Part shown: piece by piece, positions 1 through 64,000 of the stretch | Position numbering within the stretch: the first letter of the stretch is position 1 | How the letters are laid out: the number at the start of each line of letters is the position of its first letter | Source of the DNA: Lepidodermella squamata | Lineage: Eukaryota > Animalia > Gastrotricha | Length of the DNA stretch: 64,000 bases | Assembly (NCBI GenBank): GCA_047495785.1 | Contig: JBLDXI010000059.1 | Coordinates: 124,001 to 188,000, forward strand | Direction: 5' to 3' | Made by a program: the position numbers and the translations under genes | The notes under the pieces: model-generated | What the model saw: the letters and a program-made list of their open reading frames with translations, nothing else | Databases searched by the model: none | What the model was told of the DNA's origin: nothing

Positions 1-1791
1 GCATCAGCGGCTGGTGCATGGCTGGGTGCTGAGGGCGCAGGCGAGCCGACAACTCGTCGCCCAGACCAGAGATCATCACATTCGCACCGGCCGACCGCAC
101 CAGGTTGCTATTGCCGGTTCGACCGCCGCCGTCGTCACTGGTCGACATTTCAACTAAATCTCGATATTGCCTCTGTAAAATAATAATTGAATAAAATATT
201 TTAAAATTTGTGTTTTGAGTGATAGACTAACCTCAATTCTGGCCAACTGCGCTGCCAAACTGTTCTTTTCAGCAGTCACGGTTTCAACCACGTGTTGCTT
301 CTGCACCAAACTTTCAGTCAGACCTTGAATACGGGCAACAAGCTCAGCATCACCCATTTGCACATTTGATGCACTGTTCGACCGCGCTGATGACGCCGGG
401 TTGGCCCTACTGACAACGCGCAATCGCTCTGCTTCTTGCTCGAGCTGAGATAGCCGCGCCTCGTAGTCATTCCGGGTCCGGATCAGTTCCGACTCGGCCG
501 ATTCAGCCGACTGGCGCCACCGCTCTGCCTCACCGGCCGCGGCGATCCGTTGCCGTTTTTCGGCCTGGAGCGCGTCTGCAGCTGCCTGGGCCCGTTCGGC
601 GGCTGCGTCGTTGTTAGTCGCCAACTGCGCCTCGAGTTCTCGCTGCTCTGATCGCAGAGTCTCGACGGCAAGTCGCGCGGCCTGCAGCTCATCTCGCAGC
701 CAGTCGCGTTCAGATCTCGTTTCCTCCAATTCCGCAGTCAGCTGTTGCACCTGAGAAGCACCTCCAGACGATTGGCTCGCCTCGTCACTTGACTGCAGCG
801 AGGCGATTAATCTCTCCTTCGACTGCAAAACCCGATTCGCCTTCTCTTTGTACTCGGTCAACTCCTGCTTCGCACGATCAGCCTCGGTTTGCCAGTGGCG
901 AAGCTGGGCCGAGGCTTCGGACGCCGCGGTTCTTTGCTGGGCCAGCCGTCGCTCCAACTCAGCTAGCCTCGACTGAGTCGACTCCCGGTCTGATTCCGCC
1001 TCGCCTTTCGCCTGCACAAGTTGAGAATCTAACTCACGAACTCGCCGTTTCTCCGAGGCCAGCTCCTCCTCGAGTGAAGTCGATTTTTGTTGGGATCGCT
1101 GAAGCTCTTCTCGAAGGCGTTGCACCACAATACCGTCACTAGCCGATAAATCCGCGGCTTCTCGAGACACATTAGACCTAGCTTCTTCGAGCTGGTTTCT
1201 CGAAGCCTCCAGCTGAGTCTCCCTTACTTTCAGCATTTCTAAATGATCCATCTCCTGAGCCTCCATTTCTCTAACTCGGCGCTCGTAAGAGTTGATTCTC
1301 TCACTCTGCACACGTAATTTCGACTCGGCCTCTTGAAGCTCGCGCTGAGCGCGCCGAGCTCGCGTTGTCACGCTTTGCAACTCCTGGCTGAGTTGATTAA
1401 CCTCACTCCTCAGGGCTGCGACTTCGCCGGAATTCGACGCCTCGGCTACGATCTTACCCGGCGCAGGCGCAACCTCGGCCGTGCTGACCATTGCATACGA
1501 TGAGGACGAAGCTGAAGATGGGGGGTCGTTCAGCATGTCTGCAGCTAACAAATGACCAGCCTCTGAGCCAAATGTTGCCTGGTAATCTGTAGATGAAATG
1601 TTACTGCTCGGTCCACTATCGCCACCATCGTCTTTCAATGTCGCACCACTTTCGGTCGGAATGCGGACGGTGGGGTTCGACGAGGTTGCAACGCCCGAGT
1701 TCGGAGTATTGACCACAGCAGCGGCTGACTGATCGACACGGTTCAGTAGTTCTTCAGCTTTCTCGGCAAATCCAGAAAGCCACGAAGTCAT
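1..1791 (-). CDS. GOLGA5: Golgin-84 (golgin subfamily A member 5); 3' end runs off the window start
   Basis: N-terminus MTSWLSGFAEKAEELLNRVDQSAA matches the golgin-84 vesicle-capture motif. Long coiled coil with ELTEYKEKANRVLQSKERLI and LTESLVQKQ motifs. A GT-AG intron near 175-230 continues the frame toward position 1. Confidence 0.9.
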
Positions 1792-2606
1792 TTGAGTTCA
1801 AATTTCCCGAAAGAAAAGGCCTAACACATTTATAAAAATCTAAAAAAGAGATAGAATTAAGGCAATTAAAAGACAACACAACTTGAATTAATTTATTAAA
1901 TTAGATTTCGCCATTCTATTTAAAAAGGATAGATTACTCTTTTCCCCATACGTTTAATATCAATACGCAGACACGTTCGCGGACTCTTTTATTACAAAAC
2001 TTGCGGACAGCAAAAGCTCTATAAGTTGACACATCGAAACAACAATTGCGAGAAGAGTAGCTCGGAAACATTCAAAATCATCACCATCATCACATTTAAT
2101 TCAACTGAAGGCAACAAACACGTACACGCGGAACGTAGATTTTTGATAAGAATGGGAACGTTGCTATGAATTTACCGTAGACGGACAATATTGCACAGTG
2201 AATGTCGCGGCTGTCCTGGCTGCATGCCGGCACACTGTTTCGAAACATCAAATTCGAAAGCATCTCATGAATTCACAAAAATACGAAAAGGCAACCTTTC
2301 TCCAATTTGTGCATAATTCGTGATTAGTAAGAATATAGCGGGTAATATTTATTCGGCGACTTGATAGCTGTACAATAAAAGCGAAATCAAAAACAGTGCC
2401 TTTCTCAAGTGATTCGTCCTGACACGTGCGAAAATGTGAACGCCGATTACCATTCAAATAAGAAGATCATCAGAAGAAAGCATTAACATGTAAAACAGCA
2501 ATCGTTAGCCGCGAAAATGATATCATTCAAGAATAGAAGCTATCAAAGGGAATAACTCAGTGGTCTAACGATAATACAGTAAGCTAGTCTTGTGTAATTG
2601 AGGCGT

Positions 2607-3642
2607 TCACTTCAGGTCGTCCTGGCCGCTGAGGTGGTGCTTCTTGACGCGAAGGAACAGAGTAGTGAACCAAGCATCAAACTTCGTCATCGAATCCCAC
2701 TCTTGCAGCGCTGCGGTGAACGAATCGGCATTGCCCTCCTCGACTGCCGTCGTCAACGTTCTTAGCAATTTGCACTCTCGACTGTCTGCAAATTGAGGCA
2801 CCATTTGCTCGTACTTGGACAAACTTTGCTTGGCGTCTTCGTTATCTAAGCACATACGACACACTCCGGCGCGGAAGAGATGATCACGGGCGGTGTATTT
2901 AAGCAAGTTGTTGTCAGCGCATTGTTTCGCAACACGTTCGTAAATCTCTAGAGCTTTCTCGTAGCGTTCCATTAGTGCGGACATTTCTGCAACTTTCAGA
3001 AGACATTTGTTGGCGTGGCTGTTGGACTCTTCACCCTGGTAGTAATCGGCGGCTTGTTCGTAATGCTGAATGGCTTTATCTTTGTCTTCTAATTCAGATT
3101 CGTAAGTCTCTGCAATTGAAACGTGCTGCTTAGCAGCAATACTGAATCGACCCATATCAGTGTAAATCTCGACCGATTTCAATAAACAGTTAACAGCTTC
3201 TGTTATCATACATCGAATTTGAGCATTATTTTTTCAATCATGTCAAAAATTACCGTTAGCGTCTGATTTTTTGTAGCAAGTTGCTGCGTCGTTGTAATTG
3301 CTAGCCGCTTCGTGTTTAACGTTTTGCTGCAAATTCACCTTGGCAGCCTCACAGAATGCTTTTCCCGCAGCTGCATTGAGAAAAACAAATAGAAGCATTA
3401 TCGGCTGCTACTATTATCTTACCAGTCCAATTTTTCGACATTTTGAAATGATTGGCAGCTTTGATGTACAACTCTATCGCGTCATCAACTTTTCCAGCTC
3501 CCCTTGAAATTTTAATTTCATTATAAGCATGAACTTATTATTTTGTACCAACAAACCCCAAAAGAGATCCAAAAAATCCTTGCGAGGATTTGAGCTTCTT
3601 TTCGGCTTGAGCCATAAATTCTTCGCCTTTCTTATCTCCCAT
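2607..3642 (-). CDS. NAPA: Alpha-soluble NSF attachment protein (alpha-SNAP), 4 exons
   Basis: Exon 1 reads MGDKKGEEFMAQAEKKLKSSQGFFGSL. Also IYTDMGRFSIAAK, AIQHYEQAADYY, FADSRECKLL and C-terminal DDLK. Three short GT-AG introns. Confidence 0.95.
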
Positions 3643-6257
3643 TTTGTTTCGTAATATTCTAATTCAAATACGAAAGCATCAGCAATGTACTAGATGGGGG
3701 TTCGATTAAAAGTGGGAAATGTATCGCATGTATTAATAAACATGTAGGATTATTGAAGGATTATTGAAGGAATCAGCGATCCGAAAATAAATATTCGAAC
3801 AAAACGAAGACAAGTTTACGACAGAAGAACGCCGTTCAATGTTCAATATGCAAGTTCCCTGTTTCAAATTGATGATTACAATACGGAATACATTGGCCTT
3901 TGGCTTATATTTGAGTCTTGAGTGACTCTGAGGCTGAACCTGCTCTGAAACTATCAGCAAAGCGATAGCTGCACTAACATCACAAGCCAACTATGAGCCA
4001 ACTACGAGCTAGCAAATGAGAAAAAACTATTCATTGTTTGAAAAAAGACCATTTGCTCTTGTCAATCATTTGCTTGATATTAGTGACGTTTTCCCCGATT
4101 TTCGATCAAACAGTTAAATGTAACTTGGATTAATGAGTAAGAGCACTTGGGAACTTGGTACAGCTGATCAGAAAAGCCTTTTCAGCGCATTACAGCCAAA
4201 GATATACAACGAGACACGTGTGGATTCATCACTCCCTTGGCATTGCACAGGCAAAGATTGACGCATCCAACTTTCGGAAAGGGGAGCGAGAAATAGCAGC
4301 ATAAATACAAAAAGCGCTCGATCCCTTGCGAAAGTCGAAGTCCATATGTAAAAATAATTACTTTTAATATGTTTCTTAGAATAAAAATTAGGTTTTTAAA
4401 ATTGTAAATAATTTATGCGCAACTTTCAGCCGCAGTATATTTTTGCCAAAAATTGCAAAGGTTTTTGGTTTCGAAATTTCACTTTCAATTTTAATTAGCC
4501 CACGTTCCCATCCAAAAGACAAAAGACGAATACTTACATGGAATTTCTATAATTCATACTTTCAACAGTGAGAAATCTTCTAATCCCATTTTGGCAGAAT
4601 GAGTGATAAAATGACACCGCGATGGCTTGAACCGTTTCTGATCGATTGAAACCATTTCAGTTAATTGATGGGAGATGATTGATAGATTGTTAATCTCTCT
4701 TCTGCTACCGGCAAGCTAACAGCTAAGGATAAGCAGAAAATCAAACTAAGATCAGAAATAACAGCGTAAAGAAAGTTTAATCAACATTTTTTCCGTCAGT
4801 TGCCTTGGCGTGTTAATCAGAAAGAACGTCACACTAAGCTCCGAATCGCTGTATAAGCTGCAATGACTTTTATTCGTCGATTTTTCATAATAAACTCACC
4901 AGAACCACATTTCCCCCCGTGTTGCTTGAATTAAAAATATCATCGAGGGTCTCGAACTAAGTTGCTAAAGACCAACTGAGACCAACCTATAATTTCTGAT
5001 ATCGCTGTTGTGTTTACTTTTCACCATATAAATGGGTTCAAAACAGGTGTTGATTTGTTCAATGCTCAATTTATTCTTAACGTAAACGCAAACCTGCCAT
5101 TCGCATTTCGCAGCCATTATTATCGACGCGATTCCAACCACTCAACGCATGATTCAGCGCATATACAGATCGCATTACACATAGCAATAAAAGATTTGAC
5201 ATTATTAAATGAAAAGAAAGTAGTACATATTTGCAAAAGATGTTTTATAAAATTTTTAGCATGCGCATATAATTATGACGAAGAATTAACGACCGTAGAG
5301 ATTAACGGCGTTAGAACGTGAGAAGCGAATAATAAATGGACAGTACATTTTTAACGATGATTCTCTTGTGATGGTAGCGAAGATAATGCTAAAAACCAAT
5401 CTGGCTTTGAAATTTTCAATACTATAATAATAACATTGCAATCACAAACAAAAGGCGATGATTTTTCTCCAAATAAGATGTCTTCTTGATGACACTCAAC
5501 TTGTATTTCCAATATGCGGTTCAGAAGGCTATGAATGGTACAATGAATGTTCACGTGAACCACCTCTCTAATGCGCGTGCTTCGCAGAGCAGCCCAGCTG
5601 GAGGCACAGTTAAGAAATAATATAAAAGGCCGCATGGCGTATCGGGATCCAACTAGAACTAGAGAGAGGTTCAATCTGGCATCTGACGTGTCTAAAAGTG
5701 CTGAAGATTGTCAAAAATTGACTGTATTCATATAGTCCCGCTGTTTTATACAATTTTCTCGACTCGTGCCATTTCGGCAGCTCTCAAACTATCACGCTCT
5801 AAATCGTCGTATGAGAATGATATTTACAAAAATATGAAACACTCTTAAATAATCGTGTAAAAGATATCAATCGATGCTTCACAAATTGAACAGAATTTAA
5901 CACAAAATGCTAGCTTTTTATAGAAATGAGAAATGAGATAGATTTAATATATTCATCTATGGTAACTGAACACTTCAATTTATGAGGAAATTTCCACCGC
6001 ATTTTGTGCACAGGTAGATTTTACGTTATTGAAAATGCGAGGGTCAGTAACAAAGATGTCTGAGATCTAAAACGCGCTGAAGAAAATCGATTGTGTACAA
6101 GAACAAAGAACACTTTTGTATATCATCTTTATAAAAATTATTGTTGTGCGTTTTCAACTTATAAGAGATAATTTTAGTTAGAATATTTGCACCGATGATT
6201 TCGCAAGGCAAGGCCCAAGTAAAGTGACGTGAATGTTTCTGTGTACGTAACTTTTCT

Positions 6258-7491
6258 TTAAGCCTTGAGTATCTTTGTCGCTTTCTTGTTCGCTTCTTGA
6301 ATTCGAGCGTCGTTCGACTCGGCCATCTTTTTGATGCGATCCAGCTGTTGGTTTTGAGTGTCAACTTGATCAGCCTAAAATCCGAAGCGTGAAAAGATAC
6401 ATGAAAAATTTCTATTGCTTACCATATCGATAGCCATGTTTCGAAGGTTGCTGACCATGTTGTTAACTTCGGTCACGTTATTCTCCATCTCCTCTTCGCG
6501 CGCGTCATTCGTTATTCGGTTGATGAGGTTGCCACCGATCATTACTTGGTCACCAACGATCATGCGAGGTCCGTTTGTATTCACCCGACCGTCCTCGTTG
6601 GCTTTCCATGTCTACGGTAATTATACGTTAGCTAAAAGTATAACGAAATATTATGCAACACTAACCTTGTCGTAGTCAGCGCCCTTTTCGAAACTCTTGC
6701 CTCTGAAGAAAGTTTACAATAAATAAGTTGATAATTAGCAATCGAAAATCGATTCCAAGGTGTGAGATTTTTAATATTGAGTCAAGGGCTGTCACAGACA
6801 TGCTGTGATGAAATTTGTCTGCGCTGCTGCATAATTTATTTTTAATATTATACAACACTTAATTGCAGCGCAGAGCGGGTCACGGACAGCCCGCTTCGTT
6901 GATAAAATTAAGCCCTATGCAAATGAGAGTTGAATTAAGCAACTTATAAATAACTAACTTTTTCCATGGAAGCACGCAGAGCCCACAACATTTTTCCATG
7001 CCTTCGAGGTTCTTTTCGGCCATTCGCATATCGGTGTTGATTCCTTTCATTCCCTCCTCGACCTTGTCGAGTTGCTCTGAGTGGAAAAATTTGTGTTGAG
7101 AAAATTGATAGAAAATTGAAAAAATAGCTAACCTCCTTGTTCGTCGAGCATGACGAGAGTTCGAATACCCGCTTCTTTGCTCTATACAGACAAAGGCACC
7201 TCAGTTATAGACAAGATGATAATTTAAATGAGCAATGATCCGTACCTCTTCGCAGAGAGCTACCATCCGTCGTGTGCTGTCGAGGGACTAGAAATTAGGT
7301 CAAATGAATTTTTTTGTTGAAACCAATGCAAAAGGATGAATTACTTCGTTGACCCGAGTGTCCATATCGAGCATGAGTGCCTTCGCCTCTCGCTGCTCTT
7401 CCGTCAATTCATCATCATCGGGCAGCACCCCATTGATGATACTCGTCTGCTTCTTCTCAGGGCCGCCCGGCTTGCCAGGTCCCGCCGCCAT
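6258..7491 (-). CDS. SNAP25: Synaptosomal-associated protein 25 (Qbc SNARE), multi-exon
   Basis: Spliced exons give [34 protein letters not shown], cysteine cluster [32 protein letters not shown] and QNQQLDRI...[12 protein letters not shown]. Confidence 0.95.
6786..6892. other. Imperfect nested inverted repeat (stem-loop) inside the 256-nt SNAP-25 intron
   Basis: GGGCTGTC (6786-6793) pairs with GACAGCCC (6885-6892). TCTGCGCTGC (6818-6827) pairs with GCAGCGCAGA (6865-6874). The loop is AT-rich. Confidence 0.7.
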
Positions 7492-9780
7492 GGCCAGTTA
7501 ATAATCAATTAATAAAGGTAAAAGTGAGTCTGGAAAATGCGAATCAAGATGTTAACATTTCGTTATCAAGAAAGGATGCCGCTGTGTGACGGAAAAATAT
7601 ACGGTATAGTATTAGTAGCACTTAGCTAATTCAGTAATTTCACTTTTTCACTATTATAATGGTGCACCTCTTGTGTGACTTGCGATGTGCTATAGCAATA
7701 ATCGCTGCTACGAATGTATGTGTTGGCGTCGATGAAATGTAAAAAACCAACACGCACCAATTGAAGCGAAGCGTTGTAAAATAATGAAGCTATAAGCTTC
7801 GGCGTTTGCCTATAGCAGAACTCAAATTATGACAAAAGGGGCGCGCGCATGCCACAGTGCGCTCGGCTACTACTACGACGACTACTACTAAAGTTTTTCG
7901 ATGGCGGGCCGAGCGGCATCGGCCGGTACGAAGGGCGGAAGCACCGAGAAAAGCTACAACATGGCTATACCATTTTTAGAATTCGGCGCAGCTTGTTCGC
8001 CAATATTTTTTACGTCAAACATACATTGAGTAATACATACGCGCGCGCGCGAACTACGACCATGTGCGACCATGTGCGAGTAGTCGGCATGCGAGCTTGC
8101 CGAGTGACAGAAACAGCAGCGACGCGCGCCGTGCATGGCTGCAATGATGACGAGGAAATTCGACAATCGATAATGGTAAATAGCAAATTCAGCCGGCGAT
8201 GCGGTGGCTCTTCGAATGCGGCATGTGTGAGCGATGGCGACCTTCGCTTTCATTCGATATCATGCGCGAACGTAGCGTCGAATATCGGCACTGCGCGCTG
8301 TACTCCCATATAGAGGACTAAAATTGCGCAAACGTAATAGCGCGCCTACAATCACATGAATGTGTATATAAGAAATTTCCTATGCATTTACGGCTGTAAT
8401 ACAGTCTTTTATATAACGACGGCCCTCTCGGTTCTGATCGATCGTGACTGTCGGTCTGCGCCGAAATATCGATCGCTAGCGCGCGCTAAAAAGTTTCGCA
8501 GAAGGTACTAGGCGTGCGCGTTGTATTTTTTCTGCTATAATATAATGACTATATGAATATAATAATACTAAAATAATACGCTGCCGGCGCCGTCACCCGC
8601 GGTCTCCTTCATTACAGCGCCTCTCTTTTCGGCTCTTCGATATATTAATTGCAATCACACATAACATTGATTCGCGTTTTTTGCATCTACGCTCGATAGT
8701 CATGACGGCGCGCGTATCCCGTGTGTGCGCGGCATTAACATAAAAATTTGCAACAAGAATTCTCCCGTGTGTCGCAGCATGCTGCAGTTACTTCTTACAG
8801 ATGTGGCAAACCGGCAAAAAATTATTGCTTTCTATCGATTTTCTCCGCCTTAAGCGCCTAATCCCAAGTTTGAAAAGCGCGCAGCAATGTCGCGAGTGTA
8901 TTCTTGTTTTTATTATGATTACGTCTAGTAAGGGCTCACCGAGCAAGGCAAAGACGCGCAAAAAAACGACGATATAGGCCGCGTGCGTTGGCGGCGCCAC
9001 TCGAGCAAGACACATCATCATAACCGCGAATTGTTGTTATTATTATTATCACGCATTAGCGCCGCGCGCTGCGGTTGACAGTTGCAAATTATTATGGCTT
9101 CACGAAATATTGCCGGTTCGGCCAGTTTTCGATAGCAATCCGATTAGGTTAAAAATATATCATATACTCGTGTGGCCGTAGTATTTTCTATTAGCCCGTC
9201 ATCTTGGGCATACGGCGGGAACCGGGACTGCTGCACACGAAAAAGTGAAATGAACCACCCGCCTCGACATAAATTACGTCGAAAATGCATTTTCCTGTAC
9301 ATATGCTATTCTGACATCCCATAAGCATTGATGTAATGCATGCGTAAAAAACCCGATAGCACCGATGGTCCATTGAGACTCAGGAAAACTGACGGATATT
9401 TGATTTTTCGATATTTAGGTCGGTTTTTTCGATTCCCAGGGAATAGCAAAAAAAACGAAAATACCACAGAACAGTAGTTTTTGCATTTTATTGCTCGTAG
9501 TCTCATTCGCTCTTGTCGTAAAAAAAATTATTTCACGTCGCATTCAGTTCATTCCGGATCGTGATGTTAACAATCAAGCAGAGTCGTGTTGATGGTGAGG
9601 AGTTACAACAACAAGTAGAAAAGCACGCTCATCACCTCTTGGCTTGGCAATAAATATAATACCTCAAAAATCCGTTTCGTTGATTTTTTGATACACAGGT
9701 ACTAGACAGCATAAATAACATATAAGGTGATGCAGAAAAACGCAATAAGGCACCGATTGAATCATAAGCAGCAGCTGAAA

Positions 9781-10572
9781 TTATTTGAATGAAGTCCGAC
9801 CAGGCTCGCCGGCACCTGCAGCCGACGAATTATTCGACGAAGAGTGGCTAGGAGGCAGTTGAAGACCGGGGTCGATGAAAAGACGCTGATTGTAGGTTGA
9901 GATTGCAGACGAACTCGAAGATGCGCCAGGCATAAAGTGATCGAACCTATTCGTGTTTTTCGGCAACGGATTGACGACAACGCCGCTGCCAGGGTCGTTG
10001 ACGAAATACATTTGACCGTTCGAGAGGGCATCATTGAAGCTGGGCTGGTCTAGATTCGGCTCCTGTTTCACCTGTTTTCGAGGAGGAGCTTTGGCTCGAG
10101 GCTTTTTCACCGGTGGTTGTTTCCGCTGCGGGATGATAGGGGCGATTTGAAGCAAATTAGCTCTAGATGATGTCGAAGGTTCTTGCTCTTCATCACTATC
10201 TTCTTCTTCATCATCGTCGTCATCAGAAATCATTTCGGAGGCGTCGAAGTTGTGCTGCTGAGGCTGATTGGCTGATTGGCCAGCGTCATTCGAAGCCGAT
10301 GAGCTGGAGCCGTCTGCCCCTAGGCACTGTTGGATCAATTGGCGACCGACATCGCTAGAAAAAATTGGTTTGAGCCTATCAGTTGAGTACGTGTAAACGT
10401 GACCCGTCTCACTGGCAACCAGAAGAAGGACCTCCGTTCCTGTTAACGTACTAAGCTCGTAAGCTTTTTTCATTATGCCCGAGCGGCGTTTGCTGAAAGT
10501 CGTGTATCGCTTCAGCTTATCTGTTATGTACTCCATCTTAATTTTGAGACGGCCCCTCGTTTTCTTCCCCAT
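9781..10572 (-). CDS. SRF: Serum response factor-type MADS-box transcription factor, apparently single coding exon
   Basis: MGKKTRGRLKIKMEYITDKLKRYTTFSKRRSGIMKKAYELSTLTGTEVLLLVASETGHVYTY followed by LKPIFSSDVGRQLIQQCL, the SRF-type MADS plus SAM extension. Confidence 0.93.
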   Translation of the reverse strand: MGKKTRGRLKIKMEYITDKLKRYTTFSKRRSGIMKKAYELSTLTGTEVLLLVASETGHVYTYSTDRLKPIFSSDVGRQLIQQCLGADGSSSSASNDAGQSANQPQQHNFDASEMISDDDDDEEEDSDEEQEPSTSSRANLLQIAPIIPQRKQPPVKKPRAKAPPRKQVKQEPNLDQPSFNDALSNGQMYFVNDPGSGVVVNPLPKNTNRFDHFMPGASSSSSAISTYNQRLFIDPGLQLPPSHSSSNNSSAAGAGEPGRTSFK

Positions 10573-11336
10573 CGCTTCAATGACAAACAATAAAAACCTA
10601 AATTTGCCAAAACAAGTGCAACATTACAATAAATGATTATTATTCTCAGCGATATCAGCCTATATCAAAATAGTTTAATCATCATATAATTCGGTATAAT
10701 TCAAGTTTCACAATTCATAACAGACAAATATTATGTTTCTCTCTGTGTCAAAATAAAACAAAAGCTCTGGCCGAAACGAATGAATGAAACGAAAAAAAAT
10801 ATAATATTAACTCTCGCTCTTCCAAAAAATCACATTAATCATTATCATTATCGAAAATAATAATAAAACGGAAAAGCTCTCAATCGAACTAGAAGACACG
10901 GCGGCTATCAAGGAATAATTCGTTCATTTTCACTGCTTTTTCGCGTATAATACTCGCGATTTGTTTATCACTCGATAACCAAAAATTGAATGCTTCAACA
11001 ATAATCATCAGTAATTACAAGCAAAGCTGCACGAACGTGATTTCTCTGTTCTTTTGGCACGCGAATGTAAAGTATCAAAATGCCCTGAACGCAAGCGACT
11101 AAGACGTATCTCTGCATTTGCTGGGGGATTGGATGCGTGGTGCTAAAGCGAAATTCTAGAATGAGGAGCACCAAAACTTCTCCAAACAACTTCAGTTTTC
11201 CGTCTGTTCAGATCACCACCAAATAAGCGAAAATTACAACAACAATCAGGTAGCAATATCAAGGCCATTCTTTGCGTGAATGGACGCAAATTGACTAACA
11301 ACAGCTATTAAAGTCAAACGCCAGTTGCGTGCCCGG

Positions 11337-12467
11337 TCATTCCGGCTTGGGCGGCTGCTGAGCCGGCGTCGGCGACAACGGCGCGGTCGGACCGCGTCGG
11401 ATCTGAGCCGTAACAGACTGGAAGTGTTTGCGCACGTTCTTCAGGGAAACAAATTCATTTACTTGCCGAAAAAAAGAGAAAAGTTATATCACCTGTGGGA
11501 TTCGATCCAAGTACCACTGGTGGTTCTCAGCTGTAGCCAACACTCCGGTAAGATTTCCCCGTGGCTCTGCAGCCAAGTAGCGAATAAAATTGCCAGTAAT
11601 ATCCGTTAGCCTAGTTGATGAAATTAGTTTATGATAAATCGATCAATCACGGTCTAAATACCTTCCACCGGCTGCGTGCAGCAAAGCCTCAGGGGCGCAA
11701 GTATCCCATTTCTTACAGCCCGGGCTAGCGAAAACGTAGGCATGTGCAAGACCCTCCAGGACTAGAAGCACTTTATGGCCACATCCGCCGACACGCACGA
11801 CAGATGAAGGTGTGCAACCCGTGACTGCCTGCTCAACAAGTCCATCATTGTGTGACCGAGTCGTAGTGATTATGTTCTGGCGGGCAGGCGGTTTGTTGAC
11901 CTGAAGGCCGAAACAGCCAACACCGATCATGCCCCACGCCGTTCTGCCTAAAACCGGTTTGCTACCATCGTCAGCAGTTTTATCATAGTTGAAGTAAGGC
12001 TGGTGAACGACTCCAGCAACAGCCTGACCACGAACTGAAATTCCGATCAAAACAGTCACGTGATCGAGCAGACCTTGCGTGAACTCGGAGGTACCGTCCA
12101 ATGGGTCGACCCATAAAATAACATCAGAGGGCCTCACGTCGGCCAATGATGACGGGCATTCTCGTCCCTCCAAAACTTGAAGAACTTGTTGGCCGATATT
12201 CAAAGTATTGGCATGCGAAGCAGGCTCAGGCTCGGGGATATCCTCCTCGCCAATGATTGTCAGTTTTTCATTCGGAAAGCTAGCGCGAAGTTCGGAGATT
12301 ATGCTTCGCTGTGCTTGGCGATCGGCCTCCGTCTGTAAATCGTTTACGCCTTTGACGACCACTTTGAGATCGCCCTTGCTCAAAACATCTCTAATAACAC
12401 CGCCAGCACGCTCAGCCGCAACAGCCGCGTGAGACAGCAACTTGACAATAAAGGGAACGCTCTTCAT
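11337..12467 (-). CDS. BPNT1: 3'(2'),5'-bisphosphate nucleotidase 1 (inositol monophosphatase family), 3 coding exons
   Basis: DLQTEADR, IIGEE, WVDPLDGTSEF, RVGGCGHKV, ASPGCKKWDTCAPEA. Spliced continuation GGRLTDITGN...GVLAT...RIPQ|NVRKHF...PKPE*. Confidence 0.92.
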
Positions 12468-13903
12468 TAAAACCTGACTGAGCTTTGTTGAATCTCGTAA
12501 ATTCCTATAAACAAGGACGAGAACATATTTAAGTGAAACAAATCAATAGCTGTTCAAGAAAAGACTACCGCCAGCCATTTACTTGACGTATAAAAAGGAC
12601 TGGGAGCAGATCCGAACTAGATTCTTGATGTAAGCACGAATTAATTGTGCATGTTTGTGATTCATAATTAGGCTAATAAAAATCTAGCGAGTGTTTTTCA
12701 AGTATTTTACTAAGGTGTAGCAAGAATGTGAGAAAATACGGCAAGTCTAGCCAACCCACGAATGACATTGAACTAACGATACACAATATCAACCTTTGAC
12801 AGCGGAATTGTAGCAGTAAAAGTTACATATTTGAACCTTTAGGTCTGGTTCCTACTTTGGCAAACAGGCATTCACGAAATTTGAATTCAATAATCCATCG
12901 CTAGTTAGGCCTCGATTCTCAGTTTTCCCACCGTCTAAATATTTTTAAAAGCTATAAAGGGTTAGACATTGTGTCCGTTCACTTAGATTATTAGTTCCAT
13001 ATCAAATCGAACAAACGCAAAAGGGATAAAGAGAACATAATCCTCAAATAATCCTGATCTGGAGAACTAATTATCGCCGTGGAGTTGAAAATCGGTCTTC
13101 AAAACTAGTTCTTGCTCATGACATGCATCAAAACCTAACGGACAGTTCTATTAATATGAAGTAAAATCAACAACCTACAACCTAAATTATAATATTAGAA
13201 AATATATGAGCCAACTTCAAACAGAAGACATAACTGGACAGTGCAGCGCCCCGGCGTCGGAGAGTTAGGCAGCACACTTGAAACGCATTATTGAAAATTA
13301 AATAAAACTCCACTGTGTTGAGTTTCAACGGCGCGTGCTTTCCTGCTGGATTGAATGTATTCATAGGCATTATGATGTTGGAATTTGAGGAGGTTACAAA
13401 ACAGAAATGGTCTGATTTGATATTGCACCGTACAGAGGTTTTCAAAAGGTTTCAGGATATAAACTGCAATAGGAAATGATAGATTCAATTCAAAATATTG
13501 AAGACTCATTATTCAAAAGCTGCGCTATTGCAATGATGATGCAAAAACAGGTTTGAGACAACTTGCATTCAGCGAAAATCATACGTGGAATGAGATATAC
13601 TATCATATCCTATACCAGGCCTTACTTCTGAATCAGTGACACGAAGTCATTCACTCTTACCTCACACTCCTAGGCTAGTTATCGAATTAAAAATAGGGAA
13701 TTCAATAGGTAAACGTCTTTGCGCGGGTAACGGGTTTGATCCTGTGACATTATAAAGTTGCTTGACTTGTTACTCCAGATGATAACTCTTCACCGATCAG
13801 TATAAGTAAAAAGTATGTCAAACTTTGGCAAACAAACAACAAATTACTTAAGATTACTCGATATTACGATAGAAAGACGATAAATAGCCAGAGCGGCCTA
13901 AAT

Positions 13904-14186
13904 CAGGGTTTTTTTAAGCAAGCGATTGGTAGTTTCAATTTTTTGGTAGTTACCTCGCTTGAAAATGAAAATGTGTGCTGCATTGGTGAAAATTACATTT
14001 CATTTGAACCAATTATACGAGCGAAGCGAGAACATTTTTAGGGTTTTCCACTAAAATTAGCTCCGAAACCTCCTAAAAAATGAGGATATTGCAGTATAAT
14101 CCAGACGTTACTTCAATTTTGGTTGTTACATTCGGTCCGACTGGTTGTTACATTGTAACATAAGTAACATGCTTAAAAAAACACCG
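13904..14186. mobile_element. Non-autonomous hAT-like MITE (~283 bp)
   Basis: 17-bp TIRs CAGGGTTTTTTTAAGCA / TGCTTAAAAAAACACCG with 2 mismatches. Direct repeat CCTAAAT on both flanks (13897-13903, 14187-14193), or GCCTAAAT if 8 bp. Subterminal GTTAC/GTAAC repeats. Confidence 0.8.
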
Positions 14187-15425
14187 CCTAAATCATAATT
14201 CAGAGTTCAGAAGCGATGGGCGGGGACGAAAGACGAAGGTAGCAGGATTTAATATATTCCAATGTCTGCTGCCGTACATGAGTTAGGACGACGGCCCCAA
14301 ATGCCAGATGGCTTGGTGATTAGCGAGTCAATGATCAATGACTATTAGGGACTGGGTATTTAGGATTTAGGATACGGAGGGTCACGCATGCATTATTGAC
14401 AACCCGTCACTATGGCTCTCGATTATCGGCTCACCTTCTTCCGGAATCCGGAAGGGTAAGAAGAGACGGGAGTTAGAGGAAATCAGGGAGTTAGGACCAG
14501 GAAATCAAGCCCGAAAAATTGGTTTGTTCGGTTTGTTGGGTTCAACCAAAAATTGCCCGCTATTTGCTTTTAACAACAATTATTAATAACTGCACTGTAC
14601 ACATGCAATTTGTTTTTTAATTTCAGCTTCATGGAAAAAATAAATTAACATGCTGGTTTTTCGGCCGGTCGTCCTCGTGGTCCTCGTGGTTTGCCTGCGA
14701 GGAGAACGGTCGAAGAAAGCCAAGGGCAGGCACGTGATGCGCTTAGCTGGATGATCATGCGGACTGCGGACCCTGTGGGTCAACTCGAACATATACCGTG
14801 CTGTCACTAGGTTGATTGCTGGGGTACCATAACTCTGGGCCGGTGAAAATGTCGTAAATGGTGAAAGCGCCTTAAATTTTTATACCTGAAGGATCATTTG
14901 ATGAATGAGTTGGATCATTTGAGAAAACAAAAGCAATCTTAGCTGAGTCATATTCGTTTTTCGATCGTCAACCGTAAACCTGAAATGTCCGCAGTATTGC
15001 TATCGAGTAAAGTATATTTCTACTTGATTATCGAAGTTACACCTAAGCATCCTGCCGTTTTTTCACGGCTGTCCTTTCCATCGATATATTAGCGTCTTCG
15101 AGTGCCACGTCGAACATAGTTTTATTACAACCGAAAAGGCAAAATGTGCCGATGTTGAAGTCTGGTTCTTATTGAACATGTTGGACGCAATAAATGAAAC
15201 TCGAGTATTTTCGATGCGCATGTATTTTCTGCTTTTTTGTACTCTTGAATAACAAAATCTTTCTTTGTTCAGGTAGTAAGTTCAGCGCTTTTTTCAACCT
15301 GAAAAGCAAAGTGCCTACGAGGACGTTTTTCTTGTTAATTATCTTTATTTCATATAAATGAGAGTGGCGTAATTTCATTATTTCGACTTACGACCTACGT
15401 TTTATTTCAGTTTTTAGGTTTTGAA

Positions 15426-18147
15426 ATGCGCTTCCATTCTCTGAGTGGATTTTCTTCTAATCTTGAAAGTTTTGCCATCTTCTCTGCCGGAGGAATACTG
15501 AGCAATTGGGACTGTCGAAGTTCAGCTGGACCTAAATTGATTTCATCGACCGTTTTGCCCAATCATTTGCAATCGGTATGCACGTGCTTTGCTTGGTCGC
15601 CTTACGATGCTAAACCAAAAGTAAGTTTCAGCCGTTGATAATTTTGCGGTGCAGTATGCATTTGTCTTATAGAGTTCAAATGCTAATCTGCTTGCATATG
15701 GATCTAGCAGTGGAGCTGTGTTCAGTTTCAATGTTTCAAGCTGTTCAGTTAATGCTCTTCCGGTTCGCAAATAGTTAAATAATTTTAGGCTAATCAAGCG
15801 ACGATATTTTTGATATGTTTAGGAAAATGGACACACAGGTGCCGTAACGTCTGCAGCTTGGGATCAGAACGGCTCAGCTTTGTATACTGCAGCTGATGAT
15901 GGCTTTATAATCGAATGGAATACAAAAACCAGCAAACTTACGAAAAGATGGCGTTGTCCACATTTAGATGCACGTGGCCGCGGTGGTTACTCAGCACTTA
16001 CTGTTGTTTCGAACAGCACATTAGTTGCTGCCCGACAACAAATAGATGTATGGGACATGCAGAATGGGCGGGTTATTCACGTAAGTGCATCAAATTTATG
16101 TCGATGTCTCGCTCAACGGAATGCTTAATTGTAGTCATTTGTCGGCCATTCGTCCAACGTGGTTGCTCTATTGCCAGTCACATGTTCGGACAATGGATCA
16201 GACGAGCAAAGTAATTACGTTCTATCAATCGCCAAGAATGATCGCGTCTTGTACGCTTGGTAGGAATTATGCCTGCTTATGTTTTTCAGCGCTAATATTA
16301 TTGATTTAGGCGAATTGACGCGCCTTCAGCGAAACCATCTGCTGACCAGTCAGGCCCATCGGCAGCATTCCTTTTGCCTGATACAGCGATCACCGCCCAA
16401 GCAGCTTTTCATCCGGATTCTCACGTAAGCTTGCCTTATTTCGGGTGTTGACATTCTTATTATTTTCGTTTTAATAGACGGCTCACATATTTGTTGTTTT
16501 ATCTAATGGATGTATTGCGGCTTACCGTCATGTGCTCAATGGGTAAGTTTGAATGCATCACGGTGATTCATTATAATCGTTCTTCTAAATTCAGAAAGAA
16601 AATTCGTGAACCAATCAAACATATTGCGCTGATCGAAATTGTCAGCCCGGGATCCAACAAACGGCAACCGATAGTTAACATTTCCAGGTTGACCGAACCA
16701 GATTCAATGATTCTTGCCTACGGCGACGCTTCTCGTCCTAATTTCGAAAACTTCGTAGGTTTATCCCATATAATTAAAACATTGTTAAGTAGTTGAATGA
16801 AATGTACAGAACATGAAATTGCACTGGAACGAAAAGCATGTGAAAATAACACGGGAAATCCAAGTTGCTCAAATTAAAGAGGCGACCGCTGACGGAACCG
16901 CTGAGATTACTGGCAAATTTCATGTTGCCACTGCAATTCCGTCGTCGTCGATCAAGTCTGGAAACAAACGCACGTTAGGCGAAACTCTGGCTCAAAACAG
17001 CCACAATACGCCTAAAGAGCTGAACGCATCCAGCGTGTTAGCTCAAGGCTTGTTATCGCGTGATCAGCGCATTCTCGACTCTGTACTCGGAGGTCCTGGT
17101 GCAGACAATGTTGCTAAGAAGAATTCGCAAAATCAAAAACATATCGAGGCCGCTGTTGGCAATCTTGACAACGCTTTGTTACTCACATTGCTCGAAGAAC
17201 TCACCGCTCGACTTGCGACTGGTCATCCGGCTGCTTCTCAGTAAACTTATTATATTTAAATTAGCCGACTGAGGTTACATTGTGAATTAACAGGATAGCG
17301 GCTCGCTGGCTGACAGTTTTGCTGCGATTCCGCGGTGCAAGATTAGCTTCGGTATGTGATCAGCCAGAGTATGCATTTACCACTGTTTAATTGATCTTGG
17401 ATACAGGCTAATTCGGCGAATTCGCCAAACAACGCAGTCGCGAGTAAATTATCGCACTTGCGGGATACGCTTATTACCCGAACGCTCGACTCGTCACGTG
17501 TGCTGCAGCTACGTGGTCGTCTGCGAATGTTGCGCGAGATGGCATCACCCGCCGCGAAAAATCCGACCACGAAACCGGCGAACCAGCCCGCAGAAGCTGA
17601 TAAGCAATCGTCGCGCCTGCCGTTCGTGCTGTCTGCCGCTGATATGTCGTCCGCCAGCGAGGATGAAAGCAGTGATGATTCGGACTCTGCGCTTGGTAAA
17701 AATTATCGATTTTGCGTCATAAATAAATCAGCTGTTGTTGTTGATGTTGCAGAAGTGGAGGTCAAGCGGAGGAAACAAATTGGCGGCGGCGGCAAGCGTA
17801 AAAAAGCCAGTGACGAAGCGAGTGACGAATCGGAGGTCGAACTCGCCTCTGATAACGACGACGAGGATTTGCCGGAGGGAGAGCGCGATGATCGATTAGG
17901 TGCCTCGTCCGACGATGATGATGCGCCTAACAGTGACGAGGACGAAGAAGACGCACCCAAGCAAAACGGCTTCCACGAGTCTGACGAAGAGATGATGAAC
18001 TACGACCTCGAAGATGATGAGGATGAAGAAGTGGCCGAAATAATTGCCTCGAAGAAAAATAAGAAAGACAAGCCGCGTAAAGGCTTTACGTCGTTGAGTA
18101 GCAAAACCAACGGTCATTCCACGAAAAAAAGAGCCGGAAAAGTTTGA
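15426..18147 (+). CDS. WDR43: WD repeat-containing protein 43 (UTP5), multi-exon
   Basis: N-terminal WD40 repeats (GHTGAVTSAAWD..LYTAADDGFIIEWN, GHSSNV), a Utp12-like domain (SVLAQGLLSRDQRILDSVL ... VLQLRGRLRML) and an acidic/basic tail. Confidence 0.85.
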
Positions 18148-19517
18148 GCGTGATCGAGGACACCGATGCTTCCCTAATCATTGTGCTATATCTTAAATCA
18201 AACTAGGCAACTCTGCTAAATAAAATAATGTGCAAGAAGCAGGAATTGTAATAAAATTGTGAAGGCTTTGGTTTCCATCGCTGTTGTATACGCTTTTCTA
18301 ATCAATTTTAGGGGCTGAGAGGAAAGTGCTGCGGGCCTAAGAATCAAATAAAGAAATTGAGAATTCCTCTTTGCGAAAGGAAAGTATTGATTTTGCTGGT
18401 GTAATCCGTTTATTCCGATATTTGCGTAATCATTGCACGCTTATTTCACGAGAAATGCGCATTGCAGCACTCATCACCTGAAAATTTGTCCGCGTTCTCA
18501 CACGCAAATTCCAATGAGGCGGCAGCAAAATGGAACTTCCGGTTAGCCGCTTTGATATTAGCGCGCCCAACGTAATAATTATTATTCATGCGTTAGCTGT
18601 CACGCTGCTGTGATACGACGACCAAAAAACCACGCAAAAATTACGAATAGAACCGACTTTATTTTCTTTCCTCCAATGACTTCGTGGTGCGCATCAAATG
18701 TGATGATGTAAAAACGAGAAATGATTCAGTAAAGCCAAACCGCGAATCGCAGCGTTTTTACGTTGCGAATAATAGAATTTACGAGTAATATTACTATATA
18801 CTAGGTTTTCCTCATAATATTTTTACCGCATAAAGACGCAATGGTTTTGTTTACTCTCGAACATAGATACTGCTAATGACGAGTGTTATTAAGTGTTGAC
18901 GAGGAGATGACTCAATGAGACGAAGGTAGCTTGTTGACATAGTAATTGTTCTATTGCGATTCCCGAATGATGACAAGGCATAAATTATCGCTACAAACAT
19001 GGGTTAGAGGATCATGCACGCAAACATAACAATTAAATTTGACGGTATTGCTCATCGAATCTTCTAAGATTGACATTTCCGAATAAATATCCAATTCAGG
19101 AGTGCGATTGTGTCATTGGCTCCACCGGTCCAAGGGTCTAACGAATACGAATACGTTCATCTGCCAGTCTAGCTTTACGGAGTGCATCTCGAAGCATGCA
19201 GTGACTAGAAAGTTTAAACGCGAGCAAATCAAGCCAATACTGCGATGGAAACCTGGGAGTTACAATGGCAATATTATCATCAACGTACTTGATATAAGAT
19301 TTGAGAACCATTACTCCATGTACAAAGATAGAAAGAAGCAGCTTGAAGGTTCATGAATGAATCAAATAATAATAAGAAATTACCACCTTTCATTACATAT
19401 ATTCCGGTATTAAAAAGGTTAACGAACGCACGCATAAATATTATGATATATTGGATTAGCAAATAATAGATCTCTCCTGAAACACATCATAGGTTGCAGT
19501 ACGCTTGTATATAAAAT

Positions 19518-21523
19518 TCAAACATTCGCAATGAATGGAGCATCTTTGAAAGGGTTGTTGTTACTAGGCACATTAGCCACGCCGGCAGACGAGAACGGGT
19601 CGTTGGACGCGGCCGGCGACGAAGGCCATGGCAGACTCGTCGACTGCATTTGCGCGAACGGCTGTTGCTGCTGCTGCTGCTGGGGAGAGGCCATCGAGAA
19701 ACTAGCGGGAGAGTTGTGCGCCACTGGGAACGCCTGCCACTGCGAGGGCGCGGGGAAGTGAGTCGTCGTCGCTGGCGCGTAGCTGTAAGCTGCAGGTTGG
19801 GCAACCGGCAGAGAACTGTACGCGTTGTTCGTCGGAGGCGCAGCGAGAGGTGTTGACACACCATTCGTTGCCAAGAACGGGTTGCGGGCAGTACTCGACG
19901 CAGTAGGGTGGTTGGCTGCTGCGAATGGGGAAGTTGCAGCGATAGGAGAGACAGCGCCTGCTACCGCCGGGCTAGTCATCACGTTCAATGGGGTGATATT
20001 TTGTATCGGCTGCTGCGATGGTATAGTGTTGTAAATTTGTTTCGTCGCCTGTTGTTGGCCGTTCGTCAAGCCGTTCTGCGGCGGAGAAGATAACAGGCCA
20101 GCTGTTAACTGCTCGCAAAGTTGCGTGACCGCATCAGCAGCCGCTGCAACTTGTGGATTCGCAGGTGAACTCCATGGGTCTTCCTCCGGTATACTAGCAG
20201 GAATCGAGCTTGGCACATTGCCGTACCCGGGGGTTGAAAACCCGGCTGTAGCTGACGAAGATCTCGGGAATGCAAGCATCCCACCAGCGGATCCAAGCTG
20301 GCTGCTAGTGGACAATGATGACTGCATTTGGCCTGCGTTGTTGTTGCTAATATTGTTAGCGAACTGCGAAGAAGCAGACAGAGGAACAATAGGGCGGCCT
20401 TTGACGACGTTGGCAGCAGCAGTGCCGTCAAGGCGGAGAGAGGTTGACCGACGGAAATTATTGCCAGCCGACACCGGTGGAGGAGGAATAAGGATCGGAT
20501 TATTAGGACTAAATTGATTGGCCGAGAAAGATGAAGGAACATTGAACGAGGCAGACCCACCAGTAGCGGAAGATGGAGTACCCTGTGACGCGGACGAATA
20601 GTCATAAGCGGAAGCGGAACCTGGCAAACGCATAGAGGCGAATCGTCGATACATAAGATCTTCAGAGGCTCGAGGTCGCGGTATAGCGTGAGAGGCGATA
20701 GCCGAATCGTCTTGAGAATTGCCGACTGTGAGAGGAGGAGGAGGTTCAACAACTTGACTAATCTGAGGGTCAAGAAGCTTTTCGGTTAGAGTTGTTTGAC
20801 GGAAACTACCAATGCGGGTAAAGGTGGTTCCTCGATTGTCAGAAAACTCCGCCTTAACTACGCAGTCTCTCTCACGTTGTTGCTTTCTTTCGAGGCATAC
20901 TGCAAAGGCACAGCCAACAGCGTGGCTTAGCCTTTCTCCAGAATCGCGAACAGCCATGAAGCCATGACAAAGCCATCGCCGCGTAGTTCCATCTCGACAT
21001 ATGTAAGCAAAAGCTTTTTCATGATTCCGATCAGGACTGCAGAATGAAACCTGCAAAAATATGGGCATAAGGCCAAGTCATACAAAGACCTATAATCCAA
21101 CCTTTTCAATAGTTTGATCAACTATCAGTCCTTTCTGCTCCGTTGGAGATTTCAGTTTTGTTATTTCATCCACGACTCGGATAGCGTCTCCGCTAACATA
21201 AAGGATAGCCCGTTGCTGTTTGCCGCGAGCACGTGCTTTGAGCTTCTTTATCGCTTCCTCGCAAACATGCATTCCTCTCGATTCGGTCACTTCAATATTA
21301 CCCAGATATTTGACCTGAAATTGACTTCATATATACGAAAAATATGTAGCAAGATTCGAAATACCTGAAACGAGCAAGTTCCTTCGCGAACTTTTTTCTC
21401 ATCCTCCAACCACTGATGAGGTTTCCCTCCATCTGTCGAAGCAGATGCAGAGCCGTCTGTGTCGCTCTTTTTCTTTCGCCGGAAAGTCAACGTCCGCTTA
21501 AATCGTGACCAAGCAGTATCCAT
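19518..21523 (-). CDS. NUMB: Numb (PTB and NumbF domains, DPF/NPF motifs), 3 exons
   Basis: [96 protein letters not shown]-terminal DPF and NPF motifs. Confidence 0.96.
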
Positions 21524-22946
21524 CAAAAATATTCATAAATTCATTTTGAAACAACTAAACAGCATATCATAATCAAGATTGAAAACTCTATCGAGTGACA
21601 GAAAATACAACTTCAATCATGTTCAATACAATTAAATCATCACGAAAGAGTTAAATTCATGAAATAATATTAAAATTGTGTGAATCAGAATTTACAAGTA
21701 TTGTTAACCAATCGTGAACATAGAATTGATCCATATTAGATTCAAAATTCTAGGTTATATTCGAACCAATTGTACGACAATAGATATTGACGAGCCTATG
21801 TTGCGACTACGGCGTGGGACGAGGTGGAACCTCATACGAAAAGTACCGATAAGCAAGCCACAAAATTAGGTCGCCAAAGACATACGATTAGATTTTAAAT
21901 TGGGCGTGGGAAAATTGGTCCAAATACTTGAACCAAAAAAATCATAGATCATAGGTTTTGCTTCTATTTGCCATTTTTGCCCTCTACCTTGAACACGGAA
22001 TTAAATAAAACGATTTAACGGCTATGTATAGCTAGCAACCAGCTAAATGTCAGTTCTAAAAAGTAGCCATTGGCTCGCAGGTGCAAAAAAACAAATCGCA
22101 CATCATTTTGCTCTCCCGGTCCATTAAACTGGGAAGATTTGGGTATTTGAAATATACAATGTAACAAAGAAGTATGATAAATGATGAGCAAAACGGACAT
22201 ATTGCTTGGTCATATCAAAATGAATCAATAGCAGAAGCGATCGCTCTTATCTAAAATAGTCATGATTCACGAGCAAGTTAACCTTACATTCGAAGCCATT
22301 TTCTTTCATGATCCCGCACCTCTTCGGCTGCGGGCCTTTCTTGTGGCGACAGGGAGCAAGTTGTCCCTAACCTGCGAACTACGCCCCGATGAACCTTTGA
22401 AAAGCTCACGTTTTCAAGCTATGAGTGGGCCAAGAACACTTGAAACAAGAAACAAGAAGTCCACGCGTTAGCATTTGCATCAAAGCTCCCTCTGGAAATG
22501 CTCGTTGTGAATCAGTACCCCTTTAAAAATCGCAATATTTGAAAAATCTTTTAGATTAAAGATATTATAAATAAAACGAAAAGTGAAAACAACAATAATT
22601 ATTGGAATACAATTATATTGCAAGGTCAAATGAATAAATTTAGTTTTCAAGCCAATTTTTCAGGGGCCGAGATCGCCGATAAACGCGTCCTGGCTTCGCG
22701 AGCTTGCCTATGATCGGCAATCGGCGATCAGCCTATACGTAATGCCATTCTTCACGAGTTGTTAGCTCATGATGGGCCATCTGCGCACCTAGAAGAAGCC
22801 TGTCTTTTCTACTCAAAAAGCATCTCTAATTGATTAGAATTTCTTGGGAATTTCTCTCTATGGCGCTTCTAAATATTTTCTTATGTTTAACCATAGTACC
22901 CTGATTTCTCATATAAAATCATTTGATAGTCATATTCTGCTACTAT

Positions 22947-24827
22947 ATGTGGCCTCCCAGCAGAGGGGGCTTTCCACAACAGGTTCGCCTTTAAGATAAA
23001 CCCGAAATAATTTTATTAACTTGAAATATTGAACGCAGCCTGGTACCATTCCTCCGCCTATCGAATATCCGGCTCGATCAGAACGCCCTACATACTATCA
23101 AAATTTTGCAACCAGTAATCTCAGTCCTCAAGTTGCTCCTGGCATTCAATTCCAGCATTTGTCATACCCTGGGGGACAATGGCCACAGCCGCAACAGCAA
23201 ATAGCCATTCGGCAGGTGGGAACTTCTTTGGCAGATTGATCAGGAATTACTACTGATGTTGCTTTATTGTAGCTTCCGTATCAGCATCCCCACGTTGCCG
23301 CAGATATTAATCGTCCTAGTCATAATATTAACCATCCAATGTTTCAACGGCAGCCGATCAATAGTCAACCCACGTTGTGTCCTCCGCGCCATCTATACCA
23401 GCCACCTCACTACCCTTTGCAAATGTCGAACCTGCCACAAAGCAATGTGGTATCCGCCATTCAGCATCCTGTGCAATACCAACCGGTCAAGTACTGATGG
23501 TGTGATTTATTTATTTAATCAGGAGCTATCGATTCTTGCCTTATTAGCCCAATGTTTCCCGTGCCAGCGCAGCCCGGTCCGTTGAACATTGCGGCGAATT
23601 CTGATCACCCCCCTGGTCCTCCAAAACCTCGCGTGATTAATGTTAACGCATTGCTTAACTCCGTCAGTTGTCACACTAGACCTCCGAGAATTGTTATAAT
23701 TTTACGAGGCTTACCAGGTATTCCTTAATTTCCCAGTCACAACTGAGTTCTTATTTACATTTATTTGAATCTTAAGGAGCGGGAAAAACATTCGCCGCTC
23801 GCGCTATAAAAGAGAAAGAGATGGCTATTTCAGGGAAAAGCCCGAGGATTTTATCGATTGACGACTATTTCATGGTTGATCCAGATGAAGAAGGCACGAG
23901 CGAATCAAAAGTAAGCATAATTTGAAAACATATTCTTTTTGCAGGATTTGTGTTGCATTTAGTACGAATTTGATTCTTCGCTGGAAAAAAATTATCGCTC
24001 GGCTTTGTTTAAAAGTTTCAAAAAGACTCTCGACGATGCGTTATTTTCTCTCGTTATCGTCGATGCTTGCAATGATAAAGTATCTTACTTCGACGAATAC
24101 GTGACGTATTCGATGTCACGGGGCTATACTGCTTACGTGGCAACTGTTAGGGAGGAGGTAGAAATTTGCAAAACGAGGTCTCAAGGACGCCGGGACATAA
24201 ACGATGTTCACCAAATGGCGAGATTTTGGGAACGAACTCCAGACGGATTTCTGCAATTAGACTTGACACCACTTTTGAAAGCTGACATAAACACTGTGGA
24301 AATGGAGGATGCAGACAATACTTGCAGCGTCGATCGAAAGCGTCACGCTGATTCGCTTGATCAGGCGGAATTTGCAGAGAAGCGTAGCAAATGGGAAATG
24401 TTGGATGCGACGGAGGAGCAAATTGGTTTGACTTCTTATATTACTGTGTTCCCTGTATTGAGTCCGATTGCTTCATGTAGATCGACTTGATGGTCTTCCT
24501 CGAGTTAAGAAAATTCGGAATCATGAAGATTCAACGGCTCATCAGCCATCGGCGAGTCAAGGGTCTATTTTTAGTGAAACAGGACTTGCTTTATTTGATA
24601 ACGTAAATTGTGAGGACCTATTAATTAAACATAAGAAACATGTAACTTGGGCAGACATTGAGCAGTACAAAAGGTTAGTATTAATTGAAGATTTGATATC
24701 GATGGTATTTGATGTAATTTTACTTTGCCAATTTTCTAGGTGTCTTAAAGAACGTTCGAATGAATTCGATCGAATGCTTTCAGAAATTAATGCCCGCAAT
24801 GCACTCGTCAAGGTGCACATGATTTGA
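22947..24827 (+). CDS. YLPM1: Short YLPM1/ZAP3-like protein (Pro/Gln-rich N-terminus, P-loop kinase domain, PP1-binding motif), multi-exon
   Basis: RPPRIVIILRGLPGAGKT, RILSIDDYF, YRSALFKSFKKTLDD..VIVDACN, WERTP..LQLDL, SKWEM, LDRLDGL and RVxF-type KKHVTWAD. Start codon inferred. Confidence 0.8.
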
Positions 24828-24944
24828 TCGATCACTGCTGTGAGAGCAAAATTTTCTTATCATATTGTTTAAAACACGTTTCAAGTTTTGTAAATAACTG
24901 TTTAAAAAATAGATTTTTAAATAAGAATCGCTACAACGCAGCGT

Positions 24945-27900
24945 ATGGCCCTTGCGGCTTTGTTGGAAGACGAGGCTGACTTGCCTCTGTCTCCCGACGG
25001 CGACGAAGATACGGAAGCGATTACTGGTAGCGAGATCAACGTTGGTCAGTCAAACCCGAGCGGATCGCCCGGCATGCCATCACTCGAGCCGTGCCTGCTC
25101 GGCACCGACGAAGTTATGATCCCCTCAGACTTGTGCCTTAATCCCGACATTTTTATCGATGTGATGAGCCACGGATGGGCGTCACTTACCGACCAGGAGC
25201 GAAGCGGTTTGCTCAAGTGCTTGCCTTCGTTCCCTGAGCCAGAAAGCAACGACTTCCAAGAAAAGTTGACTACGTTAGATGGTCTATTTGCCGGTGCTGA
25301 TTTTCATTTCGGAAACCCTCTCAAACAGTTTCACGCTAGTTTGAATGCTGGTTTTTACCAACCGGACATTTATCGATTGCGAGAGGTTTCGCGGAAGCTC
25401 AAGTTTCATGCGCATCTCGAGCGGCAACAGCGCCACGCCGTCTCGTTGCTATGTGAATTGGCAACCAGTCGGCAGCAAATGCTGTTAGATGCGCGATGTT
25501 TGCCGCCTAGTTCTCTCGACTCGTACCGCCTTCAAAGGCGGATCGCGGGTAATGTCGACAAAAAGCCTTTAGCGGTAAAGCGGGCTCGGTCTCGTTACTC
25601 GAGAATCATGCACGAGGTGCGGCAAGAGGCTGGTTGGCACGATACAAGCAGCTCAGGCGAGGAAAATGACGACGGACTGCTGCCACATCAGTTCGGTGAC
25701 CTCGCTCTGACTTCTGCTCCTCTCGATGAAGAGTCATTAGTCAAAAGCTGTTTAAAGCTGAGGAGTAAGGCGCTGAAAAAGGCGACAAAGGAACCTTCAT
25801 CGACAATCTCTCCACCGCCGCCTCTTGATTTCAACGAAGTACTCGAGAGGGCTGAAATCAAGCCCGTAACACTGACGGCTGGTAAACTGCCGAAAATGAC
25901 TCCGATGAACGGTACATCAATGATGCTAAATAAAACGAAAAAGCCGGGCCAGCGACGGTCTCGGCTAGAGGTGCTAAAGGTAAGTAGAAAATTAATATTT
26001 ATTTTTCAGTTCCGTTCAATATTCCAATAACTTATAGGTGCAATGCAATGATCTTGTGCGGAAAATGCTCACTAATCCTCCGCCGCCGGTGCCGCAACCG
26101 GTCCCTCCTCAATTGCTCCAAGCGCCGCCAATGATGCTACTAAAAAATGGAGAGTTACCCCCAGGTCAACCACGTTCTCGACCACAATCGAGCGTAGCGC
26201 TGACTCCGACACCTCCACCAGGCATGGCCCCGTCTTTACTCGACCCAATCCAAACCTCGCCAGGCGCCGGTACAGTGCCGCCCCCGCCACCACCCGCGCG
26301 CAGCAGCGAGTCAGCCCCGCCTTTGATTCCTCCCTCGCTGGTCATGGCAACACAGACTGGCAAGATTGAATCGTTCTTCCACGTCGTTCACGGTATTTTG
26401 GCTGCCTCACCAGAATGTCGTGCCACCCTCGCCAACATGGAACAATTGGTAAAGCAGTGGGTTCAGGTTGCTAGTAGCACTCTAGCGACTCAATCGCCTG
26501 CTGCTTACAACCTTCGCTGGTTAAACGACCGTTCAAATTGGCACCAAGAACTACCCTCAGCTCTGCGGTTTCTCGCCGGAACCTTCTGCCCTGCCAACTA
26601 CCCTGTTGAATTTGTGCCACTAGTAGATATGAACGACCGGTCCGGCCACTGGGTGTGGCTAGAAGAGGACTCGGATTTGAGCCCTCAATCTAGTCACTAC
26701 CTCTTGATGCTGTATCGGTGTTGGCTTGACGCTCAATTGGCAGAACGGCAAATCCAGCCTTCGACCGTTGCGTTTCAGCCCACCAATGACCAGGAACGGT
26801 TTTTCTTCCACGAGCAAGAACAAAAAAGATATTTGGTCCCAACCGAGCCTTACTTGTACGTATTAACTCAGCGTGAATTGGTCGTCGGACCCGTCAGAAT
26901 CTCACCCTCTCGAGTCGATTCGTTCACTGCGTCGCGAAAAGGCTTGAAGGATCACTCAATTTTGACGCAGGACAGGCCACCGGCTGTAACTGTGCTGACC
27001 CTAGTCCGAGATGCCGTTGCTCGGCTGGCTGCCGGCGAAGGCACTCGTACTGATATTTGCAATTTATTACGCGATAGTCAGTTCATCAGGCGTGATTTAA
27101 CTAATCCGCAGTTGACAAATGCGGTATCTGGTGCTCTCGATAGGCTTCACTCAGAGCGTGACCCATGCGTTCGGTTTGACACGAACAAAAAGCTATGGGT
27201 GTATCTGCATCGTGGTCGAACGCGGGAAGATTTTATTAGAATCGGCCAAATGCTGATTTTGGCGGCGAAACGACGGCAAAACAAAGATGCCTCACTTGCG
27301 TCGGCTAATGCGAGCAGCGCTGTACAAGCTGCAGCTGCCGCGGCCGCTTCTGCGAACGGCCCTAACTCGGTTAACGGCGTCGCGGGAACAATTATCAACC
27401 AACCGGCGATGCCAAATATTGCTCCTAGTCCCACTGGCAAGGCGCCTGGTAGCGCCTCGAAAGCAAACCGGCGGGCATCCGCTGCAAGCAACAATGTTAT
27501 CCTCGATAATAATGCCAACATGCTGCAACGGAAGCCTTCAATAGCAGCCCCTTTCGTGGAGGTATGTTATTTAATGCATATTCTTAGTATTAGGCTTCGT
27601 GTACCCAAGAACCGCAAAGCGCAAGTATAAATGGGTCAAAAACAGTATTAATGGTTTTTGTGACTGAGTGGGTCAAATAATACACTTGCGCTATTGATTG
27701 ACCAACTGCGCGACGGTGTTTTCTTTAGAGCAAGGTAACTCTGCGATAAATGCTAAATGAAGTGCAAACTCGGGCATGCGATCATTTCTCCATTTTCTGC
27801 CCTGCTTTTATGTGGCCAAATGCAGTAAACGTTTTTGAATTCTACTAGTAACCCTTACGATGTTTACATGCTAATTTCTAGACTCATTTTTATTTCGGCC

Positions 27901-29081
27901 GGTCAAGTTATTCCAGGTTTTGAAGAGATTTCGTCTAGATAGCGTTAATCTTTCTAATGATGGAGTTCTTAGAATACCGCAAGCGTTTACAGGTTGCTAT
28001 ATCGATTGAGCGATAATAGACAGTTGTTTTCCGCTTTTTTCGACACTGTAAACTTCGTGCTTACTTTCACAAAAATGCTCGAGTTGAAGGATTTGACTTT
28101 GGTATCAGCAGAAAAGATCAGGAAAATTTATTTAGCTCAATACAATGCTATCAACTTCTTTTCGTGTTTGTTCTATCGGTCAAATTATGTTCATTCGTCT
28201 TGCAGCAGCCTCCTCAAATGATGCAACAACCTCCAGCGATGCTTCCGCCCCAAATGATGCAACCTCAACAATTACCGTCTCCCTCGCACATGCCCCAACA
28301 ACCGCAAATGTTCGGTGGTCCCCCTCCAGGAATGATTCGTGGTGCCATTCCACCGCAGCAAATGCAGCAGCTGCAACAGTCTCAACAAGCGTCGCCTCGG
28401 CAAGCCATGCCACCAATGGCAGCGCCGCAACAAACCGGTCACATCATCCCGCCGCAAAACGCCCCGGGTATGGTCGTTAACTGGCCACCGCAGCAGATCG
28501 CAATGCAAATGCAGCAGGCCAGTCAGCAGAACCAAATGATGGTTCCACCTCAACAGCAACCGGGAATGATGTCTCAGATGCACATGGGTGGCCAGCAAAT
28601 GGTACGGCACCAGACGCCTATGCATATGATGGGCCCGGGTGGCATGGGTCCTGGTATGGTGCCCCAGCAGCAGCAACAGCTCCAACAACAGCATTTTCAG
28701 GCTCAGCAGTACCAAATGCATCATCCACACCAAGCACAAGGTCCACCACAAATGCACCCGCATGGCATGGCTCCGCAGCAGCATATCCAGCAGCCACCTC
28801 AAATGGCTCCGTCGCAACACCCCGGCATGATGGACCAGCAACAACAGTACTACGTCGAGCAACAACAGCAACAACAGCCGATGTCGACGAACGCTCAACA
28901 ACAACAAATGCTCATGTTCCACCATCAACAGGCGCAACAACAGCAGTATAGGCTTGTGCATCAACAAGTGGCATCACCGACCCACCATGCGCCTTTCCCA
29001 CCTCAACAGCCTCCTCAGGGTATGATGCAGCAACAACCACACCCAGGCCAGTTCCAGCCGCACCCACACGGCATGCAGTAA
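24945..29081 (+). CDS. NFRKB: Nuclear factor related to kappa-B-binding protein (INO80 subunit G) with Gln/Pro/Met-rich last exon
   Basis: DEUBAD domain (LTDQERSGLLKCLP..FHFGNPL..GFYQPD), FHEQEQKRY and DRPPAVTVLTLVRDAVARL..GEGTRTDIC..VSGALDRLHSERDPCVRFD..KLWVYLHR. Phase-0 splicing joins exon 28206-29081. Confidence 0.92.
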
Positions 29082-29509
29082 ACTTCTATAATTTATTTTG
29101 TAAATAAAAGCGCCGAACACTCATCACGGCTCGAACTGCCGTCATTTACTGCCTAAAACACAAAACTTCGTTTGTTGTTTTTTATAATGGATTTTGAGAA
29201 AATCAATTTGTCCGGGGCTGTTTTTGTTTTGATATTTTTGTTCGTGAGCCCCAGAAAACAACTACATGCGAAAGAATGAATTTTACTTCTCTACTATTCA
29301 TAATATAACGTGTCTTAACAGAGATCGAATCAGCATATAAACTATGCGTAAAAAATCTTCTTCTTATTAAGGCGTGCACTATGTCTAAATAACTTTTTAC
29401 TACGCATTCGTCGTCCTTGTCGTCGTTTTTCTCGATATTTGTAAACATCGGAGCAAAGCACCCACAACTTTATTGTCTTCTTTTTGATGTCATGATCAAT
29501 AATTGATTA

Positions 29510-29540
29510 TATTATGAATATTATGAATATTATGAATATT
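29510..29540. repeat. Short tandem repeat (TATTATGAA)x3.4
   Basis: Read directly from the sequence. Confidence 0.85.
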
Positions 29541-29663
29541 GTCAATAATATGATAATTATTATTATACCGGGAAAGTAAACGCGAATCAAAGAGAAGTTC
29601 GAAACATGAAAGTGTTTTTGCGAATTAGGGATTAGTTGTGATAATTTTTCGGCGTTATTATGG

Positions 29664-31356
29664 ATGGCTGGCGAATCGTCTTGGCGCATCTCGTCTAGCA
29701 ACTCGATCGATGAGATGGAGGCAAATCATCTCATCAACGAGACGGCCAATGTGTCTCTAGGCAGCAAAAGCTCGAGGTAGACCTTTCGTTTGAAGTGATT
29801 TCATTCAAGGATAAAAAATTGTTGTTTCCAGTCGCCAATCAGTCTCTTCTGGCGATTCCCATCGGGCACCATGTGAGGGAGTCCGGCGTATTATTGATGT
29901 GCAAATCGAGTGTGAGTCGGCGAGTCAGTTTTGCAATAAAAACAGAGACTCAAAGCAGCAGAACCATGACAGCAATCCAGGAAAGAAGCCCGAAGATCCA
30001 TTGTATGTTTTTCCCGCTATATTTTCGCTTTATGCTTACTGTCAGATGTAATTTTGTAAAAAAAATGAAATTTTCGATTTTATTTCAGCGCCACACCGAT
30101 TTTTAATCGCCCCACTCAACTTCTGAAATGGCACATCAAACCGAAATCCGTTTTATTTATGGTTAAAATCTCTGACCATGATACGCATTCCGTATGCGTC
30201 GATTCATTTATTGATATGGCGCGGTTGCTTGTCGACGAAAAATCGTTGCAAGTCTACGTTGAGGAGTGGTTGTGGCGTTTGGTCAGCGAGCGGAGCAAAA
30301 GTTTAGCGTCTAAATTAGTTGCTTTGCCTCCTATCGAACCAGCATCGCCGGAAACTCAAGTGACCTCTTGTCATGAGGCGTTGTTGGCCTGCGAGGAGAA
30401 TCCTGTTGATGATCTAGCTGAAATAATTGACCTGATTGGTACATTTTTCTTATTCACGGCTGTAAGCTAATCCATTTTAATGTTTTAATTCAGTTTGCCT
30501 TGGCGGTGACGGGACTTTACTTCATGTCAACTCGTTGTTCCAACGGCTAATCCCCCCAGTTTTGCCGTTTTATGCCGGCTCATTGGGGTTTCTGATGACG
30601 TTATCAACCGATGAATTCCGCGAGCGGATGGACGCCGCATTGTCCGGCACCGTCCGGCTGACTTTGCGGAGCCGATTTTGTTGCTTGATATTCAAAACCG
30701 AAAAAATACTGCCTCCGAGAACTGAGCCTTCCACGCCAATGGAGCCTGGAATGCTCATGCCAAAACTGCCATTCTCTGACCAGCCTTCAACGTGGCCGCG
30801 AGATTCAATTGTGGCGAGTCAAACTGTGATGAATGAAGTTGTTGTTGATCGGGGTCAATCACCCTTTCTCACCCACCTTGATCTGTACGCTGACAACAGA
30901 TTTTTAACTAAAGTTCAAGCCGATGGAATTATCATCGCCACGCCGACAGGATCAACGGCTTACTCCATGGCTGCGGGTGGCTCCATGGTCCATCCGTCGA
31001 CCCCATGCATTCTTGTTACCCCAATTTGTGCCCACTCACTATCATTTCGTCCAATTATTTTACCTGCTAATATGGAGGTCAGAATAGCCATATCAGAGGG
31101 TTCAAGATCACGCGCTTTTGTTTCGTTCGATGGCCGAAATCGACGTGAGCTGCTTGAAGGCGAATGTCTCCGAGTGATGACGTCTGGCTTTCCAATGCCA
31201 ACTGTTATGGCCTCAGACCAGACCGGCGACTGGTTCCACTCGCTTTCTAGCTGCCTGCATTGGAATGTAAGAACCTTGCAGAATGTCACTGTACCTCGTC
31301 GTAAAGCTGATAGTAAAGAAACTTCCCCCGCTGCTAAGGTCCCGCCCAATCCGTGA
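29664..31356 (+). CDS. NADK: Cytosolic NAD kinase, 4 exons
   Basis: LKWHIKPKSVLF, CLGGDGTLLH, GSLGFL, VMNEVVVDRG, QADGIIIATPTGSTAYSMAAGGSMVHP, TPICAHSLSFRP, SFDGRNR. Confidence 0.95.
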
Positions 31357-32373
31357 AACCAGGCAAGTTGTGTTACACTGACATACAATTAATCTTGAAG
31401 TCCGTGCTTTCGGCTATTTTCAAAAAAGTGTTGTTTAGTAACCTAAAAATATGCAATCAGCCTGGCTAACGGTGACTACATTTGATTGTGTTTCTATACA
31501 ATTAAGTCAGCTTTTCTTCTGCTAGTTTTTTATTAAGCTGACAAAAGGGCTAATCACTCGCTTCTTTTTCTACTTTAACCACCTCACGTCCGTCATTTTG
31601 AAGAAATTGAAAACGAAACATTGCGAGTGACGATGTTTATGAAGTTGATCCACTATCTAAAGCTTTATCTTTGATTTGTCTAATTTTTGGTGCAAGAGAC
31701 TCGCATCACTTTGGAGATAGAATTCCTCGCACTTCGATTGTGTGTATTTATGTTGTTATGAGATATTTTGTCCGAATAATTATTGTTGAAAATGAAGGAG
31801 AATAAATTTGCTTTTCATTGCTGACTCGTCTTTTAGTTCTTCTTTTTGCTAAGCACAGACGCATTTTTCAGGGAGCTGATGTTACGAGCTGAACAGAATA
31901 ATCGATACCCATATAGAATTCTCTCGTGAATCTTGAGTAAAGCTTATAGTTCGGGATCGGGAAACTGACGCCGGGAATCACCTAGTTTCAACTAGTACAA
32001 CATGAAACTACTTACTAACCAACAAACCAACAAACAAAGACATTCCAGAAATGCACTACCGTCAGTGAGCGACTTTGACATGAGTCGACAGCAACAGGCC
32101 GAAGACCCAATGAGTGGACTTTTGTTCGAATGCTGATAGAACAGGCTATTTTTATGGAGACGAGGGACTTCCAACTTTGATCCTGCCTGGTTTATTAACC
32201 CGTCGGAGAATTCCGCCAACATATATTATGTAACCTCTGAAACTTTGCTGAACTGAACTGAACAGCTTGCCATTTATCAGCATTCAATTAAACCCACTGA
32301 TTTCCCTTGTAGCAGATGGCTTCGCTTTTGTTTTAGTTTCAATTACCAACCACGACACCCCAAACCTTTGAAA

Positions 32374-32607
32374 CAGAGGTTCCCCAGAATAGAGGTCGAA
32401 CGTCCCTGAAAAAGCTTTCTGAGCTGAGCCTGCGACCCAACTGAAAAATAACCTAATTTTGACATTGCCATTTTTCATGTTTACCCCACTGGACTAGGCC
32501 TTTTAAACCGCTCTAATTTACCTTATGTCCTCTTTTGCGTGCGACCCAGGCAATTCTCGGGCTTGCGTGCGACCCGTCTGTGACCCAAAATTGGGTCGCT
32601 AACCCTG
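32374..32607. mobile_element. Possible decayed non-autonomous DNA transposon remnant
   Basis: Right end reads CAGGGTT on the minus strand, like the 13904 MITE. Several GCGACCC/GGGTCGC subterminal motifs. The left TIR and TSD are poor. Confidence 0.3.
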
Positions 32608-32968
32608 TTGAACTCTTTCCAAGACTGTATCGAAGTTAGTAGCAGAAGGATTCCACCAGTATACTTCCACCCATCCGATTGACTTCATTTTTGTTATCCA
32701 TTGTTATGGACCGTGCCTAGTCGATAGAGAATGCCAGTAAATGTTTTGCGATTCTACCGGGTATCACAGGAATGTCTCAAAAGGGATGCACCCTAACCAC
32801 CCTTCTGGCTTTTCTGGCCTTTTGATACGCCTTCTACGCCTGCTGGCCAACATATGTTGTCTTCAGATGACCACGCAATTGGCTTAATTGATTCTGACTA
32901 GTCAGTTATGAGCAACATAATATTAAGGATGGGTTGATGGGTTGATTGGATGGAAATTGGAAGCGTGA

Positions 32969-32999
32969 GATGGATGGATGGATGGATGGATGGATGGAT
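32969..32999 (-). repeat. (CATC)n microsatellite forming the 3' tail of the LINE
   Basis: (GATG)x7.75 on the + strand, about 140 nt downstream of the LINE stop codon. Confidence 0.9.
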
Positions 33000-33137
33000 T
33001 TGTAAGCCCAATCGCCAGTTGCCCGACGATATGCTTGGGCATCGGTTTGAGAGTTTAGCACCCGAGTCACCGCTGTAGCGATGTTTTACACGGGTCAAGT
33101 GGCACAAAGGAGTAGAAAAATAAATTAGAAAAATAGA

Positions 33138-36100
33138 TTACGGATCTAATAAAATAATATCTTCGAGTTGCTCTTTCGCGAATTCGACGACGTAGGCAGC
33201 TTGACGTGTGCTTTTTGACGAGTTCATTTGCCGGATGAAGTCGGTTGCGCTGTTCCACGCTGCCGTGCCACGATAGAGAACGGTTCGTTGACTAGTGGTG
33301 TTGCTGTGGTCAACAGGAAGACATCCTTGGGCTTTTTGACGTGTCTCCCTCGCGGCTTCTCTCTTTGTGAAATCAGCGATGAGTAGATCGGGTGCTTCAC
33401 CATGCAGAATCTGCCAGACCAGTTTTATGGTGTGAACTTTCCTTCTTCCCGCTAGCGAGATCCAGCGAAGGTCGCGGATGAGGGGCTCAACAGAAAAAGT
33501 GTCCGGCTTCATCATGAGTGCTCTGATTCCGGCGCGCTGTGCTTTGTCGAGCTTCTTCAAGGCTTTCTCGGAACCAGCTTCGAGGAGGATGTCGCAGTAG
33601 CCGACGCGAGATTCGATGAGTCCGTTGTAGATGGCCTTCCGAGCATCCAGAGAAACGCCATTTCGACCAGCTAGGCGGAGAGCGTAGGCGCCACTGCGGC
33701 ATTTTGCAGCAATATTTTCGACGTGGTGTTCGAAAGTGATGCGGTAGTCGATTTCAAGTCCGAGGAGGGTCATTGTAGGCTGTGGAGCGACGAGAATGCC
33801 GTTGACGTTCACTTCAGGCAGTTCGTCGTCAATTTTAAGCAGTTTCGGTGCCAAAAACATTATTTGAGTCTTCTTTTCGTTCAGCTTCAGGCTATTTGAC
33901 CGGAGCCAAGTTGCTACTGAGGTTAGTTGTAATTCGAGTTTCGCTTTAACTGAGGAGATTGAGTCACCAGAGGCATAGATAGTGGTATCATCAGCGTATA
34001 GGAATATTCCGCAGTCAGGGTCGGTTACCAGACTTGGTAATTCGTTTACGTAAATGGTGAACAGGAGAGGCCCCAGAACACTTCCTTGAGGGACGCCGTA
34101 TTTGATGGGTAAAGGTTCAGATGAAGCATTGCCAAGTCGGACGACTTGCTTCCTGTTATCAAGGTAGTCGCGAAACAACTCGATGGAATTACGATCGAAG
34201 CACAATGACTCAAGGGATGCGAGAACACCCTCGGGGTCTAAAGAATCGAATGCTTTCGAGAGGTCCAGGCTGGCGACCGCCACGTATTTGTCTTGAGATG
34301 CAGCGGTGATGCACCGGTCGAGCTGAGCTTCGATACAGCTGACGGTGTTATGGAATTTGCGGAAACCAAATTGCCTCTGCGAGAGAAGCTTGTGAGTGTT
34401 CAGGTGGTTTTTCACTTGGTCACTGACGCAGCGCTCGAAGAGTTTTAGAGCTGAGGGCAGGATGGAGATGGGGCGGAAATTCGACGGTTCGCCCTTGTCA
34501 CCGCTTTTGTGGATCGGTGTGACGAAGCTCGTTTTCCATACGTCGGGAATCTGTTTTTCCTCGATGATCTTGTTGAAGAGTTTGACGTAGGCTTTCCTGA
34601 TGTCGTCGTCTTCAAGAGCGTCGCGTAGCACACATTCAGGTATGCCATCGGCGCCAGTGGTCTTCTTAGTTGAGAGTTTCTTGGCGTTCACAATGATGTC
34701 TTGTTCTGTGATGGCGCGCAGCGAGAATAGATTGGCATCTTGCCGTGATCTGATGAAATTGGGCAGCGGAAGAGATCGTGCTACTAGTTCACCGACCGAA
34801 ACGAAGTATTGGTTCAGCTTTTTGCAGGTGTCGATGGCGGTTTCCGGATCGATGGCATCGTGTTGCTTTTTGGGCGGAAGAAAATCTCTCAGAACAGCCC
34901 AGATTTCTCGAGGATCACCTTTCGCGTCTTTGAATCGTTTCGCGTAGTATTCACGACTCCACTGTCTCGTCAGCCTGCGAACTTCTGATTTGGCTTTTTT
35001 ATAGCGAGCGATCGAGGTGGCAGTAGAGTTCTCAGCGTTTGCGCGCTCGGATGCTGCTTTTTCCCGTATTGCTTTGAGCAAGGTCGAGCCAGCTTCGCTG
35101 GATGGATCGAGGTTCAGTCGGTTTCCTTTCTTCCCGTTAGCTCCGGGTTTTATGGTTATCTCCTTCTTTGGAGCGACAATGTCAAGAGCCTCGGTTAGGC
35201 TTTCAACCAGATGGCGTTCCAGTTCATAAGCAGTGGCATCTTCGCGTATAACTTTTTTGAGCAGTTTCTGGCTTGCCATCGCTCTGAAGACAGTAGATTT
35301 GTAGCCCTTGAAAATTCGAACGGTTGTTTTGAATGATTTAGATAGCTCCACTATGGTGTTGACTACTGAGGCAGTTCCAAAGTGATCCGATAGACCAGGT
35401 ACGGTGGCTGACGCTAAGGTGACATCAGTTGAGTTGACCCAAATATGGTCTAGGCAGGTTCGGGATGCTGGTCTGGTGATCGTGTAATCTTCGGTGATGT
35501 GGAAGCCGAGTGAGGAAGTAATGCTACTGAGTGAGATGGAGAGCTTAGGATCAAGGGTGTTGATGTTGGAATCTCCGTGTATGACGATTTGATGGCCGGT
35601 TTTGTTTTCAAGATTGATTTTAACCAATAGAGAGGCGATTTCATCCTTCCAATTAGGATGATCAGGAGGCCTGTAGATTGAATATACTCTAACTATTCCT
35701 TTTTTCGTTTTAATGTCAGCGAAGATGTTTTCGATAGAATGTTCGATAAAGCCGAAGCGGACGACGCGGATCGATTTTTTCACGAGTATTCCGACACCGC
35801 CGCCCCCATCAGAAGTCCTGGATCGAACTTCGTAGTTGTAATCTGGGAACTTGCTTGACAGGTGACCCTTGGGAGTGTCAGGGTTGAGCTTAGTTTCAGA
35901 TAAGCAGATCACATCAGGAAGACATTCAGACATGATTTTTGCAAGTTCCGCAGATTTAGTCATTAGGTGATTGATGTTGAAGTGCATGACAGACATGGCG
36001 CCTAAGTGTCCTTTCACAACACTTGCCCATTCCTTGTAAGAGCACGTCGGCAGTATGGGCAGCCCTAATTGAGCCGGAGGATCGTTATCATCTGAGACGG

Positions 36101-36320
36101 ATCCGGTTGGGTTAGGGGCTGTACAACGAGGGCACATCCAGGGTGTAGATTCATCAGCTGTGGCTGCCTTGTATTCGTCATCAGTTAATTTACAGCATTT
36201 TCTGTGCCACCATTCATCGCAGCCACTGCATGCGATGCTGGGACCATCAACGTGTTCTCCGCAGCAGGGGCAGAGGCAGGAGAGGCAGCAATCGCATGTC
36301 CAATTTGGCAGCAATCGCAT
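33138..36320 (-). CDS. PHD finger - apurinic-like endonuclease - reverse transcriptase polyprotein
   Basis: PHD: CPCC..IACSGCDEWWHRKC..WMCPRC. APE: HFNIN, CLSET, IYRPP, GDSN, CLDHI, LSDH. RT: NFRPISIL, QFGFR, LDLSKAFD, GVPQGSVLGPLLF, LYADD, LLG. First ATG is at 36320. Confidence 0.95.
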   Translation of the reverse strand: MRLLPNWTCDCCLSCLCPCCGEHVDGPSIACSGCDEWWHRKCCKLTDDEYKAATADESTPWMCPRCTAPNPTGSVSDDNDPPAQLGLPILPTCSYKEWASVVKGHLGAMSVMHFNINHLMTKSAELAKIMSECLPDVICLSETKLNPDTPKGHLSSKFPDYNYEVRSRTSDGGGGVGILVKKSIRVVRFGFIEHSIENIFADIKTKKGIVRVYSIYRPPDHPNWKDEIASLLVKINLENKTGHQIVIHGDSNINTLDPKLSISLSSITSSLGFHITEDYTITRPASRTCLDHIWVNSTDVTLASATVPGLSDHFGTASVVNTIVELSKSFKTTVRIFKGYKSTVFRAMASQKLLKKVIREDATAYELERHLVESLTEALDIVAPKKEITIKPGANGKKGNRLNLDPSSEAGSTLLKAIREKAASERANAENSTATSIARYKKAKSEVRRLTRQWSREYYAKRFKDAKGDPREIWAVLRDFLPPKKQHDAIDPETAIDTCKKLNQYFVSVGELVARSLPLPNFIRSRQDANLFSLRAITEQDIIVNAKKLSTKKTTGADGIPECVLRDALEDDDIRKAYVKLFNKIIEEKQIPDVWKTSFVTPIHKSGDKGEPSNFRPISILPSALKLFERCVSDQVKNHLNTHKLLSQRQFGFRKFHNTVSCIEAQLDRCITAASQDKYVAVASLDLSKAFDSLDPEGVLASLESLCFDRNSIELFRDYLDNRKQVVRLGNASSEPLPIKYGVPQGSVLGPLLFTIYVNELPSLVTDPDCGIFLYADDTTIYASGDSISSVKAKLELQLTSVATWLRSNSLKLNEKKTQIMFLAPKLLKIDDELPEVNVNGILVAPQPTMTLLGLEIDYRITFEHHVENIAAKCRSGAYALRLAGRNGVSLDARKAIYNGLIESRVGYCDILLEAGSEKALKKLDKAQRAGIRALMMKPDTFSVEPLIRDLRWISLAGRRKVHTIKLVWQILHGEAPDLLIADFTKREAARETRQKAQGCLPVDHSNTTSQRTVLYRGTAAWNSATDFIRQMNSSKSTRQAAYVVEFAKEQLEDIILLDP

Positions 36321-37490
36321 GTCCAATTGAGACAAAGCAAAACCAAAAATTCTAATCACTAATCACATGCAGACAAATTAATTAGTAAATAATAAAAATT
36401 TTAAGAAAAAATATGTAAAACTCATTTTTGTTATCGATAATTAACAAAACTTTATTTTTTATGTTTTCCAAGGCTGAATGGCTAAGAAGAATAAATCTTA
36501 GCTTTTGCCGAGTGCCCTGTCCCTGTAGCCCTTCTGTCCTGCCACTGAGGAACGAGGATCGTCTGTCTTTTGGGGATTAGGGACTATTTCATATTTGATC
36601 GTCTTCATCTTCACCGGTTGTAGTTGATTCATTTTTAGAAGCGAAAGTTTGCTTGTACCGGTAATGAACCTTTTCGCGACTGGCTGGCCGCTGTGATCGG
36701 ATTTCTATCATATCTGAAAATGCTTTCACTTTTTCGTCGTCTGACGTCTGACTTCGTTCAAAAATACTTAGACGTGGTGAAAGGATAGGGCTTCAACTTT
36801 CCTGGCAATATTCGCGAGACAACCTCGGGAAATGGTAGGGTTAACCGTGAAAGCTGAAAGTATTTCTCAAGTTTTTTGGATAAGTGTTTCAGGTGCAAAA
36901 TATTTATTACCGTAATCCGTAATTGTTGCTCGTTACTCCGGAGTGGTTTCCTCGCAGATCTGTCCCACTGTTGAGGTACTTATCAGATGTTAATGTCGAA
37001 TGTTTATTTAGTTTAGTTGCCGCGATTTTTCTAATCGCTAAACCGGGATAGATTAAAATCTAATTGATAATGATGATTATGGGAAACCCCGCGGTATTCA
37101 ATTTTCCGTTTGCCCAGCTCTGATTTTTTATGCCAGTGCCAGTCGTGATTTGAGACGCACGCCAAGAAACGGTACTATTTTTTCAAGCTGCCAACTGAAG
37201 GGGAGTGTGTGCAATATTGCCAGTGTTCAACCATATCCTATATCGCTCTTCAATTGAAACTTGGATTCTATTTTGGTAGCTATTCTTGGCGTTCTTGTCA
37301 TGTTTCGGATCGCAAGATGCCTCTTTCCGCGCATCTCATCTTTGCTCACTCTGACTGATAACAGCTGCTAAGTTGTTTAGAACATAGACTTTTTTCCCCT
37401 ATTGTTTCTACTTGGCTTGCGTTCATTTCAGTGTTGATATATGTTAATTTTTATTTTCACTTGAATCTCTCTGGAGGTCGCCGTTTATTG

Positions 37491-39221
37491 ATGAATGTTG
37501 AATTGAATTCGGCTAAGGAAGTCTTCATTGTTGACTTCCCGGGGGTAGTAAAGAATGAAACCAAGGCTATGCAAATGATCGGAGGAGAATCGCTTATTAC
37601 CGATTGTATGAAGAAAAACTTTACCCCGGAGCTGCATTGGCGTCGAGACGACGAGTTTAGTAAACCGATTATTGGGGAGAAAGCCTTTACAAGAAGAAAG
37701 GTTGTTGTTAAAGTATCCAAGTCACCAGAAGGATCGCTCTCAGTGTCTCTCGTCGGCGTTGTACGCTTCGAGATAAAGTTTAATAGTCTCGCCTCTTGCC
37801 AATTTTTGCCAGTCGAAAAGAAGAATGACACATATACTTCGATTCAACAATCTCTTTTGCCTCTCAATCTCAACAATTATGGATACGTTTCTGCTCCAGA
37901 GACACCTCTTTTCGTCGTCCCGCCATTGTTTTTACGCAGTAATCGGCAGCCTTATACGTTTTTTCGCTGTAAAACATTGGCTGAAGTTTTGTCTATTGAA
38001 TGCGAAGATTCGGAAAAGTTTGACGACGTTCGTGGGGATCGATCTGTTAACTGGTACACAGTTAAATTTGGTGATTCCGTACCAACTGCTGAACAACACG
38101 CCCAGGAAATCTCAAATGCACTAGCGATAGACTTTCCGGAAATTTATGAATTTTTACGAGCTCTCTTTGCGGAGCGTCCTATTTGGTCAACTACCGCTGT
38201 CCGATGGCGCTTCACGTCGTCATTCAAGGGCGTGATCAACTCATCTAGAATGCTCTCTTTTCTTGGCCAAGTTGCCTTTTACATTGAAAACGGGCCTTGG
38301 CAACGCTTATGGTGTCGAATCGGATATGATCCTGTCTTACACCCTTCTGAATCAAAGATATTCCAAGTTGTGGATTTCCGCTTATCCCGCGCGATTCTGA
38401 AAGCACAAGCTTTTTCAGATGCGATTCCTACGACACTTGCGAAAGCTCGAGGGTCGCACTGTTTTTCCGATGTTTCATCTGTGGAAAAGTTTCCAAACGC
38501 CCCGCATGTTTTCAGGGCGGGAGTTGTTCCAGTTCTTGCGTGCACCTACTTCCAAGTTTGCGATATCGAATTAGAAGATGTTCAAAAACTCATTCACGCG
38601 AACGATGGCCAAGAGCCTACTGAATGTCATCGCACGGACGGATTTTTGATCAAAGATTATGGGAACATTTTCCGCCGACTTATGATCGCATCGCTACTTC
38701 CAGCTGATAAAAAAGAAACCTTCATTACTCGCGACATGCTCTCAGAGAAAAAGAAAAAACGTCACCGTCATCGCCCCAACCCAAAAAAGCTCAAACCTGA
38801 CACTGGGGGCGACACGGTAAAAAATTACATCTCAAGTGTTGGTGCCGTTTTGGGATTTCACCGGCGGGAAAGTGAATCGTCTTCGGCGTCTGACGAAGAA
38901 GAGGAACACGAGCCAGATTATGTCGCCGAGGAAACTAGCGGAGAGGATTCGAGTTTTGACGAACCTGAAGACTCAGAGATGGAAGAAGGCTTGGAAGAAG
39001 AGCAATTCATGGCCGATGCTTTCTCTAACCGGCCAGATATCATCGAACAAGTGCAGCAACAATCTTTATCGGGGTATTCGAATGAAGCCAGGCCGTCTTC
39101 TACTAACACAGCCCTCAGTCGACCAGGTTCTGTTGATCTTCGTCGTTTGTGGCAGGATACCTCGAACATCGCGTATGAATCTGGGGATGGCGAGTCCACC
39201 CTGGAATTTCCTCAGCTTTGA
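37491..39221 (+). CDS. GTF3C5: General transcription factor IIIC subunit 5 (Tau95/TFIIIC63), apparently intronless CDS
   Basis: VDFPGVVKNETKAMQMIGG, LFAERPIWS, AFYIENGPWQRLWCRIGYDP, IFQVVDFR, YFQVCDI and an acidic tail. Confidence 0.92.
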   Translation: MNVELNSAKEVFIVDFPGVVKNETKAMQMIGGESLITDCMKKNFTPELHWRRDDEFSKPIIGEKAFTRRKVVVKVSKSPEGSLSVSLVGVVRFEIKFNSLASCQFLPVEKKNDTYTSIQQSLLPLNLNNYGYVSAPETPLFVVPPLFLRSNRQPYTFFRCKTLAEVLSIECEDSEKFDDVRGDRSVNWYTVKFGDSVPTAEQHAQEISNALAIDFPEIYEFLRALFAERPIWSTTAVRWRFTSSFKGVINSSRMLSFLGQVAFYIENGPWQRLWCRIGYDPVLHPSESKIFQVVDFRLSRAILKAQAFSDAIPTTLAKARGSHCFSDVSSVEKFPNAPHVFRAGVVPVLACTYFQVCDIELEDVQKLIHANDGQEPTECHRTDGFLIKDYGNIFRRLMIASLLPADKKETFITRDMLSEKKKKRHRHRPNPKKLKPDTGGDTVKNYISSVGAVLGFHRRESESSSASDEEEEHEPDYVAEETSGEDSSFDEPEDSEMEEGLEEEQFMADAFSNRPDIIEQVQQQSLSGYSNEARPSSTNTALSRPGSVDLRRLWQDTSNIAYESGDGESTLEFPQL

Positions 39222-39298
39222 TCAAACATTTCTACAGCGTCCAAATAAAGTTTTAATCTTTCTACTTTATCATAATTATAGGGGAAACTTAATTTAAA

Positions 39299-40143
39299 AT
39301 GTCTGGAGATCGTATTGACGTTTTCCCTTCTCGAATGTAAGTTTCTTACGAATTTGCCTGTCGCATGATTCAACCATTGACCAATTAAATATAGGGCGCT
39401 AACCATCATGAAGGGGAAGCTAAAAGGTGCGCAGAAAGGTCACAGTCTGCTAAAAAAGAAGGCCGATGCGCTGACTCTCCGTTTCCGAGCTGTCCATAAG
39501 AAAATTGTTGACACCAAGTACGAAATGGGCGAAGTACTCAAGAAAGCCAATTTGTCGATGGCTGAGGCGAAATTCGCCATGGGGGATTTCTCGCAGCTTG
39601 TGGTGCAAAATGTGAGTCGCGCCCAAGTCAAAATCCGCTCGCGCCGAGACAACGTCGCCGGTGTTCTCCTGCCAGTATTTGAGCAATTTACCGATGGTGC
39701 TGATGCGCACGATCTGCTCGGTCTATCACGAGGCGGTCAGCAGATCGATAAGCTGAAGAAAAGTTACCTGCGAGCCGTCGAGCTGCTAACCCAGCTTGCG
39801 ACCCTGCAAACATCATTCGTAATTTTGGATGAGGTTATCAAAATCACGAATCGACGTGTCAATGCTATTGAACATGTAATTATTCCACGTATCGAAAGAA
39901 CGATTTCTTATATTACCACCGAGCTCGACGAACGTGAGCGTGAGGAGTTCTACCGGTAAATTACGAATAGGTTGGAAATGATATTATGGTAAATTTGTGG
40001 TTATTCCTAGGCTGAAGAAATTCCAGCAGAAGAAGAAAAAGATCAAGGAGCTGCGCGAGGCCGAAATGAAAGCCAGGGGCGTCACGTCCTTCGAAGCGCC
40101 AAATATAATCGAGAATGAAGATCAAGACTTACTGTTTCAGTAG
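39299..40143 (+). CDS. ATP6V1D: V-type proton ATPase subunit D, 3 exons
   Basis: [13 protein letters not shown]|[55 protein letters not shown]|LKKFQ, DQDLLFQ*. Confidence 0.97.
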
Positions 40144-40648
40144 CTTGTTTTCTATTCATCCATTTTGATGATTGGCGGCATCGATTCTTCAGTCGCAATT
40201 ATCTGTTTCTTATCTAGAATGAGTCATAGTGGGTTTCTGTGGTATCTGTGCTACCATATTGTCGCGCGCTTGTTTGCTTTCGTATCTTTCGATTACTCTC
40301 GTTGTGTAATAAATTTTCTTAATTTTAAAACATCAATGCTATGTTATGTCTGGTGAGATCAAATGAGATGATATTTGGGCAATGCGCATCATCAAGATTT
40401 CAAGTTTTAAAATGACACGTAAATTGAATGATTATCAAATTTCATGCACATATATTTTCGCCTTCGAAGATTAGAAAGAAACCTTTGTGATTGTCCTAAA
40501 TCTTCGATAATATAATGTATTCCACGTTCCTTTTGAATCTTTCTGCTTCGAAGAAATAAATAGCTAGATGTCAATTAAACTCAATTGCTCATGTTTCCTT
40601 ATTTTAGATATAGTTTTATATTAAAGTTATATAATTATTGTTGCCGTC

Positions 40649-42888
<2,240 letters not shown>

Positions 42889-43106
42889 GTTACTTCTAGT
42901 TTTACCAATATATTACTCGAATGCCGATGTTAATGACCCTCGGTTGATTGCCCTCGCCCAAATATTTTGACGACGGTGGTGCGAAGCACTGTGGTTGTAT
43001 TTAGCATTGCCATTATTAAAATCATCTAATTGAGAGTCGCAATTTGTCTCTGAAATTATCTGATAGATTATACGTGTTCAATTTTTTTAGGTATATTAAG
43101 TTGAAA

Positions 43107-45234
43107 ATGTCCGACCAAGCCGGAGCCCAGGCGCCAGCGGCCGAGGGCGGCGAACAACAGCAACAGGCTTTTTCGACCTGGGGCGTTGTCAAGACGCTGC
43201 TTTTCCGCATGGCTTTCATCTACTTCATCGCCAACATTTTCCAGTCATTCCGCGGCCCGCCCGCCGGCGTCCAAGGACCAGCAGGCCAGCCGCAAGTCCA
43301 GCTGCCTGTCGGCAATTTAGTACCACGCGGCGCCCCGCTCGACATGTATATCTACATCAGTGAACAGGAAGAACTGCTGAAACCGAAAACGGACGGACTG
43401 CTGTTTTGGCAAGAGAAGGGCATTGGTTACGGCGATTGGAACGCAGGACCTGCTAACGATGGATCACTTTACTACGAAGGCGTGTTACCCCTGACCGAAG
43501 CGGTGCAAAACAACGCGTCGTTGTATCTGCACTGTTATTTCGTCCCAGCCGGTGCTGATTCACCGGACTACCCGACTTCCGTTCATCGCATTCCGAAAAA
43601 CACTTTCCCAACTTTTAGCAAAACGTTCCGCCTTAATGCGTATAAGCGACGATATTTCCATAAAACCGCGAATTTGTTGACTGGCGAGACGAAGGCGCCT
43701 GCTGAACTGGTTCGCCAAGCCGACCACCCGGCGACCTACGAGGTCATCAGCCACTGGCACGAAAATCTGACCATCAACCTTGTCGACGATCATACTGCGT
43801 GGATGAAGGGCCAAATCCCACCTCCACTCGACCAACTCGTCGAATTTGAGCCAACCTCAAACCGTTATTATCCTATAATTTTCTTCAACAATTATTGGAA
43901 TTTGCACGAGGAGTACCAACCCATCAATGACACCGTTAAGGAGGTGAAACTTCGCCTAAGCATGGCTCCTCTTTCCATGTTCCGTCTTCAAATGTACGCC
44001 GGGCAAATGATGCGTAACAAATGGTTTGCTCTACTGGGGCAGGATGAAGTTGAAGAGTCGCCTGAAGAGCAAGATTCCTTGAAACGCGCTATCCTAGAGA
44101 CAAATGTCTATTTGCTGTCTATCACCGTAGTTGTTTCGATTCTTCACTCAGTTTTCGAGTTCCTAGCCTTCAAGAATGACATTCAATTCTGGCGGTCTCG
44201 CAAGACCCTTGAAGGCTTATCTGTTCGCTCTGTGTTTTTCAACAACTTTCAATGTCTCATCGTGCTGCTGTATATCCTGGACAACGATGCTAATATGATG
44301 ATTAGGATCTCTATCTTTGTGTCGCTGCTCATCGAAATGTGGAAAATTACCAAAGTCGTCGATATTACGATTGACTACGAACGCAAATTTCTGCGCATCT
44401 TCCCGCGCGTTGTCATGACCGACAAATCAACATACACCGAGTCTAATACTCGCGAGTACGACAGACTCGCGTTCAAATACCTTTCGTGGGCCCTGTTTCC
44501 GCTGCTGGTCGCCTACGGTATTTACAGCGTCCTCTACCACGAACACAAAGGATGGTACTCATTCGTCCTTTCAATGCTGTACGGATTTTTACTCACTTTT
44601 GGTACGTTTTGGATTTCATTTAATGGAGTTTTTCTGCTGCCAATGAGAGTTCGACCCGTTTTTCTTGCCGATTTGGCTTCGAGCGCGTTTCGTTCTTAGT
44701 TCGAGCGGCTTTTCTTTCTAACGGCCTCGTTAGTGGGTGCAGCTAAATTGATAAGCGTTATAGTCTCATTCAAGAACTGGTTTTCAGTACTTTATCAGAC
44801 TTTCGCTAATATTTTGTTTTTCATTTTTCAGGGTTCATTAGCATGACTCCTCAGTTGTTTATCAATTACAAGATGAAAGTAAGCTATCTTGTTCGATTTT
44901 GATATTTTAATTAAGTTGGATTTTATATCAGTCTGTAGCCCATCTTCCGTGGCGAATGCTCACTTACAAGTTTCTCAACACGTTCATCGATGACCTCTTT
45001 GCTTTCGTTATACGAATGCCAAATCTCTATCGACTCGGCTGTTTGCGCGATGACGTGATCTTCTTGATCTATGTCTACCAGCGCTGGAAGTACCCTGTCG
45101 ACCCGAAGCGTATCAACGAATTCGGCGTCACGGGCGAAGAGCTGGTGAATGGGCCAGAACAGCAGCCTGAAGATAGTGCCGACCAGCCAAAGGCGTTGAC
45201 TGACTCTAAGACTGACTCTAAGAAAAAGAACTAG
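43107..45234 (+). CDS. CLPTM1: Cleft lip and palate transmembrane protein 1 homologue (putative lipid scramblase), 3 exons
   Basis: SHWHENLTINLVDD, YYPIIFFNNYWNL, EEQDSLKRAILETNVYLL, FEFLAFKNDIQFW, FGFISMTPQLFINYKMKSVAHLPWRMLTYKFLNTFIDDLFAF, YPVDPKRINEFG. Confidence 0.95.
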
Positions 45235-45628
45235 TCCTTTCTACAAATTGGCAGTTATCATCTATAATTGAAGACAGTGCATCTCCCCGTGGTTTGTTCA
45301 AACTCTGTGTGCTCTAGTTTACTACTAACTAAATGTTGGTTCTGCGTGTTACATCGCCATCAGATCGGTTTGTTGCTAGTTGAATTCTTTCTATATATAT
45401 GTATACAAATAATTGGCTTGCGTTTAGTTTTGTCGAACGAGTGTATATCTGATATTGATGTACTTATTTTTATCGCCAAAATGATTTAAATATATCCGAC
45501 TCGTATAGTTGATCCGTTGTGTCGCGTCTCTTGTCCTCCATAGTGAGTTTAAACAAATATGCCCGATCAATGGTGCGAATCTGTATTATTGTAAATTCGA
45601 AGTCTTTTATCTCTTTCCGTTGCAAAAA

Positions 45629-48596
45629 ATGAGATGGCGAGTGGAGAAGAAGAAGAAGAGGATGGCGTCTATTTCTGTAGAAACAGACCTGAGCATATAT
45701 CTATATGATGAAACATCACCCATGCTTGATTTTCGCCCGAACTGGTGGTTCTATGAAATTAATATTATAATTAAAAATCCATTTGAACCATTTTAATCTT
45801 TTAATGATTTTTAGGCGGTTTTTACGAGTGAAATTGATGCATTATTGGCAGAAGTGGCGCTACCATCGACTTCAAAAGCGCGCATTTCTTGGTTGCTTCC
45901 TGCTGACTGCTGCCTCTCTCATAGCTTCATTCGCATTTATTCGAATTCCAAACGCATCAAATCGAGCTTCTAGCCAAACTGCGAATGCGACGATACCAGA
46001 TCGATGGGGCGATGGCTTGAATGAACACAAACGCTTATTCTTGTCATCATTCAGCGAAACGGTCGAGTTTTTCAGCAAGGAGTTCAACTTTTCAGAAGAG
46101 GAGACCGTCTTCAGATCTTATACGTAAGTTGTTCTTTACATTACATATTCCTTTTTATATTGGTTTGTTGGATAATAGGCCACCTGTCGATTTTGCTCAC
46201 TGGCCAAGATTGTCAAATGGTGCTATATCAACGTTGCCGTATCATAATGCCGTATTTGCTGCTGGAATTTTTAACGGTGCAAGAATCGCGCAGCTACCAG
46301 CTTTTCTAAACCAGCGGGTATTAGACGCGCTTGTTGATGGAACAACTTTGTCAGTTTCGATGTCATCGGAGTTTTCATTTAACGTGCTATCAGGGATTTT
46401 CATGACCAAAATATCTTCTCCGCTTTTTGAAATCAATCAAATGATTTACGCTCATCAAGAGATTCCGAATTTGCTAGTAATGGATTTGACTATAAAACGA
46501 CCTTCTAATCTAGCCCCGCGAGTTGCCCCGTCGTTAACTCTGCGTCTTCAGCAAACAGACGCTGACTCACCTGATTTCAATAATATACACGTACCCGTTG
46601 CCAAAGGTTTGTCGGCATATGGCGATAGTCGAATTTTCGATTCCGCCAAACACTGGTATGGACAAGCGAAACAACCTGAGTGGGACGACTCAGATTACTT
46701 CGATAAAGGCTTAAAGAGCAAACACATCAAACGCGAGGGGGCGTATATTTCGGTTCATTACGACGAAGTGCCGCGAGTTCTGGAATTGAAGCGAGGCCGA
46801 AGTAAGGAACGCTGGATTTTCATCGCATCATATGCCGAAAATGCTCGTGACTCATTGAAAGCGTATCAAATCGGAAGAGAGCAAGTGATCAGTGATCGAC
46901 TGTTAGATTCTCATGTCAGTGCTTGGCATCAAATATGGAAAAGTGGCCGATTGTCTGTGCGCGGCAATTCCTCCTTAACTGCTGCTGTTTTATCCTCTCA
47001 ATACGCCTTATTCTCGGAAATTCCGATGTCTGAAAAACGAGGCGCCAGGTTTCCCGGCCTCAGTTTATGCGGGCTTGCACCCATGAACATGTCGGAATGT
47101 GATTACGGGCTCGTATCAAATGTGCAAGAATACGCTGTTGTCCCTACTCTCGCTGCAATTCAGCCACTTTTGGCGAAAAAGCTCGTTTTTAATCGGGTGT
47201 CCCGGCTTTCGACGGCCATTTCCAACTCGGCAAGAATTCACTCGAAGTTAGGAGCGGCTTTTCCATGGCTAACTGCAACTTCTGGCCTTGAATTGCACGA
47301 GAACAAACATTTAGCAAGGTATAACAAGGCTTCATCCGGTCTGGTTGCTGCCGCTATTCAGCTTGTCTTGCAGTATATGCCGAAAACAGACTCGTTATTT
47401 CGCAACGCTGTTGTCGACTCGGCAATAGCAATCGCCGAATTCTACTCGAATCACATCCACCCGCGTCAATTATCTCGACCAGGTTCAACTGGGCCGGGAA
47501 GTGAGATGACTCGCTACAATATACCCCGAGTCATTGGTCCATATGATCAAAGTTTTGTGGTCAACAATTCCCTGCCCGTTAACCTGTTGGCTAAGCTGAG
47601 TTTCCAGCTAGCTAGTAGGCTTATGCCTAAACACTCGGACGTTTCTAATTGGCTAGACATGAGCAACAAAATTCACATTCCGGTTGCAAAGTAAACTACA
47701 GTTTTGAGAAAAATTCATTCGTAAACTTTTGTTTTACTTTATATTATAGGAGTTGGTGGGATGTTTGGAAAGTTCACGACGGGTTCGCTTATTCGACCGA
47801 TGTCCGGCTCTCTGATTTTGTGTTCTTGCGCTCTGAATTCGTCTCGGACGGTTTGGAGACGAAAATGCTCCGTAAAATGTTGGAGACGTACCTGCCGCTA
47901 TATGGAGAAAACTCGGCGTTTGGATTGAGCTTATTCGCCTCGAGTTATCTGGCTACAAACAATCACGAGGAGGCTTCAGCTATTTTGGAACAAATTTTAC
48001 GGCAATTCACCTCGACTTATTTCAATTCCATGGCTGGCATAGACTCTTCTGTTACATCAACCACTACCACAGAAGCAACTACGAGCCGCGATTTCGTACA
48101 GACAACAACTGAGAAAACTGTCTCTGATTTGAAGAAAAATTCTGCCTACTGGGTGTGGCTATGTGGGCCGACTTCTGTCGCGATGAGTGCTGCAAACTGC
48201 CTTGCAAGTGCATCTGCTCTACCTTATTTATTCTCATACGGCTGGCTGGGCTTCCAGCCTGCGTTCGACTCGGATTTGGATTACCTGAGTGATTTCGCGA
48301 CTGTTGCATCGTTTCAACCGGTTTCACCTCTGCCGGATGGAGTTGACAAAATCGAACTGCTTGACTGGCATCTGCCTGACATTGGAGATGCCGCAGCGCT
48401 TTCTATCTCCTGGAACGGCACTATCGTTGATTTTCGTTTGACGCGCCGATCTGCTGCTAGTCAAGATCGGCGTTGTCGTTTCGCGTGTCGAATCGGTCGC
48501 CGTGTGTTTAAATTCCCGCGAAAATCGGGCGTTCTCAGTATTAAGCCGGCTGCAAATCGACTGGTTCCTATCAAAATTACCTGTGTCAAACAGTAA
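45629..48596 (+). CDS. Type II membrane-anchored, catalytically degenerate glycoside hydrolase family 65 protein (PGGHG/ATHL1-like), 4 exons
   Basis: Hydrophobic anchor AFLGCFLLTAASLIASFAFI, then PGGHG-like motifs PRLSNGAI..VFAAGIFNG, QMIYAHQ, HVSAWHQIW, SSQYALFSEIP, GLSLCGL, GAAFPWLTATSGLE, AIAEFYSNHI, YNIPRVIGP..VNNS. Start codon uncertain (45629 or 45722). Confidence 0.75.
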
Positions 48597-48839
48597 CCGT
48601 TTTCTACTTTTCTACTTTCATTTATACATTTATACACTCCTATTGGGATCTTTTATTACTGCTCATGACAAGCAAGAAAATTGCTCAACGATTCTCATTT
48701 TTACGACTGCTTATTATTTATTTATTGTGGGTATTTTCTGCTTATTACGCGCGAAGTGACGACAATAAAAAAGACATTGCCTTCTTGTTGACTTGTTGTG
48801 TGTTTATTTAGGCAGAGAATTAATGAATTGAGAGATAAT

Positions 48840-50021
48840 ATGCCGAAACCAGCCCCTCCAGCCCTCTCGTTTCGGGCCAAGGTTATGAGCTATGTCAGGC
48901 CTCTTTTGACGTTTTCCAGCCTGGGCATCTTCTTTTTTGTCGCAATTCTCACGGCTTCTCTCTTCGCCTATATCGCATTTTATCAAGCAGTCGTTCCAGA
49001 TATTGAATTCAAATTTCCGATCAATTTTCGCTACAGGCAAGCTTTTCTGCCTCGATTTTTAGCAGATTTATAATTATTGTTTCTCAAGCAGTACGGATTG
49101 CTATCTAGCATCAGAATCTCATTCCGAAACGCGTCATTGCAGTTTTCCTCTCGGAAATGTGAGTCTCTTTCGAGCAAGTGGCGTTCAATTGTTAGCCCCT
49201 GGGCAAGAATACGTGTTTTCGATAAAATTGGAAGTTCCAGAGTCTGAAATCAATTATCAAATCGGCAATTTTCTGGTCAGCGTAGATGTTTTCGGCGCAG
49301 GCAATCAAAAACAGTTCGGCGAAAGCGAGAATGTCCTACTTGCCTATCGATCGATGCTTTTCACAATAATGCGAACTTGCCTTCTCTTTCCATTCCTCAT
49401 GCTCGGCTACGTCGATCAGCGGCAAACTTTACCTATTGTTTTCGAGAAAACATTCACTGAGAGCCTTGTAAGTATTTTATGGTAGCGTGTTTTTGAGTTG
49501 GGTCATTTTTTCCCTGCTAGTTTGCTCCATCGCATTACCTGCTAGTCACTTTGCATTCGCGGTATCTGCAATTTTACTCGGCTAATTTGAAAATTACTGC
49601 CCAGCTCCGGGGTATCAAATACGCTCTTTTCGCATACCCGTTCTTGTCGGGCGGTATCATTGTTGCCGCTCTTATGGGTCTATTCGGCATGATTGTTCTG
49701 GTTTCGATGGCGCAACGCCTCTACTCGTCAATGTCAGTGCCCCCACCGGCGAATAGCACTACGGGCCATGGCACGTCCGATTTTTCGTCAACAGCGTCGT
49801 CCTCGCCGCGTTCGACCTCACCCGCGCCGTCCTACTCGCCATCGCGCCGTTTTGCGGGTAGCATCTCTGAAGCGACGTCATCAACCGAAGGCGCAACCAG
49901 GCCGGAAAACACGCCTCTCCGCTTCCGGCCGGCGAGGACTTCGAAGGTAGCCGACGATTGGTCAGTTTCGACCTCAGACGTTGGCTCTTCCAGTCCGACT
50001 AGATTGGCAGCTGAAACTTAG
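48840..50021 (+). CDS. BSCL2: Seipin, 3 exons (first intron is GC-AG)
   Basis: TM1 ending YIAFYQAVVP, FRYSTDC..CSFPLGNVSL, LAPGQEY..LEVPESEINYQIGNF, LAYRS, LQFYSANLKITAQLRGIKY, then TM2. Confidence 0.93.
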
Positions 50022-50197
50022 AGATTCAACATTGGCTAAAAAACTGAGTCTTTCGAATAATGAGTGTACCTGTAATTGAAAAAATGTTGAAAGTGCTTGT
50101 CTATATTTTGCTATACATCTGCTTTGTGCACTAATAATAAATACCCTAATTTCTTAATGATTCGAATGCTCGATAGAACAATTTTCCCGTGAAATTT

Positions 50198-50915
50198 ATG
50201 GATCAAGGAGAGAAGGATGCTGCCGTCAATAGGAAGCTGAACGATGATGTCTCTGCCGTATACCACAAAATGTCTCCAGCCGTAAGTATGAAAGAGGAAT
50301 CTTTTCAAAATATAAGGCTAGAATATTTCAGTTGGTCGACTTCGAATCATCAACCGATCATCTGCAGTCGTGCCTAGCTGACTGTCACTTGATGGTGGAC
50401 TCGGTGAGGTCAGATGCTGGAGCAGTTCACGCCTTATTACCTCAACTCAAAGCCAGTTTTGCTCAAATGGAAACGCTTTTTGCTTCTGTCGATCGGCTAG
50501 AGGTTCGTGTCGAATTTTCCTAAATTTTCAAATCAGAAATGAGTTGCATTTCCAGGAGCTTGTGACGAATGCTACTGCCAATGTGGAAATGCTAGAAAGA
50601 GAAATGGCTCTAGCGGAGAAGGAATTATCAAAGGCGAATTCCGGTGCCAACTCGTCGACCCTGACCGGCGCGTCCCCACCCTCTTCATCCGGCTCGTCTT
50701 CAGGCAAATTGAAGCCAAGTCTCAACTCATTTAAGAAGTTATTCAAGCCGAAAAGCGCATCATCATCGTCTTCATCACCGTCATCTTCGAGTAGCATGGC
50801 GACCTCTAGCCATTCGGCCGGCGGGCTTTACATGGCGCCGCCGCAAATATTTTTCGCCGCCGACTATTTCCCACATAATAATAATAATAATCAGCAACCA
50901 AACAAATCTGGATGA
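50198..50915 (+). CDS. BLOC1S4: BLOC-1 subunit 4 (cappuccino)-like, 3 exons
   Basis: Coiled-coil protein with LMVDSVRSD, METLFASVDRLEELV..NVEMLE..AEKEL and C-terminal PPQIFFAADYF. Confidence 0.75.
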
Positions 50916-51086
50916 AATTGAATTTTCGTTATACTGGTATTATTCTGCTGTGTTTTATTCAGAGATTTATCATATTTAAATCTGGCATTTTCTACGGATG
51001 ATTTTTTTTCTTTTGCATTGAATGGCTTTCATCTGGATGATTGAAAATAAAAATGAGCCGCATCTGTTGCTTGACATTTTCGTGTT

Positions 51087-53827
51087 TTAATCTTCCGATT
51101 GAGGTCTTATTCGCACATGAACGTAGGTTTCAGACAGCGATTTTTCAGTCAAAGCCCTCATGCAAATAATTCCTTGCTGGCCAATAGTTGGGGTAGCTCC
51201 GTATAACGCGACCAGGATGAATAGCTTTCGTCTATCAACCGGGAGAGAGTAGTCCACCGCGGAAACAAGACTCGAAATCGTTGTACCGATCGTGAGAGAT
51301 GGAAGAGCCAAAGGGGGCACTTTTGACGGTTTGAATCTTTCGCCATCGTTTTTTATTGAAAATCCCTGAATTCTTCCATTGCCATCGTCCGCAACCAGCA
51401 AATTTCCGATGGCATCAAAAAACAACCCTTTTGGACGTAGTACCTGGTTCGCCCCTTCACCAGCCGACGCTAGCTGGCCAATCAGCTCCGATCGCAGGTT
51501 CATTTCAATTGATATCGTGTAAATTTTCACGCGAAACAGCACAACTTGTGAGTGCTTGCGGTCGCTAACGGCTAGGATATGTACCTTTCTCTGGCCCAGC
51601 TCGGTATCACCCTCATCCTCATCCAAGTCAGGCAATCTATAGAACGCGCATTTGTATGGCGCCCATTTACTTTCGGCTCCAGGCGAAATTCGAAGCAGGC
51701 ACCGCCTACTGAGGGTTGAGAAAACGCGAACGGCCTGGTCTGCTTCATCACACGAGTACAGCAAGTTCTTGTCGACATCAACTGCAAGGCCGGCGAAGTT
51801 CGGAAATTGCCTCGATGGTTCGATAAAACACTCGGCGACCACGGATTTGTTAAACTGACCTTTATACTCGACTTCACTCAAACTGGCGAGAAAGATGCCG
51901 TCGTTCTGATGCGTAGTGAAATATAGCTTGTTTGTGTAGTGGTCCAGGGTTGCGTGCATTATTTTCGAGTTAACTCTGGCGGATGTTGCGACATGGCCCG
52001 ACCAAGCTTCAGTAGGCGCGTCATCATTCTTCTGCAATGCCTGAAAGTCGCTGGGTTGAAAAAAAAATTATTGCTCACATTATCCGACTTACGACTATGT
52101 CGCCGTTGTAGCAGACGGCGATGATGATACTTTGGATTGGGTGGGAGATAAGTTCGACGCAATGAGAGGGAGCTGCCCACCATAGTCCACGTTTGGTGCG
52201 GGGTATCGCTGCAATGTTTTGCCAATATCGTTTTTGGTAATACAAGCGATGCTATAAGAAAAACAAGACCATCGCATTGAGATTCGGAGACCAAACTCAG
52301 TTAATACCTTCTCTTCAAGTTCATCCCAAGTTTGCAGAGACTCGTGGGGGCCAGGCGCGGTGAGGGCTCCCCTTGCCACGTAGTTAGAAATCGGAATGAT
52401 GGTGAATGGGTCAGATATAATATTTTTAATCGTGGGTCGATTATACGGATTTTCGCGGGCACTCAAAATTTTCGACACAAGATCGACCATTTCTCGACTG
52501 TAATTCTCAAATAAAGTCAGGTTGGCTTCCACGCTAAATATAATGATTACTCATTCGAAGGAAAAGTGCTTAGTGACAACTCACGGATTTTCTCCATTGA
52601 CAAATAAAGGCTCCTGCAAGGTAGCCATGTGATAAAGAACAAGCCCAAGTTGCCAAATGTCTGATTGTTGATCGTAGAAACCTGGGCGAAGCATTTCTGG
52701 AGCCATGTACATGACATTTCCTACTATTGTTTTGCCGATAACTGGCTGGACGAAGGGCAGCGTGTTCTCTTCATCAAGAATGCTCGACGTACTTTGACTT
52801 CGCTGTTCAGATGGTCGTTGCTCAGATGCGCGGGGTTTCAAAGTGCTACAAGACGGTATTTCAAATAGTTTTAACTTCTCTAGTAGTGCTTACTCTTCAA
52901 TTGTTTTTGCAATATCAAAACTCCCCAGTTTTATCAACTTCGCATCATTATCCAAGAAAATATTCTAGAATAAGGTTTAGAAAGCTAAACACTTTTGAAG
53001 TCGAGAAAAAGATAGAACATACATCGACCGTGATTCCCCTGTGGATTATCTGTTGCTCATGTATAAAATTGACGACTAGAGCTAATTGACAGAACCAAGA
53101 TTGAATTTGTTGTTCTTCAAGCTGTTGGCCTTTTCGATTTTCCAAGAACTTGGCCAAAGTTCCTGACAATAGTAAAATTAGTTTGACTAAATCATGATTT
53201 TCCCATCCTTACCCCCGTCACAATATTCCAAGACCAGGTACAAAACATCATCCTCTGTTGTAAAAAGTCAAGGATCAATGTTGTAATGTTGAACATTCTG
53301 GAAATTTTTACTGAAGAAATGCTGGTACAGTTGAATGATATTTGCATGCGTGAAGCCATTCAGTTTTCGAAGAAGCTCAGGCTGCAGAAGTCAAAATTTA
53401 ACCATCTTCGCTGCACCGTACAACAACAATTACCTCCTTTGATGCCAGCTCTTTGTTTCGCTGATCGTCAGTCAAAAATTCCTTGAGAAGCACGCTCTTC
53501 AGCATCACCATCTTGCCGTCCACCTTTTGGCGGGCCAGCACTATTTTACCGAATCGGCCGGACTGCAGCGGAAGCGTGTGCTTCAGTATTTCGTAGCGAT
53601 CAAGCATTTTTCTGCGGTGGTACTTAGAATCTAGCTCAGAGTTTCGGGGAGTATAAAACTGTGTGGTTACTGCGTGGGATCTCCTCGCTATCTTATCTGT
53701 TATATAGTCAGTCAAATGCCGGCGCTGGAAATAGATACGAGAAAAACAGACTCTGCCAGATTACCACTCCAAGCATACGTGCATGATCTACTGGGAGCTC
53801 ATCTGAATTGTAGCATGGGAATGCCAT
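51087..53827 (-). CDS. NEK-like pseudokinase fused to an NHL-repeat beta-propeller, ~9 exons
   Basis: Manual splicing gives one frame: RYEIL..SGRFG..VMLK..KE|PELL..HANII..LYLVLEYCDGGTL..IIHRGITVD|N..KLGSFD..GNVMYMAPE..SDIWQLG..RPT, then ..LEEK|HRLY..GDIV|ALQK into NHL-like repeats (GLAVD..LYSCD..VRVF; RPKGLFFDAIGNLLVADDGNGRIQGF). Start at 53827 is inferred; 53607 is the alternative. Confidence 0.8.
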
Positions 53828-53911
53828 GCGAGATTGCGGGATGAAATAAGATCAGAGCTAAACTTGATTGATCATTAAGTAAACTGAAATGAATTTTTAT
53901 TACGAAAGATT

Positions 53912-55899
53912 TCACGAAACGAAGTCTTCTCCCGTTAGCAATGCTTCGCCTTGAGTCTGGCCAGAGGCTGTCATAATCATTTTATGTAGTAAAGTTTTGG
54001 CTTCAGCCTTACGGCGCCGGTTTTCTGTTTCCTGTTTGATTCGTTCAAGCAATTGTTGACCTTCAGCAATTCGTCGTCTTGATAACGAACAAGTTTTGCG
54101 AAGATGAAGATTGGGAACAGTTAGAACTTTTACAACACCATTTTCTTCGACCTGAAGTCCCAGCTGTTTGACACTAGGCGACAGATCCTCTCGAATCCTT
54201 AGAAAAATGACGTCATGATTTGCGAAATCGGAGCTGCCAAACGGGAAGCTTTGACGAAACTAATTTTAATAAGTAACATAGAGAAGAGATTTGTAAAGCA
54301 ACTCAAGAAATTACATACCTTGAGGCTGTCGGGCACAACTACATTTTTGAGTCGTTTAACGACTTGAATCCGGTCAATGGAATCTATTACAGTTTCGGTC
54401 TGCTCTTCATTCAGTAGCCGAAACCCTGTGACATCCCGAAGTTCGGTGTGCTGCATATTTTGAACAGATTGCTTCGACAGAAATGCGGCTTGAATTGCTG
54501 CTCCTTCGACGACGGCATTGTCATCCAGAGACGAGATGTGAATGACAGCCGTTCCGTTGAAATACTTTTTAACTAAATCTTGAACTTTCGGAATGCGACA
54601 GCACCCACCAAACATGTAAACGTGGCCTATGCTGTAGCGTTCAACCCTAGCTTTTCGTTTAGCTTCGGCTAACACTGTGTCGAAAAGTTTGGGTATGTCT
54701 TTGTCTAGCCGTTGCATCAAGGCTTCGAGCTCTTCGCGAGAAAATTGTATTTTGATAGGTTTTTCACCGCCTGCTTGAACAGTGAATGTAACATTAGTGG
54801 CGGCGGATAGAACGATTTTCTTCTTCTCGCAATCTCGCCGGATATTTACGAGAACTGAGGAATGACCGCTAGCTTCTCGACCATCTTCGTCTTTAATCAG
54901 CTTGTCCACGCAAGCATTGTACAGGCTTTCCGTCAGATCGGCGCCGCCATATTCTTGCGAACCTACACTTGCTACAACGTTGATTAATCCTTGCTTCAAT
55001 TCCATTACAGATGCCTCTAGCGAATCCGCGCTGAATCGGAAAGCTATAGCGTAGCCTCCGAAAGAATAAATCTCCTCGGGATGATAGGAGTTGCACAAAT
55101 AGTAGAGTCCACCTAAAATCAACTTGGTGTGCAATCGCGCGTTAATGAATCCAGCAATTTTAGCGGCGTCCAGGTAAGCTTGACGCTGGTGATCGTTGAA
55201 ACTCGACGGAATAGCCAGCACTGCACTTTCAACTCGTTTCCCATCGAGTTCTTTCTCAGCCCTGTCTTTAACGTAGGCTAGTAACAGGGCGAACTGCATA
55301 ACTGGCGACAACTCTACAGCCTCGTCGTTAGCGTCAAATATTGGCCATTTCACGGTTTTCTCTGATCGGTGGATATTTCTAACAAGATCTGTTGCCACTT
55401 TGCAATTTAGCTGCTTTAAAAAAGCTTGGGCTATTGTACCATAGACGATAGGTGGTGAGTGGGGAGGGTCCTCTCCCGGAGCAGCTATGTACGTTGGCGT
55501 CATATTTTGGCCATGTTCATTCTGCAATATTCTCACTGAAATGGAAGCAGAAAATAATTTAAGAAGGGCGGCAATCCTATCAATTTTACCTCGGCCATTT
55601 TGGATAAGTGCAAATCGAGTATTGACAGTTCCAATATCGATGCCTATAGTTGGAAATTCCCAAGCAACAATTTTCGGCTGATTCTCAGGCGTTTGGCTCG
55701 GTGCCGGGACCGATTGAGGAGAAGTCGCCGCTGTAGCACCATAACTTATCGAGTTGCTCTTGCCCTTCTTGCGGATCGGTTCGGACTGCAGCCGATTGAT
55801 CTGCTTGTTAACACGAACAACGCAGCAATACCACGAGAGGAGGAGGAAAAGCGTCACGCCTCCGAGAATGCTGAAAAATATTGCTATCACTTCAGACAT
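53912..55899 (-). CDS. N-terminally membrane-anchored, highly divergent Hsp70-family protein, 3 exons
   Basis: TM VIAIFFSILGGVTLFLLLSWYCCVV, then GIDIGT, NEHGQNMTPTYIA, PSSFNDHQRQAYLDAAKIAG, GGAD, CEKKKIVLS, FGGCCRIPKVQ, AVVEGAAIQAA. The last exon encodes a shortened SBD remnant (LQVEENGVVKV..LSRRRI..AEAK). Confidence 0.85.
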
Positions 55900-56162
55900 C
55901 TCTCAAAATCTAATGGTCGGCGTCTATTGTTGCATGTCGGCATAGTCTGCAAGCCCATGTGACTTAATCAGATAGCGATGATTAAACAGCCTTTATCTTA
56001 TCTCAAGCCGCCCTGTATCAACGAAACTGTCCTTCTTTCCCAACAAAGCACCAAATAAAAACACGACTGATTATATAGGTAGCTGATTTTATTCCGATCT
56101 AATGATATAACCTATATTATCTTTTAAAGAAAATTGCCACGTTCAAAAATATACGCGAATAG

Positions 56163-59100
56163 TTAATCAGCGTTCGTTTGAGACAATTGTTGCAATCTTG
56201 AAAGAGCTGCAAACAGCTGCAACATATTCGGCAAAGGCTCGTTGAAATGCTTGGACAGCGACGAAAAATAATATTCTGGAGCCTGAAAATCAACCTCAGT
56301 CTACTGAAATCTCCTCGTTTTTATTTTCCTACCTTTTTCTCCAACTGCAGCATAGTTGATAGCTTCTCGCCATCGAATTCCTCCATTTTAGCGCCAAATT
56401 TCCTTCAAAACAGGTGAAAATTAACATGAAGCTAAAAGTTCGCAAGACATACTGATAAAGCTTTTCCTGCTGCAACCATTTTTTCACGTCATTTTTCGAC
56501 CATTTCGAAACTGAGGGATTGAGCGGAATGTTATTTGAATCTCTACGACCAGTAGTACCATTGGCCGGCGCTGCTGCAGAGACGGAAGTCGGGGCTACTA
56601 TGTTGTTTTCCACGGGCGCATGGTTACCATTGACCTGCTTTACCGCGCTATTCTGCGAGCCACCGATAGCTTCAATTTCGGCTAGCAAATGCTCGAACGC
56701 TTCCTCGAATTGCGATTTTGTTAAAGACATGTCGATGTACTTTCTGGCTCGCACTAGAATACCTAGCCAGCCATCAGGAGCATAACTGAAATACGCAAAG
56801 CAATGAGGACGAAATCATTGACTCGACAATAACGTACTGATACTCCATGTTTATAGGAATCATAGGTTTCGATAGAACGTGCGTGTATTGAGCTGAAAGA
56901 TTCATATGCAAATTCGAAGGTATATCGGTGAATAAATTAGCTGACCTTCAGCGCGGCAAGGATTACTCAGCTTGTAGCTATCTGAGAAGCAAACTAGCAC
57001 TAGCCACGCGTTTTCCACTGCCTGGGCCATTTTCTCTAGCAAGTCGCCGTGCATCTTGTCAACGTCCATCCAAACTTTGAAGCCTTTTGCGACAAGCTGA
57101 GCTTTCATTCGCAAAACAGTCTCCTGCTGTTTCCAAGAATAGCTGATGAAAATGTGCCGGTCATTTGCGTCTCCAGTTCGGCGTTTCGTCGGCGAAGCGC
57201 CGCCCTCCACAATTTTCTCCCATTTTTCGATGAAATTCAGCGTGCGACTAGCAATTTTTTTGACATTTTCATCTTCGGAGAGAGTTAAATTTTTCAAGGG
57301 ATTCATCAATTTCTCCTTCTCGGCCCTGATTTTGCTGCGGATCGAAGATTCGTAAGACAGAGCCCACAACAACTCAAGTCCTTTGATCTGATCATCAGGC
57401 CTGTCGCTGTCCAGCATGTCCGAAATGAGGTCAACGACGTAGTTGTCCATAAGCGTTTTCTTGTTGTGATCATTCGAGGCAAGAGCTCGCAGTCCGTCCA
57501 TCAATTCGTCCAGGGTAAATAGGCCTACCCCAGGGCTAAAGGCTTTGCGGCCAGGGTGGTTCATTGCCATTTTAGTCAGTTGCACGATAGATTTTACCAC
57601 TCCTTTTTCGTCGACCAACTTGGACGATTCCTCTGAATCAGCTAAGATATGCGCCAGGCACAAACTTCCTAGTATCAACGAGTTGGGCACACTTAGATGC
57701 TTTGTGATAATCTATAGAAAAATTTTAAATTCGAAACCCCATGGCAAGCATTTTTTATCACCTTAACGGCGTCGTTGCCCAACAGTTCGTTTTTGTTTTC
57801 GGGCGAACGGGCCAGATTGTACAGGATAAAAATACACTTTTGAGCCAGGTCAGCGTTGACGTGACCTTTCTGTCCCTTTTCGGGTCCATTTTTGAGATTT
57901 TTCAGCAAAAATGGTATGAAACCGGCTTTAGCAAAAGCCTATTAAGTAAGGTGGGACATAAGAAATCTGGAATATAAAATTCGAAATTTCTTACCAATCT
58001 AGCATCAACGAGCTCCGTTATGTTCGAAATGTGAAGAAGTAGATTTTGAATCATTTGGAAAGCGACATCATTCGACTCGAGATTTTGTTTCAACAAAAAC
58101 TTCGAAAAAACGAAAGCAATATCTGCGAAAAGAACAAAACAGCTTAACCTTATTTTCGAGCATCTGAAACTATTTTTACCTGGATAATTTTCTTGAATCA
58201 AAACCTGAACGACTTTTTCGCGCCATTTAGGATCCCAAGCTGAGAACGAATCGTTGAGCAACTCTATTGCCCGTGCAGATTCGTTGCAAACCAAGCTCGT
58301 CGGGGATAGGTCGTTCAGTTTTGTGAGAAAATTAACACGTAATCGCGTTTCATTCAACGCCCGCTCTAATAAATGAATCATATCATTGTCCTGAAAAGTT
58401 GCCTCGCCGTCCTGCTTATTGTTGTCCTGCTGTAGAAGCAACGTGTCATTCGATTCACTCTCTTTCAGCCTCTTCACCTCGCCGTCAGTTTCGCTATTCG
58501 GCGATTCCGAATCGGCCTTGACAGTGGAATTGCCTTGCGGTTCTTCTGATATCGAAGATCTAACTGCAGCCGAACTCGCATTACCTTCGCGTTGTTGTTT
58601 GATATTCGAAAGGATTTTCTTCGCCTTCAAAACGGGCATAGTTTCGAGCGACGAACTGTTCATTGCCGAAACTTTGCCCCACATCACCTGAATATCTTGT
58701 TGAGAGAGAGCTGTTTGGCTGAGCTTTGTTCGCTCCGAGAAAAGAGCCAGAAACAGCTCAACGCCTCTCAGCTGCGTGTTTTCATTGCTAGAATTCAGCA
58801 GCTCGCAAATCGAGTTGATAACCCCATTTTGCAGCAGTTTCTTCATATTTGCCTCATTCTGGCTGATATAGACTAGCCCATCGACTAGACCATCTACCGG
58901 CATGCGAAACTCGTGCTTGCTACCGGGTTTCAGCTCATTGGTTATGGCGCGGATGAAAACGAGGTTAACATTTCGGTCGTCCACAAATTTCGCAGCCGGG
59001 GGTGATCGTCCGTTCAGAAGTTTCAGAAAGCACAGCGAAGCCATGCATTTAATATCTTCATCAGTTGCGTCCATCATATTGGCAAATGTCTAAAATAAGG

Positions 59101-59872
59101 AATAATATATGTTCATCCGCCTTAATGAGTCAATTGAAAACGAACGCCCATTGCTCCACTCTTCATGAAATCATTTGCGTAGACGTTCGATTTCAAGATA
59201 TTCAGAGCCGTATGCAAGCAGCATCGAACCAAGAAATTATCGTTACTTGGGGCCTAATTTGTATAAATTTTAAATCACGTTGTTGGACGTAAAAATTTGC
59301 GATTACTTCGTCTGTTTTCGGCTTCGGGGCATTGTTTTTGAGCTTCGCAATCTCCTGAGACAAAAATCCCATGATCACTTCGACAGCTCCAGCCTTGGCT
59401 AGTTGCTGATTTAAAAAAATGTGTAGTATAAAAAATCTAATTTTAAACTTATATCTACCTGTCTAAAGTCTTTGTAGTCGCTAAAATTTGACATGGAACC
59501 GAACAAGTTACGACAAAATTTGGCTGTGCCGTCATCTTTTCCTGTGGCTTTTGGAATAGTTTGCTTCATTATCGCTACCAAAGACTCTGAATGGTTGTAG
59601 TTCAAATATTACAACAATTTCTCGATAATTATTAAATAGAAAATACCAGGGTAGCCTTCTTCTGATAGCGCGGCTGCAACTTCTTGCCGCCATTGCTTCC
59701 AGTCGCCGTAACTCTTGTGAACTTTCCACACAACGTCCCTGGTGTCTTTCGTCACGAATGACTTCGGGTTTGATTTCACGAATTTGACCAAAGCCTTGAC
59801 GCGTGACCTGGTTTCGGCGACTGCCTCTTCCACCGAATGTGCCACAGAGTTTTCCGGAACACTGCTGGTCAT
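56163..59872 (-). CDS. Tandem ARM-like helical modules - TIR - SAM-like protein, multi-exon
   Basis: Two homologous helical modules (AETRSRVKALVK.. and NETRLRVNFLTK..) with ARM-like LYNLARSPENK, LRALASNDHNK, LLWALSY. TIR: HIFISYSW..GFKVWMD..MAQAVENA..SYKLSNPCRAEAQY..KPMIPI..YAPDGWLG. SAM-like: VSKWSKNDVKKWL..FDGEKL..APEYYF. Confidence 0.88.
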
Positions 59873-60160
59873 TTTAAAACGTGTCGAATGTGCCGCAAAT
59901 GAAAAATAAAGCTAGCATGATCTGCGTTTCCTTTCAGCGCGGCAAGGTGAGAGGTAAACATCCTTTGAAATCGCGTCAAAGGACGTTATTCATAGCAACT
60001 GCTCCGCCTCTAATCGGATAATAGCGTGAGCCAAGTCGGCGGCGCGCTCAATTTCGTCACAGAATGAGTTGTACCCATATTAAGTGAGTTTTAAAGTCGT
60101 AAAAATTTGTGGCTTTATTGAAAACAAAAAAATCAATTCGCGACGTAACTAAACAACAGC

Positions 60161-63100
60161 CTAGTTGTTTATGGTGTCAGGAAACGATGCAGAAAGACGT
60201 TCAAGTGCCGCATACAGTTCAAGCATATTAGGCAAACTCTCGTCGAAATGCTTGGAGACTGCGGCGTAGTAGTATTCAGGTGCCTAGAGACGATAAACAA
60301 AAAAACACGAGTATTCAGGAAACAGCACGAATCTAGGGCACGCGAAGATTTACCTCCTTGTGGAGTTGTAAAAGCTGCCACAGTTTAATTCCGTCAAATT
60401 CGACCATCTTTTTGCCAAATTTGCTGTAAATAATAAGGCTGTTACTACGAAAATATCGATTAGACAAGGAAGCCTTACTCTTTCAGCTTTTCGAGTGACA
60501 ACCAGTACAAAATATCATCTTTTGTCCAGTGCATTAGATGATTTGGGTTCAAGCCCTTCGGAGGAATTTTCTTCTCGTCAAGTAAAGGTAGGACAATACT
60601 CGCATATTGCTTCGACTCGTCGACTTTGCGATCATTTTTCGGTTTGGCTTCGGCTGAATCGTTCCGCTTCGTTTCTTCGACTTTGTGGTCGATTTTCGGC
60701 GTGACTTCGGATGGTTCATTCGGCTTCGGTCCATGGTCTTTTGGTTTGGCTTCTGCTGACTCTTTCCGCTTCGATTCGTCGACGTGGCTATCGTTAATTG
60801 GTTCAACTTCAGCACCGCGATCGGGAACCGGACTCTTTTCTCTTGCAGAATCTTCAGGCACTTCTTCAGTTTTTGAAGTGTTCACCTGCTCCGAAGGCTC
60901 GCTTATTGGCATTTCGGGGGCTGGAGATGGGCGGCGGCTGACAGCAGGCTCTAAATTTGAATTCCTACGGCTATTCGTTTCCTTAGCATCCGTCACAGAC
61001 TGAACGAGCGAATGTAAGATTTCTTCGACCGTAGCTTTTGCTGTTTCAGTTTCCTCATTTTCCTCGACCACGTTATCTTTGGAAGTTGGCCGAGGTGAGG
61101 TCTTCCCATCTATAACTGATTGGGGCCGACTAGCAGCTTTTGCATTAGGTGAGGGACTTGGCCGACTCTTGGAATCTTCTAGCTGAGCCCCGGGAGTTGG
61201 GGTAATTCTCCTTTCTCCTTCGACATTGACAAGGGGCTCATTTTTGTCGACGATTTTCTCAGTTGCTGATGTTGGCCTGGTTGGCGATTTACTTCGTTTT
61301 TTACTCTCGTTGGAAGTTGGAGAGGTTCTGCCGCTAGCAGGCGGCGATTTTCGAAGCGCAGCCGATTTGTTAGCGTTTATCCGAGCAATTAGCCGGTTCG
61401 CCATCAGACCATGAATGGGAGAATCAAGAAATGTGGATAAAGCCTGAAAAATAGAGATTTAACCTCGAGTGGAAATTAGGTCTTATTGCTGCGTTACATC
61501 AGATGCGTTATTATCGTTGAACGTTTGACACAACTCGGGACTTTGAGCCAAACAACTCAACAAATTTATTGCTTCGTAGGCCACAGCATCAGCGGCAGGC
61601 AACTGAAAAATATCCAAGTGGTAGAGAAACAAAATTTCCCAATCTATTTACCTCGCTATCCGAGGTCTGCTTCTTCAGATAATCAAGTAAAAATTCCAGA
61701 AGTTCATCGGCTAGAGGCTGGAAAATGGAATAGCAATTCATTTTAATCAAAATTAGTAATTCAACTTACCTTTCGAATAGCAGGACAAACTGAACCGATT
61801 GCTGAAAGGTAGGAGTAGATATGCGTGATGAGTTGGGCAGATTCTGGAGCAGGTTCAGCCAGGTAATTTTCCGTGAAGGCTCGAGAATACGCGCCCGAAA
61901 CAGCTGCAAAAAATTATTAGAAATTTTGCGGATTTATAAAAATTATCAGAAATTTTGTTACCGGGCAATGGTTCTCGAATCATGGACTCCGAAATTTCAG
62001 GCAGCCAGTCAGCAGGCCACGCATTCACAGACTCAGCAATCAGCTTCCAGGCTAAGCGAGGTTCAGGGCTCGTCAAACTGGACGAAGACAGCTTGTTGAG
62101 TTTTTCCAGAAAATTCACGCGCAGGCGCATTTCGCTAATCGCGTCGGCTTCCGCCTCAATCACTTCGTTCTGCTTAAACACGACAGCGCCAGGCTCTTTT
62201 ATCGGCCCAGGATCAGGAGGCGATTCAATGCGGAATGTTTTAGACCGCGTGCTCTGATCGAGCGTGTTTTCTTTCTGCGCTTCATTCTCATCTTCTTCAA
62301 TGACGCTGTCGACAAGGGGATTGCCAGCTTCGAACTGAATTCCAGGCGTAGTTGCAGCTGTTTCAGGGCGGCTGGGATTCAACCGCTTTCGTCGGATTAA
62401 ATCAATCGCGTCGATGTTTTTTGTTATCAACTCGGCATTTCTGTTATTAAATTCGGTCATATTCTTGATGATCTCGAGGCACTGTAGTAACCGAGAAATC
62501 TCGCCATCGGTAATTTGAAGCGTGTGATCTCCGGTCGCCAACGCTAAAAGCAGGTGCAAAGTGCGCCTTCGAAGTCCATGAAGCCCGTTGACTTCTAGCA
62601 AGCGAATAATAGTGCTGATAACGCCGAATTTCATCAATTTCGGCTTGTTCGCTTCAAAGTCACACAGGTGGGTGAGTCCGGTTATCAACGCTTCGACCGC
62701 TTCTACAGATACTTTCACGTCGCTTAGATTCTGGTTGCCTGATGCTAATGCGGCATCTAGCCAAGCGGTGATTGCCTTGATGAATACCGCTCCTACGTTT
62801 TTCTCATCATTGTAATTATTCTGCGGCTTCTTGTTGTGAAGCAAGTTTAAATGGCACAAAGCCGCGAGGCACTTGACTTCCTCGTCAAGCCCGCTAATCA
62901 AAATCGGGAAAATCTGAAATTTGAAGACGTAACTTTTCTGAAGGTGAAGATCAGGTAACATACGTTCATAGCGCCGGCATTAATCATTTCTACCGTGTGG
63001 TCGGGCGTTTTCAGCAAGTTCAGCAGCAATTGGAGACAGCTTTTCGTCAAGAAATTGTTGGGAGCCCCTGCACCCTGCGTCATAGCTGGGTTCTTTATCT

Positions 63101-63628
63101 CATTTGACAGGTGTTGCAACATAACTTCAACAGCTCCATGTTTCGCCAGATTCTACAAGATAGCGAATTAAAATCAGGTTATAATTATAACATGAAAATT
63201 AGGTCACATTTCCGAACGGAAAATAGTCGCTAAAATTCGCAGCACTGCCGAAAAGATTCCTTGAAAGTTTATAGAGCCCTTCGTCTTTTGGATTGAAGGA
63301 TTTAACACATTGTTTGATCAGAGCCATGACTATTTCTGAAGTAAAAAGAATGCATGTTGTGAACCTTTTGCCACTTCAACAAAAAACTACCTGCGTATCC
63401 GTTGTCGTCAAGTACAGTTGCTATTTCTTGCCGCCATGCTTTCCATTCGAAATAAGATTTCTGAATTCTCCAAACTGTTTCTCTCAGTTCAGCGTTATTC
63501 GGAGTCCTAGCAGCACTGCTGAGTTTCTGCAAGAACTTGACCCTCGACTTAGTCTCTTGTTTGGCCCCATCAAGAGAAACGATACTCTGGTTTTCGCGCG
63601 GCGTGAACGGCGCGTTTTGCTTTGCCAT
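60161..63628 (-). CDS. Paralogous ARM-like modules - disordered linker - SAM-like protein lacking the TIR domain, multi-exon
   Basis: Module 1 (QETKSRVKFLQKL..WKAWRQEIA), truncated module 2 (SEMRLRVNFLEKL), a ~270-aa S/P/K/E-rich segment, then MHWTKDDILYWL..KFGKKMVEFDGIKL..APEYYYAAVSKHFDESLPNMLELYAAL. All exons join in frame by GT-AG splicing. Confidence 0.82.
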
Positions 63629-64000
63629 TGCATTAATCTCAAACCAAACCGGCTGCTAACTCATATGTCAAATGATTTTCTCACATATCTACGCATTTAG
63701 CCCACCGTTGCAAAGGAAGCGATCGATATGTTGTGCCAAGCAACACTTATTAGCGAAGAAAGACCGTCCAGTGCGCGACATACTTCTTAGCAAAACCGAG
63801 TCCGCTAATCGAGATTATTGGACATTGCATACCTAAGTATGCGCCCTAAGTTTCCTTTATAGTACCATCAAATTATTTCTTATTTTCTGAGTTTTAATAG
63901 CAAGTTCCTGTTACCCTAGAAAATATTTGTAATATTTCAAAATAAAATGGTTTATTTTTCATCAGTCACGAAATATTGCAGACGACAGGTAAAACGACAA

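What the first reader, a model, noticed from the sequence alone, without database searches (positions are those of the whole stretch)
53912..55899. Single-pass membrane Hsp70 with a dismantled ATPase site and vestigial substrate-binding domain
A ~22-aa TM helix at the extreme N-terminus is followed by CC (possible palmitoylation) and a basic run (RKKGK), predicting a cytosol-facing Hsp70 fold. Against canonical Hsc70: DAKRLIG becomes DLVRNIH (K71 lost), INEPTAAA becomes HTKLILGG (E175 lost), FDLGGGTFD becomes FRFSADSLE (phosphate-2 loop lost), and linker DLLLLDV becomes HTELRDV. The beta-SBD is mostly deleted and there is no EEVD or KDEL. The ORF and splice sites are intact, so it looks like a maintained pseudo-ATPase (decoy, nucleotide sensor or scaffold) rather than a pseudogene.
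Basis: partly seen in the sequence, partly recalled or inferred. Interest (0 to 1): 0.7.

Follow-up and report, generated by a model that had tools for sequence, protein, structure and literature searches.

The report
Membrane-tethered Hsp70 relative lacking ATPase residues
An invertebrate gene encodes an expressed, evolutionarily maintained relative of the Hsp70 chaperone. It is probably anchored in a membrane by one N-terminal helix and has lost the residues needed to burn ATP, a combination I could not find described; its function is unknown.

Summary
The gene is real. It lies on the minus strand, 55899-53912, has three exons and encodes 624 aa. RNA-derived contigs skip two GT..AG introns, 55536-55589 and 54260-54318. 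The first intron is in frame and is hidden inside the 566-aa ORF.

The product is an Hsp70-family protein (Pfam HSP70 8e-45; nucleotide-binding domain modelled at pLDDT above 90). It starts with a 25-residue hydrophobic helix, then a basic flank and a disordered linker.

One claim is overstated. The substrate-binding beta-domain is shrunken and degenerate in sequence, not mostly deleted, and one long lid helix remains.

In 1.84 billion representative proteins there is one real relative, a metagenome-borne orthologue (39-43% identity). It shares the N-terminal helix, the intron position, the same V/K/R replacements and a C-terminal GEDF motif. Polymorphisms are mostly synonymous (13 of 17).

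So this is a maintained, very probably non-hydrolysing Hsp70 paralogue with a membrane anchor. It is not a pseudogene, and it fails three defining features of HSPA13; grouping on a tree could not be tested. Topology, nucleotide binding and partners are untested. This is a new variant of a known kind, of moderate interest.

The parts
53912..55899 (-). Whole coding span of the gene: three exons, 624 codons plus stop
   Evidence: ORF list and sequence. The spliced translation has one terminal stop. RNA contigs cover 53894-54777 and 54839-55825.
55590..55899 (-). Exon 1: residues 1-103 plus the first base of codon 104
   Evidence: The RNA contig joint 55535/55590 has CT..AC ends on the + strand, which is GT..AG on the gene strand. 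A TGA stop lies two codons upstream of the ATG.
55816..55890 (-). N-terminal hydrophobic helix, residues 4-28, the putative signal anchor. It contains C25-C26 and the WYxCV motif shared with the orthologue.
   Evidence: It is the only segment with Kyte-Doolittle above 1.4. AF2 models a helix at 2-38. The orthologue has an equivalent 25-residue segment, and tblastx matches 55804-55893 to the orthologue loci. Not covered by RNA contigs beyond 55825.
55660..55785 (-). Basic juxtamembrane run (RKKGK at 55759-55773) and a Ser/Pro/Thr-rich linker, residues about 39-80
   Evidence: pLDDT is below 50 for residues 39-76. The orthologue's linker is longer and unalignable.
55627..55644 (-). Phosphate-1 loop GIDIGT. 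D10 and T13 are kept; T14 is V.
   Evidence: Column mapping against canonical Hsp70s.
55536..55589 (-). Intron 1: 54 nt, phase 1, in frame and free of stops, so invisible in an ORF scan
   Evidence: The RNA contig skips it. The orthologue has a 56-nt intron at the same codon position. The read-through residues have pLDDT below 50.
54319..55535 (-). Exon 2: rest of the nucleotide-binding domain, the linker and the first part of the reduced beta-subdomain
   Evidence: Pfam HSP70 8.1e-45. PDB sequence hits to Hsp70 nucleotide-binding domains down to 3.7e-30. Foldseek TM 0.82-0.85 by target to Hsp70 nucleotide-binding domains.
55381..55383 (-). V155, at the position of catalytic K71
   Evidence: The orthologue also has V.
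55123..55125 (-). K241, at the position of E175 (NEPTAAA has become HTKLILG)
   Evidence: The orthologue also has K.
55015..55041 (-). Degenerate phosphate-2 loop FRFSADSLE: D199 to R270, GGG to SAD, T204 to S, D206 to E
   Evidence: The orthologue has FRFGGGFLE, with R at D199 and F at T204.
54430..54450 (-). Interdomain linker HTELRDV in place of the hydrophobic DLLLLDV
   Evidence: The orthologue has KTELNEV.
54260..54318 (-). Intron 2: 59 nt, phase 0
   Evidence: RNA contig joint 54259/54319 with GT..AG ends. This intron is absent from the orthologue.
53912..54259 (-). Exon 3: rest of the reduced beta-subdomain, one long helix (about 53953-54088), the C-terminal motif LLTGEDFVS (53915-53941) and the stop
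   Evidence: Translation and alignment to the orthologue. The orthologue's model has a helix at 474-517 with pLDDT above 90.
53896..53901 (-). AATAAA, the likely polyadenylation signal
   Evidence: Read from the sequence. The RNA contig ends at 53894.

Best explanation
This is a lineage-restricted paralogue of eukaryotic Hsp70 that has been turned into a membrane-tethered protein that does not cycle ATP.

Shown:
- A spliced, expressed three-exon gene.
- An Hsp70 nucleotide-binding fold.
- Identical replacement of the three residues that run hydrolysis (K71 to V, E175 to K, D199 to R) in two species that share only 39% identity.
- A polar interdomain linker.
- A shrunken substrate-binding beta-domain of degenerate sequence, plus one lid helix.
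- A conserved N-terminal 25-residue hydrophobic helix and a conserved C-terminal GEDF[VI][SA] end.
- Purifying selection.

Inferred:
- The helix is an uncleaved signal anchor, inserted N-out/C-in, most likely in the ER or another endomembrane. The whole Hsp70-shaped body would then sit on the cytosolic face, on a flexible tether of 50-80 residues.
- The protein cannot hydrolyse ATP and cannot run the ATP-driven clamp cycle. The adenosine pocket is largely kept (E268, K271, S275, G338, G339 and D366 positions), so it may still bind nucleotide. Alternatively the two new basic residues may fill the Mg-phosphate site.
- It therefore most likely works as a static adaptor fixed in one (docked, ATP-like) shape. 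It would hold a specific partner through the remnant beta-domain or the C-terminal motif, or recruit or regulate canonical Hsp70 or J-proteins at that membrane. The soluble non-hydrolysing relatives Ssz1 and Hsp110 work this way.
For: Gene model and expression: contigs of run X1 skip 55536-55589 and 54260-54318 with GT..AG ends, whereas the DNA contig of X2 runs straight through. The spliced frame is open for 624 codons.

Family: Pfam HSP70 8e-45. PDB Hsp70 nucleotide-binding domains down to 4e-30. In the AF2 model the nucleotide-binding domain has pLDDT above 90, and Foldseek gives TM 0.82-0.85 by target.

Lost catalysis:
- Column mapping gives V/K/R at K71/E175/D199 in both species.
- Only 62 of 131 columns that are at least 95% conserved in canonical Hsp70s are kept.
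- K71A in Hsc70 and K70A in DnaK bind ATP but cannot hydrolyse it (as cited in PMC9691929).

Maintenance:
- There is one orthologue (P0121, E 2e-102) with the same N-terminal helix, the same phase-1 intron position, and the same end-to-end architecture and C-terminus.
- Variable codons are 9 synonymous to 3 non-synonymous among three orthologue haplotypes (p 1.3e-4), and 4 to 1 between the window and its RNA.

Shape: the orthologue's model (pLDDT 86, pTM 0.87) best matches full-length Hsp70s in the ATP-bound docked state, namely Ssb 5tky (TM 0.77), DnaK 4b9q, BiP and Sse1.

Topology: there is a single hydrophobic stretch of 25 uncharged residues. MSE or MAVD precedes it and R/K residues follow it in both species.
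Against: - No topology predictor or experiment was available. The hydrophobic segment could be cleaved, or could target another organelle.
- The RNA contigs stop at 55825, so the first 74 nt of the coding sequence, which encode the helix, are not directly shown to be transcribed.
- X1 is only guessed to be RNA by the tool; the intron-skipping contigs are my reason to accept it.
- AF2 often returns the docked state for Hsp70s, so the 'locked' shape is weak evidence.
- Loss of hydrolysis is inferred from sequence alone. Nucleotide binding is unknown, and R342 is G in the orthologue.
- No partner, localisation or phenotype is known.
- The family has only two known members, so the conservation argument rests on one comparison.
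Confidence: 0.62

Rival explanations
1. It is a luminal or secreted ER Hsp70 of the HSPA13/STCH kind. On this view the N-terminal hydrophobic segment is a cleaved signal peptide and the body sits in the ER lumen.
For: The hydrophobic segment lies at the extreme N-terminus. HSPA13 is an ER Hsp70 with a reduced C-terminus (PMC9691929, PMC12692333). The ER-type sequences in the tree are no further away than the cytosolic ones.
Against: - The uncharged stretch is 25 residues long, whereas signal-peptide cores are typically 7-15.
- There is no positive N-region.
- The flank after the segment is strongly basic, and no small-residue cleavage motif follows it.
- HSPA13 keeps the catalytic Lys and Thr, is an active ATPase, has no substrate-binding domain and is about 50 kDa. 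This protein has V at the Lys position, keeps a beta-domain and a helix, and is 624 aa.
- There is no KDEL- or HDEL-type ending.
Confidence: 0.1
2. It is still an ATPase that uses a rewired active site. For example, K241 and R270 might take over the roles of K71 and the metal, so it would be an unusual but working chaperone motor.
For: - D10, T13, the glycine-rich adenosine motif (GG at 338-339), D366 and the E268/K271/S275 positions are kept.
- The orthologue keeps the GGG of phosphate-2.
- The replacements are conserved rather than random.
- The J-domain contact arginine (R171 position) is kept.
Against: - Three residues central to hydrolysis are all changed.
- T204 is S in one species and F in the other.
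- The hydrophobic linker needed for allosteric and J-protein stimulation is polar.
- The invariant residues of the substrate-binding domain are mostly gone.
- Single K71 substitutions abolish hydrolysis in Hsc70 and DnaK (as cited in PMC9691929).
Confidence: 0.1
3. It is a decaying or functionless lineage-specific duplicate that happens still to be open and transcribed.
For: The branch is very long (stem 1.3-1.4 substitutions per site). Half of the invariant columns are lost. Only two family members are known.
Against: - The 624-codon frame is intact and both introns are correctly spliced.
- An orthologue at 39% identity keeps full length, the N-terminal helix, the C-terminal motif and the same active-site replacements.
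- Synonymous changes dominate the polymorphism (13 of 17; pooled p 4e-6).
Confidence: 0.05
4. It is one component of a conserved innate-immunity gene module with the neighbouring ARM-TIR-SAM genes and the kinase-NHL gene. This was another first-stage note on this window.
For: The neighbours on the same strand include a TIR-domain ORF at 56902-57690 (TIR_2, 5.8e-15). They also include weak kinase exons (best Pkinase match 5.8e-05, below Pfam's cutoff) and a weak NHL match (3.6e-04) at 51087-53715.
Against: The three orthologue contigs (up to 12 kb of context) share nothing with the window except the Hsp70-like gene. Their neighbours are an ANF-receptor gene, nuclear-receptor genes and an EGF-domain gene. 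RNA contig depth over this gene is well above that over the flanks, so there is no sign of co-transcription, though depth is a poor measure.
Confidence: 0.07

Closest known systems
Canonical eukaryotic Hsp70 (HSPA8/HSPA1 cytosolic type, BiP)
   Same: The order of parts is colinear: nucleotide-binding domain, linker, beta-domain, helix. These are the best sequence matches in the PDB (Hsp70-x, HSPA6, Hsc70, Ssb, BiP; 99-108 bits). The full-length fold matches at TM 0.72-0.77.
   Different: K71, E175 and D199 are replaced, phosphate-2 is degenerate and the linker is polar. The beta-domain is about 20 residues shorter and keeps about 5 of 21 invariant columns. The lid is cut to one helix. There is no EEVD or KDEL. 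An N-terminal hydrophobic anchor and a disordered tether have been added.
Ssz1 / HSPA14 (non-canonical Hsp70 of the ribosome-associated complex)
   Same: This is the nearest functional analogy. Ssz1 is an Hsp70-fold protein that binds but does not hydrolyse ATP. Its linker is atypical, it lacks the normal lid, and it cannot run the canonical cycle. It acts as a stable partner of another chaperone component (PMC7083937).
   Different: Ssz1 is soluble and is tethered to the ribosome through Zuo1; it has no membrane helix. It lacks the lid altogether, whereas this protein keeps one long helix. Kinship was not tested, because no Ssz1 or HSPA14 sequence could be fetched by name.
HSPA13 / STCH
   Same: It has a hydrophobic N-terminus, associates with membranes or microsomes, and has a reduced C-terminal half (PMC9691929, PMC12692333).
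   Different: HSPA13 is luminal and is an active ATPase with the catalytic Lys (K100) and Thr (T230). It has no substrate-binding domain and is about 50 kDa. This protein has V at the Lys position, a remnant substrate-binding domain plus helix, 624 aa, and a basic flank that predicts a cytosolic body.
Hsp110 / Sse1 / Grp170
   Same: These are Hsp70-fold proteins that work in a permanently docked, ATP-like shape without needing hydrolysis. Sse1 is among the best structural matches (TM 0.73-0.74). Some local motifs (PSSF.D, LDAAKIAG) resemble the Hsp110-like genes fetched by chance.
   Different: There is no long acidic insertion and no extended C-terminal helical domain. Overall similarity to the Hsp110-like L015 is lower (56.6 bits) than to the Hsp70/DnaK-type loci fetched in the same scan (87-100 bits) and to Hsp70 in the PDB and in the protein library (99-113 bits). 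The tree does not join them.

Membership tests
Hsp70 superfamily (Pfam PF00012) | Profile match above the curated cutoff, and an actin-like two-lobed nucleotide-binding fold | tested here: met
   153.6 bits against a cutoff of 20.6. AF2 nucleotide-binding domain at pLDDT above 90, with Foldseek TM 0.82-0.85 by target to solved Hsp70 nucleotide-binding domains.
Canonical (cycling) Hsp70 chaperone | Catalytic residues K71, E175, D199 and T204, and the DLGGGTFD phosphate-2 loop | tested here: not met
   V, K, R and S in the window; V, K, R and F in the orthologue. The loop reads FRFSADSLE.
Canonical (cycling) Hsp70 chaperone | Hydrophobic interdomain linker (D/E-LLLLD-V) | tested here: not met
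   HTELRDV in the window and KTELNEV in the orthologue.
Canonical (cycling) Hsp70 chaperone | Complete substrate-binding beta-domain with conserved pocket residues, plus a full helical lid and an EEVD or KDEL ending | tested here: not met
   About 5 of 21 substrate-binding-domain columns that are at least 95% conserved are kept. The beta-region is about 95 residues and there is one helix. The protein ends in GEDFVS.
HSPA13 / STCH | Active ATPase with conserved catalytic Lys and Thr (K100, T230 in HSPA13) | tested here: not met
   V155 and S275 stand at those columns. HSPA13 facts are from PMC9691929.
HSPA13 / STCH | No substrate-binding domain; about 50 kDa | tested here: not met
   The protein is 624 aa with a remnant beta-domain and helix. 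HSPA13 facts are from PMC12692333.
HSPA13 / STCH | Groups with HSPA13 sequences in a tree | not tested
   No HSPA13 reference sequence could be fetched by name with these tools. The trees built contain none that is known.
HSPA13 / STCH | Cleaved signal peptide and luminal location | tested here: inconclusive
   Rule-based reading favours an uncleaved N-out/C-in anchor. No predictor or experiment was available.
Ssz1 / HSPA14 type | Binds but does not hydrolyse ATP; lidless; obligate partner of a J-protein | not testable with these tools
   The sequence predicts no hydrolysis. Binding and partners need experiments. Ssz1 properties are from PMC7083937.
Hsp110 / Grp170 | Higher similarity to Hsp110 than to Hsp70; long insertion in the substrate-binding domain and an extended C-terminus | tested here: not met
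   56.6 bits to the Hsp110-like L015, against 87-113 bits to Hsp70/DnaK. The tree does not join them. There is no long insertion. That L015 is Hsp110-like is my own reading of its motifs.
HSPA12 | Atypical nucleotide-binding domain with family-specific inserts; groups with HSPA12 | not tested
   No reference sequence was available. The colinear PF00012 match over profile positions 101-414 argues against it, but is not a test.

The most novel reading that the evidence does not exclude
This would be a previously undescribed class of membrane-anchored Hsp70 pseudo-enzyme. In it, a conserved Lys/Arg pair (at E175 and D199) replaces the Mg-coordinating acids. The nucleotide site is then either self-filled or binds nucleotide without metal and without turnover, which freezes the protein in the docked, ATP-like shape. 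Displayed on the cytosolic face of an organelle, it would serve as a fixed landing pad or exchange factor for soluble Hsp70 or J-proteins, or as a dedicated receptor for one client. The conserved C-terminal GEDF[VI][SA] would be its docking motif.
Probability: 0.25. Interest if true: 0.65.

Novelty: new variant of a known kind. Interest (0 to 1): 0.45.

Why it matters
Hsp70s are usually brought to membranes by partner proteins such as membrane J-proteins. I know of no Hsp70-fold protein with an uncleaved anchor helix of its own; four full-text searches aimed at this found none. Non-hydrolysing Hsp70 relatives such as Ssz1 and Hsp110 have been informative because they show what the fold can do without the ATP cycle.

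A natural, conserved variant that combines a membrane anchor with an identically rewired active site in two distant species would be a ready-made test case. It could show how the nucleotide site sets Hsp70 shape, and how chaperone machinery is positioned on organelles.

Its very narrow distribution (two organisms in 1.84 billion representative proteins) limits its general reach.

Tried and rejected
- Word-index protein search: it returned only canonical Hsp70/DnaK at 25-33% identity and nothing closer.
- Hits P0122-P0136 of the exhaustive search looked closer than canonical Hsp70s. The nine scanned with Pfam are tandem double Hsp70s whose scores add up, so they are not kin.
- ESM Atlas search by features and by fold gave generic Hsp70 clusters only.
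- Looking for HSPA13- or HSPA14-like references among short hits through cluster names found none so named.
- Two scans of JGI metagenome contigs with family-specific peptide patterns: no member was found. The 13 loci returned are ordinary Hsp70-like or Hsp110-like genes at 25-29% identity, and two of them appear to use a ciliate genetic code.
- tblastn of the protein against the window found no paralogue in these 64 kb.
- tblastx of the window against the orthologue contigs found no shared neighbours.
- Trees: the pair is a 100%-supported clade on a very long stem, and its position is unresolved. Its neighbours changed between runs, so this is long-branch behaviour and I draw no origin from it.
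- dS between the two species is saturated (NG86 undefined), so only polymorphism was used to test selection.
- Four of the six literature searches looked for membrane-anchored or transmembrane Hsp70s, pseudo-ATPase Hsp70s, or the Hsp70 family in rotifers. None found a description of such a protein.
- Earlier scan notes searched by sequence or by words gave nothing.
- An Hsp110 origin was considered because of the PSSF.D and LDAAKIAG motifs. I rejected it on overall scores and on the tree.
- Acceptor sites at 54199/54198 and 54190/54189 were considered by eye and rejected, because the RNA contigs use 54260.
Full report
**Gene model.** The window is animal DNA, gene-dense, with short introns. 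Other ORFs match Golgin A5, NFRKB, CLPTM1, a TFIIIC subunit and a LINE reverse transcriptase. On the minus strand a 566-aa ORF (54199-55899) starts at an ATG with a TGA stop two codons upstream.

I laid two public runs on 53600-56200.
- The contig of run X2 follows the DNA without a break.
- The contigs of run X1 skip 55536-55589 (54 nt) and 54260-54318 (59 nt). Both gaps have GT..AG ends on the gene strand.
- X1 is only guessed to be RNA by the tool, but intron-skipping contigs are what RNA gives, so I take the gene as transcribed and spliced.

The first intron is in frame and has no stop, which is why it hides inside the long ORF. The second shows that exon 3 begins at 54259. The three exons (55899-55590, 55535-54319, 54259-53912) give an open frame of 624 codons.

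The X1 contigs cover 53894-54777 and 54839-55825. The first 74 nt of the coding sequence are therefore not directly covered.

**What the protein is.**
- Pfam gives HSP70 at 8e-45.
- The best solved relatives by sequence are cytosolic and ER Hsp70 nucleotide-binding domains, at 99-108 bits.
- An AF2 model of the 527-aa read-through ORF has a nucleotide-binding domain at pLDDT above 90, an N-terminal helix at residues 2-38, and a disordered stretch at 39-76. The retained-intron residues score below 50, as expected if they are not part of the protein.
- Foldseek matches solved Hsp70 nucleotide-binding domains at TM 0.82-0.85 by target.

I aligned the product with 82 canonical Hsp70/DnaK sequences and read the columns by motif. 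In Hsc70 numbering:
- Kept: D10 and T13.
- Changed: T14 to V, K71 to V155, E175 to K241, D199 to R270, G201-203 to SAD, T204 to S, D206 to E.
- Adenosine side largely kept: the E268, K271 and S275 positions, G338, G339, R342 and D366.
- The J-domain contact arginine in the RIINEP motif is also kept.

Of 131 columns that are at least 95% conserved, the window protein keeps 62. The linker reads HTELRDV and the protein ends in GEDFVS.

Mutating K71 alone stops hydrolysis in Hsc70 and DnaK while ATP still binds (as cited in PMC9691929). The loss of hydrolysis here is a strong inference from sequence, not a measurement.

**The substrate-binding half.** This is overstated.
- About 95 residues lie between the linker and the helix, against about 115 in canonical proteins. 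They align end to end with the orthologue.
- The joined window protein has no reference, so I folded the orthologue P0121 instead. Its model (pLDDT 86, pTM 0.87) has seven beta-strands at 371-468, at mixed confidence, followed by one long helix at 474-517 with pLDDT above 90.
- Foldseek places the whole model closest to full-length Hsp70s in the ATP-bound, docked state: Ssb 5tky (TM 0.77), DnaK 4b9q and 4jn4, BiP, and Sse1. AF2 tends to give this state, so I treat the 'locked' shape as a hint only.
- In sequence the domain is degenerate, with about 5 of 21 invariant columns kept.

'Vestigial' is a fair word; 'deleted' is not.

**Relatives.** The word-index search gave nothing closer than canonical proteins. 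Because the case rests partly on whether relatives exist, I ran the exhaustive search of 1.84 billion representatives. It found one real relative, P0121 (E 2e-102, 43% identity). The next hits scored high only because they are tandem double Hsp70s.

P0121 lies on metagenome contigs from three samples.
- The ORF just upstream of it encodes a 25-residue hydrophobic N-terminus, a WYxCV motif, basic residues, a linker and GIDIGT.
- It is joined to P0121 by a 56-nt phase-1 intron at exactly the codon position of the window's first intron.
- Spliced, the orthologue has 646 aa and aligns with the window protein from end to end at 39% identity.
- It has the same V, K and R at the three catalytic positions and a shared C-terminus, LLxGEDF[VI][SA].
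- Among the 149 best hits, only the orthologue and one other protein lack all three catalytic residues. The V/K/R combination is unique to this pair.

Two scans of JGI metagenome contigs with family-specific patterns found no further member. There is no paralogue within the window. The rest of the genome could not be searched.

**Selection.**
- Three orthologue haplotypes differ at 12 codons, 9 of them synonymous, against 22% synonymous sites (p 1.3e-4).
- The window differs from its RNA contigs at 5 sites, 4 of them synonymous.
- Between the two species, synonymous sites are saturated.

Together with the intact frame, correct splicing and conserved architecture, this rules out a pseudogene for practical purposes.

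**Topology.** There is one hydrophobic stretch, residues 4-28 (Kyte-Doolittle mean up to 2.5), with no charge inside it. Only MSE precedes it (MAVD in the orthologue), and R29, K32, R36 and RKKGK follow (KVGK..R in the orthologue).

By the usual rules this reads as an uncleaved signal anchor with the short N-terminus outside and the body in the cytosol. Signal-peptide cores are 7-15 residues long, and the more positive flank stays cytosolic. One cysteine at the cytosolic end of the helix is conserved (C26 in the window, C27 in the orthologue), so acylation is possible but untested. I had no topology predictor, so this remains inference.

**Placement among Hsp70s.** In two maximum-likelihood trees of nucleotide-binding domains, the pair forms a 100%-supported clade on a stem of 1.3-1.4 substitutions per site. 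It lies outside the DnaK and ER groups and apart from an Hsp110-like sequence. Its exact position is unresolved and unstable.

By path length the nearest sequences are cytosolic EEVD-type proteins. HSPA13 keeps the catalytic Lys and Thr, is an active ATPase, lacks a substrate-binding domain and is about 50 kDa (PMC9691929, PMC12692333). This protein fails all of those.

The nearest functional analogy is Ssz1, which binds but does not hydrolyse ATP, has an atypical linker and no lid, and works as a fixed partner of a J-protein (PMC7083937). Ssz1, however, is soluble.

**Context and organism.** The orthologue contigs share no neighbour with the window. The idea of a conserved module with the adjacent TIR and kinase-NHL genes therefore gets no support.

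The window's CLPTM1 is most like mollusc, nemertean, annelid and brachiopod proteins, at 50-57% identity, and no rotifer appears among the best 120 hits. The organism looks like a spiralian with no close annotated relative.

**Verdict.** This is a real, expressed, conserved Hsp70 paralogue with its own probable membrane anchor and a consistently rewired, very probably dead, ATPase site. It most likely acts as a static adaptor on the cytosolic face of a membrane. Which membrane, whether it binds nucleotide, and what it holds are all unknown.

Noticed in passing
window 55536-55589: The first intron is 54 nt long, in frame and free of stops, so ORF-based gene calls read straight through it and add 18 false residues. 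The orthologue's intron (L001 4747-4802, 56 nt) is not in frame, which made metagenome gene callers split that gene into two ORFs.
   Followed up: yes
window 53915-53941; P0121 residues 520-528: The extreme C-terminus, LLxGEDF[VI][SA], is conserved between two proteins that are 39% identical overall. It stands where cytosolic Hsp70s carry EEVD, and no partner is known.
   Followed up: partly
P0124, P0125, P0126, P0128, P0130, P0136: These proteins of about 825-1220 aa contain two Hsp70 units in tandem. Many have non-canonical catalytic motifs in at least one unit. Their origin and function were not looked into.
   Followed up: no
window 43044-44699: CLPTM1 is encoded as a single 551-aa ORF. 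Its best matches are molluscs and other spiralians at 50-57% identity, with no rotifer among the best 120 hits.
   Followed up: partly
window 33138-36359: An intact-looking LINE ORF of 1073 aa on the minus strand has an endonuclease/exonuclease/phosphatase domain, a reverse transcriptase and an N-terminal PHD-finger match.
   Followed up: no
window 56329-57690 and 51087-53715: The neighbours on the same strand are an ARM-TIR ORF followed by a weak SAM match, and a weakly matching kinase gene in several exons followed by a weak NHL match. They are not linked to the Hsp70-like gene in the orthologue contigs.
   Followed up: partly
L015 23-1156 and L016: These two JGI metagenome contigs, fetched by chance, carry Hsp110-like genes with in-frame TAA/TAG codons. 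The L015 stretch translates without stops under the ciliate code.
   Followed up: partly
window 46021-47694: An ORF of 557 aa matches the GH65 central catalytic domain (PGGHG/ATHL1-like).
   Followed up: no

Follow-up and report, generated by a model that had tools for sequence, protein, structure and literature searches.

The window, a 64,000-nucleotide stretch of a contig of the gastrotrich Lepidodermella squamata, contains two adjacent paralogous genes, here called A and B, of which A combines armadillo (ARM)-like modules with a TIR domain and a SAM-fold tail, whereas B has no TIR domain. Both are intact and, in this compact eukaryotic genome, follow one another head to tail on the minus strand. 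B is a long-maintained TIR-less paralogue, an old duplicate (the proportion of synonymous differences, pS, is about 0.8) whose frame is still open and whose SAM domain is still constrained. By analogy with known systems, we favor, with a probability of about 40%, the reading that B is a non-catalytic subunit that joins the SAM oligomers of its TIR-bearing relatives and lowers or gates their TIR activity.

The gene models and the features that they contain, analyzed exon by exon, are as follows.

56163..59872, minus strand: gene A, 12 exons, 1039 codons, with the GT-AG sites, phases, and frames read
59872-59647, 59586-59459, 59405-59307, 59253-59146, 59089-58180, 58122-57995, minus strand: gene A, exons 1 to 6
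57938-57762, 57711-56946, 56892-56838, 56785-56453, 56402-56333, 56282-56163, minus strand: gene A, exons 7 to 12
56665..57153, minus strand: TIR domain of gene A, in three pieces (exons A8, A9, and A10; Pfam TIR_2, 5.8e-15)
56193..56502, minus strand: SAM-fold tail of gene A, at the end of A10 and in A11 and A12 (family tail profile, 58.3 bits on A12)
59873..60160, minus strand: spacer from the stop codon of B to the start codon of A, 288 bp, with AATAAA about 45 nt past the B stop
60161..63628, minus strand: gene B, 10 exons, 989 codons, without TIR, homologous to A exon by exon
63628-63391, 63335-63208, 63152-62964, 62913-61962, 61903-61770, minus strand: gene B, exons 1 to 5
61717-61652, 61602-61498, 61443-60479, 60423-60354, 60283-60161, minus strand: gene B, exons 6 to 10
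60559..61362, minus strand: low-complexity stretch of 268 residues within exon B8, at the place of the remaining ARM2 and the TIR of A
60609..60728, minus strand: tandem duplication with a 57-bp unit inside this stretch (2.1 copies, 76% match)
60194..60528, minus strand: SAM-fold tail of gene B, at the end of B8 and in B11 and B12 (tail profile, 55.3 bits on B12)

The first-pass annotation described A and B as adjacent genes with common module architecture and common intron positions. The former is borne out, as each gene encodes a head-plus-ARM-like module twice and, at the C terminus, a tail, in the order head1-ARM1-linker-head2-ARM2-TIR-linker-SAM in A and head1-ARM1-linker-head2-start of ARM2-low-complexity stretch-SAM in B. 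The latter holds for eight introns, which agree in both position and phase; it fails for an extra intron in module 1 of A (A3|A4), whose equivalent in B lies in module 2 (B7a|B7b), and for the two TIR introns of A, which have no counterpart in B. All introns of both genes are of the GT-AG type and 49 to 70 nt long. The frame of B is indeed intact, comprising 989 codons with canonical introns and no stop or frameshift.

As to the ARM-like modules, exon A8 matches ARM_ARMC5 at 1.4e-4, under the cut-off, and designed armadillo proteins are hit by one paralogue with an E value of 1e-6. In jackhmmer searches, ARM1 of A and of B proved homologous to the armadillo-matching segments of paralogues; on their own, they retrieve only ARMC7, with an E value of 0.32.

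The TIR domain of A is recognized from exon A8 alone (56.3 bits against Pfam TIR_2, above the cut-off of 28), and a genome scan with TIR_2 finds gene A at C59:180929-181153 with 58 bits. A TIR HMM built from the family gives its three TIR exons 137, 18, and 60 bits. The best sequence match in the PDB is the TIR domain of human SARM1, with an E value of 0.02. The HMMER alignment to SARM1 ends before a Glu that follows the third strand of A in a C-R-A-E (C-x-x-E) motif; judging from this motif, we take it to be the putative equivalent of E642 of SARM1, the catalytic position of TIR NADases. In B, the same searches find nothing: no frame of 60000-63900 exceeds 2.8 bits with the family TIR HMM, no Pfam TIR model gives a hit, and the sole TIR_2 match within the window is that in A. 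The prediction that a HMMER scan of all frames of the upstream gene would return no TIR thus held for the Pfam models, TIR_2 included, as well as for the family HMM. No relic of a TIR or ARM domain is detectable in any frame of the low-complexity stretch of B.

Part of module 2 and the TIR domain were said to be replaced in B by some 270 residues rich in Ser, Pro, Lys, and Glu, and the measured stretch of 268 residues agrees with this. It consists of 12.7% S, 12.7% E, 12.3% P, and 10.4% K, with 14.6% hydrophobic residues, and includes 11 SP/TP sites. A single-sequence AF2 model shows it mainly as coil (mean pLDDT, 52.7), with one predicted helix at exon residues 130 to 162. The stretch has no paralogue elsewhere in the genome, and its 57-bp duplication represents a local expansion. 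Exon B8 is a single open frame of 321 codons that runs from the beginning of ARM2 through the low-complexity stretch into the first SAM helix; by our estimate from the base composition, about 18 chance stops would be expected in it. The architecture of these junctions is therefore independent of splicing.

The SAM tail peptides quoted in the first pass for both genes are present in the sequence, and the intron phases within the tail are the same in A and B. A profile of the family tail, in which the exon pieces of A and B were entered as separate alignment rows, matches almost exclusively SAM domains in the PDB (E values from 1.5e-8 to 0.06), with liprin-beta1 on top (1.5e-8), followed by ETV6, Shank2, SARM1, and TIR-1. 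The AF2 model of a paralogue's tail that is encoded in one exon, used in place of the joined tails of A or B, has a pLDDT of 94; with this model, Foldseek places SARM1 SAM1-2, Shank2, and Scm-SAM on top, with TM scores of 0.66 to 0.71 and a probability of about 1. Pfam SAM models give no hit at E <= 1 on the one-exon paralogue, SAM_2 reaches no family tail in the genome scan, and the chimera on contig C19 scores 19.7 bits against SAM_1, under the cut-off of 23. As modeled on the paralogue, the family tail is a real but divergent SAM fold.

The claim that the SAM domains of the two genes are similar and the ARM modules much more diverged is right in its direction. Identity in the SAM core, taken from exon alignments, is 44/70 (63%), and over longer segments it is 55% for 80 tail residues and 35% for 594 head and ARM residues; however, the first exons reach 41 to 50%. 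Outside the pair, the SAM core of B is about 50 to 57% identical to the other family tails. In all exons, pS between A and B is about 0.75 to 0.8. Synonymous sites are thus saturated, so the duplication must be old, and recent gene conversion as the source of the SAM similarity is ruled out by the pS of about 0.8. Because of this saturation, domains were compared by relative-rate counts in place of dN/dS. With four outgroups, the SAM tail counts for A and B are symmetric (7:7, 6:8, 3:6, and 4:5), so the SAM domain of B, evolving as slowly as that of A, is still constrained. This upholds the suggestion that selection keeps the SAM of B, but SAM is the slowest-evolving part throughout the family and across species, so the constraint is not specific to this pair.

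About 14 genes in the genome bear the family tail, and all but one (C19:1.081M) are found in tandem clusters, so the adjacency of A and B follows from their origin. Nor is their tight spacing peculiar, as only 263 bp separate A from an unrelated downstream Hsp70-like gene. Besides A, about 11 paralogues have the ARM + TIR_2 + tail architecture. A second TIR-less gene combines clathrin repeats with the family tail and adjoins a TIR-SAM gene, the two tails being 59% identical. A separate locus on contig C9 has Pfam SAM_2 and TIR_2 domains in SAM-then-TIR order and is possibly, judging from these domains, a SARM1-like gene. Searching 1.84 billion representatives with an A5/B5 profile yields one true hit, P0001, from another species, a TIR-less ARM-SAM gene of the two-module form that is followed by no TIR gene within 10 kb; a second match, to a bacterial PAS protein, was judged spurious. 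With the open frames of A5 and A8 or P0001 as queries, word-based, length-limited protein searches brought nothing new, and a scan of metagenomic DNA found nothing. In the ARM1 tree, neither of the two alternative branching orders for A, B, and P0001 is rejected (AU P values of 0.18 and 0.13), so that the TIR may have been lost once or twice.

TIR domains signal or consume NAD+ only once they are clustered, and in SARM1 this is achieved by a ring of SAM domains. Against this background, B would be a functional duplicate of A, kept for a long time; its TIR and the C-terminal portion of ARM2 are gone, and their place is taken by a flexible stretch with many possible phosphorylation sites. Its SAM domain would enter the SAM-driven oligomers of TIR-bearing relatives, A foremost; within such an array, B would thin it out or end it, leaving fewer, or gated, TIR-TIR contacts of the kind that TIR activity requires. 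Two comparisons appear to count for this role, namely, the second TIR-less gene, with its TIR-SAM neighbor of matching tail, and the TIR-less two-module relative in another species. It is weakened by the slow evolution of SAM family-wide, by adjacency being the rule in a tandem family, by P0001 having no TIR gene within those 10 kb, and by the failure of Pfam SAM models on the family tail.

Several of these observations also fit a B that works alone, as a SAM-driven scaffold or adaptor that would bind other partners through its ARM-like modules and its flexible stretch and have no functional link to A, a case of neofunctionalization after TIR loss. In favor of this, P0001 is TIR-less and two-module and is followed by no TIR gene within 10 kb, the stretch of B is unique in the genome and, with its SP/TP sites and predicted helix, could be a binding region, and tandem duplication accounts for the adjacency. 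However, the SAM core of B is still nearest that of A, and the tail of the second TIR-less gene matches its neighbor's. We regard this alternative as possible though not probable. If B does act alone, it would show an immune-type enzyme turned into a scaffold.

It is improbable that B is instead the sensor of a sensor-helper pair, in which its diverged ARM modules or the low-complexity stretch would perceive a signal, upon which B would nucleate the assembly of A and activate it through SAM contacts. The architecture is compatible with such a role, and the SP/TP-rich stretch could take kinase input. With the L006 outgroup, ARM1 has 20 unique changes in B and 10 in A, but this asymmetry is not significant (P = 0.10) and is gone with other outgroups. 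Moreover, A retains two ARM modules of its own and so would need no separate sensor, and no integrated decoy domain is recognizable in B.

A very improbable alternative is that the gene models mislead and that read-through transcripts splice B exons to the downstream exons of A, which would supply the TIR. The two genes share a strand, the spacer is short (288 bp), and the intron phases would allow several in-frame junctions, B7b with A8 (both phase 0) being one; against this, B ends in a complete SAM tail of its own, followed by a stop and the AATAAA, and exon B8 has stayed open over 321 codons although the duplicate is old. That B is a decaying duplicate without function, as the lost domain, the gained low-complexity sequence, and the recent 57-bp duplication might suggest, is the least probable alternative, given 989 codons and nine canonical introns that are intact while synonymous sites are saturated, an exon B8 free of the stops expected by chance, and a SAM domain evolving no faster than that of A.

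A broader proposal, for which B beside A and the clathrin-SAM chimera beside its neighbor are the cases at hand, is that TIR-less, SAM-matched neighbors arise repeatedly in animals whose ARM-TIR-SAM families have expanded, and that they gate TIR clustering through mixed SAM assemblies. We consider this unlikely; if true, such neighbors would be the animal counterpart of the decoy or regulator pairs of plant and bacterial TIR immunity. As a TIR-less paralogue retained in nature, with its SAM under constraint and its TIR-bearing sister alongside, B would offer, together with A, a ready test case for the control of invertebrate ARM-TIR-SAM proteins, a large family.

Among known systems, the NAD+ hydrolase SARM1/TIR-1 (ARM-SAM-SAM-TIR) has the same three kinds of domains as A and provides the best PDB sequence match of its TIR; in structure, the family tail is matched best by SARM1 SAM1-2 (24% identity). 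In contrast to SARM1, A has the order ARM-TIR-SAM, one SAM rather than two, and a duplicated head/ARM module, and its family SAM goes undetected by Pfam SAM models; the domain order and single SAM led us to reject A as a SARM1 orthologue. TIR-less SARM1 inhibits the wild-type protein (PMC6363435, PMC8635717), and the engineered TIR-less form is a dominant negative (PMC6363435). B resembles this form and, if it acts on A, would be its natural counterpart.

Similar in ARM + TIR_2 + tail content to A and its paralogues are uncharacterized invertebrate ARM-TIR(-SAM) proteins; in the Atlas, clusters from molluscs, rotifers, and others combine Arm with TIR_2, some of them also with SAM_2, and SARM1 clusters come directly after the Arm + TIR_2 clusters. 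Some TIR classes have been termed “evolutionarily conserved TIR-domain-containing” (Gerdol et al. 2017, as cited in PMC6321704 and PMC6836662). A and B stand apart by their two modules, a form with a single relative found among the 1.84 billion representatives.

The first pass likened the pair to paired NLRs, which in plants are likewise adjacent related genes with one member modified. This analogy is hypothetical: A and B are oriented head to tail rather than head to head, neighboring copies are the rule in their family, and no NB-ARC or NACHT domain or integrated decoy was found in any exon of either gene. The pairs to which we would rather liken B and A are those in which the SAM domain of a capper binds one end of its partner's polymer and limits its growth: Mae caps polymers of Yan (PMC3355116), and ANKS6-SAM binds one end of the polymer of the similarly built ANKS3 (PMC4105859). 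ANKS6 and ANKS3 both consist of repeats followed by a C-terminal SAM, and B and A are likewise repeat-plus-SAM paralogues, an analogy by which B may regulate its neighbor A.

Two neighboring paralogs, gene A with a TIR domain (ARM-TIR-SAM) and gene B without one, are arranged head-to-tail with a 288-bp spacer in the window (C59:124001-188000 in a 121-Mb eukaryotic assembly of 151 contigs). Their gene models, built from coordinates only, are as follows:

59872-56163, minus strand, gene A (12 exons, 1039 codons)
63628-60161, minus strand, gene B (10 exons, 989 codons)

All introns are of the GT-AG type and 49 to 70 nt long. Each gene encodes two modules, consisting of a helical “head” (~75 residues) and ARM-like repeats, followed by a C-terminal tail; the second head copy is found within exons A5 and B5. 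The common module build and intron positions claimed in the first-pass annotation are thus evident, with eight introns matching in both position and phase. An extra intron in module 1 is seen only in A, its equivalent in B being in module 2, and the two TIR introns of A match nothing in B. Intron 5 of A (window 58123-58179, 57 nt) is in frame and stop-free, so that its retention would insert 19 residues with the frame kept; an automatic ORF listing runs through it. On the same strand, 263 bp downstream of A, an Hsp70-like open frame encodes 566 residues in a single exon (window 54199-55899).

Exon A8 matches the Pfam TIR_2 domain with an E value of 5.8e-15, and a family TIR profile made from 18 members scores 137 bits on A8, 60 bits on A10, and 18 bits on A9. 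As predicted for the frames of gene B, Pfam TIR_2 has zero matches in this gene, and the family profile scores at most 2.8 bits in any frame over 60000-63900, on both strands and with introns included. A six-frame TIR_2 scan of the whole genome detects at least 66 stretches, the only one in the window being that of A. The nearest solved structure to this TIR is that of SARM1, a weak match (E value of 0.02); judging from the motif, the Glu of its C-x-x-E putatively occupies the place of the catalytic Glu of TIR NADases. Elsewhere in the genome, a separate big TIR gene cluster at C32:1888003-2002857 holds successive, very long open frames that reach 2620 residues and all have TIR_2 matches. Adjacent Pfam SAM_2 and TIR_2 matches, in that order, at C9:3036539-3037429 (minus strand) may represent a SARM1-like gene of this genome.

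In B, the place of the TIR is taken by exon B8 (61443-60479), a single open frame of 321 codons, whose first ~27 residues align with the start of A8 at just 17% identity and whose end encodes the first SAM helix. With the ARM2 start and the SAM start in this one exon, their junction is independent of the splicing model. It includes a low-complexity stretch of 268 residues with 10 to 13% each of S, E, P, and K, only 14.6% hydrophobic residues, 11 SP/TP sites, and a 57-bp tandem duplication; this stretch has no paralog in the genome. The single-sequence AF2 model of B8 (mean pLDDT of 52.7) is largely coil; its one helix spans exon residues 130 to 162.

Pfam searches do not recognize the tail as a SAM. 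A one-exon ARM-TIR-tail paralog matches TIR_2 and has no SAM match at E values of ≤1, a SAM_2 scan of the genome reached none of the family tails, and a clathrin chimera shows a sub-threshold SAM_1 match in its tail. The family-tail profile (alignment A4, with exon pieces of A and B entered as separate rows) retrieves from PDB almost exclusively SAM domains: liprin-beta1 (1.5e-8), then ETV6, Shank2, SARM1, and C. elegans TIR-1. The AF2 model of the one-exon paralog's tail (pLDDT of 94) has a short N-terminal turn and five helices, and its top Foldseek matches are the SAMs of SARM1 (SAM1-2), Shank2, Scm, Ph, and DGK-delta (TM scores of 0.66 to 0.71). On these grounds, the family tail is a divergent SAM fold, modeled on the paralog and assigned to A and B by the profile, which scores 58 and 55 bits, respectively, on their last exons.

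The SAM cores of A and B share 44 of 70 residues (63%), and identity is 55% over 80 tail residues versus 35% over 594 head/ARM residues. The proposal that the SAM tails are similar and the ARM modules more diverged therefore holds, though the first exons are 41 to 50% identical. In nearly all exons, pS is 0.63 to 0.81, near or at saturation, and it exceeds 1 in the A11/B11 pair (23 codons). Accordingly, the duplication is old, dN/dS is not estimable, and gene conversion is ruled out as the cause of the SAM likeness. By relative-rate counts against four outgroups, the A and B tails have changed equally (7:7, 6:8, 3:6, and 4:5), indicating that B's SAM is as constrained as that of A; in ARM1, B has at most a weak excess, seen with one outgroup (10:20, p = 0.10), and the other outgroups give symmetric counts.

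Approximately 14 genes in this genome carry the tail, nearly all of them tandemly clustered, and 12 also have a TIR. The loci are as follows:

C19, 1.081, 1.097-1.100, and 1.129-1.139 Mb; C20, 755-760 kb; C33, 1.138-1.142 Mb; and the window: tail-bearing genes
L007:3757-5826 (C19:1097757-1099826), minus strand: clathrin-SAM chimera, a 690-residue open frame

The chimera, the TIR-less tail-bearing gene besides B, combines clathrin heavy-chain repeats (Pfam, 3.4e-37) with the family SAM tail at its end; the tail of the adjoining TIR-SAM gene (L007:6386-7150) is 59% identical to its own. A tree of ARM sequences unites ARM1 of A and B with that of P0001, a protein from another species, in one clade (100/99) and places ARM2 of A with the C20 genes (81/90). 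A fragment on another contig (L005:4144-4722, or C3:4367144-4367722) resembles head2 and the ARM2 start of A (55% identity over 147 residues, 87% over 32) and, with several internal stops, is probably a decayed partial copy.

Searching 1.84 billion representatives with an A5+B5 profile yielded one true relative, P0001, the only one recovered from public protein sets. It is encoded at L006:805-3248 on a 20-kb metagenome contig (ENA k141_1017578, GC content of 37.5%) by a gene with few introns, the host being another eukaryote. Its modules are head1-ARM1 and head2 plus a second, diverged repeat region, and its tail is that of A and B. No TIR was found across the 13 kb of its contig that were read. 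The two-module form is rare. Among Atlas look-alikes, clusters that combine Arm and TIR_2, some of them also with SAM_2, occur in molluscs, rotifers, and others, and SARM1 clusters come next; the wider ARM-TIR-SAM kind is therefore already catalogued.

The best-supported reading is that B is a maintained noncatalytic paralog with its SAM still in use. We infer that, among its possible uses, co-assembly with TIR-bearing relatives is the likeliest, with A as the foremost partner; the mixed SAM assembly would then limit TIR clustering. The absence of a TIR neighbor within 10 kb downstream of P0001 counts against it, and tandem origin and a constraint shared by the whole family account for the adjacency of A and B and the conservation of their SAMs. 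Nearly as likely, B is an independent scaffold. A role as a sensor, the other option raised with the dominant-negative capper, is less likely. So is a read-through artefact as the source of B's TIR-less state. Decay is also less likely, and a pseudogene is ruled out, because 989 codons and nine introns are intact after a long time. For a B that limits A through its SAM, there are precedents in known systems: wild-type SARM1 is inhibited by SARM1 without its TIR (PMC6363435, PMC8635717), Yan is capped by Mae (PMC3355116), and ANKS6 binds one end of the ANKS3 polymer (PMC4105859).
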